The notes below the pieces were generated by a model. That model did no database searches. It was given only the letters and a program-made list of their open reading frames with translations, and was not told the DNA's origin. Positions 1-40,791 of a DNA stretch of 40,791 bases are shown one piece after another (positions within the stretch are counted from its first letter, which is position 1; each line of letters begins with the position of its first letter). The stretch is from Candidatus Moranbacteria bacterium RIFCSPLOWO2_12_FULL_48_12 (GTDB taxonomy: Bacteria > Patescibacteriota > Minisyncoccia > Moranbacterales > UBA1568), in the NCBI GenBank assembly GCA_001784735.1, contig MFSB01000008.1:1-40791 (forward strand). The letters are read 5' to 3'. The translations under genes and the position numbers were made by a program.

Positions 1-37
1 GTCCTGGAAGCATGATATACTGGGGGAGAAAAGGATA

Positions 38-82
38 CATGATAAGTGATACCCGGCCGAATGTATCGTTCGATACGGGCGG
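38..82. repeat. Upstream hairpin module (14-mer CATGATAAGTGATA plus GC hairpin CCCGGCCG..CGGGCGG); second copy at 35427..35476
   Basis: The exact 14-mer is shared with 35463..35476, and a similar GATACCCG(G/C)CCG hairpin arm is present. Both copies lie tens of nt upstream of a gene start (eno, ftsX). Confidence 0.5.
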
Positions 83-96
83 TCAGGATAAATACT

Positions 97-1395
97 ATGG
101 CAAAGATTGTTAGAGTGCATGGAAGGGAGATATTGGATTCGCGTGGCAACCCGACGGTGGAAGTGGAAGTGACGTTGGAAGATGGCACTATTGCTCGGGC
201 TGGTGTGCCTTCGGGCGCTTCGACGGGCGCATTTGAAGCAGTGGAACTCCGCGATAACGATCCGCATCGGTATAGTGGCTTGGGCGTAGAAAATGCGGTG
301 ACGCACGTGAACGGAGAGATTGCCGAGACAGTGCTGGGGATGGATGTTGAGGATCAGAAAAACATTGATAAGAAAATGATCATTCTCGATGGTACCGAAA
401 ATAAAGCCCGTCTCGGAGCCAATGCTATTTTGGGGATTTCTCTGGCAGTCTGTCGGGCAGCTGCCAAGTCCGCCGGCATTCCTCTCTACGAATATATAGG
501 AAAACTCTATGGAAAGAGAAAAAAAATCAATTTATCGGCCGACGTATTCCCTGTCCCGATGTTCAATATTCTGAATGGCGGGAAGCATAGCGACTCCGGC
601 CTGTCGGTGCAGGAATTCAAAATCATTCCTGCCGGTATCGCGGGATTCAAGGATCAGCTGCGGGCGGGGAGCGAGATTTTTCATGCTTTGAAAAAATTGT
701 TGGAACAAGAACAATTTTCCACCGGTGTCGGAGACGAAGGGGGATTCGCACCGCGTCTCGAGAGCCACAAACAGGCGCTGGAAATGATTATCAAGGCTAT
801 AGGAGAAGCCGGATATCGTCCGGGAGAGCAGGTATATGTCGGTCTTGATATCGCGGCCAATTCTTTTTATGATGCGGCGGAAGATCAGTATGTGCTCAAA
901 CCGGAGGGGGTTTCCCTTTCGCGCGAGAGTCTCATCAATGTCTATCGGGAATGGGTGCAAAAATATTTCGTCGTTTCCATCGAGGACGGACTGCACGAAG
1001 AGGACTGGCGGGGTTGGGCGCTCATGCAGGAAAAGCTCGGCAAGGAGGGAACCGCGTGGAAGAAACCGCTCTTGTTTATCGGGGATGATCTTTTGGTAAC
1101 GAATGTGAAGCGTTTGGAAAAAGCTATTGAGAGCAAGTCCTGCAATGCCGTACTCATCAAGGTCAACCAGATCGGTACTGTTACTGAAACTTTGGAGTGT
1201 ATGAAACTGGCAGAAAAAAAAGGTATGAACAGGATGGTATCGCACCGCTCCGGTGAAACGGTGGATGATTTCATCGCGGATCTGGCTGTCGGGACGCGCG
1301 CGGAATTCATCAAATCAGGATCGCTTTCGCGCGGCGAGCGGATCACCAAGTATAATCGGCTTTTGGAGATTTGGGAAAAAACCCGGGGGCGATAA
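97..1395 (+). CDS. eno: Enolase (phosphopyruvate hydratase)
   Basis: ORF 46..1395. The conserved N-terminus MAKIVRVHGREILDSRGNPTVEVEV starts at ATG 97. Enolase blocks SGASTG, KVNQIGTVTE and SHRSGET are present. The GTG at 46 only adds 17 non-conserved residues. Confidence 0.96.
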   Translation: MAKIVRVHGREILDSRGNPTVEVEVTLEDGTIARAGVPSGASTGAFEAVELRDNDPHRYSGLGVENAVTHVNGEIAETVLGMDVEDQKNIDKKMIILDGTENKARLGANAILGISLAVCRAAAKSAGIPLYEYIGKLYGKRKKINLSADVFPVPMFNILNGGKHSDSGLSVQEFKIIPAGIAGFKDQLRAGSEIFHALKKLLEQEQFSTGVGDEGGFAPRLESHKQALEMIIKAIGEAGYRPGEQVYVGLDIAANSFYDAAEDQYVLKPEGVSLSRESLINVYREWVQKYFVVSIEDGLHEEDWRGWALMQEKLGKEGTAWKKPLLFIGDDLLVTNVKRLEKAIESKSCNAVLIKVNQIGTVTETLECMKLAEKKGMNRMVSHRSGETVDDFIADLAVGTRAEFIKSGSLSRGERITKYNRLLEIWEKTRGR

Positions 1396-1427
1396 AATAA
1401 TTTCTCGACAATAGACAAAAATCCAAT

Positions 1428-2456
1428 ATGTTTTTTAATCGAAAAACTTACAAAGTCATTTGCGTCGGATCGACGTCTAAAGATATTTTCTTTCCGACGG
1501 ACGAAGGGATGATCATCCAGACACCCGGAGACCTCGTTTCCAAGGAGAAAATCGCTTTCGAATTGGGAGGAAAATACCGGGTAGCGGACCGCTTTGAGGC
1601 GGTGGGCGGAGTAGCGGCCAACGTGTCGCATGGGCTGACACGGCTGAGCCACAGAGCGGTCTGCTATAGCAAGATAGGCAAAGACGAGACGGGTAAGTGG
1701 ATCCTTCATGAATTCAAAGGTGAGGGCGTACCGACGGAATTTTTATTTGCGGATACGGCGGTGAAGACGGACCTCTCGGCGATTATCGTGCTGACGCAGA
1801 GCGGCGAGCGGACGATTTTTCATAATCGCGATGCCAATGAAAAGCTCCAGATCATTGATGAGAAATTCGCCGGAACGGAATGGGTTTTTATGAGCGCATT
1901 GAATGGCGCTTGGCAGGAAAATCTGAAAAAAGTCCTCGCGCTCAAGGAAAAATACGGTTTTTCTCTCGCTTTCAATCCTGGGCAGCATAATATCAAAGAG
2001 GATGCCGGACTGTTGCTTCAGGTGATAGCCAAAACAGATATACTCCTTCTCAATAAGGATGAAGCTATCGAGCTCACGATGCAGGGGCAGAAAGATTTGC
2101 CGAAAGAACGTTTGGATGATGAAATGTATCTCCTTCAAGCACTCGCGCGGACCGGAGCGAAAATTATCGGTATGACGGATGGCAAACGCGGCGCCTGGAG
2201 CTTCGATGGCAGGGAATATTGGTATTGTCCGATCCATACGAAGAATGGCGTGGTGGACAGTACAGGATGCGGGGATGCCTTCGGATCAGGATTTTTTTCG
2301 GCACTTTTGGAAGGTGCTTCTATTGAGCAGGCGCTCAAGTATGGTATGGCCAACAGCGGGAGCGTGGTAGGAGCGTATGGCGCGATTCAGGGGCTTCTTG
2401 CGGCTGGCGAAATGAAAAATATCGTAGAAAAGATTATTCCGGAGCGTTTGAATTAG
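1428..2456 (+). CDS. PfkB/ribokinase-family carbohydrate kinase
   Basis: 342-aa ORF with a ribokinase-fold layout and the C-terminal motif DSTGCGDAFGSGF (DTxGAGD type). Confidence 0.85.
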   Translation: MFFNRKTYKVICVGSTSKDIFFPTDEGMIIQTPGDLVSKEKIAFELGGKYRVADRFEAVGGVAANVSHGLTRLSHRAVCYSKIGKDETGKWILHEFKGEGVPTEFLFADTAVKTDLSAIIVLTQSGERTIFHNRDANEKLQIIDEKFAGTEWVFMSALNGAWQENLKKVLALKEKYGFSLAFNPGQHNIKEDAGLLLQVIAKTDILLLNKDEAIELTMQGQKDLPKERLDDEMYLLQALARTGAKIIGMTDGKRGAWSFDGREYWYCPIHTKNGVVDSTGCGDAFGSGFFSALLEGASIEQALKYGMANSGSVVGAYGAIQGLLAAGEMKNIVEKIIPERLN

Positions 2457-2500
2457 GGCGCGCGAAGAGATGACTTTCAACACATAACCAAGAAATAGAT

Positions 2501-3769
2501 ATGGGATTTTTTTCCAAATTACCATGGAAGCGTGAGCCGAACCTCATTTTGGCTCTTGATATAGGTACTGAGGTGGTCAAAGCCCTTATTTTTCGTGTGG
2601 ATGAGGATCAGAAGCACGGGGTGGTCATCGGCGCGGGCCGCGTGGCGCAGAAAATCGGCAATATGCAGAGCGGAGCGGTATCCGATATCGGCGGCGTCAT
2701 CAAATCTTCGCGTGAGGCGATTCTTCTGGCTAAAGAAAAGGCCGGAGTGAAACGAGTGGAAAAAAGCATCATCGGGATCGCCGGTGAATTGGTCAAAGGA
2801 ACGACAACGACAGTCCATTACGAGCGGGTCAATCCGGAAATGCATATCGGCATTCCGGAACTCAAGATGATTATCCAGAAAGTCCAGGAAAAAGCCTACC
2901 AGCGCATCAAGCGCCAGCTCTCCTGGGAAACGGGGCAGGATGATATCGACGTCAAGCTCATCAATGCCACCATCGTCGATGTGCGCATCGACGGGTATCA
3001 TATTTTGAACCCGGTGAATTTTCAGGGACGCGATGTGTCGATGAGCGTGTTCAACGCCTATGCGCCGATGATCCACTTAGGGGCTCTGCAGACGATCGCG
3101 GATGAGCTTGATCTTGATTTGCTTTCTATCGCCGCAGAGCCGTATGCTGTCGCGCGTTCCATCGAAGTGGAAGATATGCTCGATTTCAGCGCCATTTTTA
3201 TCGATGTGGGCGGCGGCACGACGGATATCGCCGTAGTGCGCAACGGCGGCCTCGAGGGGACGAAGATGTTCGCGCTCGGCGGCCGAGCCTTTACCAAGCG
3301 TCTGGCGCAGGAATTCCATCTGACATTCGATGTCGCCGAACAAATGAAGATCGATTATGCCAATGGCCGCCTCAAGGGCGAAGACAGCGCGCGTCTGGCC
3401 GCACTCTATGCCGATGACTGCCGTGTCTGGCTCGGAGGAGTGGAACTTTCCCTCTTGGAGTTTGCAGAAACCGATCTTTTGCCGTCGCGCATCTTTCTGT
3501 GCGGGGGAGGCTCGGCCTTGCCGGGCATCAAGCAGGCGCTTCTCTCTCCGGAATGGGCCCAAAGTCTGCCATTTTCCAAACAGCCGCAGGTCGGATTTCT
3601 CCAGCCGCGCGATATTATCCGTATCACCGATACGACCGGCGAACTGAACAATCCGCAGGATATCACGCCGATCGGACTTGCCAACTTAGCGCTTCTCGAC
3701 CATATTGAAGAGGAAAAGATGCTTTCGAGCATCCTGCGCCGGAGTATGGAATCTATTGAAAAGAACTAA
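2501..3769 (+). CDS. ftsA: FtsA-like actin-fold cell-division ATPase
   Basis: 422-aa ORF with phosphate-binding motifs LALDIGTEVVKA and IDVGGGTTDIAV, and FtsA-like domain order. Confidence 0.8.
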   Translation: MGFFSKLPWKREPNLILALDIGTEVVKALIFRVDEDQKHGVVIGAGRVAQKIGNMQSGAVSDIGGVIKSSREAILLAKEKAGVKRVEKSIIGIAGELVKGTTTTVHYERVNPEMHIGIPELKMIIQKVQEKAYQRIKRQLSWETGQDDIDVKLINATIVDVRIDGYHILNPVNFQGRDVSMSVFNAYAPMIHLGALQTIADELDLDLLSIAAEPYAVARSIEVEDMLDFSAIFIDVGGGTTDIAVVRNGGLEGTKMFALGGRAFTKRLAQEFHLTFDVAEQMKIDYANGRLKGEDSARLAALYADDCRVWLGGVELSLLEFAETDLLPSRIFLCGGGSALPGIKQALLSPEWAQSLPFSKQPQVGFLQPRDIIRITDTTGELNNPQDITPIGLANLALLDHIEEEKMLSSILRRSMESIEKN

Positions 3770-3775
3770 CAATTA

Positions 3776-3860
3776 AACGAACAACTGACGACTAACGACA
3801 AAAAAGAAAAAATACATGATGATTCTTTGTTGTAAGTCGTAAGTTGTAAGTTGTAAGTTA
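3776..3860. repeat. Heptamer-periodic low-complexity imperfect hairpin element
   Basis: The left arm AACGAACAACTGACGACTAACGACAA pairs with the right arm TTGTTGTAAGTCGTAAGTTGTAAGTTGT at about 19 of 22 positions, counting G:U pairs. It fills the ftsA / next-ORF spacer. Related elements are at 10757..10850 and, reversed, at 18311..18403. Confidence 0.6.
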
Positions 3861-3870
3861 CATCAGATAT

Positions 3871-5781
3871 ATGCCGCAAACATTCTATATCGAATCCGAC
3901 GAAGAAATCATTTCTGTCATCGGACGGTTGCGCAAATCTTCTGCGGAAGAGAATGTATTTGTTTTTCCCAAGCGGGCTCTGGTGCTCCAGAGCATCATCA
4001 ACCTCCGTCTTTTTCAGCGCGAGGCGGAGAAGCTAGGAAAGAAAATCATTATTGTCAGCCAAGATGAAGTAGGAAAGATGCTCGCCGAGAAAGCAGGGAT
4101 CGAGACGGAAAGCTATTCGGAAGATTTTTCCAAAAAAACGCCGCACTTGGAACTGACTGCTCAGGAAGAGAACGCTCCAGTACAGTCGATCGCAAAACCA
4201 GTGGCGCCAGGAACGCTCCGCTCCGATGCTATCGGAAGCAGCAATTTTTATGCGACGGAAGCCGCACCGCAGATTTCTCGTGAGTCTCTGCGCGCCGCAG
4301 AACTATCAGTTTCTTCGCTCCGTGTTCGCAACGCAACGCCCCCGAAACTTATCAGTTTGAATTCCAAGCGTTTTGAAGGAGTAGGCATAGCGCCTCAGGC
4401 GATACGCACTCCTGTCCAAGCGCCCGCACCAGCAATCGTACCTGTGCCGTCTTTGCCATCCGCGCGGTCATTTACCGTGGAGTCAAAGAGCACATCGCAG
4501 GGGCAGCGCGACGAACGTTTGAAAAATTTCTATGGCAATGTTCGAAAAGCGGCGGTTGTCGCTGTTCTGAAACAGGATCCGGGACAGAGAGGAGCTGTGC
4601 CGATTACTGGCAAAAAAGCGCACAAAATTTTCTTTCTTCTGGGCGGCATATCGCTTCTGTCTCTTGTCGGTGTAACGCTTTTCCTCTTTCTTCCGAAAGC
4701 GGAAATTCAAGTGACGCCGTATGCGATCACGCAAACGATGGAAGCGGAGATGGATGGCCGATCTGATATTTCCGCCTCAGGCGACGGGACTCTCTCTGTG
4801 CGTATGCTCGAGAAGGAAAAAGAAGTGACTCTCACTTTTGCGACGACTGGCAAATCGGGAGGAACGAATCAGAAAGCGCGCGGGACAGTGGTTATTGAGA
4901 ATAATTACAGCACTGATGCGCAGCCTCTGGTTGCGACGACGCGCCTGGAAACCGCGGATGGCAAGCTCTTTCGCCTAGTGAGCGGCGTAGTGGTTCCGGG
5001 GATGACGAATACAGGCGGCAAAAAAGAGCCGGGAGCGATCGAGGCCAGTGTGATGGCTGACCAGGCCGGTCCGGAATATAACATTGATGCGACGACATTC
5101 ACTATTCCAGGCTTCAAAGGCGGGCCGAAGTACGCTGCTTTTTCTGCCCGATCGGCCAAAGCGATGATAGGCGGCGGAAGCGGCGGCCTATCGGATGTGG
5201 CCGTGGTGGCCAAAGTGGATCTCGAGACAGCCGAGCGCGAAGCGAAAGAAAAAGCCAAAGAGGATTTCTTGGGCGAGATGCGCAGCGATCTGTTGCCGGA
5301 TGAGAAGGTGCTCGACGAAGAGGTAGAGGTGGCGCTCCTGGCACCGGCCACTCTGCCCTCGGTTGGCACAGTAGCCAACACTTTTGATTATAAAGCCACT
5401 TTCAAGGTGCGGGTATTCATTTTTTCAGAAAAAGCTGTCAAGGAGAGGGTTGAGGCGATGAGCGAGAAAAATCTAGAGGGGATGAAATTCAAACCGGTAT
5501 CTTCGGATATCACCTATAGCGATTCCGTACCGAATTTTTCCGATGGCACGCTCCGCCTCAAAGCGCATGCGCTCCTCGCGATGGAGTCGGATATCGACCG
5601 TGACAAATTGCGGGGAGCGCTCTTGGGAAAAAGCGAGGATGGTATCAAGCAGGTGCTGGAGAGTTTTCCGGAAGTAAAAAAGATAAAAGTGGTTTTCCAT
5701 CCGCAGCTATTCATGAAAAGCATCCCCAGTTCCAGTGATCGCGTTTTCGTTCTTCTTGAGCCGGGTGAGAAGATGGAGTAG
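3871..5781 (+). CDS. Hypothetical single-pass membrane protein (636 aa)
   Basis: Long ORF with a charged N-terminal domain and an Ala/Pro/Ser-rich linker. It has one hydrophobic helix (IFFLLGGISLLSLVGVTLFLFL) and a C-terminal domain of about 360 aa. No family recognised by eye. Confidence 0.75.
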   Translation: MPQTFYIESDEEIISVIGRLRKSSAEENVFVFPKRALVLQSIINLRLFQREAEKLGKKIIIVSQDEVGKMLAEKAGIETESYSEDFSKKTPHLELTAQEENAPVQSIAKPVAPGTLRSDAIGSSNFYATEAAPQISRESLRAAELSVSSLRVRNATPPKLISLNSKRFEGVGIAPQAIRTPVQAPAPAIVPVPSLPSARSFTVESKSTSQGQRDERLKNFYGNVRKAAVVAVLKQDPGQRGAVPITGKKAHKIFFLLGGISLLSLVGVTLFLFLPKAEIQVTPYAITQTMEAEMDGRSDISASGDGTLSVRMLEKEKEVTLTFATTGKSGGTNQKARGTVVIENNYSTDAQPLVATTRLETADGKLFRLVSGVVVPGMTNTGGKKEPGAIEASVMADQAGPEYNIDATTFTIPGFKGGPKYAAFSARSAKAMIGGGSGGLSDVAVVAKVDLETAEREAKEKAKEDFLGEMRSDLLPDEKVLDEEVEVALLAPATLPSVGTVANTFDYKATFKVRVFIFSEKAVKERVEAMSEKNLEGMKFKPVSSDITYSDSVPNFSDGTLRLKAHALLAMESDIDRDKLRGALLGKSEDGIKQVLESFPEVKKIKVVFHPQLFMKSIPSSSDRVFVLLEPGEKME

Positions 5782-5843
5782 GTTTCTTGCTTTCGTCATT
5801 TATTTTTGTTACAGTATCTTTTAATAATCGTCAATAAAGGAGT

Positions 5844-6245
5844 ATGCGTGATGACACAACCGAAAGAGAAAGAGAGGCAGAAGAGCGGAGAAAAAAAGAA
5901 AAACGTACGAAACAGGCGCATGAAATTGAAGCTAGCATCAACATTCTAAAAAATGAGAGAACCGACAAAAATAATAAAAAGAGAGGCCTAGAAGATGTTA
6001 TTCGTCGTTTGAAAGATGATCTGCATCTCAATAAAAAAGAGCTAGAAGAAAAAAAACAGCGGATGAATCAACTTGTCAGCCAGCAAGGTGTCTTGACAGA
6101 AGAAATTCATCGGATTCAGACAGCACATGACCGCCTCACAGCGGAACTTAATAAGAAAGAAAAAGAGCTTCGTTCAGAAGAGGGGGAGTTAACAGAAGTG
6201 GAAGGGGATTTATCACGCACAGAAAGAGAGAGGAGAGATTTGTAA
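5844..6245 (+). CDS. Hypothetical K/E/R-rich coiled-coil protein (133 aa)
   Basis: AAAGGAG lies just upstream of the ATG. The sequence is strongly charged and heptad-like throughout. Confidence 0.65.
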   Translation: MRDDTTEREREAEERRKKEKRTKQAHEIEASINILKNERTDKNNKKRGLEDVIRRLKDDLHLNKKELEEKKQRMNQLVSQQGVLTEEIHRIQTAHDRLTAELNKKEKELRSEEGELTEVEGDLSRTERERRDL

Positions 6246-6255
6246 TTACTCTGGA

Positions 6256-8142
6256 ATGACACAAGGTATGCGAGCAGGCGACATACGTAAGGCTTATCTG
6301 AATTTTTTTGCTGAAAGGGGACACAAAATTGTCCCTTCAGCTTTGCTTGTTCCGGAAAATGATCCAACGACGCTTTTTACCGGATCGGGCATGCAGCCGA
6401 TCGTTCCCTATCTCTTGGGCGAACCGCATCCGCTCGGCACCCGCATCATGGATTCGCAGAAATGTTTCCGGGCGGGAGATATCGAAGAAGTCGGCGACAA
6501 TCGCCACACGACATTTTTCGAGATGCTCGGGAACTGGTCTTTCGGGGACTATTTCAAGCAGGAGCAGATCACTTGGATGTGGGAATTTCTGACCGAGAAG
6601 ATGGGACTCGATCCACAGCACCTCTTTTTCACCTGTTTTCGCGGCAATGCGGAATTAGGCATACCCAAAGACACTGAGTCGGCTTTGCTGTGGCAGAAAC
6701 TTTTCGCAGCCAAGGGTATCGATGCGAAAATCGGAGAGAATCCCGAAACAGACGGGATCCGCGAGGGCGAGAAAATATTTTATTATTCCGAAAAGAAAAA
6801 CTGGTGGAGCCGTTCTGGGATGCCGGGCAATATGCCTCTCGGCGAGCCGGGCGGGCCGGATACGGAGATGTTCTGGGACTTCGGCGCGGAGCATGATTTC
6901 CACAGAGAGTCGCAGTGGAAAGATGCGCCGTGCCATGTGAACTGCGATTGCGGTCGGTTTATGGAAATCGGCAACAATGTCTTTATGGAGTACCGGAAAA
7001 CAGCCGTCGGCTTCGAGAAGCTCAAGCAGAAAAACGTGGACTACGGCGGAGGGCTGGAACGCCTGATAGCGGCCAAGAAGAACGATCCGGATATGTTCCT
7101 TGGCGATATATTCGATACATTGCGCGAAACATTGAAAAAGCTTTCCGGAAAAAAATACGGGGAGGATTCGAAACAGACTTTCGCTTTTCGGGTGATAATG
7201 GATCATATGCGCGCCGCGACGTTCCTGATCGCGGACGGCGTCCTGCCATCCAATACCGATCAAGGCTATGTCTTGCGGCGGCTCTTGCGGCGAGCCGTGC
7301 GCTTCGCGGACATGCTCGGTATGGTGCCGGGATCGCTTTCTCTCTGTGTAGCAGCTGTAGTTTCGGAGTATCAGGAAGCCTATCCATACCTGATTGAAAA
7401 GAAAGGCTTTATTGTCTCCGTTATCGGAAATGAAGAAGCTAAATTTCGCGAGACTTTGGCGCGCGGGATGAAGGAACTTGAGAAGCGCTTGAGCGAAGCG
7501 GCGCTCAACGGCAAGGACGCTTTTGAATTGTTTTCGACGTACGGGTTTCCGCTGGAAATGACTGAGGAGATCGCCAAAGAAAAAGGCGTAACGATCGAGC
7601 GCGAAGAATTTCAGAGGGAATTTACGAAACATCAGGAGCTTTCCCGGACGGCGAGCGCGGGGAAATTCAAAGGAGGACTGGCGGATCATAGCGCCAAAGT
7701 TATCGCTTTTCATACTGCGACGCATCTGATGCTTGCCGGACTGCGGAAATATCTGGGACAGGATGTCCATCAGGCCGGATCCAATATCACCGAAGAACGA
7801 ACTCGGTTTGACTTCACGCATCCGGAGAAAGTGAGCCGTGAAGTACTCGACAAGGTAGAGATCTACGTGAATGAGGCTATCGAAAAGAAATGCGCCATGA
7901 TTACGGAGGTGATGGAAAAAAATAAGGCCAAAGAGGCTGGCGTCGAGGGCAGTTTCTGGGAGAAGTACCCGGACAAGGTCACGGTATATAAAGTGAAGGC
8001 GGATGATGGCACCGTTTATTCTCAGGAATTGTGTGGCGGCCCGCACGTTGCTAACACAGAAGATATAAAAGGAAGATTCAAGATTATTAAAGAAGAAGCC
8101 TCGTCCGCCGGTGTCCGCCGTATCAAAGCAATTTTAGAATAA
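6256..8142 (+). CDS. alaS: Alanine--tRNA ligase, short form (628 aa)
   Basis: N-terminal IRKAYLNFFAERGHKIVPSALLVP..DPTTLFTGSGMQP..FEMLGNWSFGDYFK. Editing-domain His/Cys motifs HTATHLM and CGGPHV are present. The ORF ends soon after the editing domain, so a C-Ala domain seems absent. Confidence 0.95.
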   Translation: MTQGMRAGDIRKAYLNFFAERGHKIVPSALLVPENDPTTLFTGSGMQPIVPYLLGEPHPLGTRIMDSQKCFRAGDIEEVGDNRHTTFFEMLGNWSFGDYFKQEQITWMWEFLTEKMGLDPQHLFFTCFRGNAELGIPKDTESALLWQKLFAAKGIDAKIGENPETDGIREGEKIFYYSEKKNWWSRSGMPGNMPLGEPGGPDTEMFWDFGAEHDFHRESQWKDAPCHVNCDCGRFMEIGNNVFMEYRKTAVGFEKLKQKNVDYGGGLERLIAAKKNDPDMFLGDIFDTLRETLKKLSGKKYGEDSKQTFAFRVIMDHMRAATFLIADGVLPSNTDQGYVLRRLLRRAVRFADMLGMVPGSLSLCVAAVVSEYQEAYPYLIEKKGFIVSVIGNEEAKFRETLARGMKELEKRLSEAALNGKDAFELFSTYGFPLEMTEEIAKEKGVTIEREEFQREFTKHQELSRTASAGKFKGGLADHSAKVIAFHTATHLMLAGLRKYLGQDVHQAGSNITEERTRFDFTHPEKVSREVLDKVEIYVNEAIEKKCAMITEVMEKNKAKEAGVEGSFWEKYPDKVTVYKVKADDGTVYSQELCGGPHVANTEDIKGRFKIIKEEASSAGVRRIKAILE

Positions 8143-8290
8143 TGTCAAAATCAAAATTTCAAATGTTAAATTCCTGCCTGTCGGCAGACAGGAAACTCAA
8201 AGCTCCAATGATTGAAAGATATTTTTAAACATTCAGATTTTAGTCATTGATTTGGTATTTGTCATTTGAGTTTTAACATTTACAGCGTGG
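8142..8290. repeat. Intergenic AATGTCAAA/TTTGACATT-type module with central GC hairpin
   Basis: Contains AATGTCAAAA, CAAATGTTAAA, the hairpin CCTGTC-GGCA-GACAGG (8177..8192), then the inverted ATTTGTCATTTGAG and TTTTAACATTT. Same architecture as 31113..31232. Confidence 0.5.
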
Positions 8291-8355
8291 TGGTTGACAC
8301 CTGCTGAACAATGATATAAAATAAGTAGGTTAAATAAGTCGATATTTCTATGGAT

Positions 8356-8667
8356 ATGCTCGCGATTATCAGAACTGGCGGAAAGCAGTACAAGGTTTCC
8401 GAGGGGCAAAAAGTGAAGATTGAGAAGCTCGATCAGGCAGTCGGCGACACCGTGCAGTTCGAGACGCTCTTTGTCGGCGATGAGAAGGCTGTCCATATCG
8501 GTGCGCCGGTTTTGGAGAAGGCAGTCGTGGAAGGCAAGGTGCTCGCGCAGGAACGCCATGACAAAGTCAAAGGCATCAAGCACAAGGCCAAGAAGCGCTA
8601 CCTCGTCCGCTATGGCCATCGCCAAGCGTACACGGAAGTGGAGATTACTAAAATCTCAGTAAAATAA
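8356..8667 (+). CDS. rplU: 50S ribosomal protein L21
   Basis: MLAIIRTGGKQYKVSEGQKVKIEKL is a typical L21 N-terminus. An alternative ATG lies at 8350. Confidence 0.95.
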   Translation: MLAIIRTGGKQYKVSEGQKVKIEKLDQAVGDTVQFETLFVGDEKAVHIGAPVLEKAVVEGKVLAQERHDKVKGIKHKAKKRYLVRYGHRQAYTEVEITKISVK

Positions 8668-8684
8668 TTCCAGCAAAAAATAAG

Positions 8685-8708
8685 TCCCGCCTCAAGCGGG
8701 ATTTTTTT
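8685..8708 (+). terminator. Rho-independent terminator after rplU
   Basis: TCCCGC-CTCAA-GCGGGA stem-loop followed by a T-run (8702..8708). Confidence 0.8.
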
Positions 8709-8740
8709 ATCTGTTTATTTCCAAACAAATGAATTATTCA

Positions 8741-8762
8741 CTTATCGACGGCCGTCGATAAG
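8741..8762. repeat. 22-bp perfect palindrome CTTATCGACGGCCGTCGATAAG
   Basis: Read directly. It is fully self-complementary with no loop, in a non-coding tract. Confidence 0.9.
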
Positions 8763-9316
8763 TAAATAAGAGTTAATTAACGTTTCGGGAGGCTGAAAAC
8801 TTCATCTCGTGGTACATACAAGCCAAGAAAGGAGCTTTTATTGCAACGTCGTTTAGTTTAATCTCAATTAGGGTCTAATTCCCCGCCGCTTGCGGCGAGT
8901 ATCAAAGACAAATTTGTCAAAGATACCTCGCGGCTTGCCGCGAGGAGTATTCATTGCATAAAACAGCACTTCTCTGGCTTCATAGAAAGAAAATTAAAAA
9001 AATCTAGCCTCCCATAAATACCATTAAACCGTAAATAACACCATCATTGATACTTCTTCCAGTTCAAACTGATGTATTCTATTCTAGTATTTTGCCAGCC
9101 TCGACGGCTAGGCGGGCAAAAAACTAGAATGCTTGCAAATGAGACATTGTTTTAGAATGTGGTTCTTGTCTTTTACTTGCATTCTAATTCTCACGGCTGT
9201 TAGTTTCAGAGCGCATTATATTATTTTTCAAATATACTGTCTAAAAATTCAAAGACCCGGGGAGAGAAGATTCATCTCCGCGGGCCCCTCCAAGTTTTGC
9301 TTTTTCTTACAATCCC

Positions 9317-9562
9317 TCAAATACGAGCGAGGCAGTAACGCAGTACCTCTGATATGTTGGATGGGTAAGCCGTTTCTTTTGGAAAGTCTCCCAGTCCCTT
9401 CCTGCCTTCCCGGAATCCCTGGAATGCTCTCGGTACAGGGAACGGGTCAACATGGGTATGTTCCGCGTTCATCATTTGAACCATCAAAAGGTAGACTTTT
9501 GCTTCGTCGGACAGCGGTGGCAACGATGCGAGAGGCGGTTCCATTATGAAATTGCTACGCAT
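9317..9562 (-). CDS. Hypothetical small protein (81 aa), possibly co-transcribed with the FabZ-like gene
   Basis: The ORF starts 12 nt after the stop of the 9575..10072 ORF on the same strand. A terminator-like hairpin plus T-run follows on the minus strand near 9255..9290. No recognisable motif. Confidence 0.3.
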   Translation of the reverse strand: MRSNFIMEPPLASLPPLSDEAKVYLLMVQMMNAEHTHVDPFPVPRAFQGFREGRKGLGDFPKETAYPSNISEVLRYCLARI

Positions 9563-9574
9563 CTCATTTTCTTC

Positions 9575-10072
9575 TTATAGGCTGGTTTGGTTAATCTTGA
9601 TTCGTTCAAGCATACGTCGGGGAAAACGAGTTCCTGTAAAATGTACAGTCGCCACGGATTTACCGTACTGGTTAAAAACCTCACCACGAAAAGTGAATCT
9701 CCGTTTGGTTTGATCGATTAGCTCAACCTCACAGGTTAAGCCATCGCCAGGCATAGCCGGTAATGCCACTTCAATCATTGATGTGTTGAGAATCGGAAAA
9801 ACCTCTCGATCTGTGAACATCATTAGCACGGCTCCGGTCAGATGCACGAACTCTGCGATGAGAACTCCCGGCATAATCCCGAAGTGATCCTGAATCCTTG
9901 TATCGTCAACGCACACTGAGAAATATCCACTGGCGCGAGTGCTTTCATGAATGTGCACCTTGTGAATTACGAGTGCACCACCACGATGTGGCAGGATTTG
10001 CTCAATCTCGACCATACCCAGGTCGACGTGAATAGCTTCCGGTGCAACCAATGCTACAGCGGGTACATTCAT
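9575..10072 (-). CDS. FabZ/FabA-like hotdog-fold dehydratase
   Basis: The motifs IEQILPHRGGALVIHKV and DHFGIMPGVLIAEFVHLTG match the (3R)-hydroxyacyl-ACP dehydratase pattern ILPHR..P..GHFP..P.MPGVL..E. GAGAAGGA lies upstream of the ATG. Confidence 0.75.
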   Translation of the reverse strand: MNVPAVALVAPEAIHVDLGMVEIEQILPHRGGALVIHKVHIHESTRASGYFSVCVDDTRIQDHFGIMPGVLIAEFVHLTGAVLMMFTDREVFPILNTSMIEVALPAMPGDGLTCEVELIDQTKRRFTFRGEVFNQYGKSVATVHFTGTRFPRRMLERIKINQTSL

Positions 10073-10151
10073 TGTGTATCCTTCTCAAAAATTGGCTGAA
10101 ACAAAAAACGAGCTTAATGCTCGTCACTTAAGGAACTAACTAATGTCCGTA

Positions 10152-10748
10152 TTATACCAGTTCCTTGCGATTTGTCAAGGAAGAGACGAGGGTGAGTTCG
10201 TCGGCGTATTCGATGTCGCCGCCGGTGGCCATGCCGCGTCCGATCCGGGTAACTTTGATCTTGCAGGGTTCCAGCTTTTTTTTCAGATAGAGAGCGGTCA
10301 GGTCACCTTCGGTGGTGGGATTGGTCGCCAGGATAACTTCCTTTATGCCGTCATTTGCTACCCGATGGAGGAGCTCGTTGATACGGAGAGTATCACTGTT
10401 GTCGCTCTTGCCGCTTTCCAAGAGGCCTCCCAGAACGTGGTAGAGACCAAGGTAGGCGCCAGTACGTTCGATAGCGATGACATCGAGTGGTTCTTCCACG
10501 AGGCAGAGGGTGTCAGTTATACGTTTGGTATCGGCGCAGATGGAGCAGAGTTCGCCTTCGGCGATATGGAAACAGCGTGTGCAGCTTTTCAGGTGATGGA
10601 GCGCTTCGAGGCTCTCCGCAAAGCTCTGGAGTTTCTCCTCGTCCTGTTTGAAGAGGTAGAGTACGATGCGTTCAGCCATTTTGGGACCGACGGAGGGGAG
10701 AGTGGAAAAATGTGCTATCAGGGATTGGAAGACCTTTGGATAATGCAT
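10152..10748 (-). CDS. recR: Recombination protein RecR
   Basis: LIAHFSTLPSVGPKMAERIVLYL (HhH), the Cys4 zinc finger CTRCFHIAEGELCSIC, and the Toprim block LCLVEEPLDVIAIERTG. Confidence 0.95.
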   Translation of the reverse strand: MHYPKVFQSLIAHFSTLPSVGPKMAERIVLYLFKQDEEKLQSFAESLEALHHLKSCTRCFHIAEGELCSICADTKRITDTLCLVEEPLDVIAIERTGAYLGLYHVLGGLLESGKSDNSDTLRINELLHRVANDGIKEVILATNPTTEGDLTALYLKKKLEPCKIKVTRIGRGMATGGDIEYADELTLVSSLTNRKELV

Positions 10749-10756
10749 TTGAAGAG

Positions 10757-10850
10757 GAATTATGAATTACGAATTATGAATAAAGAAAAGATAAACAATA
10801 AAAACCCGGTAAGTAAATCCTGATTCTTGATTCAAGATTCCTGATTCATT
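10757..10850. repeat. Heptamer-periodic imperfect hairpin element filling the dnaB-recR spacer
   Basis: Left arm GAATTATGAATTACGAATTATGAAT and right arm AATCCTGATTCTTGATTCAAGATTCCTGATTCATT are largely complementary with wobble pairs and mismatches. Confidence 0.55.
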
Positions 10851-12209
10851 TTAGGAGTGTATCTTCTCCAGCGACTTGAATGTGGTGGAGTTTTCCTCGA
10901 AATACAACTGCACTTTGCCGATGGGGCCGTTTCTGTGTTTGGCGACGATGATATCGGCGATGTTCTTGTTCGGGGTATCCGGCTTGACGCGATCTTCCCG
11001 GTAGAGGAACATCACCACGTCGGCATCCTGTTCGATCGAACCGGATTCGCGCAAATCGGAGAGCCGCGGTATCTGATCCGGACGGGATTCCACGGCTCGA
11101 GATAATTGCGAGAGGGCCATTATCGGGATATTTAATTCGCGAGCCAATTGTTTCAATCCGCGGGAAATTTCTGAGATTTCCTGGACGCGATTATCGCTTT
11201 GCCGGTTGCTGCGGCCTTCCATCAGCTGGAGATAGTCGACGATGATGAGCCCCAGATTGTGCTCGGCCTGGAGACGTCTGGCCATCGTCCGCATTTCCAT
11301 GATATTGAGCGAGCCCGAGTCATCGATGAAAATAGGGGCTTCAGAAAGGACGCCCATAGCGTCAGAAATACGCTCAAAGTCGTTATTCGAGCCTTCGCTT
11401 GAGAGTTTGCCGGTTCGCAAGCGCCAGAGGTCGACGCCGGCTTGGGCGGCGATCATCCGATCCACGAGCTGATCCGAGGACATTTCCAGAGAGAATATCC
11501 CCACCGGTACCTTGGAGTGAACGCCGATCTGCCGGGCGATGTCGAGGGCGAGGGCAGTTTTGCCCACCGATGGGCGGGCGGCCAGGATAAGGAGATCGGA
11601 TTTCTGGAGCCCGGCCAAGAGATTGTCGATATCCGGGAAAAAAGTCTGAACGCCGCGGAAGGCGTGATCGCTCTTGTGCAGTTCATCGATGCGGTTGAAA
11701 GCAATTTCGAGAATGGATTTGATGGGGACAAAATCCTGCTTGATATATTTTTGGGAAACGGCAAAGACTTTCTGTTCAGCTTCGTCAAGGATTTTTTGGA
11801 CGTCTTCGGATTCATCATAGCCCATTTCGACGATATCGCTCGCGGCGCTGATGAGGCGGCGGAGCAGGACTTTTTTCTGGACCACTTTGGCATAGTGGAC
11901 GACGTTCGAAGCGGAAGGAACAGAATTGACCAGCGAGGCGAGGTAGTTCGATCCGCCCACTTTTTCCAGCTGGCTCTGTTCTTCCAGCTTGTTGGCCAGC
12001 GACAAGACGTCGATCGGCTCGCGGTCTTCGTAGAGGGCGAGCATCGTTTCGTAAATCACGTTGTGGTCGTCTTTGTAGAAGTCACCCACTTTGAGCAGAT
12101 CGGCGATTTTGATGACAGCATCTTTGTCCAGCATCAAAGAGCCGAGCACCGAAGTTTCAGCTTCGAGATTATGCGGGGGAACGCGGAGATGATCGGTGGC
12201 TTTGGCCAT
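10851..12209 (-). CDS. dnaB: Replicative DNA helicase DnaB
   Basis: 452 aa. N-terminal PPHNLEAETSVLGSLML, Walker A ARPSVGKTALALD, and the IIVDYLQLM and SQLSRAVE blocks. Confidence 0.97.
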   Translation of the reverse strand: MAKATDHLRVPPHNLEAETSVLGSLMLDKDAVIKIADLLKVGDFYKDDHNVIYETMLALYEDREPIDVLSLANKLEEQSQLEKVGGSNYLASLVNSVPSASNVVHYAKVVQKKVLLRRLISAASDIVEMGYDESEDVQKILDEAEQKVFAVSQKYIKQDFVPIKSILEIAFNRIDELHKSDHAFRGVQTFFPDIDNLLAGLQKSDLLILAARPSVGKTALALDIARQIGVHSKVPVGIFSLEMSSDQLVDRMIAAQAGVDLWRLRTGKLSSEGSNNDFERISDAMGVLSEAPIFIDDSGSLNIMEMRTMARRLQAEHNLGLIIVDYLQLMEGRSNRQSDNRVQEISEISRGLKQLARELNIPIMALSQLSRAVESRPDQIPRLSDLRESGSIEQDADVVMFLYREDRVKPDTPNKNIADIIVAKHRNGPIGKVQLYFEENSTTFKSLEKIHS

Positions 12210-12252
12210 TATCTGTAAGAATTAAAAGTTGTATCTATAATTATTTACTCTT

Positions 12253-12332
12253 TGTCATCTCGACTGAGTCTTCGAATGGAGGGATCTGTTTTCCAAAAAT
12301 AAATAGATTCCTCAACGGGCTCGGAATGACAC
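12253..12332. repeat. TGTCAT..GGAATGACA-family intergenic element
   Basis: TGTCATCTCGACTGAGTCTTCGAATGGAGGGATC ... GGGCTCGGAATGACAC. Related copies are at 15285, 18480..18614 and 35268..35348. Confidence 0.55.
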
Positions 12333-12447
12333 CTTCTTCTTACGCCTTATCTTTTCAAATGTGTTTGAACGAACGTAAGCTTTATTATACTGAACGTCGA
12401 GAAGAAGTCCAATGTTTCTGTTGTATAAAATGTGACTAACTCGTGGG

Positions 12448-12476
12448 TTGACAAAACAGAATTTATGGTGTATAAT
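12448..12476 (+). promoter_or_regulatory. Perfect sigma70-type consensus TTGACA-N17-TATAAT, oriented antisense into the cysS 3' end
   Basis: TTGACA at 12448..12453, a 17-nt spacer, and TATAAT at 12471..12476. It lies inside the loop of the ACAGAAT/ATTCTGT hairpin that probably terminates cysS on the other strand. Confidence 0.35.
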
Positions 12477-12498
12477 AAACATTCTGTAGTGTCTTTTT

Positions 12499-13947
12499 TT
12501 AAGATTTCTTCAAGCGATAGCCTCCGGGAATATCCTCCGCTTTGTAGCCGCGTTTTTCAATGAGATCACGCAGGCGATCAGATTCGGCGAAATCTTTCGT
12601 TTGGCGAGCTGCCTCGCGCGCTTTGGCCATATCTTCTACGTCTGTTGGAATAATTTCTTTTTCCCTAGTCAGACCGAAGAACAAGAATATCTTTTCGAAA
12701 ACCAGTCCGAGAACCGCAGCGTCTACCGTTTCTTTTTGATCGAGCAACATATTTATTTTTTTTATCAATTCGAAGGTGACGGCAAGCGCCAGAGGAGTGT
12801 TCAGATCATCGCGCATCGCCTCTCTCACTTTTTTCAAGTACTCTTCTCCTCCGAAAGCACTTGCCCCGTGATTCGCTCCAACGGATTTTACGGAGCCAGG
12901 TATATTTTGCTCGCCTTTAACGCTGTTCAAACGCTCCACAATGCTGTACAGAACTTCTTTGTTTTTCTTTGCCTGCTCCAGAGCCTCCCAGGTGAAATTC
13001 ATCTGACTGCGATAGTGGGCGCCGATATAGAGCATGCGCAGATCCATCGGAGAAAAGCCTTTTTTCAAGATATCTTCCAATATATAGAAGTTGCCTTTGG
13101 ATTTACCCATCTTTTCACCATCCACGAGGAGGTGGCGAGTATGAAGCCAGTAACGGACAAAAGGCTTACCGGTAACACCTTCGGACTGGACGATTTCCGC
13201 CTCATGATGGGGAAAAATATTATCTTCACCGCCGGTGTGGATGTCCAGCGTATCGCCGAGGTATTCCATGCTCATCGCGCTGCATTCGATGTGCCAGCCG
13301 GGATAGCCTTCGCTCCACGGCGATGGCCAGTGCATCAGGTGATCTTTGGGGGCTTTGAGCCACAGAGCAAAATCCCAAGGATGTTTCTTATCGGGATGCT
13401 CTTCGAGACGGGCGCCTACTTTCAAATTTTCCAAAGTATTGCCGGAGAGCCTGCCGTACTGGGGAAAAGAAGTGACATCGAGAAACACATTGCCATTTTT
13501 TTCATACGCATAACCTTTCTTGATGAGTTCCTTGATCAGCTTGATCATCTGCTTGATGTGGGCGGTGGCGCGGGGAAAGTAATGGGCTGGTAAAATATTG
13601 AGCGCTTTTTCCATCCGCAAGAAATATTCTTCATAGAAGCGGGTAATTTCTTCAGGGCTTTTCTTTTCCGCTCTGGCCTTTTTTTCAATCTTGTCTTCTC
13701 CACTATCGGCTTGACCAACTTCGTCTTCCGTTAAATGACCAACATCGGTGATGTTCTTAATCATCCGTACCTCAAAACCCGCGTTCTCGAGAACGCGGCG
13801 CAGCGTATCGGCAAACACGTAGGCGCGGATATTGCCGATTTGCATATATCCGTAGACTGTCGGGCCGCAAACATACATCCCGACTTTGCCGGGATGGAGA
13901 GGTTCAAAGACTTCTTTTTTCTTGGTAAGTGTATTATAGAATTTCAT
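12499..13947 (-). CDS. cysS: Cysteine--tRNA ligase
   Basis: [39 protein letters not shown]-type region and KMGKSKGN (KMSKS). Confidence 0.97.
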
Positions 13948-13995
13948 AGTTGTCGTTATCGTAATTCACGATTCACTATTCTTAATTCCGCCTTG

Positions 13996-14905
13996 CTAGA
14001 GCCACTTCTTGATTCTGAAAACCGTGATAGTGATGAGGGAGAGGAATATCATCAGGCTGGTGTGGATCCAGAAAGCATGCGGATTGTGTCCGAATGGGAT
14101 CTGGGCGCTCATCGCGAGCATGTTGGAATAGACAGTCATGGGGAGGAGGATAGCGGAGAAAATGGTGAGCACTTTCATCGTCAGTTCCAGCTTGTTGGAG
14201 AGGAGGGAATTGTTGGTGGCTTCGAGCGCCTCGATGGTTTCTTTCTGGCTCTCCAGGATGTTCCACAGGCGGACGTTGGTGCCGATCATATCCTGGAAAT
14301 AGATCTTCGTTTCCGCCGGGATGAACGGGTGATCCTTCTGGAGGATGGATTCAAGGATGGAGCGCTGGGGTTTCAGGGTGCGGCGGAAGTTGAGGATGTC
14401 GCGCTTCAAGACGGAGATCTCGAAAACCATCTCCTTTTCTTTTTCCGCGAAGACCTGATTTTCGATAAAATCCAGCTTTTGGCTGATATGGTTGAGGCGC
14501 GGGAAGCAGGAATTGAGAAGGAGGGCGATGATATGGTGGAGGAGGTGGGCCGGAGTAGTTTCCATGGACAGTCGGCGCTTGCCTTCGCTCTTTTGCAGAT
14601 CCTCGAAAAATTTAGTGAGCTGATAGATGCTTTGGCGGTGGCTGGTGATGAGATGGCGGTCGGTCAGGATGATATCCAGTTCGCCCGAATACGTCGTCCG
14701 CTTCTCCGTGTCGAAGAGGGGGATATGGATGGAAAGGAACAGGCAGTTATCGTACTGCACGACTTTGGGCTGATAGGTGGGCGTGATGAGCTCCTATATC
14801 GCCAGCGGATGGATATTGAAATTTTCCTGGAGAAAAGTGATGTCATCGTTCTCCGGGTTCTCAAAATCGATCCACGTTATTTTTTTGTGTTTGAGGATTT
14901 TCATT
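13996..14905 (-). pseudogene. CorA-like Mg2+/Co2+ transporter gene, disrupted
   Basis: The C-terminal part (ORF 13996..14760) has the CorA two-TM tail, but YGMN is replaced by YSNM. The upstream N-terminus MKILKHKK.. (ATG 14905) is out of frame by one nt in an A8 run (14880..14887). An in-frame TAG (14794..14796) follows IHPLAI. Confidence 0.75.
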
Positions 14906-14917
14906 TTTATTTGTGGC

Positions 14918-14954
14918 CTCCTCCACTTTCCAAGGGGAGGGTAGGGAGGGGTTT
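14918..14954. repeat. CCTCC..TTTCCAAGGGGAGGGTNGGGAGGGGTT hairpin repeat, copy 1
   Basis: Near-identical to 17474..17510. Contains the hairpin core CCTCC(A/C)CTT-TCC-AAGGGGAGG. Confidence 0.7.
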
Positions 14955-15024
14955 GAAATTTACTTTAGTATATCAAGCAAAAGTATAATTGACAAAACCC
15001 TGTGGGGAGGACTATGCTCTCAGT

Positions 15025-15261
15025 ATGTTGAAAAAGTTTGTTCTTGGGTTTATACGGTTATACCAAAAAACCATCTCTTTTGAACACGGGTTCATCGGGA
15101 TGCTGTTCGGGGAACGGTTTTGCCGTTTTCATCCGACCTGCAGCGCCTATACGTACGAGGCCATAGAGCGCTATGGTGTCGCGCGCGGAAGTTTTTTGGG
15201 GCTGAAGCGTATTTTTCGTTGTCATCCGTGGAATGATGGGGGGTATGATCCGGTGCCCTGA
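15025..15261 (+). CDS. yidD: Membrane protein insertion efficiency factor YidD
   Basis: [49 protein letters not shown]. The conserved part starts at ATG 15025. Confidence 0.9.
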
Positions 15262-15284
15262 GTCAACTTAGATCGTTTGTATTT

Positions 15285-15314
15285 TGTCATTCCCGCGAAG
15301 GCGGGAATCCAGGA
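15285..15314. repeat. TGTCATTCCCGC-GAAG-GCGGGAATCCAGGA hairpin repeat
   Basis: Same family as 35268..35296 and 35319..35348 (GTCATTCC..GGAATCCAG). Confidence 0.65.
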
Positions 15315-15486
15315 TTTCAGATTAGTGATTTTGTAATATATTTAGTTGGATTCAGTGTTGGAATCTATTAAAAGAGTCTAGAGAAGAATACAGACTTTCT
15401 GAATAGATTCTAACCAGTCCGTTAACAATCAGTCAGTTGGTATGATTGTGACGGTTTTTTGTCTTTTTTATGATGGAGGAACGAAG

Positions 15487-15651
15487 ATGACGAAGAAAGT
15501 TCAGAAAAGAATGCCGCCGGTGGAAGAAGCTTTCGCTGGCATTGAAAATTGGCCGCCCAGGCATGTCCACACAAGGGGCGTCCGTACGTCACTGAGAACT
15601 GGGATCGTTTCCGCGAAAAAGATTTCTCCATCAACCGCAGTCAGGAAATAG
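15487..15651 (+). CDS. Small ORF s1 (54 aa), SD-led
   Basis: GGAGGA lies 6 nt upstream of ATG 15487. The N-terminal half looks protein-like and the C-terminal half is R/S/T-rich. An alternative frame (15549..15896) competes with it. Confidence 0.35.
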   Translation: MTKKVQKRMPPVEEAFAGIENWPPRHVHTRGVRTSLRTGIVSAKKISPSTAVRK

Positions 15652-15661
15652 GGAGGAGCTC

Positions 15662-15862
15662 ATGCCAGATACAAAGCGCGGACCACGTGCTCCAAACGGA
15701 CGAGTTGTTTGTCTGGTGTTTCTCTCGATTGTTGCTGAAAAGGGAGAAAGCCAGCTTGGTTCAGACGGAAAGCTTCGCAGAATCACAGTGCAGGTGGCAA
15801 GACAAATGCATTATCGCGTGGGTAAGTGTTGCGACGAGCGTTGTAGGAGGAAGTGCCAATGA
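15662..15862 (+). CDS. Small ORF s2 (66 aa) with C-terminal Cys cluster GKCCDERCRRKCQ
   Basis: GGGAGGAG overlaps the s1 stop and lies a few nt upstream of ATG 15662. The stop overlaps the s3 start (ATGA). Confidence 0.45.
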   Translation: MPDTKRGPRAPNGRVVCLVFLSIVAEKGESQLGSDGKLRRITVQVARQMHYRVGKCCDERCRRKCQ

Positions 15863-16053
15863 CTCAAACAGCGACCGGAACAGCAAGGGCCGTTAAGCAG
15901 GTTCCTTGTAAACAGATCCCTCAATTTTCTTCAGTTTCGGAATCCGTTGCCATTGCCAAGTTTTGGCAGGTGATAGCAGGAAAAAATTCCGCGGAGCGAA
16001 AAGTCTGCAGGGATTGCGAATATTGCCCTTTTAAAACGGGGCATCCGATTTAA
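15859..16053 (+). CDS. Small ORF s3 (64 aa) with C-terminal CRDCEYC motif
   Basis: AGGAGG (15845..15850) lies 8 nt upstream of ATG 15859. ATGA overlap with s2. Confidence 0.45.
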   Translation: MTQTATGTARAVKQVPCKQIPQFSSVSESVAIAKFWQVIAGKNSAERKVCRDCEYCPFKTGHPI

Positions 16054-16115
16054 TTACGTAGTAAGAATACGGTGCTGGTAAGCAATCTGGTGCCGTAGCA
16101 AGGAGAGGGGAAGGT

Positions 16116-16145
16116 ATGGAGCTTCCAGCATATCAATGTTGTTAA
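16116..16145 (+). CDS. Mini-ORF (9 aa, MELPAYQCC), SD-led
   Basis: AGGAGAGGGG (16101..16110) lies 5 nt upstream of the ATG. Too short to judge as coding. Confidence 0.2.
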   Translation: MELPAYQCC

Positions 16146-16161
16146 TCAAGAAGGGGGTGCT

Positions 16162-16458
16162 ATGTCGTCACAAATAGAAATACCCACGTTTGTCCCGCAA
16201 CTTGGGGAGCGTGTTGGAAGATCGGACCTGCGACCTATGCAGGTGTTTCAACGGTCTGAAACGGTGCCGGGCTGGATGTGTCTGCACGCTGATGAGTCCA
16301 GGGTTCCGGAGCAAGTGGCAGCTACGGTGCACTACGATTCGGAGTCTTCCTTGTGCACCAGTACGTGTGCGTGCAAAGGGCCGTGCCAAGAATTGCACAT
16401 ACGGCTCAAGGGACAGGGCACACAGCAGAAGGACAAAAAGAAGGGGAGAAAACACTAG
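16162..16458 (+). CDS. Small ORF s4 (98 aa) with Cys/Ser/Thr cluster SLCTSTCACKGPC and a Lys-rich tail
   Basis: AAGGGGG lies upstream of ATG 16162. Third-position G/T preference resembles that of host genes. A competing frame (16190..16489) is also Cys-rich. Confidence 0.4.
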   Translation: MSSQIEIPTFVPQLGERVGRSDLRPMQVFQRSETVPGWMCLHADESRVPEQVAATVHYDSESSLCTSTCACKGPCQELHIRLKGQGTQQKDKKKGRKH

Positions 16459-16577
16459 CGCGTATAACATCGAAAAATTTATAAACTGATCGAGCCAATG
16501 GGCTCACACGTGGCAACGGCCACATAAGAATAGGGGTGCACAGAACACGTGACACCCCTTTCAAATGCTTTTGAGGG

Positions 16578-16604
16578 TTAGCACTCTACTTGACAGAGTG
16601 CCAA
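16578..16604. promoter_or_regulatory. CIRCE operator (HrcA binding site)
   Basis: TTAGCACTC-N9-GAGTGCCAA against the consensus TTAGCACTC-N9-GAGTGCTAA (one mismatch), directly upstream of hrcA. Confidence 0.9.
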
Positions 16605-16618
16605 TAGGTATTTATAAT
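16590..16618 (+). promoter_or_regulatory. Consensus sigma70-type promoter of the hrcA-grpE-dnaK cluster
   Basis: TTGACA (16590..16595, inside the CIRCE spacer), exactly 17 nt, then TATAAT (16613..16618). Confidence 0.8.
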
Positions 16619-16648
16619 GAAACTGGGATTCAATATATTGATAAATCT

Positions 16649-16684
16649 GTACACTATTTTCCGCGACCGCGGAAAATAGTGTAC
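16649..16684. promoter_or_regulatory. 36-nt palindrome (17-nt perfect arms) in the hrcA leader
   Basis: GTACACTATTTTCCGCG-AC-CGCGGAAAATAGTGTAC, checked base by base. It lies between the promoter and the GTG start at 16697. Confidence 0.85.
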
Positions 16685-16696
16685 ATCGAGTAGAGT

Positions 16697-17461
16697 GTGA
16701 ATAATAGGCAAAAACAAGTTCTCTCAGCTATTGTGGAGCTCTATACGGAGACGGCTTTGCCCGTAGGTTCCCAAGTGCTTTTGAAACACTCCGATTTTCC
16801 GGTCAGTGCGGCGACTCTCAGGAGCGATATGGTGACGTTGGAAGAGGAAGGTTTTCTCTACCAGCCGCACGTGTCCGCCGGACGTATTCCGACTGATCAA
16901 GGCTATCGTATCTACGTCGAGGAAATGATGGGAGAAGAGACGCTTTCGCGCCGCGATCAGGAACGGTTGCAGAAAGAGCTCCTGATGCTCCGTGCCAAGC
17001 ACGTCCGTCTGGGGCGGACGACGGCCAAACTTCTCTCCGTTCTCTCCGGCAATTTGGCGGTCTCGAGTACCGGCGCCAACGATTTTTATGATTTCGGGAT
17101 GAAGGAACTTATCGAGAAGCCGGAGTTTCGTGAGATAGATGAATTGTGCCGTTTGGTGGAAACGCTCGATACGCTGGATGAAAAATTGGATGGCCTGATG
17201 GTGAAATTGAAAGACGGAGAAACGCACATATACATCGGCAAAGAAAATCCCATCGCGGGTATCGATAATTGTTCCATGATCGTGGCGCCGTACAAGAATC
17301 GCGAAGGGGAGAAAGGGATGCTGGCTATTATCGGACCGAAACGGATGGATTATGCCAAGAACAAATCCCTCATCGAGTATATGAAGAAGCTTTTGTCTTC
17401 GTCATTGGCTGTTGTGATAATTGTTGGGACGACAGGAATCATTTCAATAATTAAAGTATAA
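16697..17461 (+). CDS. hrcA: Heat-inducible transcription repressor HrcA, short form (254 aa)
   Basis: N-terminal RQKQVLSAIVELYTETALPVGSQVL is a typical HrcA wHTH. It sits next to CIRCE and upstream of grpE/dnaK. The C-terminus ends in a hydrophobic stretch LAVVIIVGTTGIISII. Confidence 0.88.
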   Translation: MNNRQKQVLSAIVELYTETALPVGSQVLLKHSDFPVSAATLRSDMVTLEEEGFLYQPHVSAGRIPTDQGYRIYVEEMMGEETLSRRDQERLQKELLMLRAKHVRLGRTTAKLLSVLSGNLAVSSTGANDFYDFGMKELIEKPEFREIDELCRLVETLDTLDEKLDGLMVKLKDGETHIYIGKENPIAGIDNCSMIVAPYKNREGEKGMLAIIGPKRMDYAKNKSLIEYMKKLLSSSLAVVIIVGTTGIISIIKV

Positions 17462-17473
17462 TTGTTCCCATTT

Positions 17474-17510
17474 CCTCCTCCCCTTTCCAAGGGGAGGGTG
17501 GGGAGGGGTT
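17474..17510. repeat. CCTCC..TTTCCAAGGGGAGGGTGGGGAGGGGTT hairpin repeat, copy 2
   Basis: Near-identical to 14918..14954. Lies between hrcA and the grpE fusion ORF. Confidence 0.7.
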
Positions 17511-17518
17511 AAAAAAAT

Positions 17519-18472
17519 ATGACACCAAAGAAGAATCACGAATCACGAATCACGAATCTCGGAAAACATGAACAATTCGAGATAAGCCAGAAAGTCATCT
17601 TGTACAATCCGCAAGACAAGAAATTTCTTATTACAAAAGATGAGAGACCTTCAGAAGCTTCTGAAAAATATGGTGTGTGGGAAGTACCAGGTGGTCGGAT
17701 GAATGAAGGAGAAAAAACAGAGCAAGCTATCGCTCGTGAAATCAAGGAAGAATTGGGAGAAGATGTCCAATACGAAATCATCAATGCTAATCTGGGACAC
17801 ACTATACACTATTTTACCGAGCAACCGAGTCGAGCCGTCCTTTTTGTACTAGCAAAATACAAGGGTGGAGAGATCGCATTGAGCGAAGAAAATAGCGAAT
17901 TTTACTGGAATACCATTGAGGAAGTCGAGAGCAGCAAAGAGTATTTTCCATGGTTGAAAGGGGTCATTAGGAACGCAGCGAATTATCTAAGAAATGAAGA
18001 ATTATTGAATGATCTGAAGCGATGCCAAGCGGACTTCGAGAATTATAAGAAGCGCCAGGCGGAAACGCAGAAAATGCTCGGGGGATATCTCATAGAAAAA
18101 CTGGTGCTGGATATCGTCCCGGTGTTGGATAATTTCCGCTCCGCGACGCTCCACGTCCCGCCCGAAGAGAAAGACAGTCCGTGGGTCATTGGCATCCAGT
18201 ATATCGAGAAACAACTAGAGACGGTATTGACTGACAATGGCATTCAGACGATAGAAGTAAAAGAGGGCGAAGAGTTTGATCCGAAGATACATGAGGCCGT
18301 GAGCAATGCAGAACCAACAACCAACAACCTACAACCTACAACAGAAGAAGATGCTTCGGAGGCGGGCAGTCAGTCGTCAGTCGTCAGTCGTCAGTCGATA
18401 GTCAAGGTGATCCAGAAAGGCTATAAGTTCGGTAATCGAGTGATACGACCGGCGAAAGTGACAGTAAAGTAA
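17519..18472 (+). CDS. grpE: Nudix hydrolase domain fused to nucleotide exchange factor GrpE
   Basis: One uninterrupted 317-aa ORF. A complete Nudix box GRMNEGEKTEQAIAREIKEELGE (Gx5Ex7REUxEExG) lies in the N-terminal half. The C-terminal half carries GrpE blocks ADFENYKKR, VLDNF, HEAV and IQKGYKFGNRVIRPAKVTV. Confidence 0.85.
   Translation: MTPKKNHESRITNLGKHEQFEISQKVILYNPQDKKFLITKDERPSEASEKYGVWEVPGGRMNEGEKTEQAIAREIKEELGEDVQYEIINANLGHTIHYFTEQPSRAVLFVLAKYKGGEIALSEENSEFYWNTIEEVESSKEYFPWLKGVIRNAANYLRNEELLNDLKRCQADFENYKKRQAETQKMLGGYLIEKLVLDIVPVLDNFRSATLHVPPEEKDSPWVIGIQYIEKQLETVLTDNGIQTIEVKEGEEFDPKIHEAVSNAEPTTNNLQPTTEEDASEAGSQSSVVSRQSIVKVIQKGYKFGNRVIRPAKVTVK
18311..18403. repeat. Heptamer-periodic low-complexity element lying in frame inside the grpE coding sequence
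   Basis: (ACAACCT)n ... (CAGTCGT)n spans 93 nt, or 31 codons. It resembles the reverse complement of the intergenic element at 3776..3860. It encodes EPTTNNLQPTTEEDASEAGSQSSVVSRQS between the conserved HEAV and IVKVIQKGY blocks. Confidence 0.6.
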
Positions 18473-18479
18473 CCTTTAC

Positions 18480-18614
18480 TGTCATCCCGGGCTTGACCCG
18501 GGATTCAGGTTGTCACCCTGAGCGAAGTCGAAGGGTCTCAGAACAATAAGACAAGATTCCTGCGCCACCGCTAAAGCTTTAGCGACACGCGGTCGACAGG
18601 CTCGGAATGACAAG
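18480..18614. repeat. Composite TGTCAT..GGAATGACA-family element
   Basis: TGTCATCCCGGGCTTGACCCGGGATTCAGG, TTGTCACCCTGAGCGAAGTCGAAGGGTCTCAG, the 16-nt palindrome CGCTAAAGCTTTAGCG (18569..18584), and CAGGCTCGGAATGACAAG. Confidence 0.6.
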
Positions 18615-18808
18615 AGAAAAATAATTTCATTTAATAAGTTAATAAATAATATGTCGACCCCGCATAGACTTTCGAAGAACGCATCAGTAAGTGGACGTTG
18701 TGTTCACGGATACGCCTTCGGCTGTATTGTTGTGAATGTCGATTAAATAATTAATAAAGTTTTGCGGGGTGCTCATAGTTGTAGCTCCTCGCAGACTCAG
18801 AGACAACT

Positions 18809-20767
18809 ATGGCAAAGATACTCGGCATAGACTTGGGGACAACCAACTCCGCGATGGCGTTCGTGGAAGGCGGGACTCCCAACATCATCGAGAACAAGGA
18901 AGGCAATCGTACCACACCGTCGATGGTGGCGATATCGAAAACCGGCGAGCGTCTGGTGGGCTTACTCGCCAAGCGCCAGGGTGTTACCAATCCAGAGAAT
19001 ACACTGTTTTCCGTGAAGCGCCTCATCGGGCGGCATTTCAACGACGAGGAAGTCCAGCGCGACAAGAAAACGCTTCCCTACAAGATTCTTCAGGCCGGCG
19101 AAGGCGTGAAGATCGTGATGGGTGGCAAGGAATACACGCCGCAGGAAGCTTCTGCGATGATTCTCGGCAAACTGAAGGCCGACGCAGAAGAGAAGCTGGG
19201 TGAGAAGATCACCGACGCGGTCATTACCGTACCGGCCTATTTCGACGACTCCCAGCGCAAGGCCACCAAAGAAGCGGGTGAAATCGCCGGATTCAACGTG
19301 CGTCGCATCATCAACGAACCGACGGCCGCCGCTCTGGCCTACGGTTTCAACAAGAAGAAAGATGAGAAAATTGCAGTTTATGATCTGGGTGGCGGAACGT
19401 TCGATATTTCCATCTTGGAAGTAGCCGAAGACACGGTCGAAGTGAAGTCGACCAACGGGGATACGCACTTGGGCGGTGATGACTTCGACCAGCGGATCAT
19501 CCACTGGATACTCGATGAATTCAAGAAACAGGAAGGGATCGATTTGAGCAAAGATCCACTGGCGCTCCAACGCATCAAGGAATCTGCCGAGAAAGCCAAG
19601 ATCGAACTCTCGACTGCCAACGAAACGGAAATCAATCAGCCATTCATCACCGCGGATGCCAACGGGCCGAAGCACTTGCTTATCAAGATGTCGCGGGCCA
19701 AGTTGGAAGAGCTGGTAGGCGATCTGGTCGAGGCGACATTTGGCCCAGTGAAAAAAGCCCTGGCCGATGCGAAACTGGATGTGAAAGATATCCATGAGAT
19801 CGTCTTGGTCGGCGGGATGACTCGTATGCCGCTGGTTCTTTCCAGCGTAGAAAAATTCTTCGGCAAGAAAGCCAATATTACCGTCAATCCGGATGAGGTG
19901 GTGGCGCTTGGTGCCGCTATCCAGGGCGGGGTACTGGAAGGTTCTGTGAAAGATGTGCTTCTCTTGGACGTGACGCCGCTCACATTCGGTATCGAGACTT
20001 TGGGAGGCGTGCGGACGCCGCTTATCGATCGCAATACGACGGTACCTGTATCTCGCTCTCAGGTATTTTCCACTGCCGCTGATAATCAACCATCGGTGCA
20101 GATCCACGTACTCCAGGGTGAGCGTGAGATGGCCTCTGACAATAAATCTCTTGGTCAATTCATCTTAGACGGCATTCCACCATCGCCGCGCGGTATCCCG
20201 CAGGTGGAGGTGACGTTTGACATCGATGCTTCGGGAATTCTTTCTGTGACGGCCAAAGATAAGGCGACGAATAAATCCCAATCTATCCGTATCGAATCAT
20301 CCACCGGACTTTCCAAAGATGAGATCGAGCGGATGAAGAAGGATGCCGAGATGCACGCCGATGAGGACAAGCGCAAGAAAGAACTCATCGAAGCGCGCAA
20401 TATGGCCGACAGCCTTTCCTACACGACCGAGAAGTCGATGAAAGATGCCGGTGACAAGTTGACCGCTGATGAGAAGAAGCCGGTGGAGGAAGCCATCACT
20501 GAGCTCAACAAAGTGAAGAACGGCGATGACTTGGAAGCTATCAAGAAGGCCACCGAGAATCTCTCCACCGCCGCACAAAAGATTGGTGAGAAACTCTATA
20601 AAGCGGCTCAAGAAGCCGAGAAGACCAAAGCAGGCGAAACTAAGCCAGCCGATGGCAATACTGGTACTGCCGAAGCCCCGAAAGAGGCCGAAACAGAGCC
20701 TGCTTCGGCTTCAGACGAGCCGGCTAAACCTGAAGGTGATAAACCAGCAGACGAGCCGAAAAAGTAA
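18809..20767 (+). CDS. dnaK: Molecular chaperone DnaK (Hsp70)
   Basis: [22 protein letters not shown].., [22 protein letters not shown]. 652 aa. Confidence 0.98.
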
Positions 20768-20778
20768 GGAGTATATTA

Positions 20779-20808
20779 AGAGCGGAGGTTTTCCTCCGCT
20801 CTTATTTG
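20779..20808 (+). terminator. Rho-independent terminator after dnaK
   Basis: AGAGCGGAGG-TTTT-CCTCCGCTCT (10-bp stem) followed by TATTTG. Confidence 0.85.
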
Positions 20809-20819
20809 AAAATAATTAT

Positions 20820-21386
20820 ATGAAAATGATTCCTTCCGTCACAAATCGTGAACTTGATGAAACTTTTATTTATCAGGGACTATCATGGCAACCAAGAATT
20901 ACATCAAGGGGAGATCTGGGTATCACTGGACCATTTTGCAAGAGATGTAACGTAAGTTTAGCAGGTGGTGTGGTTAAATGTTGGAACTGTAATGCCGATT
21001 ACTCAAAAATTTTAGATAGCGACTTAGTGGAACTTCGAAGTAAAGCTCATAAGATATATGAAGCGAATGCTCGTTCAAAATACCCAGTTATAAACTTTGA
21101 CATCCCACCAACATCACTTAGTCATAGTACAACTGAGGACGAGAATTTTTTTGTGGGATATAAATTTGGGCAAGAAAAGGGTAGAAAACAATTACACATT
21201 TGGGTTGGTGAGAGGAAAAAAGATCAAAGTAATAAGGATAAAGTTCAATTAGTTATTGATGTTGATAAAGAAGAGTTCAGACATGACCAAACTAATAAAT
21301 TTCCTGGTGAAATAATTGCTAACGCCAAGATTGTTTTCAAAAAATCCAGTACAGATATAAACTATGAAAAAATAGTTGAAGGATGA
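20820..21386 (+). CDS. Hypothetical zinc-ribbon protein (188 aa), AT-rich
   Basis: ATG 20820 lies after the dnaK terminator. The longer track ORF from 20526 overlaps dnaK in another frame. Motif CKRC-x11-CWNC. Visibly more AT-rich than the flanking genes. Confidence 0.6.
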   Translation: MKMIPSVTNRELDETFIYQGLSWQPRITSRGDLGITGPFCKRCNVSLAGGVVKCWNCNADYSKILDSDLVELRSKAHKIYEANARSKYPVINFDIPPTSLSHSTTEDENFFVGYKFGQEKGRKQLHIWVGERKKDQSNKDKVQLVIDVDKEEFRHDQTNKFPGEIIANAKIVFKKSSTDINYEKIVEG

Positions 21387-21398
21387 AATATTTTATCT

Positions 21399-21437
21399 AA
21401 AAATGAAGCGGCCCTGGCAGAATGTTTCCCGCCAGGG
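21399..21437. repeat. 39-nt hairpin repeat AAAAATG(A/C)AGCGG(C/T)CCTGGCAGAATGTTTCCCGCCAGGG, copy 1
   Basis: Second copy at 22994..23032. Hairpin CC(C/T)TGGC..GCCAGGG. Lies between convergent ORFs, so it is terminator-like. Confidence 0.7.
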
Positions 21438-21497
21438 CTTTGTTCATTTGTAGACCTCCTATAGAAAAAACGCGGTTAAATTTGCTTGTGGTCGGCG

Positions 21498-21905
21498 CTA
21501 CGGTTTTTCTTGCACCTCGAATACTTCGAGGTTGAAGTGGACCGGGCCGATCCAGAGGTCGTGTTCTTCTGACCCTTGCGAAGCCGTAGCCTGAATGATG
21601 GCCGTTTGTTCCTTGCCGACGAACTCATCGTCGACTTTGACACCAGCGATGTGCGGTTTGATCACTACCGCTTTTCCGACGATCGTGAACTCCACGCCGC
21701 TGCCTTGGCACAGATCTCGGATGTAGTTGACCGGGATACCGGTGCCGCGCATGTTGTTTGATCCGAAACTCATACTCTCGTAATAGTAGGTGCGCTGGTA
21801 TAGATGCCGCGTGCCTACTACACGAGCTGAAAGTATCATGCAGATATTGCTGTTTACAACCTGCCGCGCTATTTTTGCTGCATCTTCTGCCGTTTTAATA
21901 GCCAT
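21498..21905 (-). CDS. Hypothetical protein (135 aa)
   Basis: ORF 21498..21962. The likely start is ATG 21905 (MAIKTAEDAAK..). No motif recognised. Confidence 0.55.
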   Translation of the reverse strand: MAIKTAEDAAKIARQVVNSNICMILSARVVGTRHLYQRTYYYESMSFGSNNMRGTGIPVNYIRDLCQGSGVEFTIVGKAVVIKPHIAGVKVDDEFVGKEQTAIIQATASQGSEEHDLWIGPVHFNLEVFEVQEKP

Positions 21906-22232
21906 TTTTCCCTCTATTGTTAAGGTGGTTGTTGCGTATCGGAATAAAATGTAACACTTCATTGCAACAAACCATTATACTCTTATTCATCGGTTTTGTC
22001 AATGTGAATGATGTAATAATGCTTTGAATAAAGCATTATTGATGATATGTTAAAATACTTAAGTATTCGCATGAAAGCGGTGATTGTTTTTAGTATCTAA
22101 ATCTATGAAAGTCGTGTTGATGCATGGGAAGGATACGGATTCGAGCCGGAAAAGAAAATGGGTCAGGTACATTTTTTATAAAAAAATGATTAGAAAGCCA
22201 GAAAAGGGGGCAGGTACAATTACTTAAATACT

Positions 22233-22301
22233 ATGGTTTGGACGGACGAGCAGATAGCAAATCATAGGGAAGTGGTGGATGTTCTGGAGGGGATAGAGTG
22301 A
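22233..22301 (+). pseudogene. Fragment A: duplicated 5' end of the M24 peptidase gene (22 codons then stop)
   Basis: MVWTDEQIANHREVVDVLEGIE* compared with MVWTDEQIKNHKEVVDVLEGIV.. of the intact gene at 26530. About 55 of 66 nt are identical by hand alignment. Confidence 0.75.
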
Positions 22302-22326
22302 TCAGTATTTTTATACAATAAAAGTT

Positions 22327-22851
22327 ATGTTGACACCAGAACAAGAAGAGTGGCTGGCGCATCTTTCGGACACCGGAACAGTCAAGATCGTACCATTTGA
22401 CCCGACCACGGAGGAGAAATTTGAAAGAGTGAAAAAGAAAATCCAGGGTCATTTTGGAGCGGATGTTGCTGTCGAGCATTATGGCGCCTCGAGTCTCGGC
22501 ATATCAGGTCAAGACGAAATTGATGTGTACGTGCCAGTTCCAGAGGCGAAATTCAATGAAACTGTCGAAGCGCTTCGGAAACTTTTTGGTGAGCCCAGAA
22601 GCACTTATCCTCTGAAAAGAGTCAGGTTCGTGGCGGAAGAACAAGGCAAGCATGTCGATATTTTTGTCATCAACAAAGAACATGAGAGCTGGAGTAAGCT
22701 TGTCCAATTCCAGCATATTCTAAAAACAAATCCTGAAGTATTGGAATCCTACCGAAAATTGAAGGAAGAAGGGGATGGATTGAATATTCGAGAATACTAT
22801 AGACGAAAACTAATTTTCATCAACCGAGCAATACATAAAAAGAGTCGTTAA
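22327..22851 (+). CDS. GrpB-like nucleotidyltransferase-fold protein
   Basis: HYGASSLGISGQDEIDVYV matches the GrpB pattern H.GSTS.PG...KP.IDI.V. The C-terminal FQHILKTNPEVLESYRKLK matches FRD.L...P.....Y..LK. Confidence 0.75.
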   Translation: MLTPEQEEWLAHLSDTGTVKIVPFDPTTEEKFERVKKKIQGHFGADVAVEHYGASSLGISGQDEIDVYVPVPEAKFNETVEALRKLFGEPRSTYPLKRVRFVAEEQGKHVDIFVINKEHESWSKLVQFQHILKTNPEVLESYRKLKEEGDGLNIREYYRRKLIFINRAIHKKSR

Positions 22852-22871
22852 AAATTTTACGATTGCAAAAT

Positions 22872-22955
22872 ATGCTTTGGACGGATGAACAGATAAAGAA
22901 TCATAAGGAGATGGCGGATGTTTTGGAGGGGATTGTCCGAGAATTTTTTTGTTAA
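22872..22955 (+). pseudogene. Fragment B: duplicated 5' end of the M24 peptidase gene (27 codons then stop), truncated at a REP hairpin
   Basis: MLWTDEQIKNHKEMADVLEGIVREFFC*. About 60 of the first 66 nt are identical to 26530... The stop is immediately followed by REP copy 1. Confidence 0.8.
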
Positions 22956-22976
22956 TTTGGAAGCCTTGCTTCCAAA
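22956..22976. repeat. REP hairpin copy 1 (TTTGGAAGC-CTT-GCTTCCAAA)
   Basis: 9-bp perfect stem with a 3-nt loop. Confidence 0.9.
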
Positions 22977-22993
22977 ATCTTCTAAATGGTTAA

Positions 22994-23032
22994 AAAAATG
23001 CAGCGGTCCTGGCAGAATGTTTCCCGCCAGGG
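22994..23032. repeat. 39-nt hairpin repeat, copy 2 (see 21399..21437)
   Basis: AAAAATGCAGCGGTCCTGGCAGAATGTTTCCCGCCAGGG. Lies downstream of the minus-strand ORF 23118..23780. Confidence 0.7.
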
Positions 23033-23117
23033 CCTGTTTCTCCTCCTTTTGTCGTTGATTGATACTATCCGAGAAAATCGTATTTCTTATAGGAAGGTCA
23101 AGTCCTCAGACACCCGA

Positions 23118-23780
23118 TCAGAGCAGCGCTGTGATGGTAGCGTCTGAAATGCACTTTTCCCATGCTTTCCGGCATGAGGGAAGCACAGTTTTCGGGATAA
23201 TGAAACGCCTGAGTCTTTTTTGCACTTCATCGGATGGCACGGAACGATTCCTGGCCAGCCACTTCGCTACCCGTTTGGGGATGGTGATCCGGGTAGTTTC
23301 GAAGTCTGGCCAGCATGGGATGCTGGTCGTCTCCTTCACGGTAACCAGAATAACGGACCACCGAGAATGCCAGATTTTTGGCGTGCCTTCCAAGTTGTAG
23401 AGAAAGCTATCCCGCTCCAAGAAAAGCTCGATTTGCCTATCGCTATCCACAAGGACTGTCCGGCTCTCCACCGTGTGTGGCGGCGTAATGCTGTCGACTT
23501 CCCGTACCATGTCACGGTAGCGCAAAGGCATCACTTTTTTGGTATATGTGAGAGAGGGCACGACGGTAAGCAAGTGCCTGAAAACATCCAGGTAGTAGAA
23601 TGCTACGGCCTTTGCGGTCGCCTCCCCGAAGTCATACTGGTTAGTTCTGGCTTCACTTCTGCGGCTATTTTTCACGGTTCGATCTCCTGTAAAAGGACGA
23701 AGCAGATCCGGGTGAACCGGCATCTGGTTACTTCGATGAAGTAACGGCTCATTATAGGTCGAGAGAGTAATAAATGTCAA
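23118..23780 (-). CDS. Hypothetical protein (about 200-220 aa)
   Basis: Longest ORF in a segment where both strands are open. The track start is TTG 23780 and the first ATG is at 23723 (MPVHPDLL..). No family recognised. Confidence 0.5.
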   Translation of the reverse strand: MTFITLSTYNEPLLHRSNQMPVHPDLLRPFTGDRTVKNSRRSEARTNQYDFGEATAKAVAFYYLDVFRHLLTVVPSLTYTKKVMPLRYRDMVREVDSITPPHTVESRTVLVDSDRQIELFLERDSFLYNLEGTPKIWHSRWSVILVTVKETTSIPCWPDFETTRITIPKRVAKWLARNRSVPSDEVQKRLRRFIIPKTVLPSCRKAWEKCISDATITALL

Positions 23781-23800
23781 CCATGAATCTGGTGATGTAA

Positions 23801-23821
23801 TTTGGAAGCCTTGCTTCTAAA
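23801..23821. repeat. REP hairpin copy 2 (one mismatch: ..GCTTCTAAA)
   Basis: TTTGGAAGCCTTGCTTCTAAA. Confidence 0.85.
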
Positions 23822-23915
23822 TTTACTTCAAGCAGGGAATTAGCCGCTCTTTGCATATCCTCTGGCATATTCTATACTTGGGGCAGGAGCTTTAAGCATT
23901 AATTTATAAAAGTCT

Positions 23916-24863
23916 ATGGGATTTTTTCAAACCGTAAAAAAGAGCGTCTATGATGTCGCTTTCTACGCCACCGCCAAGACGGAGAGTTTCTCGGTAGCGC
24001 TCAAGCAGTACACTTTGTTTATCTTGTGCGTGGCGGTCGTCATCTCGATTCCTCTGTATATAGCTTTCGGAGTGTGGCATTCTCAGGTCAAAGAAATGGG
24101 CGATATCCGCGCCAAGGTGTTGGCCGTGTATCCGGATGAGCTTGTGCTTACTTTCCAAAATGGTCAGATGGCTTCCAATGTCGAGGAGCCATACAGCATC
24201 CCGATGCCAGCGGAATTTGATGTGAAAACTCCGAAGAATCTCGTCGTTATCAATACCCGCGGATCCATCACGCTCAATGATTTCGAGCGTTACGATACCC
24301 TCGCCATCCTCGGAGGCGATGCTGTCTGGACGCACGACCCGCAAAAAGACAAAATCGAAATTCAGAAATTCGATCAATTTAGCAAAGCCTCTTTTGTCTT
24401 GAATGAGCAGAAACTCACGGAATGGGTAGATCTCGCCTTCAAAGTCGGAAGAATTGTTGTCATTATCCTGCTTATTTTCATGCCGGCGTTTATCTTCGTC
24501 TTTCTCTGGGTCGGGTATCTTGTCTATCTCCTCTTCGGAGCGTTTGTCATCTGGCTTATGGCGAAACTGCGCAAAGTTGACTGTACTTACGGCCAGTCTT
24601 ACAAGCTCGGTCTCTATCTCCTCACCCTCCCGATTCTCTATAGCGTTCTGACCACCGGTCCGCTTTCGATGTTCCATATCCCCTTCGGCTTCACCCTCAT
24701 ACTTGCCGTCCTCGCCTACGCCAATCTCGGCCCAATAAAAACAGTCAAAACAACTTCTGTTTCTCCTGCACCAAACAATATGCCCGTTTCAGCCAAAGGC
24801 TCTGAGTCAGTCGAAGGGATAAAAGTTGGAGATAGTGAATCCAATAAAGATGGGAAGTTGTAA
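23916..24863 (+). CDS. Multi-pass membrane protein, DUF1189-like
   Basis: N-terminal MGFFQTVKKSVYDVAFY and several hydrophobic helices. The family assignment is from memory of the DUF1189 N-terminal pattern and is unverified. Confidence 0.6.
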   Translation: MGFFQTVKKSVYDVAFYATAKTESFSVALKQYTLFILCVAVVISIPLYIAFGVWHSQVKEMGDIRAKVLAVYPDELVLTFQNGQMASNVEEPYSIPMPAEFDVKTPKNLVVINTRGSITLNDFERYDTLAILGGDAVWTHDPQKDKIEIQKFDQFSKASFVLNEQKLTEWVDLAFKVGRIVVIILLIFMPAFIFVFLWVGYLVYLLFGAFVIWLMAKLRKVDCTYGQSYKLGLYLLTLPILYSVLTTGPLSMFHIPFGFTLILAVLAYANLGPIKTVKTTSVSPAPNNMPVSAKGSESVEGIKVGDSESNKDGKL

Positions 24864-24894
24864 AAAATCATACTGACTGGGGTAAATAAGAGAA

Positions 24895-24915
24895 TTTGGA
24901 AGCAAGGCTTCCAAA
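24895..24915. repeat. REP hairpin copy 3 (TTTGGAAGC-AAG-GCTTCCAAA)
   Basis: Perfect copy, opposite loop orientation to copies 1, 2 and 4. Confidence 0.9.
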
Positions 24916-24951
24916 CTTTTAGATAGCAGAATGGCGTAAAGAAAGAAATAT

Positions 24952-25633
24952 ATGCCTATAAATCCAAATTATAATCTTGATAAAATAAAGTTTTCACTCG
25001 ATGAGGGAACATGGCAACGCGCCACTATACTTTATTACCAAACGAAGTGAGCGAAACGAAAGTTTACTTTCGTTTCCGAGCGCAGTGCCGGTAAAATCGG
25101 GTTGAATACCCCGCGGCTTGCCGCGGATATGAAACGAGCTTAAGCTCGTTTCAGGGTCCAGGGCTTGCCCTGGGGTAAATACCTGTTATGAGAAACACAA
25201 GGTAACAAAGTTTGAATCAGATTCGTATGGATTTTCAGCGGTTGTGTTTGGCAGCCGTGTGTATAAAGTACGTGTGTCGACGCGTCGTTTTGACGAAGGA
25301 GATTGTGAATGTTATCTCGGACAAAATGATGAATTATGCAAGCATATGGTAGCAGTCGCTATTTATGCTATACTTGGCGGAAGACCGCTATTGGAGGAAG
25401 AAAAGCAACAAAAAAATGATATATCTTTAACATGGTTCATTTATCAGAATTCACTAAGTGAGGACTGTAGTCGTCTTGCCGCTACTGTTTCCGAGCTTCC
25501 GGTAAGTTTGCAAACAGCCGAGCTTTTGGTTGATCTTCTCTTAAGGATGGATAAAAAACTTTGTACAGGCGGCGTTGATGATTCAGATGGAGTTGTTGGC
25601 GGTTGTATGGAGGAAATCGTGGGGGTTACTTGA
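24952..25633 (+). pseudogene. SWIM zinc-finger protein gene interrupted by a hairpin array
   Basis: A 32-codon N-terminal piece (24952..25050, ..EGTWQRATILYYQTK*) is followed by about 125-145 nt of hairpins. The rest lies in another frame (open from about 25133; track ORF 25244..25633) and carries the SWIM motif CECYLGQNDELCKH. Confidence 0.6.
25053..25173. repeat. Array of four consecutive hairpins
   Basis: GAAACGAAAGT-TT-ACTTTCGTTTC (25053..25076); CCGCGG-CTTG-CCGCGG (25111..25126); the palindrome GAAACGAGCTTAAGCTCGTTTC (25131..25152); CCAGGG-CTTG-CCCTGG (25158..25173). Confidence 0.85.
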
Positions 25634-25751
25634 AGAGTTTTCCAAAGCTGATTCGAGGTGTATTGTTGTATTTTGTAAGCTTTTTGAAATAGAAACCTGT
25701 TTTGGATGGGAAAAACCGCTTGTTGCAATTGCCAAGCGTGCAAGAACATGA

Positions 25752-25772
25752 TTTGGAAGCCTTGCTTCCAAA
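25752..25772. repeat. REP hairpin copy 4 (CTT loop)
   Basis: TTTGGAAGCCTTGCTTCCAAA, 37 nt upstream of the transposase ORF. Confidence 0.9.
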
Positions 25773-25808
25773 TGGTAGAATAGTAGAGAAGTATTAAGTA
25801 TAAAAATC

Positions 25809-26483
25809 GTGTCAATAAGAAAAATTAATTTCGCAAGTGGCGAATTTTATCATATTTACAATAGGGGAACCGACAAGCGGAACATCTTTTCCGATTTGGC
25901 AGATCAAGAGCGCTTTATTCAGAGTATGAAAGAATTCAATGCGCTCAATCCGATTGGCAGTATTTATGAACATTGCCGTTCTCAATTTGGAAGCAAGGCT
26001 TCCAAAAATGGTAAAAAGGACAAAAGGCTTGTAAATATAGTGGCTTATTGCCTGAATCCAAATCACTACCATTTTATATTGGAACAGGTTTCAGAAAAAG
26101 GCATAGAGAAATTTATGCAAAGGCTTGGTACGGGATATAGCAAATACTTCAATAACAAACACGAGAGATCTGGTGGACTATTTGAGGGAAAATTTCAAGC
26201 AGTACATATCGACTCAAACGAATATCTTCTGCATGCGAGTGTTTATGTCAATCTCAACGACCGTGTTCATGGATTTGGAAGCAAGGCTTCCAAATCTTTA
26301 GGGAAGATGTTGATTAAGAGCAGATCCAGTTGGGATGAGTATATGGGAAATGCTAAAGAAGGGTTTTGTACAAAAGACAATATTCTTGGTCAATTTAAAA
26401 ATGTTAAAGAATACAAAACTTACGCGGGAAATGTGCTGGTAGGTATACATGAAAGAAAATTTTTAGCACAAGAGAAATTTTAA
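25809..26483 (+). CDS. IS200/IS605-type Y1 (HUH) transposase, REP-associated tyrosine transposase (RAYT)-like
   Basis: FYHIYNRGTDKRNIF, HUH motif NPNHYHFIL, LFEGKF, and Tyr motif ASVYVNLN. Flanked by REP hairpins and containing two more. Confidence 0.82.
   Translation: MSIRKINFASGEFYHIYNRGTDKRNIFSDLADQERFIQSMKEFNALNPIGSIYEHCRSQFGSKASKNGKKDKRLVNIVAYCLNPNHYHFILEQVSEKGIEKFMQRLGTGYSKYFNNKHERSGGLFEGKFQAVHIDSNEYLLHASVYVNLNDRVHGFGSKASKSLGKMLIKSRSSWDEYMGNAKEGFCTKDNILGQFKNVKEYKTYAGNVLVGIHERKFLAQEKF
25986..26006. repeat. REP hairpin copy 5, in frame inside the transposase ORF (encodes FGSKASK)
   Basis: Starts exactly at codon 60 of ORF 25809..26483. Confidence 0.9.
26274..26294. repeat. REP hairpin copy 6, in frame inside the transposase ORF (encodes FGSKASK)
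   Basis: Starts exactly at codon 156, the same phase as copy 5. Confidence 0.9.
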
Positions 26484-26488
26484 AGTTA

Positions 26489-26509
26489 TTTGGAAGCAAG
26501 GCTTCCAAA
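26489..26509. repeat. REP hairpin copy 7
   Basis: Lies 5 nt after the transposase stop and 20 nt before ATG 26530 of the peptidase gene. Confidence 0.9.
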
Positions 26510-26529
26510 ATCTATTTCAATTGAAATAT

Positions 26530-27270
26530 ATGGTGTGGACGGATGAGCAGATAAAGAATCACAAGGAGGTGGTGGATGTTTTGGAGGGGATTGTCCAGGA
26601 GGTCTTTTTGTTTATATCAAAAGAGAAAATTGTCACGGAAAGAAGTATCCAGAAGTTTATTCTGAGGAAGTATTCAGAGTATGACCTCAAATCTTGTATG
26701 GGTTTGCCGATAGTGGCGTTTAATGAACACTCGGCACAGCCGCACTATGCCATTGGCAAGAAATCAAAAGTTTTGAAGCCAAATACTTTGATTCTCATCG
26801 ATATTTGGGCGCGGTTTAAGAAAAGGAACTACCCGTACGCGGATATTACCTGGATGGCCTATTATGGAAAATCATTGCCTATCAAAATACAGCGGGCATT
26901 CGATACGGTATTGAAGTCGAGGGATGCCGCCCTCAGATTTATTAAAAGTCATGCGAAGAAGGGAAAGTTACCGAAAGGACAGGCAGTCAATGAAAAAGCC
27001 AATGCTATAATATATAAAGCGGGATATGGGAAGCATATTCTCCATTCGATTGGCCATTCTATCGGATTTCGCTCGCCCCATGGTGCCGACAAGAATCTTA
27101 ATAAGAAAGGCGACGAGCCTTTGAAACTCAGTCTCGGTTACACAATCGAACCCGGCATTTACATTGCCAATGAATTCGGCATCCGCAGCGAGATCGACTT
27201 TTATGTCGATGAAACAATGAAACTGCACATCACCACCGGCCTCCAAAAGAAAATGGTTTTTATAAGGTAA
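26530..27270 (+). CDS. M24-family metallopeptidase (Xaa-Pro/methionine aminopeptidase-like pita-bread domain only)
   Basis: LILIDIWA, YADITWM, HSIGHSIG and GYTIEPGIY..GIRSEIDF match the M24 metal-ligand blocks. The start is taken at ATG 26530 (MVWTDEQ). Confidence 0.82.
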   Translation: MVWTDEQIKNHKEVVDVLEGIVQEVFLFISKEKIVTERSIQKFILRKYSEYDLKSCMGLPIVAFNEHSAQPHYAIGKKSKVLKPNTLILIDIWARFKKRNYPYADITWMAYYGKSLPIKIQRAFDTVLKSRDAALRFIKSHAKKGKLPKGQAVNEKANAIIYKAGYGKHILHSIGHSIGFRSPHGADKNLNKKGDEPLKLSLGYTIEPGIYIANEFGIRSEIDFYVDETMKLHITTGLQKKMVFIR

Positions 27271-27285
27271 TTAAGAATTTTATCT

Positions 27286-27786
27286 ATGCCAAAAAGAATC
27301 ATTGAAGATTTTACGGGGGCGAAGAAAGAAATGGATTGCATCGGATGCGCCATTACAGAAGCTGGGAAGGATCAGCCCGGATATATCATCGAGACCAGGC
27401 TGTTTCATGCGCATCAGGATTATGAAATTCCGATTATTGGATTTGTTGTGCTTTCTACGAAGAGACATATCATAAGTTTTGATGAATTTACGGATGAAGA
27501 GGCGGCGGAATTTATTGGATTGGTACGGGAGATTCGCAGGGCGCAACGCCAAGTGCTTGGCATTGAGACGGTATATTTTATTCAGGAGGAAAATAATATC
27601 GGCAGTCACTTTCATCTGTGGTTTCTCCCGCGCTATGAATGGATGAATGACGAGGCCAAGTTTGGAAAGAAACTAAACTCCGCTCGGCCGGTGCTTCAAT
27701 TTTCCAAGACGCATATGAAAACTCCGAAGAATATCGCCGCAGTAAAAGAGGCCGCCGAAAAATTGAGAGTATACTTGAATAAATAG
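27286..27786 (+). CDS. HIT-family-like protein
   Basis: N-terminal CIGCAI and a histidine-triad region SHFHLWFLPR, in which the third His is replaced by Trp. Confidence 0.7.
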   Translation: MPKRIIEDFTGAKKEMDCIGCAITEAGKDQPGYIIETRLFHAHQDYEIPIIGFVVLSTKRHIISFDEFTDEEAAEFIGLVREIRRAQRQVLGIETVYFIQEENNIGSHFHLWFLPRYEWMNDEAKFGKKLNSARPVLQFSKTHMKTPKNIAAVKEAAEKLRVYLNK

Positions 27787-27814
27787 GTATGTAATCAGTT
27801 ATGTAATTAAATAT

Positions 27815-28129
27815 ATGGTTCAGAAGTTCATCATTATCTATATTGCCTATCCGAACCTGAAAGAAGCCAAGAGGGTGACGGGGATGTTGCTCAAGCGAAG
27901 GCTTATCGCTTGCGCGAACTATTTTCCTGTGGCGAGTGTCTATCGCTGGAAAGGAAAAGTTGAGAATGCCAAGGAAGTCGTCTCCATCCTGAAAACCAAG
28001 AGAACCAATTGGGGTAAGGTGAAAAAGGCGGTCGAAGCCATCCATCCCTACGAAACCCCGTGTATTATGAAATTGGAAGTGGAAGCGAACAAATCTTTCG
28101 CCGATTGGATCGAGAAAGAGACGAAATAA
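27815..28129 (+). CDS. cutA: Divalent-cation tolerance protein CutA
   Basis: 104 aa: ..EAKRVTGMLLKRRLIACANYFPVASVYRWKGKVE..E..L..KT......V...I...HPYETPCI. Confidence 0.88.
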   Translation: MVQKFIIIYIAYPNLKEAKRVTGMLLKRRLIACANYFPVASVYRWKGKVENAKEVVSILKTKRTNWGKVKKAVEAIHPYETPCIMKLEVEANKSFADWIEKETK

Positions 28130-28146
28130 TCTGCTATAATGCAATT

Positions 28147-28515
28147 ATGAACATCAAAGAGCTTTTGAAAATAAGCGGTGTGCCGGTAGTAATTGCATCA
28201 CTTTGCTGTCTGTCGCCAATTGTCCTGGTAGTATTCGGAATTGGAACGGTTGGCTTCGCCTCATCACTTGCGGACACGCTGTATGGCGATTATAAATGGT
28301 ATTTTCGTATCGCTGGATTGGTGGCGATGGCGATCGCGCTCGTATTTTATTTCTGGCGGAACAAAAATATCTGCACGTTGGATGAGGTGAAGCGGAGGCG
28401 AAACGAAATCATCAATACCATCACACTCACGCTCATTGCCGGTATTTTGGGATACGTTTTCTTCTTGTATGTCGTTGTGCACTACGCGGGCGTGTGGCTT
28501 GATTTATGGACATGA
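28147..28515 (+). CDS. Small three-helix membrane protein with a CC motif (MerT-like first helix)
   Basis: The start is taken at ATG 28147 (MNIKELL..). [18 protein letters not shown]. The stop overlaps the msrAB start by 10 nt. Confidence 0.6.
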
Positions 28516-29678
28516 ATATGAATATACAAGGGCGGTTCTTCCCATTATTTATCGGTATGTTGATCATCCTCGCAATAATTGTATTGGTGGGGATGTTTTT
28601 ATTGCGTAATCCATCTAATAGCACACCTATGCCGCAGAGAGATACTTTGCCTGAAGAAACAAGAACGGCGCTGTTTGCAGGGGGATGCTTCTGGTGCGTG
28701 GAGGCGGATTTTGAGAAACTGAGAGGCATTGTCAATGTTGTCTCAGGCTATGCCGGCGGGAATACGGATAATCCGAACTATGAGAACTATGCCCAGGGAG
28801 GGCATCGGGAAGTGGTCGAAGTAACCTACGACATTTCAAAAACAACCTACAAAAGCCTCGTAGAGCATAGCATACGCTACAGCGATCCGACTGATGCCAC
28901 AGGATCATTTTATGATCGCGGCGTGCAGTATGCCCCAGCGATTTACTATGCAACCGATGAAGAGAAAAAAGTCGCGGAGGCAGTTATCGCGGAGATAAAC
29001 GCCGAAGGGATTTATGAAAAGCCGATCACTATAGCAGTGCTCTTACGCACGAAATTTTGGCCAGCGGAAGAATACCACCAGGATTACTCCAAGAAGAATC
29101 CAGTGCGGTATAATTTTTATCGGAGCGGATCCGGGCGGGACGCCTTTATCGAGAAGCATTTCAAGAAAGGCGTGAGCGAGAAATTACCTGAAGCGACCCA
29201 GACGCCGATGGATAGTTCAGGAAATGTCAGTTTCGAAAATTACCAAAAGCCATCTGACGAGACGTTGAAGGAGACGCTTTCGCCGCTCCAGTATGCCGTG
29301 ACGCAGAAAGAGGGAACAGAGCCGCCGTTCGCAAACGAGTACGATGCCAATAAAGCGGACGGCATCTATGTCGATCGGATTTCCGGCGAGCCGCTTTTCT
29401 CCTCACGGGATAAGTATGATTCGGGAACCGGTTGGCCGTCCTTTGTCAAGCCGCTCGTGAGCGATGCTGTCATATTGCGTGAAGACAATGGATTTTTTTC
29501 CGTTCGGATGGAAGTCCGGTCGCGTTATGCCGACTCGCATTTGGGGCATGTCTTTGATGACGGTCCGGCAGAGCGCGGCGGGAAGCGTTATTGCATGAAT
29601 TCTGCCGCGTTGCTCTTCATTCCGAAAGTTGAGATGGAGGCCAAAGGCTATGGCAAGTATCTCCCTTTGTTTAAGTAG
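28506..29678 (+). CDS. msrAB: Membrane-anchored bifunctional methionine sulfoxide reductase MsrA-MsrB
   Basis: N-terminal hydrophobic anchor. MsrA motif GGCFWCVEA. MsrB motifs [24 protein letters not shown] and RYCMNSAAL. Confidence 0.94.
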
Positions 29679-29691
29679 GGGAAATAAATAT

Positions 29692-29931
29692 ATGCATCAG
29701 GAAATTCCAAATGAAAAAATTGAGGCGGAAGAAATAGGCAATGAAACCGCGGAGGGGTTGATTGCCCGAGTGGAAGCGTCGCTTGAAAATGGTCTTTTTG
29801 ATAGACATGAGCGCGAGGAAGTGAAAAGGATGCTTCGGACGGCACAGCTTCTGACACAGAATACCAAAACAAAAAAAGAAATAAACCGCCTTCTTGCCAC
29901 TATTGAAAACATGTACGGTGGCCCGGAGTAA
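29692..29931 (+). CDS. Hypothetical small helical protein (79 aa)
   Basis: ATG 29692 lies after the msrAB stop. The longer track ORF start (29629) overlaps msrAB. Confidence 0.45.
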   Translation: MHQEIPNEKIEAEEIGNETAEGLIARVEASLENGLFDRHEREEVKRMLRTAQLLTQNTKTKKEINRLLATIENMYGGPE

Positions 29932-29941
29932 AAATTAATAC

Positions 29942-30703
29942 ATGCTTGCTTTCTTTAAACAATTTCCGGAAATAAGCGCTGTCCTTTCGGAAAAGAAGGA
30001 CGAATCGATGAAAGTTTTCTTAGAGCGGCCGGAAGAGAACAGGGAAAATCGAGAAAAGTTTTTTCTCAGGCAGGGAATAGATGCCGGCAGAGTAGTCAGC
30101 GCCGAGATTGTCCATGGTACAAAAGTAGAAATTATTACTTTTCAAAAATATACCGATAAACGACGGCCGTCGCTAATCGGTATAAGTAGTTTTGGTGTGG
30201 TGAGGCAAGTGATTCCGGGTACGGATGCATTGGTGACTAAGGAAAAGAATGTATTTTTATCTATTACGGTAGCGGACTGTCTGCCGATATTTTTCTATGA
30301 TCCGGTCGCCCGAGTGATAGGTATCGCGCATGCGGGGTGGCGGGGGCTTGTGGATGGGGTGATGGGGAAGACGTTTGAGGCATTTGTTGCTTGTGGCGTG
30401 GATAAAAAAAACTTATTTGTCTCCCTTGGTCCGAGTATTCAAAAATGTCACTTTGAAATCGGGATGGATATTTTACCAAGGTTTGAGGACTTTGAAAAAT
30501 ATATTAATCGCAGGGACGGAAGAATATTTGTGGATTTGCCAGGGATTGCCAAAGAGCAATTACAAGGCTTGGGAGTATCCGAAGACCATATTGAAATAAG
30601 TACCGCTTGTACTTTTTGTGAATCGGATATTTTCTTTTCTTACCGCCGCGATAAACCACAGAAAATCGAAGCGATGGTCGCTGTAATTGGACTAGCCTCT
30701 TGA
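29942..30703 (+). CDS. pgeF: YfiH/PgeF (DUF152) family purine nucleoside phosphorylase / peptidoglycan editing factor
   Basis: ITVADCLPIFFYDP, GIAHAGWRG, and a C-terminal CTFC..FFSYRRD. Confidence 0.88.
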   Translation: MLAFFKQFPEISAVLSEKKDESMKVFLERPEENRENREKFFLRQGIDAGRVVSAEIVHGTKVEIITFQKYTDKRRPSLIGISSFGVVRQVIPGTDALVTKEKNVFLSITVADCLPIFFYDPVARVIGIAHAGWRGLVDGVMGKTFEAFVACGVDKKNLFVSLGPSIQKCHFEIGMDILPRFEDFEKYINRRDGRIFVDLPGIAKEQLQGLGVSEDHIEISTACTFCESDIFFSYRRDKPQKIEAMVAVIGLAS

Positions 30704-30719
30704 AGTTTTATTTACTATC

Positions 30720-31112
30720 GTGTATGTTGCATTGACACTTATGCCGGAAGAAAATCCACAATCCAAAGACACCCGGGCTCTCCCGCAGGAGCAGCGTGGC
30801 GGGCAGGCTACCATCAAGGTGTGTTTGCACGAGAAATGCTGCCGGAAAGGCGCGCGAGCAGTTTATGAGAATCTCAAAGAGGGACTGGCAAAAGAAGAAG
30901 CCTTGGTCTTGCCGGTGTATGAATGTTTCAATTTTTGCAAAGAGGGACCCAATATCGCTATCAATGACAATATTGTCAAGGGGGTGAAGCCGTTTCTGGA
31001 GGTGGAGAGGGTGCGCCAGGAACTGCGCGATCCATCCTGCCGGGCCGATGGTCTTGGCTCCAAAAGCCTCGATGCTCTCGACGAGGTTTTGGAAGATATT
31101 GATAGGTTGTAG
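30720..31112 (+). CDS. Thioredoxin-like [2Fe-2S] ferredoxin domain protein
   Basis: IKVCLHEKCC..GA..V...L and ECFNFCKEGPNIAIND resemble the CxxxxC...C.G.C..GP.V pattern. The start is uncertain (GTG 30720 or ATG 30741). Confidence 0.6.
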   Translation: MYVALTLMPEENPQSKDTRALPQEQRGGQATIKVCLHEKCCRKGARAVYENLKEGLAKEEALVLPVYECFNFCKEGPNIAINDNIVKGVKPFLEVERVRQELRDPSCRADGLGSKSLDALDEVLEDIDRL

Positions 31113-31232
31113 AATGTCAATCCGCCAGCCGGCGGATCAAATGTCAAACCGACTATAAAACCTTAATGTCAAAACAGTCATTTTGGTTTTGGATTTCATT
31201 TGATATTTAGCATTTGAGCTTTGACATTATTT
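31113..31232. repeat. Intergenic AATGTCAAA/TTTGACATT-type module with central GC hairpin (second copy of the architecture at 8142..8290)
   Basis: GAATGTCAA, the hairpin ATCCGCC-AGCC-GGCGGAT (31120..31137), CAAATGTCAAACC and TTAATGTCAAAAC, then the inverted CATTTGATATTTAGCATTTGAGCTTTGACATT. Confidence 0.5.
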
Positions 31233-31296
31233 GTGGCTTTGTGGTAGCTTACCCTATCGCCTTTTAGGGCTTTCACAGCAGGAGAAAGAGAAGTTT

Positions 31297-31734
31297 ATGA
31301 AGCTGAACAAATACTTTTTTAAGAGGCATTGGCATACGCTGTGGAAAAGGTTTTTTAACGCTCTGCAGAGGCTCAAAAGAGCCACTTTTGAGTTTTTAGG
31401 GCGTTTGCCACGTACCGAAGATATGCGGGTGCGGTTTCGTATGAATACTTTTCTGAAAGATGGGAGATATTTTTTACAAGCTCAGTATGCTCGCTTGGTC
31501 ATACGCAGCGAATATACCAAACGTGATTTAGCAGTGCTTTTTGTCGTAGCCTTCTTTGTTGGTTACGGTCTTAAAACAGCGGCAGCGCAAGTTATCACCA
31601 TCGGATTTGATGACTATACGCTCCCTCCCAAAGAAATGCTCTTCGATTTGAATGCTGTTCAGAAAAAAATGATTGAGAACGGGAGTGTATTAAGAGAAAG
31701 CGATGCTATGCTAGGCGGCGCGTGTAGTGAATAA
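31297..31734 (+). CDS. Hypothetical single-pass membrane protein (145 aa)
   Basis: GGAGAAAGAG lies upstream of ATG 31297. One hydrophobic helix LAVLFVVAFFVGYGL. Confidence 0.55.
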   Translation: MKLNKYFFKRHWHTLWKRFFNALQRLKRATFEFLGRLPRTEDMRVRFRMNTFLKDGRYFLQAQYARLVIRSEYTKRDLAVLFVVAFFVGYGLKTAAAQVITIGFDDYTLPPKEMLFDLNAVQKKMIENGSVLRESDAMLGGACSE

Positions 31735-31748
31735 TTGTATAATATCGT

Positions 31749-32804
31749 ATGGATATGGAAACGCTTTTTTCCGAAAAAACCGAGGAGGTGGAAACTGATA
31801 AGCAGAAAGTGAAGAATCTGACTGCATTGGTTATTTTACTCGCGGGATTATTTCTTGGCAGTCTCTTCGTGGATTTAGTCCAACTGATGACTGGCAAGGG
31901 GTTTTCTCGCAATGCTGTGAAGAATTATGATCTCTTGGAAACAGGCGGCAAGACTTGGGTGGCTTACAGCAATCCGAAAGTGGCGGTCCAGGTTATCACG
32001 GACAAGAATTGTATCGAGTGCGATCCGAGCGAGGCGCTCCTCTGGCTCAGGCGGGTGGTGCCGACGCTGGAAGTTTCGTCGATTGAAAGCGATTCCTATC
32101 AGGGTAATCTCCTGATCGAGCGGTTCAACATCATTTCCCTGCCAGCCTTCATTTTTTCGGACAGCGTGGCGGAGACTGATTTTTATGCGCAAGCCTCGAG
32201 CTTGTTTGCGTTTGAGGGCGGGAGATATTTTTTCGATATGGGGAAAATCGGCTTGCCGGTTGGGAAATACTTGAAATTGCCGGAGGTGGGTGATGATGAT
32301 ATCGCTTTTGGTACCAAGGATGCCAAGGTGGTAATCATTGAGTTTTCTGATTTCCAGTGTCCGTACTGCAAAGCGTTTCAAGCCGATATGAATCAGGCGC
32401 GCAAAGAGTACGGAGACAAAATATTGTTTGTCTACAAGCATCTGCCGCTCTCCATCCATCCGCAAGCGGAAAATGCAGCCCTGGCAGCCTCGTGCGCCAA
32501 TGAGCAAGGGAAATTTCAAGCCTATGCTGACCATCTTTTTGTCAAGCAGGATGAGTGGGCGAAAACGACCGGAACGCAGAAATTTAAAGATTATGCCTGG
32601 CGTTTCGGGATAAACGGCCGCGAGTTTGCCAAGTGTCTCGATACAAAAAAATATCAGGACAAAGTGGATGCCGACAAGGTAGAGGCGGCGAGCTTTTTTA
32701 TCAGCGGTACGCCAGGAACATTCGTGAACGGCACTTTCTTGTCCGGTGCTGTCGGAGCCGAAGCGCTGAAGGCAGCCATTGATGCCGCACTTACTAAAGA
32801 GTAA
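31749..32804 (+). CDS. Membrane-anchored DsbA-family thiol:disulfide oxidoreductase
   Basis: N-terminal TM helix and a thioredoxin-fold active site FSDFQCPYCKAF. Confidence 0.88.
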   Translation: MDMETLFSEKTEEVETDKQKVKNLTALVILLAGLFLGSLFVDLVQLMTGKGFSRNAVKNYDLLETGGKTWVAYSNPKVAVQVITDKNCIECDPSEALLWLRRVVPTLEVSSIESDSYQGNLLIERFNIISLPAFIFSDSVAETDFYAQASSLFAFEGGRYFFDMGKIGLPVGKYLKLPEVGDDDIAFGTKDAKVVIIEFSDFQCPYCKAFQADMNQARKEYGDKILFVYKHLPLSIHPQAENAALAASCANEQGKFQAYADHLFVKQDEWAKTTGTQKFKDYAWRFGINGREFAKCLDTKKYQDKVDADKVEAASFFISGTPGTFVNGTFLSGAVGAEALKAAIDAALTKE

Positions 32805-32808
32805 AAAT

Positions 32809-32864
32809 GTATCATAATTCCACCTGCCTCGACGGCAAGGCGAGCGGCCGCGGAATTATGATAC
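32809..32864. terminator. Long hairpin after the DsbA-like gene
   Basis: A 13-bp outer stem GTATCATAATTCC / GGAATTATGATAC enclosing a GC-rich insert that contains GCCTCGACGG. No clear T-run on the plus strand, so a terminator role is uncertain. Confidence 0.45.
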
Positions 32865-32945
32865 AAAAATAAAAGCCCTCCAGTTTTTGAAGAACGATTG
32901 ATATTTTCGTTTTTTTACTGTAGACTGAAAAACGTTTTGATATCG

Positions 32946-33018
32946 GCCACCTTAGCTCAGCTGGTAGAGCAGTGCTTTCGTAAAGCAAAGGTCCCCAGTT
33001 CGATTCTGGGAGGTGGCT
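32946..33018 (+). tRNA. tRNA-Thr (anticodon CGU)
   Basis: Cloverleaf folded by hand. Acceptor GCCACCU/AGGUGGC, D arm GCUC-AGCUGGUA-GAGC, and anticodon loop UUCGUAA. T arm CCCAG-UUCGAUU-CUGGG; no encoded CCA. Confidence 0.88.
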
Positions 33019-33029
33019 CATGTTATGTT

Positions 33030-33347
33030 ATGACAACACCGACGCACGTAGCAGCCAATTTGGGAATTTTTTTATTGCTCATGCAGGCAGATGGTCTGAG
33101 TCCAAACTATACTGATTTAGTGTTTCTTATTGGTTCAAATCTTATTGATCTGGATCACTTATCCTCTCGACCTATATATGATCCGATGAGGAATGGATTC
33201 AAAACACATTTCCTGCATCAAAATTGGAAAGTAATCCTGCTGGTATCAATTTTGATGCTGTTTATTCGACCGATGATGTTTCTTGGTATCGGGCTCATCC
33301 TTCATTTCTTTTTAGATTATCTCGATATAAAACGGAAGAAGATCTAA
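33030..33347 (+). CDS. Small membrane protein, YdjM/DUF457-like
   Basis: The start is taken at ATG 33030, after the tRNA. Hydrophobic helices and a LIDLDH motif. Confidence 0.5.
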   Translation: MTTPTHVAANLGIFLLLMQADGLSPNYTDLVFLIGSNLIDLDHLSSRPIYDPMRNGFKTHFLHQNWKVILLVSILMLFIRPMMFLGIGLILHFFLDYLDIKRKKI

Positions 33348-33410
33348 CTAAAATAGTAGATGTTGTTCTTGCTTTTGGGAGAGTGAAAATTATGTTATAC
33401 TGAAAGGCGT

Positions 33411-34503
33411 ATGAATGTGATGCAAGAGAGAATCGCGGTTCTTCAACAAAAACTCCTGCAGCTGCAGGACCATCTTTGACGTTGGGCGAAAAAAGGTCCG
33501 CAGAGAGGAACTCCGTCTGCAAAGCGAGCAGCCTCATTTTTGGAATGATCCCAAGGCTGCCGGGCGCGTGATGCAGGAACTGGAAGCCCTCGAGAACGAA
33601 CGGGTTTCTTATGAGCGTTTGAAAAAAACGCTTGCCGATTTGGCCAGTTTCGCTCTTCTGGAAGATTTGAAACCGGAAGATGCCGAAGAGCTGGAAAAGG
33701 AGTGCGCGCTGGTCGAAAAAGCCCTGAGCGAGTGGGAACTGAAGACGCTTCTCGGTGGCGAGTATGACGCCAAAAACGCTCTTCTCACGGTCAGAAGCGG
33801 GGCTGGAGGGGTAGATGCCCAAGATTGGGCGGAAATGCTCCTCAGGATGTATCTCCGGTATGCCGAGAATAACGGGTGGAAGACGCATCTTCTCGATGAA
33901 TCGCGGGGAGGCGAGGCCGGCATCAAGAGCGCCACCGTCGAGATAACCGGGACATACGCTTATGGCTATTTGCGCGGCGAAGCGGGCGTTCACCGGTTGG
34001 TGCGGCTCTCCCCGTTCAATGCGAAAAGTTTGCGGCAAACATCGTTCGCCTCGGTGGAAGTGATGCCGGTCATCGATAACGTGGCGATGCTTCCTATCAA
34101 GCCGGATGAACTGCGGATCGATACCTATCGCTCGTCGGGCGCAGGCGGTCAGAATGTGAACAAGACCGAAAGCGCCGTGCGGGTCACCCATATTCCGACC
34201 GGTCTCGTGGCAGCTTGCCAGAGCGAACGCTCTCAACTGCAAAATAAAGAAGAGGCGATGAAGATGCTCCGCTCCAAACTGGCACAAAAGCACATCGAAG
34301 AACAAGCGGCAGAAAAAAGAAAATTGCGCGGAGAATTCAAAAGCGTCGAGTGGGGAAATCAAATCCGCTCCTATGTTCTCCATCCTTATACGCTCGTCAA
34401 AGATCACCGAACCAATACCGAATTGAGCGATGCGAGCTCAGTGCTGGACGGTCATTTACAAACTTTTATCGAAAGCGAACTCCGCTATCTGCAGTCCCAT
34501 TAA
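33411..34503 (+). CDS. prfB: Peptide chain release factor 2, with programmed +1 frameshift
   Basis: The frame-0 ORF from ATG 33411 ends at CAT CTT TGA C (33471..33480). Skipping T33477 joins it to the frame that encodes ..DVGRKKVRREELRLQSEQPHFWND.., the SPF tripeptide (RLSPFNA) and GGQ (SGAGGQNVNK). Coding is therefore 33411..33476 plus 33478..34503. Confidence 0.95.
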
Positions 34504-34531
34504 ATATTCACCTTGGAAAAATAAAAAATAT

Positions 34532-35233
34532 ATGCCAGCCATCCAGCCGATCATCCGTTTTGAGAATGTCGCCAAAGTTTTTTCTGGCAATGCTGTTGTA
34601 CTTGAAAATGTCAACCTCAGTATCCAGCCGGGAGAGTTCATTTCTATCGTCGGAGCGAGCGGAGCCGGGAAGTCGACACTCTTGAAACTGATTTATGCGG
34701 AAGAAATACCCACAGAAGGAGAAATTTATTTTAGTGGACGCCCTTTGAGCCATATCAGCCGCAAGCATCTGCCGTTTTTTCGCCGCAATATCGGGACGGT
34801 ATTTCAGGATTTCAAATTGCTGCCGGAGCGAACGGCCTTCGAAAACGTCGCGTATGCCCTGGAAGTGGATGGCCGGAGCACGGCTGATATCAATCTGGAA
34901 GTGCCGGAAATTCTCGAAATTGTCGGCCTGGGCGCTCAAATGCACCAATTTCCGAGGCAATTGTCCGGAGGGGAGCAACAGCGCGTTTCTCTCGCCCGCG
35001 CGCTCATCCATCGCCCCAAGGTCATCATCGCGGATGAACCGACTGGCAATCTGGATCCGCTTTCAGCCAATGAGATTATCCAATTGCTTCTCCAGATCAA
35101 TTCATTCGGTACGACCGTGCTCTTGGCGACCCATAACAAGGGCATCGTCGACAAACTGGACAAACGTGTTATCCTTATCAATAAGGGTCGGATTTTCCAC
35201 GACCAGAATAAAGGCAAGTATATGTTACAATAA
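34532..35233 (+). CDS. ftsE: Cell-division ABC ATPase FtsE
   Basis: IRFENVAKVF, Walker A GASGAGKST, signature LSGGEQQR, Walker B VIIADEPTGNLD. Followed by ftsX. Confidence 0.94.
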   Translation: MPAIQPIIRFENVAKVFSGNAVVLENVNLSIQPGEFISIVGASGAGKSTLLKLIYAEEIPTEGEIYFSGRPLSHISRKHLPFFRRNIGTVFQDFKLLPERTAFENVAYALEVDGRSTADINLEVPEILEIVGLGAQMHQFPRQLSGGEQQRVSLARALIHRPKVIIADEPTGNLDPLSANEIIQLLLQINSFGTTVLLATHNKGIVDKLDKRVILINKGRIFHDQNKGKYMLQ

Positions 35234-35267
35234 GTAACATAGAACTCATTTAACATTAACCCTGTTC

Positions 35268-35348
35268 TGTCATTCCGGGCTTGACCCGGAATCCAGTAGA
35301 TGAGCCATAAGCATTAAGCTGGATTCCCGCCTGCGCGGGAATGACAAG
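35268..35348. repeat. MITE-like element with GTCATTCC..GGAATCCAG inverted termini
   Basis: TGTCATTCCGGGCTTGACCCGGAATCCAG (35268..35296) and, inverted, CTGGATTCCCGCCTGCGCGGGAATGACAAG (35319..35348). Confidence 0.65.
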
Positions 35349-35426
35349 CGGCTAAGGTTTTCGTGATATAAAGGCTTATAATAGAGACAAAAGAGAGATT
35401 AATTTAAATCACCTCATAAGATAAGA

Positions 35427-35476
35427 GATACCCGCCCGTACCGAACAGTACGTTCGGGCGGGCATGATAAGTGATA
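35427..35476. repeat. Upstream hairpin module, second copy (see 38..82)
   Basis: GATACCCGCCCG..CGGGCGGG (8-bp outer stem, inner CCGAAC/GTTCGG) followed by the exact 14-mer CATGATAAGTGATA. Confidence 0.5.
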
Positions 35477-35546
35477 AAAATATCTCCTTTGTTTTTTTTC
35501 GGACATCAATTATCAATCATCTTTTATCTCGTATCATTTTCTCAAT

Positions 35547-36461
35547 ATGAAAACGCTCAAGCTTTGGCGCACCTTCAAGGAAGGCATAGAAAATTTCCGC
35601 CGCAATGGCTGGCTGACGTTTGCGACAGTCAGCATCCTCACTCTCTCGCTCTTCATCGTCAGCCTCTCGTTTCTTATCGGAATGACGACGAGTCTGATAT
35701 TGGAAAATATGCGCGCCAAGGTGAGCGTGAGCGTTTCTTTCAATCCGGATGTGACGGAAGGGCGGATTTTGGAAATAAAAAACGAGCTTTCCAAGTATAC
35801 GAAAGAAATCGTTTCCGTGGAATATGTTTCGCGCGATAAAGCGCTGGAAACTTTTCTCGCGGAGAGCGGCAATGACCCGATCATTGCGCAAGCCATCCAA
35901 GAGATCGGGGAGAATCCGCTTTTGGCATCGCTTGTTATCAAAGCGGTCAAGCCGGAGGATTACCCGCTTATTGTGAGTCAGATCGAAGGCTCGACCTTCC
36001 AGAATGACATCAGTCGGATCAATTATGCCAAGAACAAGAAGATTTTTGAGCGGCTCGACCGGATCAATAAAACGGTTGGCAAGGCTGGTCTGATTCTTGG
36101 GGCTATCTTTATTTTTGTTTCCATTCTCATCACCTTCAACACGATACGCATCACCATCTATTCTCATCGCCAGGAGTTTGAGATTATGCGTCTAGTGGGC
36201 GCGTCCAATATCTATGTGCGGATGCCGTTCGTATTCGAGGGAGCGCTCTATGGACTGGTCGCAGCCGTGCTCACGCTAGGCCTCCTCTTCGGTATGGCGT
36301 ATTATTTTGCTCCATTTACAACGGGAGCTCTGCCCCAGGGGAATGTTCTGAATCTTTTCCTCGGCTCTTTCTGGCCTATTTTTGGCGCTCTAGTACTCCT
36401 CGGTATCTCCCTCGGCGTGGTCAGTAGCGCCATCGCCATCCGCCGCTATCTGAAAGTCTGA
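35547..36461 (+). CDS. ftsX: Cell-division permease-like protein FtsX
   Basis: 304 aa. N-terminal ..RTFKEGIENFRRNGW, an extracytoplasmic domain, then three C-terminal TM helices. Directly downstream of ftsE. Confidence 0.9.
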   Translation: MKTLKLWRTFKEGIENFRRNGWLTFATVSILTLSLFIVSLSFLIGMTTSLILENMRAKVSVSVSFNPDVTEGRILEIKNELSKYTKEIVSVEYVSRDKALETFLAESGNDPIIAQAIQEIGENPLLASLVIKAVKPEDYPLIVSQIEGSTFQNDISRINYAKNKKIFERLDRINKTVGKAGLILGAIFIFVSILITFNTIRITIYSHRQEFEIMRLVGASNIYVRMPFVFEGALYGLVAAVLTLGLLFGMAYYFAPFTTGALPQGNVLNLFLGSFWPIFGALVLLGISLGVVSSAIAIRRYLKV

Positions 36462-36482
36462 AATCTTAACAAATGTGTCCTG

Positions 36483-36520
36483 AAAAAACCCCCTGACTTG
36501 ACGTAAAGGGTTTTTTCTTT
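36483..36520. terminator. Terminator-like hairpin after ftsX
   Basis: AAAAAACCC ... GGGTTTTTT with an A-run and a T-run on either side, so it could act in both directions. Confidence 0.55.
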
Positions 36521-36571
36521 TATTCTCAAATATCAAGTGGTTATTTACCAACGAGATTAAGGAGATTCCTC

Positions 36572-37198
36572 ATGCAACCAGGACTACGGGCAATTCTCGA
36601 GCGTACTCCCGCGCAAAGCGAGGGGTTTATCTTCAGTCGTGTGCGTTCGCGTTACCCTTACGGCTCTGACGTGTACCGATCCGTAGTAAAAGCCTATGAG
36701 TCGATGCAAGAGGCTCACAATGGCGATACCCGGCAGAGCGGCGAAGCATATGAAGAGCACCCCAAAGCCGTAGCATCATTTGTCATCGAGATGTACGGTT
36801 TGCACCGGCCGCCAGTCATCATCGCCGCTCTTGATCACGATATGCCGGAGGACAAACCTGAGATCTGGCCAATCGAACGGATGGAAGGAACTTTCGGAAG
36901 AGACGTGGCTCTCATCGTCGATTGGGGCAATATGCGGCGTTTCAATCATATTGAAAATAAGTTGCTCGCGCGAGAAGCTTACTGTCTTAACTTTTTCCGC
37001 GACGCGCCCAAACATGCCGCGGTATGGAAGCTGGGTGATGTGTGGCATAATGGGCATACGCTCTGGACTCCGACAAACGAGAAGATTTGTGAGAAAGCGC
37101 TGGAAATCGAGCGCTTTTGGTTACCTCTCGCGTACCGTTACGACATATATGTCGAAGAAATACAAGAAACGCTGGTAAAGCTGCGTAACGGATGCTGA
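36572..37198 (+). CDS. HD-domain (p)ppGpp-hydrolase-like protein (RelA/SpoT hydrolase domain only)
   Basis: EAHNGDTRQSGEAYEEHPKAVA....AALDHDMPED matches the SpoT/RelA HD pattern H.GQ.R.SGEPY..HP..VA...AALLHD..ED. AAGGAG lies upstream of the ATG. Confidence 0.78.
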   Translation: MQPGLRAILERTPAQSEGFIFSRVRSRYPYGSDVYRSVVKAYESMQEAHNGDTRQSGEAYEEHPKAVASFVIEMYGLHRPPVIIAALDHDMPEDKPEIWPIERMEGTFGRDVALIVDWGNMRRFNHIENKLLAREAYCLNFFRDAPKHAAVWKLGDVWHNGHTLWTPTNEKICEKALEIERFWLPLAYRYDIYVEEIQETLVKLRNGC

Positions 37199-37459
37199 AC
37201 GAGGTGGGTGCGTCTCAAATAAATGGAGAAGTGGATTCGTCTCATCGCGACGCCGTAGCCAGAAAGTGGTTGCGGCGCGTGTTTTTTTCTCCTGCCCGAA
37301 ATGCTTTTGTTGGTTGAATAGATGAAGGCTTTTTTGAATTATGAGGTTATAAATATGCTTTAACAGAAGGAAATATCGTTGCAGGCGGGCTTGAAAAAAA
37401 TCTGTTTTCCTGTAGAATAGGGGAGTGTTAATGAGATTTTTGATTGAGGAATTCAGTAT

Positions 37460-37714
37460 ATGAAAGGTTACATATATATTTTACTCAGTTTAAAAGATTA
37501 TAAGACGTATACGGGATCTACAGATAATCTTGAAAAGCGATTAAAAGAACATCATAATGGGAAGTGCAAAGCGACAGTAAATCGTAGACCGCTTCAATTG
37601 ATATATTCTGAGAAAATTGATAGTTTGGATGAAGCTAGAAAAAGGGAGAAATATTTTAAAACAGCTTCAGGTAGAAGAGCTTTAAAGAAAATTTTTGAGG
37701 ATTTCAAAAAATGA
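37460..37714 (+). CDS. GIY-YIG nuclease domain protein (84 aa)
   Basis: GYIYILLS..YTGSTDNLEKRLKEHHNG......R.P..LIYSE......A.KREKYFK. AT-rich. The stop codon abuts the first base of tRNA-Gln. Confidence 0.88.
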   Translation: MKGYIYILLSLKDYKTYTGSTDNLEKRLKEHHNGKCKATVNRRPLQLIYSEKIDSLDEARKREKYFKTASGRRALKKIFEDFKK

Positions 37715-37785
37715 TGGGGAATGGCCAAGTGGTAAGGCAATGGGTTCTGGTCCCATGATCGGGGGTTCGAATCCCTCTTCCCCAG
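37715..37785 (+). tRNA. tRNA-Gln (anticodon CUG)
   Basis: Hand-folded. Acceptor UGGGGAA/UUCCCCA with U1-A72 and G73. D arm GCC-AAGUGGUAA-GGC. Anticodon arm AUGGG-UUCUGGU-CCCAU. T arm GGGGG-UUCGAAU-CCCUC. No encoded CCA. Confidence 0.9.
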
Positions 37786-37819
37786 CTAGTAGTTTTGGTT
37801 AAGAAATGATAATTCTGTA

Positions 37820-37955
37820 GCCAAGCGGCCCGCCTCGACTCGCTAGAAGCTTGTCTTCAGCGAGGTGGGTAAGGCAGTGGGTTCTGGCCCGTCTCGACGA
37901 GGCGTTGAGCCGAGGTGGATCCCACCATGCGAAGGTTCGATCCCTTCCTCCCCAG
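37820..37955 (+). pseudogene. Second tRNA-Gln(CUG)-like sequence lacking a contiguous 5' acceptor strand and carrying two related hairpin insertions
   Basis: GCCAAGCGG-[41 nt]-TAAGGC-A-GTGGG-TTCTGG-[32 nt]-T-CCCAC-CATGC-GAAGG-TTCGATC-CCTTC-CTCCCCA-G. Stem changes relative to the first tRNA-Gln are compensatory. Both insertions begin CCCG(C/T)CTCGAC and end CGAGGTGG. Confidence 0.6.
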
Positions 37956-37974
37956 CTGATGAATTTAAAATTCT

Positions 37975-38520
37975 ATGAAATCATTTTCTCGAGATATTTT
38001 GATTGTTGATTTTGAAGTCACAAAGTTTGATATTGAAAAAGGTGAGCCTATTCAAATAGGCCTTATCCTTTTAGATAAGAATACTTTAGAAACCAAGTGG
38101 TCGTATAGTTCTTGGATACAGCCAAAACAGCCAGTTTCTTTAGAGCAAGCAGGTCTGCGTTGGGCAAGCCTCGATCAAAATGATTTGGAAGAAATAAAGA
38201 AAGCCCCAGACCTGGTAACTGTTGCGAAAAAAATTGTAAAATTGTTACCGGAGAAATACTTTCTCTGCGCTTGGAATGCCACATTTGATTTTTGTTTCTG
38301 GGATAAACTTCTCAAGACGGTTGGTATGCGAACCAAAACTGCTAATATCTTGGATCTCTGGACATTGGCACAGGTAAAATTGCTGAGCGATGAGAATTAC
38401 ACTGGAGACTACAAATCAGAATCTGTTTTTCAGTATTTTGGTGCCAAGCCAAGAACCAAACACTATGGCATCACTGATTGTGAAATTGAAGCAATGCTTT
38501 TGAGGAAACTATTGCAATAA
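37975..38520 (+). CDS. DEDDh-type 3'-5' exonuclease (DnaQ-like fold)
   Basis: Exo motifs LIVDFEVT (DxE), AWNATFDFCFW (NxxFD) and HYGITDCE (Hx4D). AT-rich. Confidence 0.78.
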   Translation: MKSFSRDILIVDFEVTKFDIEKGEPIQIGLILLDKNTLETKWSYSSWIQPKQPVSLEQAGLRWASLDQNDLEEIKKAPDLVTVAKKIVKLLPEKYFLCAWNATFDFCFWDKLLKTVGMRTKTANILDLWTLAQVKLLSDENYTGDYKSESVFQYFGAKPRTKHYGITDCEIEAMLLRKLLQ

Positions 38521-38606
38521 GAAAAGAAAAGGAGGGCAGGTATCTTTTTCAAGAAAAAATAATTTTTTGGATTCGATTATTGCATAATAAGGTGGCCAGT
38601 TCTCGT

Positions 38607-39017
38607 ATGAAAATACTCTTTGTTTGCGAAGGCAATATCAACCGCAGCCAGATGGCAAGCACTCTCTTCAAGGCGCTCGTTCCCGAAGCTGAGGTACTTT
38701 CGGCCGGCGTATATGCGGATCATCCCGGCGAATTTCTTTCCGCGGTATCGGAGGGATCCATCGCTGCGATGAAGGAGCTGGGCTTCGATATGAGCTCAAA
38801 CATTATCACGCAACTGACCAGAGAAATGGTGGAGGCAGCCGACAAGGTTATTCTTGTCGGTTCTGTGCCGGGCGGATCCATACCCGAATATCTCAAGAAT
38901 TCTGTGAAGCTCGAGACATGGGACGTGCCGGATCCCGGTTATGGTCAGATATCCATCGAAGCGGCCAGGGATATGATATTGAAAGACGTGAAGCAGCTCG
39001 CAGAGAAGTTGAAATAG
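38607..39017 (+). CDS. Low-molecular-weight phosphotyrosine phosphatase / ArsC-like protein
   Basis: MKILFVCEGNINRSQMA (CX5R-S P-loop) and a distal WDVPDP. The start is taken at ATG 38607. Confidence 0.82.
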   Translation: MKILFVCEGNINRSQMASTLFKALVPEAEVLSAGVYADHPGEFLSAVSEGSIAAMKELGFDMSSNIITQLTREMVEAADKVILVGSVPGGSIPEYLKNSVKLETWDVPDPGYGQISIEAARDMILKDVKQLAEKLK

Positions 39018-39249
39018 TATTTCACGAATACTAAAGCTATTGAAGAGCAAGGCCATCTATAGATGTTTGATTATTTCGAACACCTTTTCGTTTTATGTTG
39101 GTTTGGGTTGCCAGAAAAGCAATTTCGTGGCATAATGGGTTTTACTTGTCCCGTACTACACTATATCAGGTGATAGTATTGGCATAGTAAACTAAGAATT
39201 GATACACCATTCTCTATTACTTTTGATGATAGTTCGGTGTGGTACTGGG

Positions 39250-40791
39250 ATGAACAACCCGATTTTTTTTCTGGCACGCAAGATGTGGCAATTTTCCGAG
39301 GGCAATCACCCGAGGGTAATTTTGTTTGCCTTTTTACTGATTGTTGCCAATGCTATCAGTCTTTTAGAACCGCTCATTGTGGCCAAGATTTTGAACACCG
39401 TCCAAGAACAGGGGATATCCTTTGCCAACTTGCATATCTTTTTTATCCTGCTCGGCCTGTTTATCCTTCAAACCATACTTTTTTGGGTCTTCCACGGGCC
39501 GGCTCGTGTGCTCGAGACGACCAATAGTTTTTTGGTGCGTGCCAATTACAAAAAATACCTGCTCAATGGGACGATCGGACTGCCGCTGGAATGGCATACG
39601 GAACATCATTCTGGCGATACTATCGATAAGATCGAGAAGGGGACGAAGGCACTCTATAACTTCTCCGAAAATAGCTTTCAATTTATTCAGGCAATGGTGC
39701 GCTTTTTTGGTTCTCTGATTGCTTTGGCACTTTTTAATTTCAATACGACTTTCATCGTAGTGTTTGTGACGCTCATCGCTATTCGTATCATTATCGAATT
39801 CGACAAAACGCTTGTGAAACAATACCGTCTGCTCAATACAGCGGAGAACAAGATTTCCGCGAAGATTTATGATGTCATCAGCAATATTTCTACGGTGGTT
39901 ATCTTGCGGGTGGAACAACTGCTTTCCAAAGATTTGTGGAAGAGCATTATGAAACCTTTCGGGCTGTATGTCGAGAATAGCAAGCTCAATGAATGGAAGT
40001 GGTTTACGGCCAGTATGGTGAGCGGCACGATGATCTCTTTTGTTTTGGGATTTTATGGGTATATGACGCTTCTCCATGGCGAAACGATTCTTGTAGGAAC
40101 CCTCTTTGCCCTCTATAGCTACACGGGGCGTATCAACGAGATATTTTACAGCTTCGCTTATTTGTACAGCGATACGGTGCGCTGGCGCACATCCATCCAG
40201 AATGCCGAAGAATTATCCGATAATTTTCGCGAAATAGCAGAAGAGGGGAGTATCATACACGAATGGAAGATTTGCGATATACGTTCGTTGACATTTTCCT
40301 ATCACAGCCAGGATGATGCGGACTTGCACCTCGATAATGTGTCTCTGTCTTTCCGCCGGGGTGAGAAAATCGCCGTTATCGGAGAGAGCGGCAGTGGCAA
40401 GACAACTTTTCTCAAAATTATCCGCGGTTTGTACGCGCCGACGAAAGTTTCAGTCAGTCTGGACGGCCAGGAGCTTTCTGATGGATTTATTTCGATGAAA
40501 AATGACATCGCGCTTATCCCGCAGGAGCCGGAAATATTCGCCACCACCATTCGGGAAAATATCACCATGGGCGTGGATCGCACGGAAGAAGAGATACGGA
40601 AGTATATGGATATCGCCCGCTTCAGCGCTGTCGTGGAACGCTTGCCGCACGGTCTGGAATCTTCCGTCGTGGAGCGGGGAGTGAACTTGAGCGGCGGTGA
40701 GAAACAGCGCCTCGCTTTGGTGCGGGGGCTTATGGCATCGGAAGACAAATCGATGATTCTTCTCGATGAATCGACGAGCAGTGTCGATGCG
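39250..40791 (+). CDS. ABC exporter, fused permease and ATPase (partial; runs off the 3' end of the window)
   Basis: Hand translation from ATG 39250 is open to the window end (514 codons). It is absent from the ORF track because it has no stop. The TM region is followed by Walker A GESGSGKTT, signature LSGGEKQRLAL and Walker B ILLDESTSSVD. Confidence 0.9.
   Translation, partial: MNNPIFFLARKMWQFSEGNHPRVILFAFLLIVANAISLLEPLIVAKILNTVQEQGISFANLHIFFILLGLFILQTILFWVFHGPARVLETTNSFLVRANYKKYLLNGTIGLPLEWHTEHHSGDTIDKIEKGTKALYNFSENSFQFIQAMVRFFGSLIALALFNFNTTFIVVFVTLIAIRIIIEFDKTLVKQYRLLNTAENKISAKIYDVISNISTVVILRVEQLLSKDLWKSIMKPFGLYVENSKLNEWKWFTASMVSGTMISFVLGFYGYMTLLHGETILVGTLFALYSYTGRINEIFYSFAYLYSDTVRWRTSIQNAEELSDNFREIAEEGSIIHEWKICDIRSLTFSYHSQDDADLHLDNVSLSFRRGEKIAVIGESGSGKTTFLKIIRGLYAPTKVSVSLDGQELSDGFISMKNDIALIPQEPEIFATTIRENITMGVDRTEEEIRKYMDIARFSAVVERLPHGLESSVVERGVNLSGGEKQRLALVRGLMASEDKSMILLDESTSSVDA

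Follow-up and report, generated by a model that had tools for sequence, protein, structure and literature searches.

A probable tRNA-Gln gene remnant, displaced by a nuclease and tRNA cassette and twice invaded by a mobile palindrome, in a genome of Candidatus Moranbacteria

Do some bacterial tRNA genes carry short hairpin introns of the archaeal and eukaryal kind? The question is raised by a contig of Candidatus Moranbacteria bacterium RIFCSPLOWO2_12_FULL_48_12 (MFSB01000008.1; the whole stretch of 40,791 nucleotides is called here the window), in which a first-pass annotation pointed out an intact tRNA-Gln(CUG) followed by a second tRNA-Gln body interrupted twice by related hairpins. Two readings were offered at that time, either a pseudogene in which a miniature hairpin element has settled or an unusual interrupted tRNA in need of processing. 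The analysis reported here does away with the attractive but mistaken idea of archaeal-style tRNA introns in bacteria, and draws attention to a type of remnant that will be missed or misread by automated annotation.

The upstream gene proved to be as described, a tRNA-Gln(CUG) called by ARAGORN on the forward strand at 37715-37786 and scoring 62.7 bits with Rfam. The second body is indeed present, 33 nt further on and ending at 37955, but it is not whole: its 5′ acceptor strand is absent, and where TGGGGAG would be needed to close the acceptor stem the sequence reads TAATTCT. The two interruptions have exactly the bounds proposed for them, 41 nt at 37829-37869 and 32 nt at 37888-37919. Because of the missing 5′ acceptor strand, neither ARAGORN nor Rfam calls a tRNA in this second copy, whether the insertions are kept or excised. 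The check suggested for an interrupted tRNA, an intron-aware ARAGORN search of both the native and the ‘spliced’ sequence, returned nothing for copy 2, and lowering the stringency yielded only a spurious tRNA-Ser. A full cloverleaf, a 7-bp acceptor stem and recognition by tRNA models, as expected of a functional tRNA, are all lacking in copy 2. Once the insertions are removed, however, it equals the tRNA-Gln genes of three related loci (L007, L038 and L040) from position 7/8 to position 76.

The comparison with L007 reveals what this body is. In this locus an uninterrupted tRNA-Gln(CUG) (TGGGGAGTAGCCAAGCGGTAAGGCAGTGGGTTCTGGTCCCACCATGCGAAGGTTCGATCCCTTCCTCCCCAG), called by ARAGORN, lies directly 5′ of an identical RNase_T gene, without the upstream tRNA and nuclease gene of the window and without either hairpin. 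Both sequences are 100% identical over 55 nt upstream and show 0 mismatches over 652 nt downstream, where the gene of an RNase_T-family exonuclease (37975-38520, forward strand) serves as the common anchor. Since the tRNA of L007 is intact at the same locus, copy 2 corresponds to positions 7/8-76 of the native tRNA-Gln(CUG), plus the discriminator base, and spans 37817-37955 on the forward strand. The empty site of L007 and the filled site of the window thus make up a presence/absence polymorphism at an orthologous position. What fills the site is a cassette at 37427-37816 (forward strand), which comprises a 33-nt leader, a GIY-YIG ORF, the tRNA-Gln(CUG) copy 1 and a 30-nt spacer, and which stands in place of 51 bp of the L007-type allele (a 45-nt leader and the TGGGGA of the native tRNA). 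The ORF, at 37460-37714 on the forward strand, encodes an 84-aa minimal nuclease of the Slx1/UPF0213 type (PF01541, E = 1.6e-16), and its stop codon abuts position 1 of the cassette tRNA. A consensus scan also found a promoter-like site, TTGAAA-16-TAGAAT, at 37391-37418 on the same strand. This site falls inside the segment common to the cassette-free L007 (positions 1-55 of L007 equal 37372-37426 of the window, at 100%), so that it probably served the native tRNA-Gln as promoter before coming to lie 5′ of the GIY-YIG gene. L007 is a mosaic relative, with an ABC-transporter gene only 87% identical to that of the window, and the polarity of the change therefore rests on parsimony. The filled arrangement was recovered in 11 independently assembled contigs, identical across the tRNA and hairpin region, and an assembly artefact is ruled out, since ENA and JGI assemblies made independently agree in this sequence.

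Our preferred reading, with a probability of about 0.85, is that the native tRNA-Gln gene was displaced by a nuclease and tRNA cassette and then twice invaded by a mobile palindrome. The cassette, carrying the 84-aa GIY-YIG gene and its own, different tRNA-Gln(CUG), would have landed just 3′ of the native tRNA promoter and taken the place of the native leader and of nucleotides 1 to 6 of the tRNA behind it, leaving the native copy redundant and, for lack of an acceptor stem, unable to fold. Two GC-rich palindromes from a family widespread among Patescibacteria would then have entered this remnant, and the native promoter may now drive the nuclease gene, the tRNA and the remnant altogether. The segment 37817-37955 is in all likelihood the dead remnant of the original tRNA-Gln(CUG) gene of this lineage, whereas the working glutamine tRNA gene is presumably the cassette-borne copy 1. 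As far as anatomy tells, the remnant would have no tRNA function and the decoding of CAG would rely on the cassette tRNA. The pseudogene alternative of the first-pass annotation is thereby borne out, with an intact ancestor in L007 and the same element family present at non-tRNA sites.

The sequence differences between the stems of the two copies are real, but they had been taken as compensatory changes that betray a tRNA-like constraint on copy 2, and this was a misreading: the native copy and the cassette copy belong to separate tRNA-Gln lineages, so these differences are silent on any constraint after the interruption. The constrained copy is tRNA1. In its L002 and L162 variants the sole differences are 37740 A>C and 37756 T>G, a compensatory pair at positions 27-43, and thus a population polymorphism from A27-U43 to C27-G43.

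As for the insertions themselves, both begin with CCCG(C/T)CTCGAC and finish with CGAGGTGG(G/A), as had been noted. The first one (37829-37869, annotated without strand) separates G19 from U20 in the D-loop and belongs to a subfamily i, CCCGCCTCGACTCGC...GCGAGGTGGG, found at the same tRNA site in L009, L010, L038 and others. The second (37888-37919, also without strand) interrupts the anticodon loop at 37/38 and represents a subfamily ii, CCCGTCTCG...CCGAGGTGGA, which also occurs at non-tRNA sites and whose nearest relative, CCCGTCTCGACGAGGCGTCTAGCCGAGGCGGA of L109, is found within a fragment of tRNA-Asn, oppositely oriented. Both insertion points in the remnant read (T)GG^T. The 11-mer shared by the two copies occurs exactly twice in the window and, allowing one mismatch, there are 6 matches against 1.08 expected, a number reached by 0 of 100 shuffled sequences. 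The claim that each insertion folds into its own hairpin is solid for the first, which shows a 9-bp terminal stem and a DNA minimum free energy of -9.9 kcal/mol (z = -2.66), but the terminal stem of the second requires two G.T wobbles and as DNA it does no better than shuffled sequences (z = -0.33).

A scan of metagenomes revealed at least 125 copies of the element in at least 120 loci, with a family consensus in the form of a GC-rich palindrome, CCCGYCTCG...CGAGGYSGR. Among the matches listed there are 123 unique copies, 52 of them within long ORFs (AtpA and GyrB, for example) and 54 elsewhere, and an in-frame PASTRG..STRGG peptide can be read in the host proteins AtpA, GyrB, TsaE and RfbB. 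The length is a multiple of three in 50 of the 52 copies within ORFs, a figure that is partly circular because the ORF criterion leaves out frameshifting inserts; we therefore give more weight to the overall proportion (73% of all listed copies versus 35% of those adjacent to a GIY-YIG gene) and to the host proteins named above. At one and the same D-loop site, the element of L010 is the exact reverse complement of that of L038. Elements also occur nested and in tandem, with head-to-tail arrays in L013 and L018. Altogether we find conserved termini, many unrelated sites, either orientation and presence/absence polymorphism, all of them traits of a dispersed mobile palindrome, and the scattering at intergenic sites and in frame in protein genes is one of the signs that had been named beforehand as pointing to a plain pseudogene. 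The insertions are DNA-level mobile elements and not introns. The (T)GG^T insertion rule holds for tRNA sites only, and a consensus drawn from the 125 listed insertions showed no clear target motif beyond a G...C extension of the palindrome. An element scan of viral contigs gave 0 matches. At the permissive E-values used with Rfam on the window region and 8 related loci, neither the hairpins nor the ~140-nt ‘type 2’ segments gave a match, and the only hits were partial tRNA matches for the remnants in L008 and L016.

Several families of short repeats offer useful comparisons. Rickettsia palindromic elements (RPEs) are ~100-150 nt long and occur in intergenic regions, in RNA genes and in frame in protein genes. 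The present elements resemble them as short dispersed palindromes found between genes, in RNA-gene sequence and in frame in intact protein genes, but they come from another phylum with no sequence relation, are shorter (~30-50 nt) and GC-rich in hosts of middle to low GC content, and concentrate strongly in displaced tRNA pieces beside a nuclease gene. An RPE-like palindrome family, in frame in essential proteins of minimal genomes, is brought to light. The REP/BIME sequences and REPINs are extragenic, have a conserved GTAG head and depend on RAYT transposases of the Y1/HUH type. They share with our elements the form of GC-rich imperfect palindromes of ~30-40 nt, multicopy, clustered and in both orientations, as well as a small nuclease-type gene flanked by repeats; the elements described here differ in that they also occur in coding sequence, that a GTAG head is absent from the copies read, and that the associated gene is a GIY-YIG one. 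The GC clusters of yeast and fungal mitochondria, like other palindromic mini-elements of organelles, are also GC-rich hairpins of ~30-40 bp in genomes of lower GC content, may be present in one close relative and absent from another, and coexist with GIY-YIG endonuclease genes, whereas our elements are bacterial and have specific hot spots in tRNA fragments. No TAG or AG target duplication was seen at the tRNA insertion sites.

Related GIY-YIG loci were gathered with a profile search from an alignment of 8 sequences. The family profile best matches the UPF0213 structures 1YWL and 1ZG2 of the PDB, followed by SLX1, and residues Y6, Y17, R27, H31 and E63 are invariant among 30 homologues. A minimal GIY-YIG core, the conserved Tyr...Tyr...Arg...His...Glu series and the lack of any auxiliary domain place the protein in the Slx1/UPF0213 branch, and its match to TIGR01453 reaches 26.6 bits, below the 56-bit cut-off. 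A tRNA gene comes close behind the GIY-YIG stop codon in 23 of 30 species-level genomes, and a tRNA on the same strand follows in 29 of the 30. Upstream of the ORF a displaced 5′ tRNA fragment was detected in 24 of 29 cases by script (26 by eye), and all of these fragments are interrupted by one or two insertions of 23-65 nt, nine of them by two. In the window and the 30 genome-derived loci (L008-L037), all complete elements are lodged in tRNA pieces next to a GIY-YIG gene. The window is an atypical case, with its remnant downstream and no upstream 5′ fragment; hairpin-bearing 3′ remnants downstream of the gene are seen in L008, L016 and L018 too. When the elements were excised across all loci, a whole tRNA was restored only in L026, where an intact copy is adjacent, and the match obtained for the window was a spurious tRNA using an arm of the first insertion as acceptor strand. 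A recurrent Patescibacteria architecture is thus exposed, formed by a displaced tRNA fragment with a palindrome, an Slx1-like GIY-YIG gene and an intact tRNA, an association that we did not find described in the literature.

A parallel to the nuclease gene is SegB of phage T4, a free-standing GIY-YIG homing endonuclease in a tRNA gene cluster, with a DNA-binding region and proven site-specific cleavage (PMC2330249). In both cases a GIY-YIG gene stands in the midst of tRNA genes, varies in its presence from one close relative to another and is passed on along with tRNA sequence at its flanks. The protein in the window, however, consists only of the 84-aa Slx1/UPF0213-type core, and the usual immunity by disruption of the target is not evident: the tRNA copy of the cassette regenerates an intact tRNA, which argues against simple target disruption. 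The locus also resembles integrative elements that target tRNA genes and leave one intact tRNA plus a partial copy (attL/attR), in both cases because the incoming DNA supplies the replacement part. The cassette differs from them in having no integrase and a size of only ~0.4 kb, and what is duplicated at these loci is as a rule not the 3′ end but positions 1 to ~17-46, the 5′ half.

Why the palindromes should be found precisely in the displaced pieces is a further matter. Such pieces may tolerate or even favour insertions, and the elements would persist in them because an insertion in the working tRNA would be lethal. Across the arrival of the cassette and the insertion of both hairpins there are zero point substitutions in ~700 nt of flanking DNA, and none of the 11 contigs of the same population showed an intermediate, either a hairpin-free cassette or an intact tRNA with hairpins. 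The absence of flanking substitutions, together with the occupancy of all ~26 fragments, is a poor fit to a slow and neutral colonisation, which suggests some targeting, selection or mechanistic coupling behind fragment occupancy.

A tentative extension of the preferred reading, not exclusive of it, is that the hairpins, instead of being passive settlers, are kept by selection as a part of the cassette that ‘locks’ the displaced tRNA pieces. They could interrupt direct repeats whose homology would, if left whole, lead to loss of the nuclease gene or to scrambling of the working tRNA, neutralise a toxic tRNA fragment, or tune expression from the hijacked tRNA promoter. In this line, no displaced 5′ fragment is free of insertions (24 of 24 occupied by script, ~26 by eye), and the same site in the same tRNA type holds varied subfamilies and orientations, which speaks of repeated gain rather than of one inherited insertion. 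Element density in the tRNA fragments is also far above that in other non-coding DNA of the same loci. Moreover, the longest two stretches over which tRNA1 and the remnant agree, GG|TAAGGCA and TGGGTTCTGG|TCCCA, are the ones split by the insertions of the window, but the rough probability of this coincidence by chance is ~0.05 and these stretches are conserved parts of tRNA-Gln. Furthermore, recombination between tRNA1 and a downstream remnant would leave the nuclease gene in place, and the presence of elements at many unrelated sites makes a cassette-specific function unneeded. A broader version, on which we keep similar reservations, is that of an undescribed three-part selfish system of Patescibacteria directed at tRNA genes, with a minimal Slx1-like GIY-YIG gene and its replacement tRNA (or 5′ half), an obligatory palindrome lock, and a nuclease that possibly spreads the palindromes. 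The cassette would enter a resident tRNA gene and take over its promoter, and the palindromes would spill into protein genes as in-frame inserts of the PASTRG type. If this were true, the doubly interrupted remnant of the window would be a fresh example of the locking step.

Less likely is that the Slx1-like nuclease itself moves or captures the palindromes, in a partnership like that of RAYT with REP, cutting cruciforms or tRNA-like DNA near its own gene, with repair from copies of the element. Slx1 enzymes are structure-specific (PMC1564403), and the protein is a minimal Slx1/UPF0213 domain with no DNA-binding domain. Palindromes flank nearly every copy of the gene, and the window went through three events without picking up a substitution in between. 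The GG^T rule of the tRNA insertion sites resembles the 3′ end of the element itself, as is seen in a tRNA-Leu whose start, GCCGAGGTGG^, equals the element end GCCGAGGTGG(A), and the head-to-tail arrays of L013 and L018 would also fit. On the other hand, we know of no GIY-YIG chemistry that transposes DNA, nor of strand transfer by these enzymes. About 80% of the elements among the matches listed have no such gene within 150 nt, several members of the nuclease family in metagenome loci have neither tRNA fragments nor palindromes nearby, and the 125 listed insertion sites display no consistent target motif. If nuclease and palindromes were linked, the prokaryotic Slx1-like proteins (UPF0213/YhbQ), whose role is not known, would gain a concrete biological context, and a new route would emerge by which a host with a small genome becomes dependent on the tRNA copy of a selfish element.

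The other early reading, a functional interrupted tRNA whose two hairpins are removed from the RNA like archaeal or eukaryal introns, is hardly tenable. As in archaeal bulge-helix-bulge introns and split tRNAs, short structured insertions are found in the D-loop and at the canonical 37/38 position; they are precise, so that their removal gives back a perfect tRNA sequence, and the stems that contain G.U pair better on the sense strand. Against it, the gene is truncated at its 5′ acceptor strand, goes unseen by ARAGORN and Rfam, and sits 33 nt downstream of an intact isoacceptor, while the same element stands both ways round at one D-loop site (L010, L038) and its family is kept in frame in the ORFs of AtpA and GyrB, hence unspliced there. 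The geometry of a bulge-helix-bulge, in which a 4-bp helix between intron start and 3′ exon start keeps two 3-nt bulges apart, is lacking as well: neither of the exon starts TAAGGCAG and TCCCACCA offers four nucleotides complementary to the intron starts CCCGCC and CCCGTC, direct reading of the CCCG... inserts against 3′ exons starting with UAAGGC and UCCCAC makes a 4-bp central helix impossible, and in the predicted fold each insert closes on itself. Group I introns can be dismissed, with inserts of 41 and 32 nt against a core of ~200 nt or more and no Rfam match at E <= 10, and so can an origin by P-nucleotides or fold-back of local sequence, since the arms form a conserved family instead of complementing their flanks.

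Two further observations concern the rest of the window. The CGAGGTGG motif that had been reported near 37202 was found, at 37200, but outside any element and close to chance expectation, with 3 matches in the window against 0.8 expected and 4 of 100 shuffled sequences reaching 3. The hairpins mentioned near 9100 and 32827 do exist, at 9095 and 32823, and by their appearance, on which the kinship is judged, they look like short relatives of the element, GCCAGCCTCGAC...AGGCGGGC.

The interrupted tRNA-Gln-like segment at 37817-37955 (copy 2) is an object of an ordinary kind, a pseudogene of a tRNA with miniature mobile elements inside it; its context is a recurrent and apparently not previously described variant of known selfish-element themes. 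The window is bacterial DNA of intermediate GC content (~47%), with prfB-like, ftsE/ftsX, HD-domain and RNase_T-family genes, and DNA identical to it was found in many groundwater metagenome assemblies. ARAGORN and Rfam call one tRNA-Gln(CTG) at 37715-37786 (tRNA1), and neither makes a call at 37820-37955. Direct reading of copy 2 bore out the layout described in the first-pass annotation, namely GTAGCCAAGCGG, 41 nt (ins1, 37829-37869; CCCGCCTCGAC...CGAGGTGGG), TAAGGCAGTGGGTTCTGG, 32 nt (ins2, 37888-37919; CCCGTCTCGAC...CGAGGTGGA) and TCCCACCATGCGAAGGTTCGATCCCTTCCTCCCCAG. The first-pass annotation, which took this for a second copy of the tRNA body, overlooked the 5′ acceptor strand: the seven bases 5′ of U8 are TAATTCT instead of the TGGGGAG needed, so the acceptor stem cannot form and, for this reason, excision of both insertions still yields no tRNA call. 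The 11-mer CCCGYCTCGAC shared by the two insertions is commoner than chance. ins1 forms a hairpin (9-bp stem, fold clearly better than shuffles), and the terminal stem of ins2 relies on two G.T pairs and, as DNA, is no better than shuffles.

The origin of copy 2 emerged from contigs encoding the exact RNase_T protein found downstream of it (gene at 37975-38520), six of which share the arrangement of the window and one of which, L007, differs. At the same place before the RNase_T gene, the tRNA-Gln(CTG) of L007 is intact and uninterrupted, and from position 7/8 through the discriminator base it equals copy 2 once both insertions are taken out. L007 lacks both hairpins and window 37427-37816, the cassette in whose place it has a 45-nt leader plus TGGGGA. 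It is 100% identical to the window over 55 nt, including a promoter-like TTGAAA-16-TAGAAT, and has 0 mismatches over 652 nt that take in the RNase_T gene and the 3′ portion of the tRNA. Given the matching tRNA, the identical flanks and the absence of cassette and hairpins, copy 2 is, to judge from these alignments, the native tRNA-Gln of the lineage, its 5′ end cut off by an incoming block of ~390 bp with a GIY-YIG gene (37460-37714), tRNA1 and a spacer. L007 otherwise belongs to a more distant genome: in the compared span (window 37372-40791), its ABC-transporter gene after the RNase_T region is 87% identical to that of the window, and the LMWPc phosphatase gene (38580-39017) is missing. Set against the 100% identity at the tRNA locus, these differences make the locus a recombination mosaic, and such mosaic relatedness indicates a recent recombination tract around it. 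The three changes (cassette, ins1 and ins2) came without one flanking substitution, and the derived state is identical in 11 independently assembled contigs, whose sole polymorphism in 700 nt affects window positions 37740 and 37756 (variants L002 and L162). These form pair 27-43 of tRNA1, and the compensatory change from A-U to C-G marks tRNA1, at the sequence level, as a constrained, working gene. The stem differences initially read as constraint on copy 2 instead separate two tRNA-Gln lineages, the copy-2 type being the normal tRNA in L007, L021, L034, L038 and L040.

The 84-aa protein of the cassette is a bare GIY-YIG domain. A profile of its family hits the UPF0213 structures 1YWL and 1ZG2 (both NMR), followed by SLX1, and the catalytic-type residues are invariant among 30 homologues. 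Relatives of the gene were located in 30 species-level Patescibacteria genomes (loci L008-L037), and in 29 of these ARAGORN finds a same-strand tRNA beyond the stop codon, at a distance of a few to ~40 nt in 23; the types are chiefly Gln (CTG or TTG), besides Leu, Asp, Ser and, farther downstream in L028, Met. The gene also has a 5′ fragment of the same tRNA before it, within the 140 nt read ahead of the ORF; a script detected this fragment in 24/29 loci (tRNA positions 1 to 17-46), and L018 and L029 were added by eye. Each displaced 5′ fragment found is interrupted once or twice, by insertions 23-65 nt long. The canonical form, seen in the three loci with the closest homologues (L038, L039 and L040; 70-76% identity), runs TGGGGAGTAGCCAAGCGG[hairpin]TAAGGCAGTGGGTTCT, ATG, ORF with its stop and intact tRNA, the anticodon being replaced by the ORF start. 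From these arrangements, the usual unit looks like a nuclease gene accompanied by a new 5′ half of a tRNA, or by an entire tRNA, that has gone into a resident tRNA or in front of it; an intact tRNA is regenerated, and a displaced piece stays behind. The window is atypical, as no fragment lies upstream and what was displaced is the 3′ part, downstream. Pieces on both sides are present in L008, L016 and L018, and metagenome loci add tRNA-Asn, tRNA-Glu and another type of tRNA-Gln to the tRNAs involved.

The insertions themselves form a family of palindromes, in whose complete members an 8-bp arm of the type YCGYCT(C/A)G finds its pairing partner in a second arm farther downstream. In the window and L008-L037, all complete elements lie within a tRNA piece adjoining a GIY-YIG gene. 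Subfamily i (CCCGCCTCG...CGAGGCGGG) includes ins1, and subfamily ii (CCCGTCTCG...CCGAGG(C/T)GGA) includes ins2, whose nearest relative, in L109, has the opposite orientation. At one D-loop position, L010 and L038 have the same element in exactly reverse-complementary form; nested copies occur in L008, L026 and L034, and head-to-tail arrays in L013 and L018. These arrays repeat a 31-nt subfamily-ii unit and lie in the tRNA-Gln fragments that flank the GIY-YIG gene on either side (L018:1783-1850 and 2372-2585, partly N-masked in the public record; L013:1922-1983). Insertion sites in tRNA context follow (T)GG^T (Gln 19/20 and 37/38, Leu 10/11, others 7/8 and 11/12). A scan of metagenomes gave at least 125 copies of subfamily i in at least 120 loci. 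Among the matches listed, 123 unique copies were tallied by context: 17 have a GIY-YIG gene no more than 150 nt away, 52 lie inside long ORFs and 54 elsewhere, often with 7-14-nt direct repeats at the flanks, so that the scattered copies which the first-pass annotation proposed to look for do occur at many non-tRNA sites, including protein genes. Lengths divisible by three account for 73% of these listed copies overall vs 35% of the GIY-adjacent non-coding ones; the in-ORF figure (50/52) is partly circular and carries no weight. In ORFs the element is translated as PASTRG..STRGG or its antisense frame, adding 10-17 residues (e.g., PASTRGDDRSSTRGG, or PPRV..RVEAG from the other strand) to essential, otherwise intact host genes: AtpA (L118:2801-2845; L083:1418-1462) and GyrB (GyrB-like in L056:1624-1665 and L085:2341-2382), both confirmed by Pfam, and proteins that we take to be TsaE (L053:1274-1318) and RfbB (L080:1839-1883). 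Such in-frame palindromes represent an RPE-like phenomenon in Patescibacteria.

The hairpins are thus mobile palindromic DNA, not introns, with properties that match, by analogy, those of dispersed palindromes such as RPEs, REPs or GC clusters. An intron-bearing bacterial tRNA needing processing, one of the two initial readings, is refuted: both orientations, nesting and the non-tRNA and in-frame sites exclude an RNA-level intron, and a direct check for a bulge-helix-bulge motif fails, as neither insertion begins with bases able to pair with the start of its 3′ exon. Excision restores a whole tRNA only in L026, beside an intact upstream copy, so interrupted copies are always redundant. The other initial reading, a tRNA pseudogene colonised by a miniature hairpin element, is supported by the L007 ancestor and the dispersed elements.

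The literature searched gave no description of the tRNA-fragment/palindrome/GIY-YIG architecture, nor of these palindromes. RPEs are likewise palindromes in frame within protein genes, REPs with RAYT flank a small nuclease-type gene, and mitochondrial GC clusters are among the closest known things to these elements. T4 SegB (PMC2330249) is a GIY-YIG gene within a tRNA cluster, and tRNA-targeting integrative elements also duplicate part of a tRNA. For CPR, the literature describes non-intron insertions in rRNA that contain GIY-YIG genes (PMC11270868), and a fusion of a TrmH-type (tRNA Gm18 methyltransferase) protein to a prokaryotic Slx1-like domain has been noted (PMC1564403).

Taking as established both alleles (ancestral and derived), what the cassette contains, what the palindromes are and that they move, and the recurrence of the architecture, we infer that the native promoter would now transcribe the nuclease gene, tRNA1 and the remnant. 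RNase P cutting at tRNA1 would set the 3′ end of the nuclease message, CAG decoding in the host would rest on the cassette tRNA, and the remnant would be inert. Displaced tRNA pieces are always occupied, and quickly, for which three non-exclusive ideas can be put forward. The elements may strongly prefer tRNA DNA, with purifying selection removing insertions from working genes. Selection may also favour a 'locking' that breaks repeat homology, neutralises a toxic fragment or damps expression, and the window insertions do fall in the two longest blocks common to tRNA1 and the remnant. Finally, the element could be coupled to the Slx1-like, presumably structure-specific nuclease, as RAYT is with REP.

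Several variants accompany these loci. In L026:1855-2383, an intact tRNA-Gln(TTG) precedes the GIY-YIG gene and a nearly full-length tRNA-Gln(TTG) follows, with one acceptor-strand G absent and a nested palindrome pair after position 10. In L160:13418-13462, L089:3534-3572 and L094:427-465, a tRNA-Ile 5′ fragment interrupted by the palindrome is followed, 39-85 nt further on, by an intact tRNA-Ile, and no GIY-YIG gene separates the two; either the nuclease gene was lost from these cassettes, or fragments can arise without it. In L008, L014, L015, L021, L025 and L038-L040, the displaced tRNA-Gln fragment has its D-arm segment TAAGGCAGG ~5-15 nt before the GIY-YIG ATG. This segment resembles a Shine-Dalgarno sequence (TAAGGAGG), and the tRNA fragment may supply the nuclease gene with its ribosome-binding site. 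L038:780-1160 holds a second, different GIY-YIG gene (98 aa, 819-1115), whose flanking 45-nt direct repeats, made of a tRNA 3′ end and a palindrome (TCCCTTCCTCCCCAGCCACCGTCGCTCGCGAGCGACGTGGCCAGC), suggest another insertion type aimed at tRNA 3′ ends. A GC-rich segment of ~140 nt (L038:649-800; also L010, L013, L014 and L024, ~60-200 nt past the tRNA end) starts with an antisense tRNA T-arm (GAGGTAAGGGATCGAAC), ends with a direct tRNA 3′-end copy (TCCCTTCCTCCCCAGC) and has no Rfam match; it may represent either a structured RNA or another type of remnant from tRNA ends. The window has more short GC-rich intergenic palindromes at 9095-9118, 32823-32846, 35431-35462 and 8926-8945 (including GCCAGCCTCGACGGCTAGGCGGGC, CCTGCCTCGACGGCAAGGCGAGC and CCCGCCCGTACCGAACAGTACGTTCGGGCGGG), which may double as terminator-like hairpins, and the first two look like element termini and like a copy beside the element in L115.
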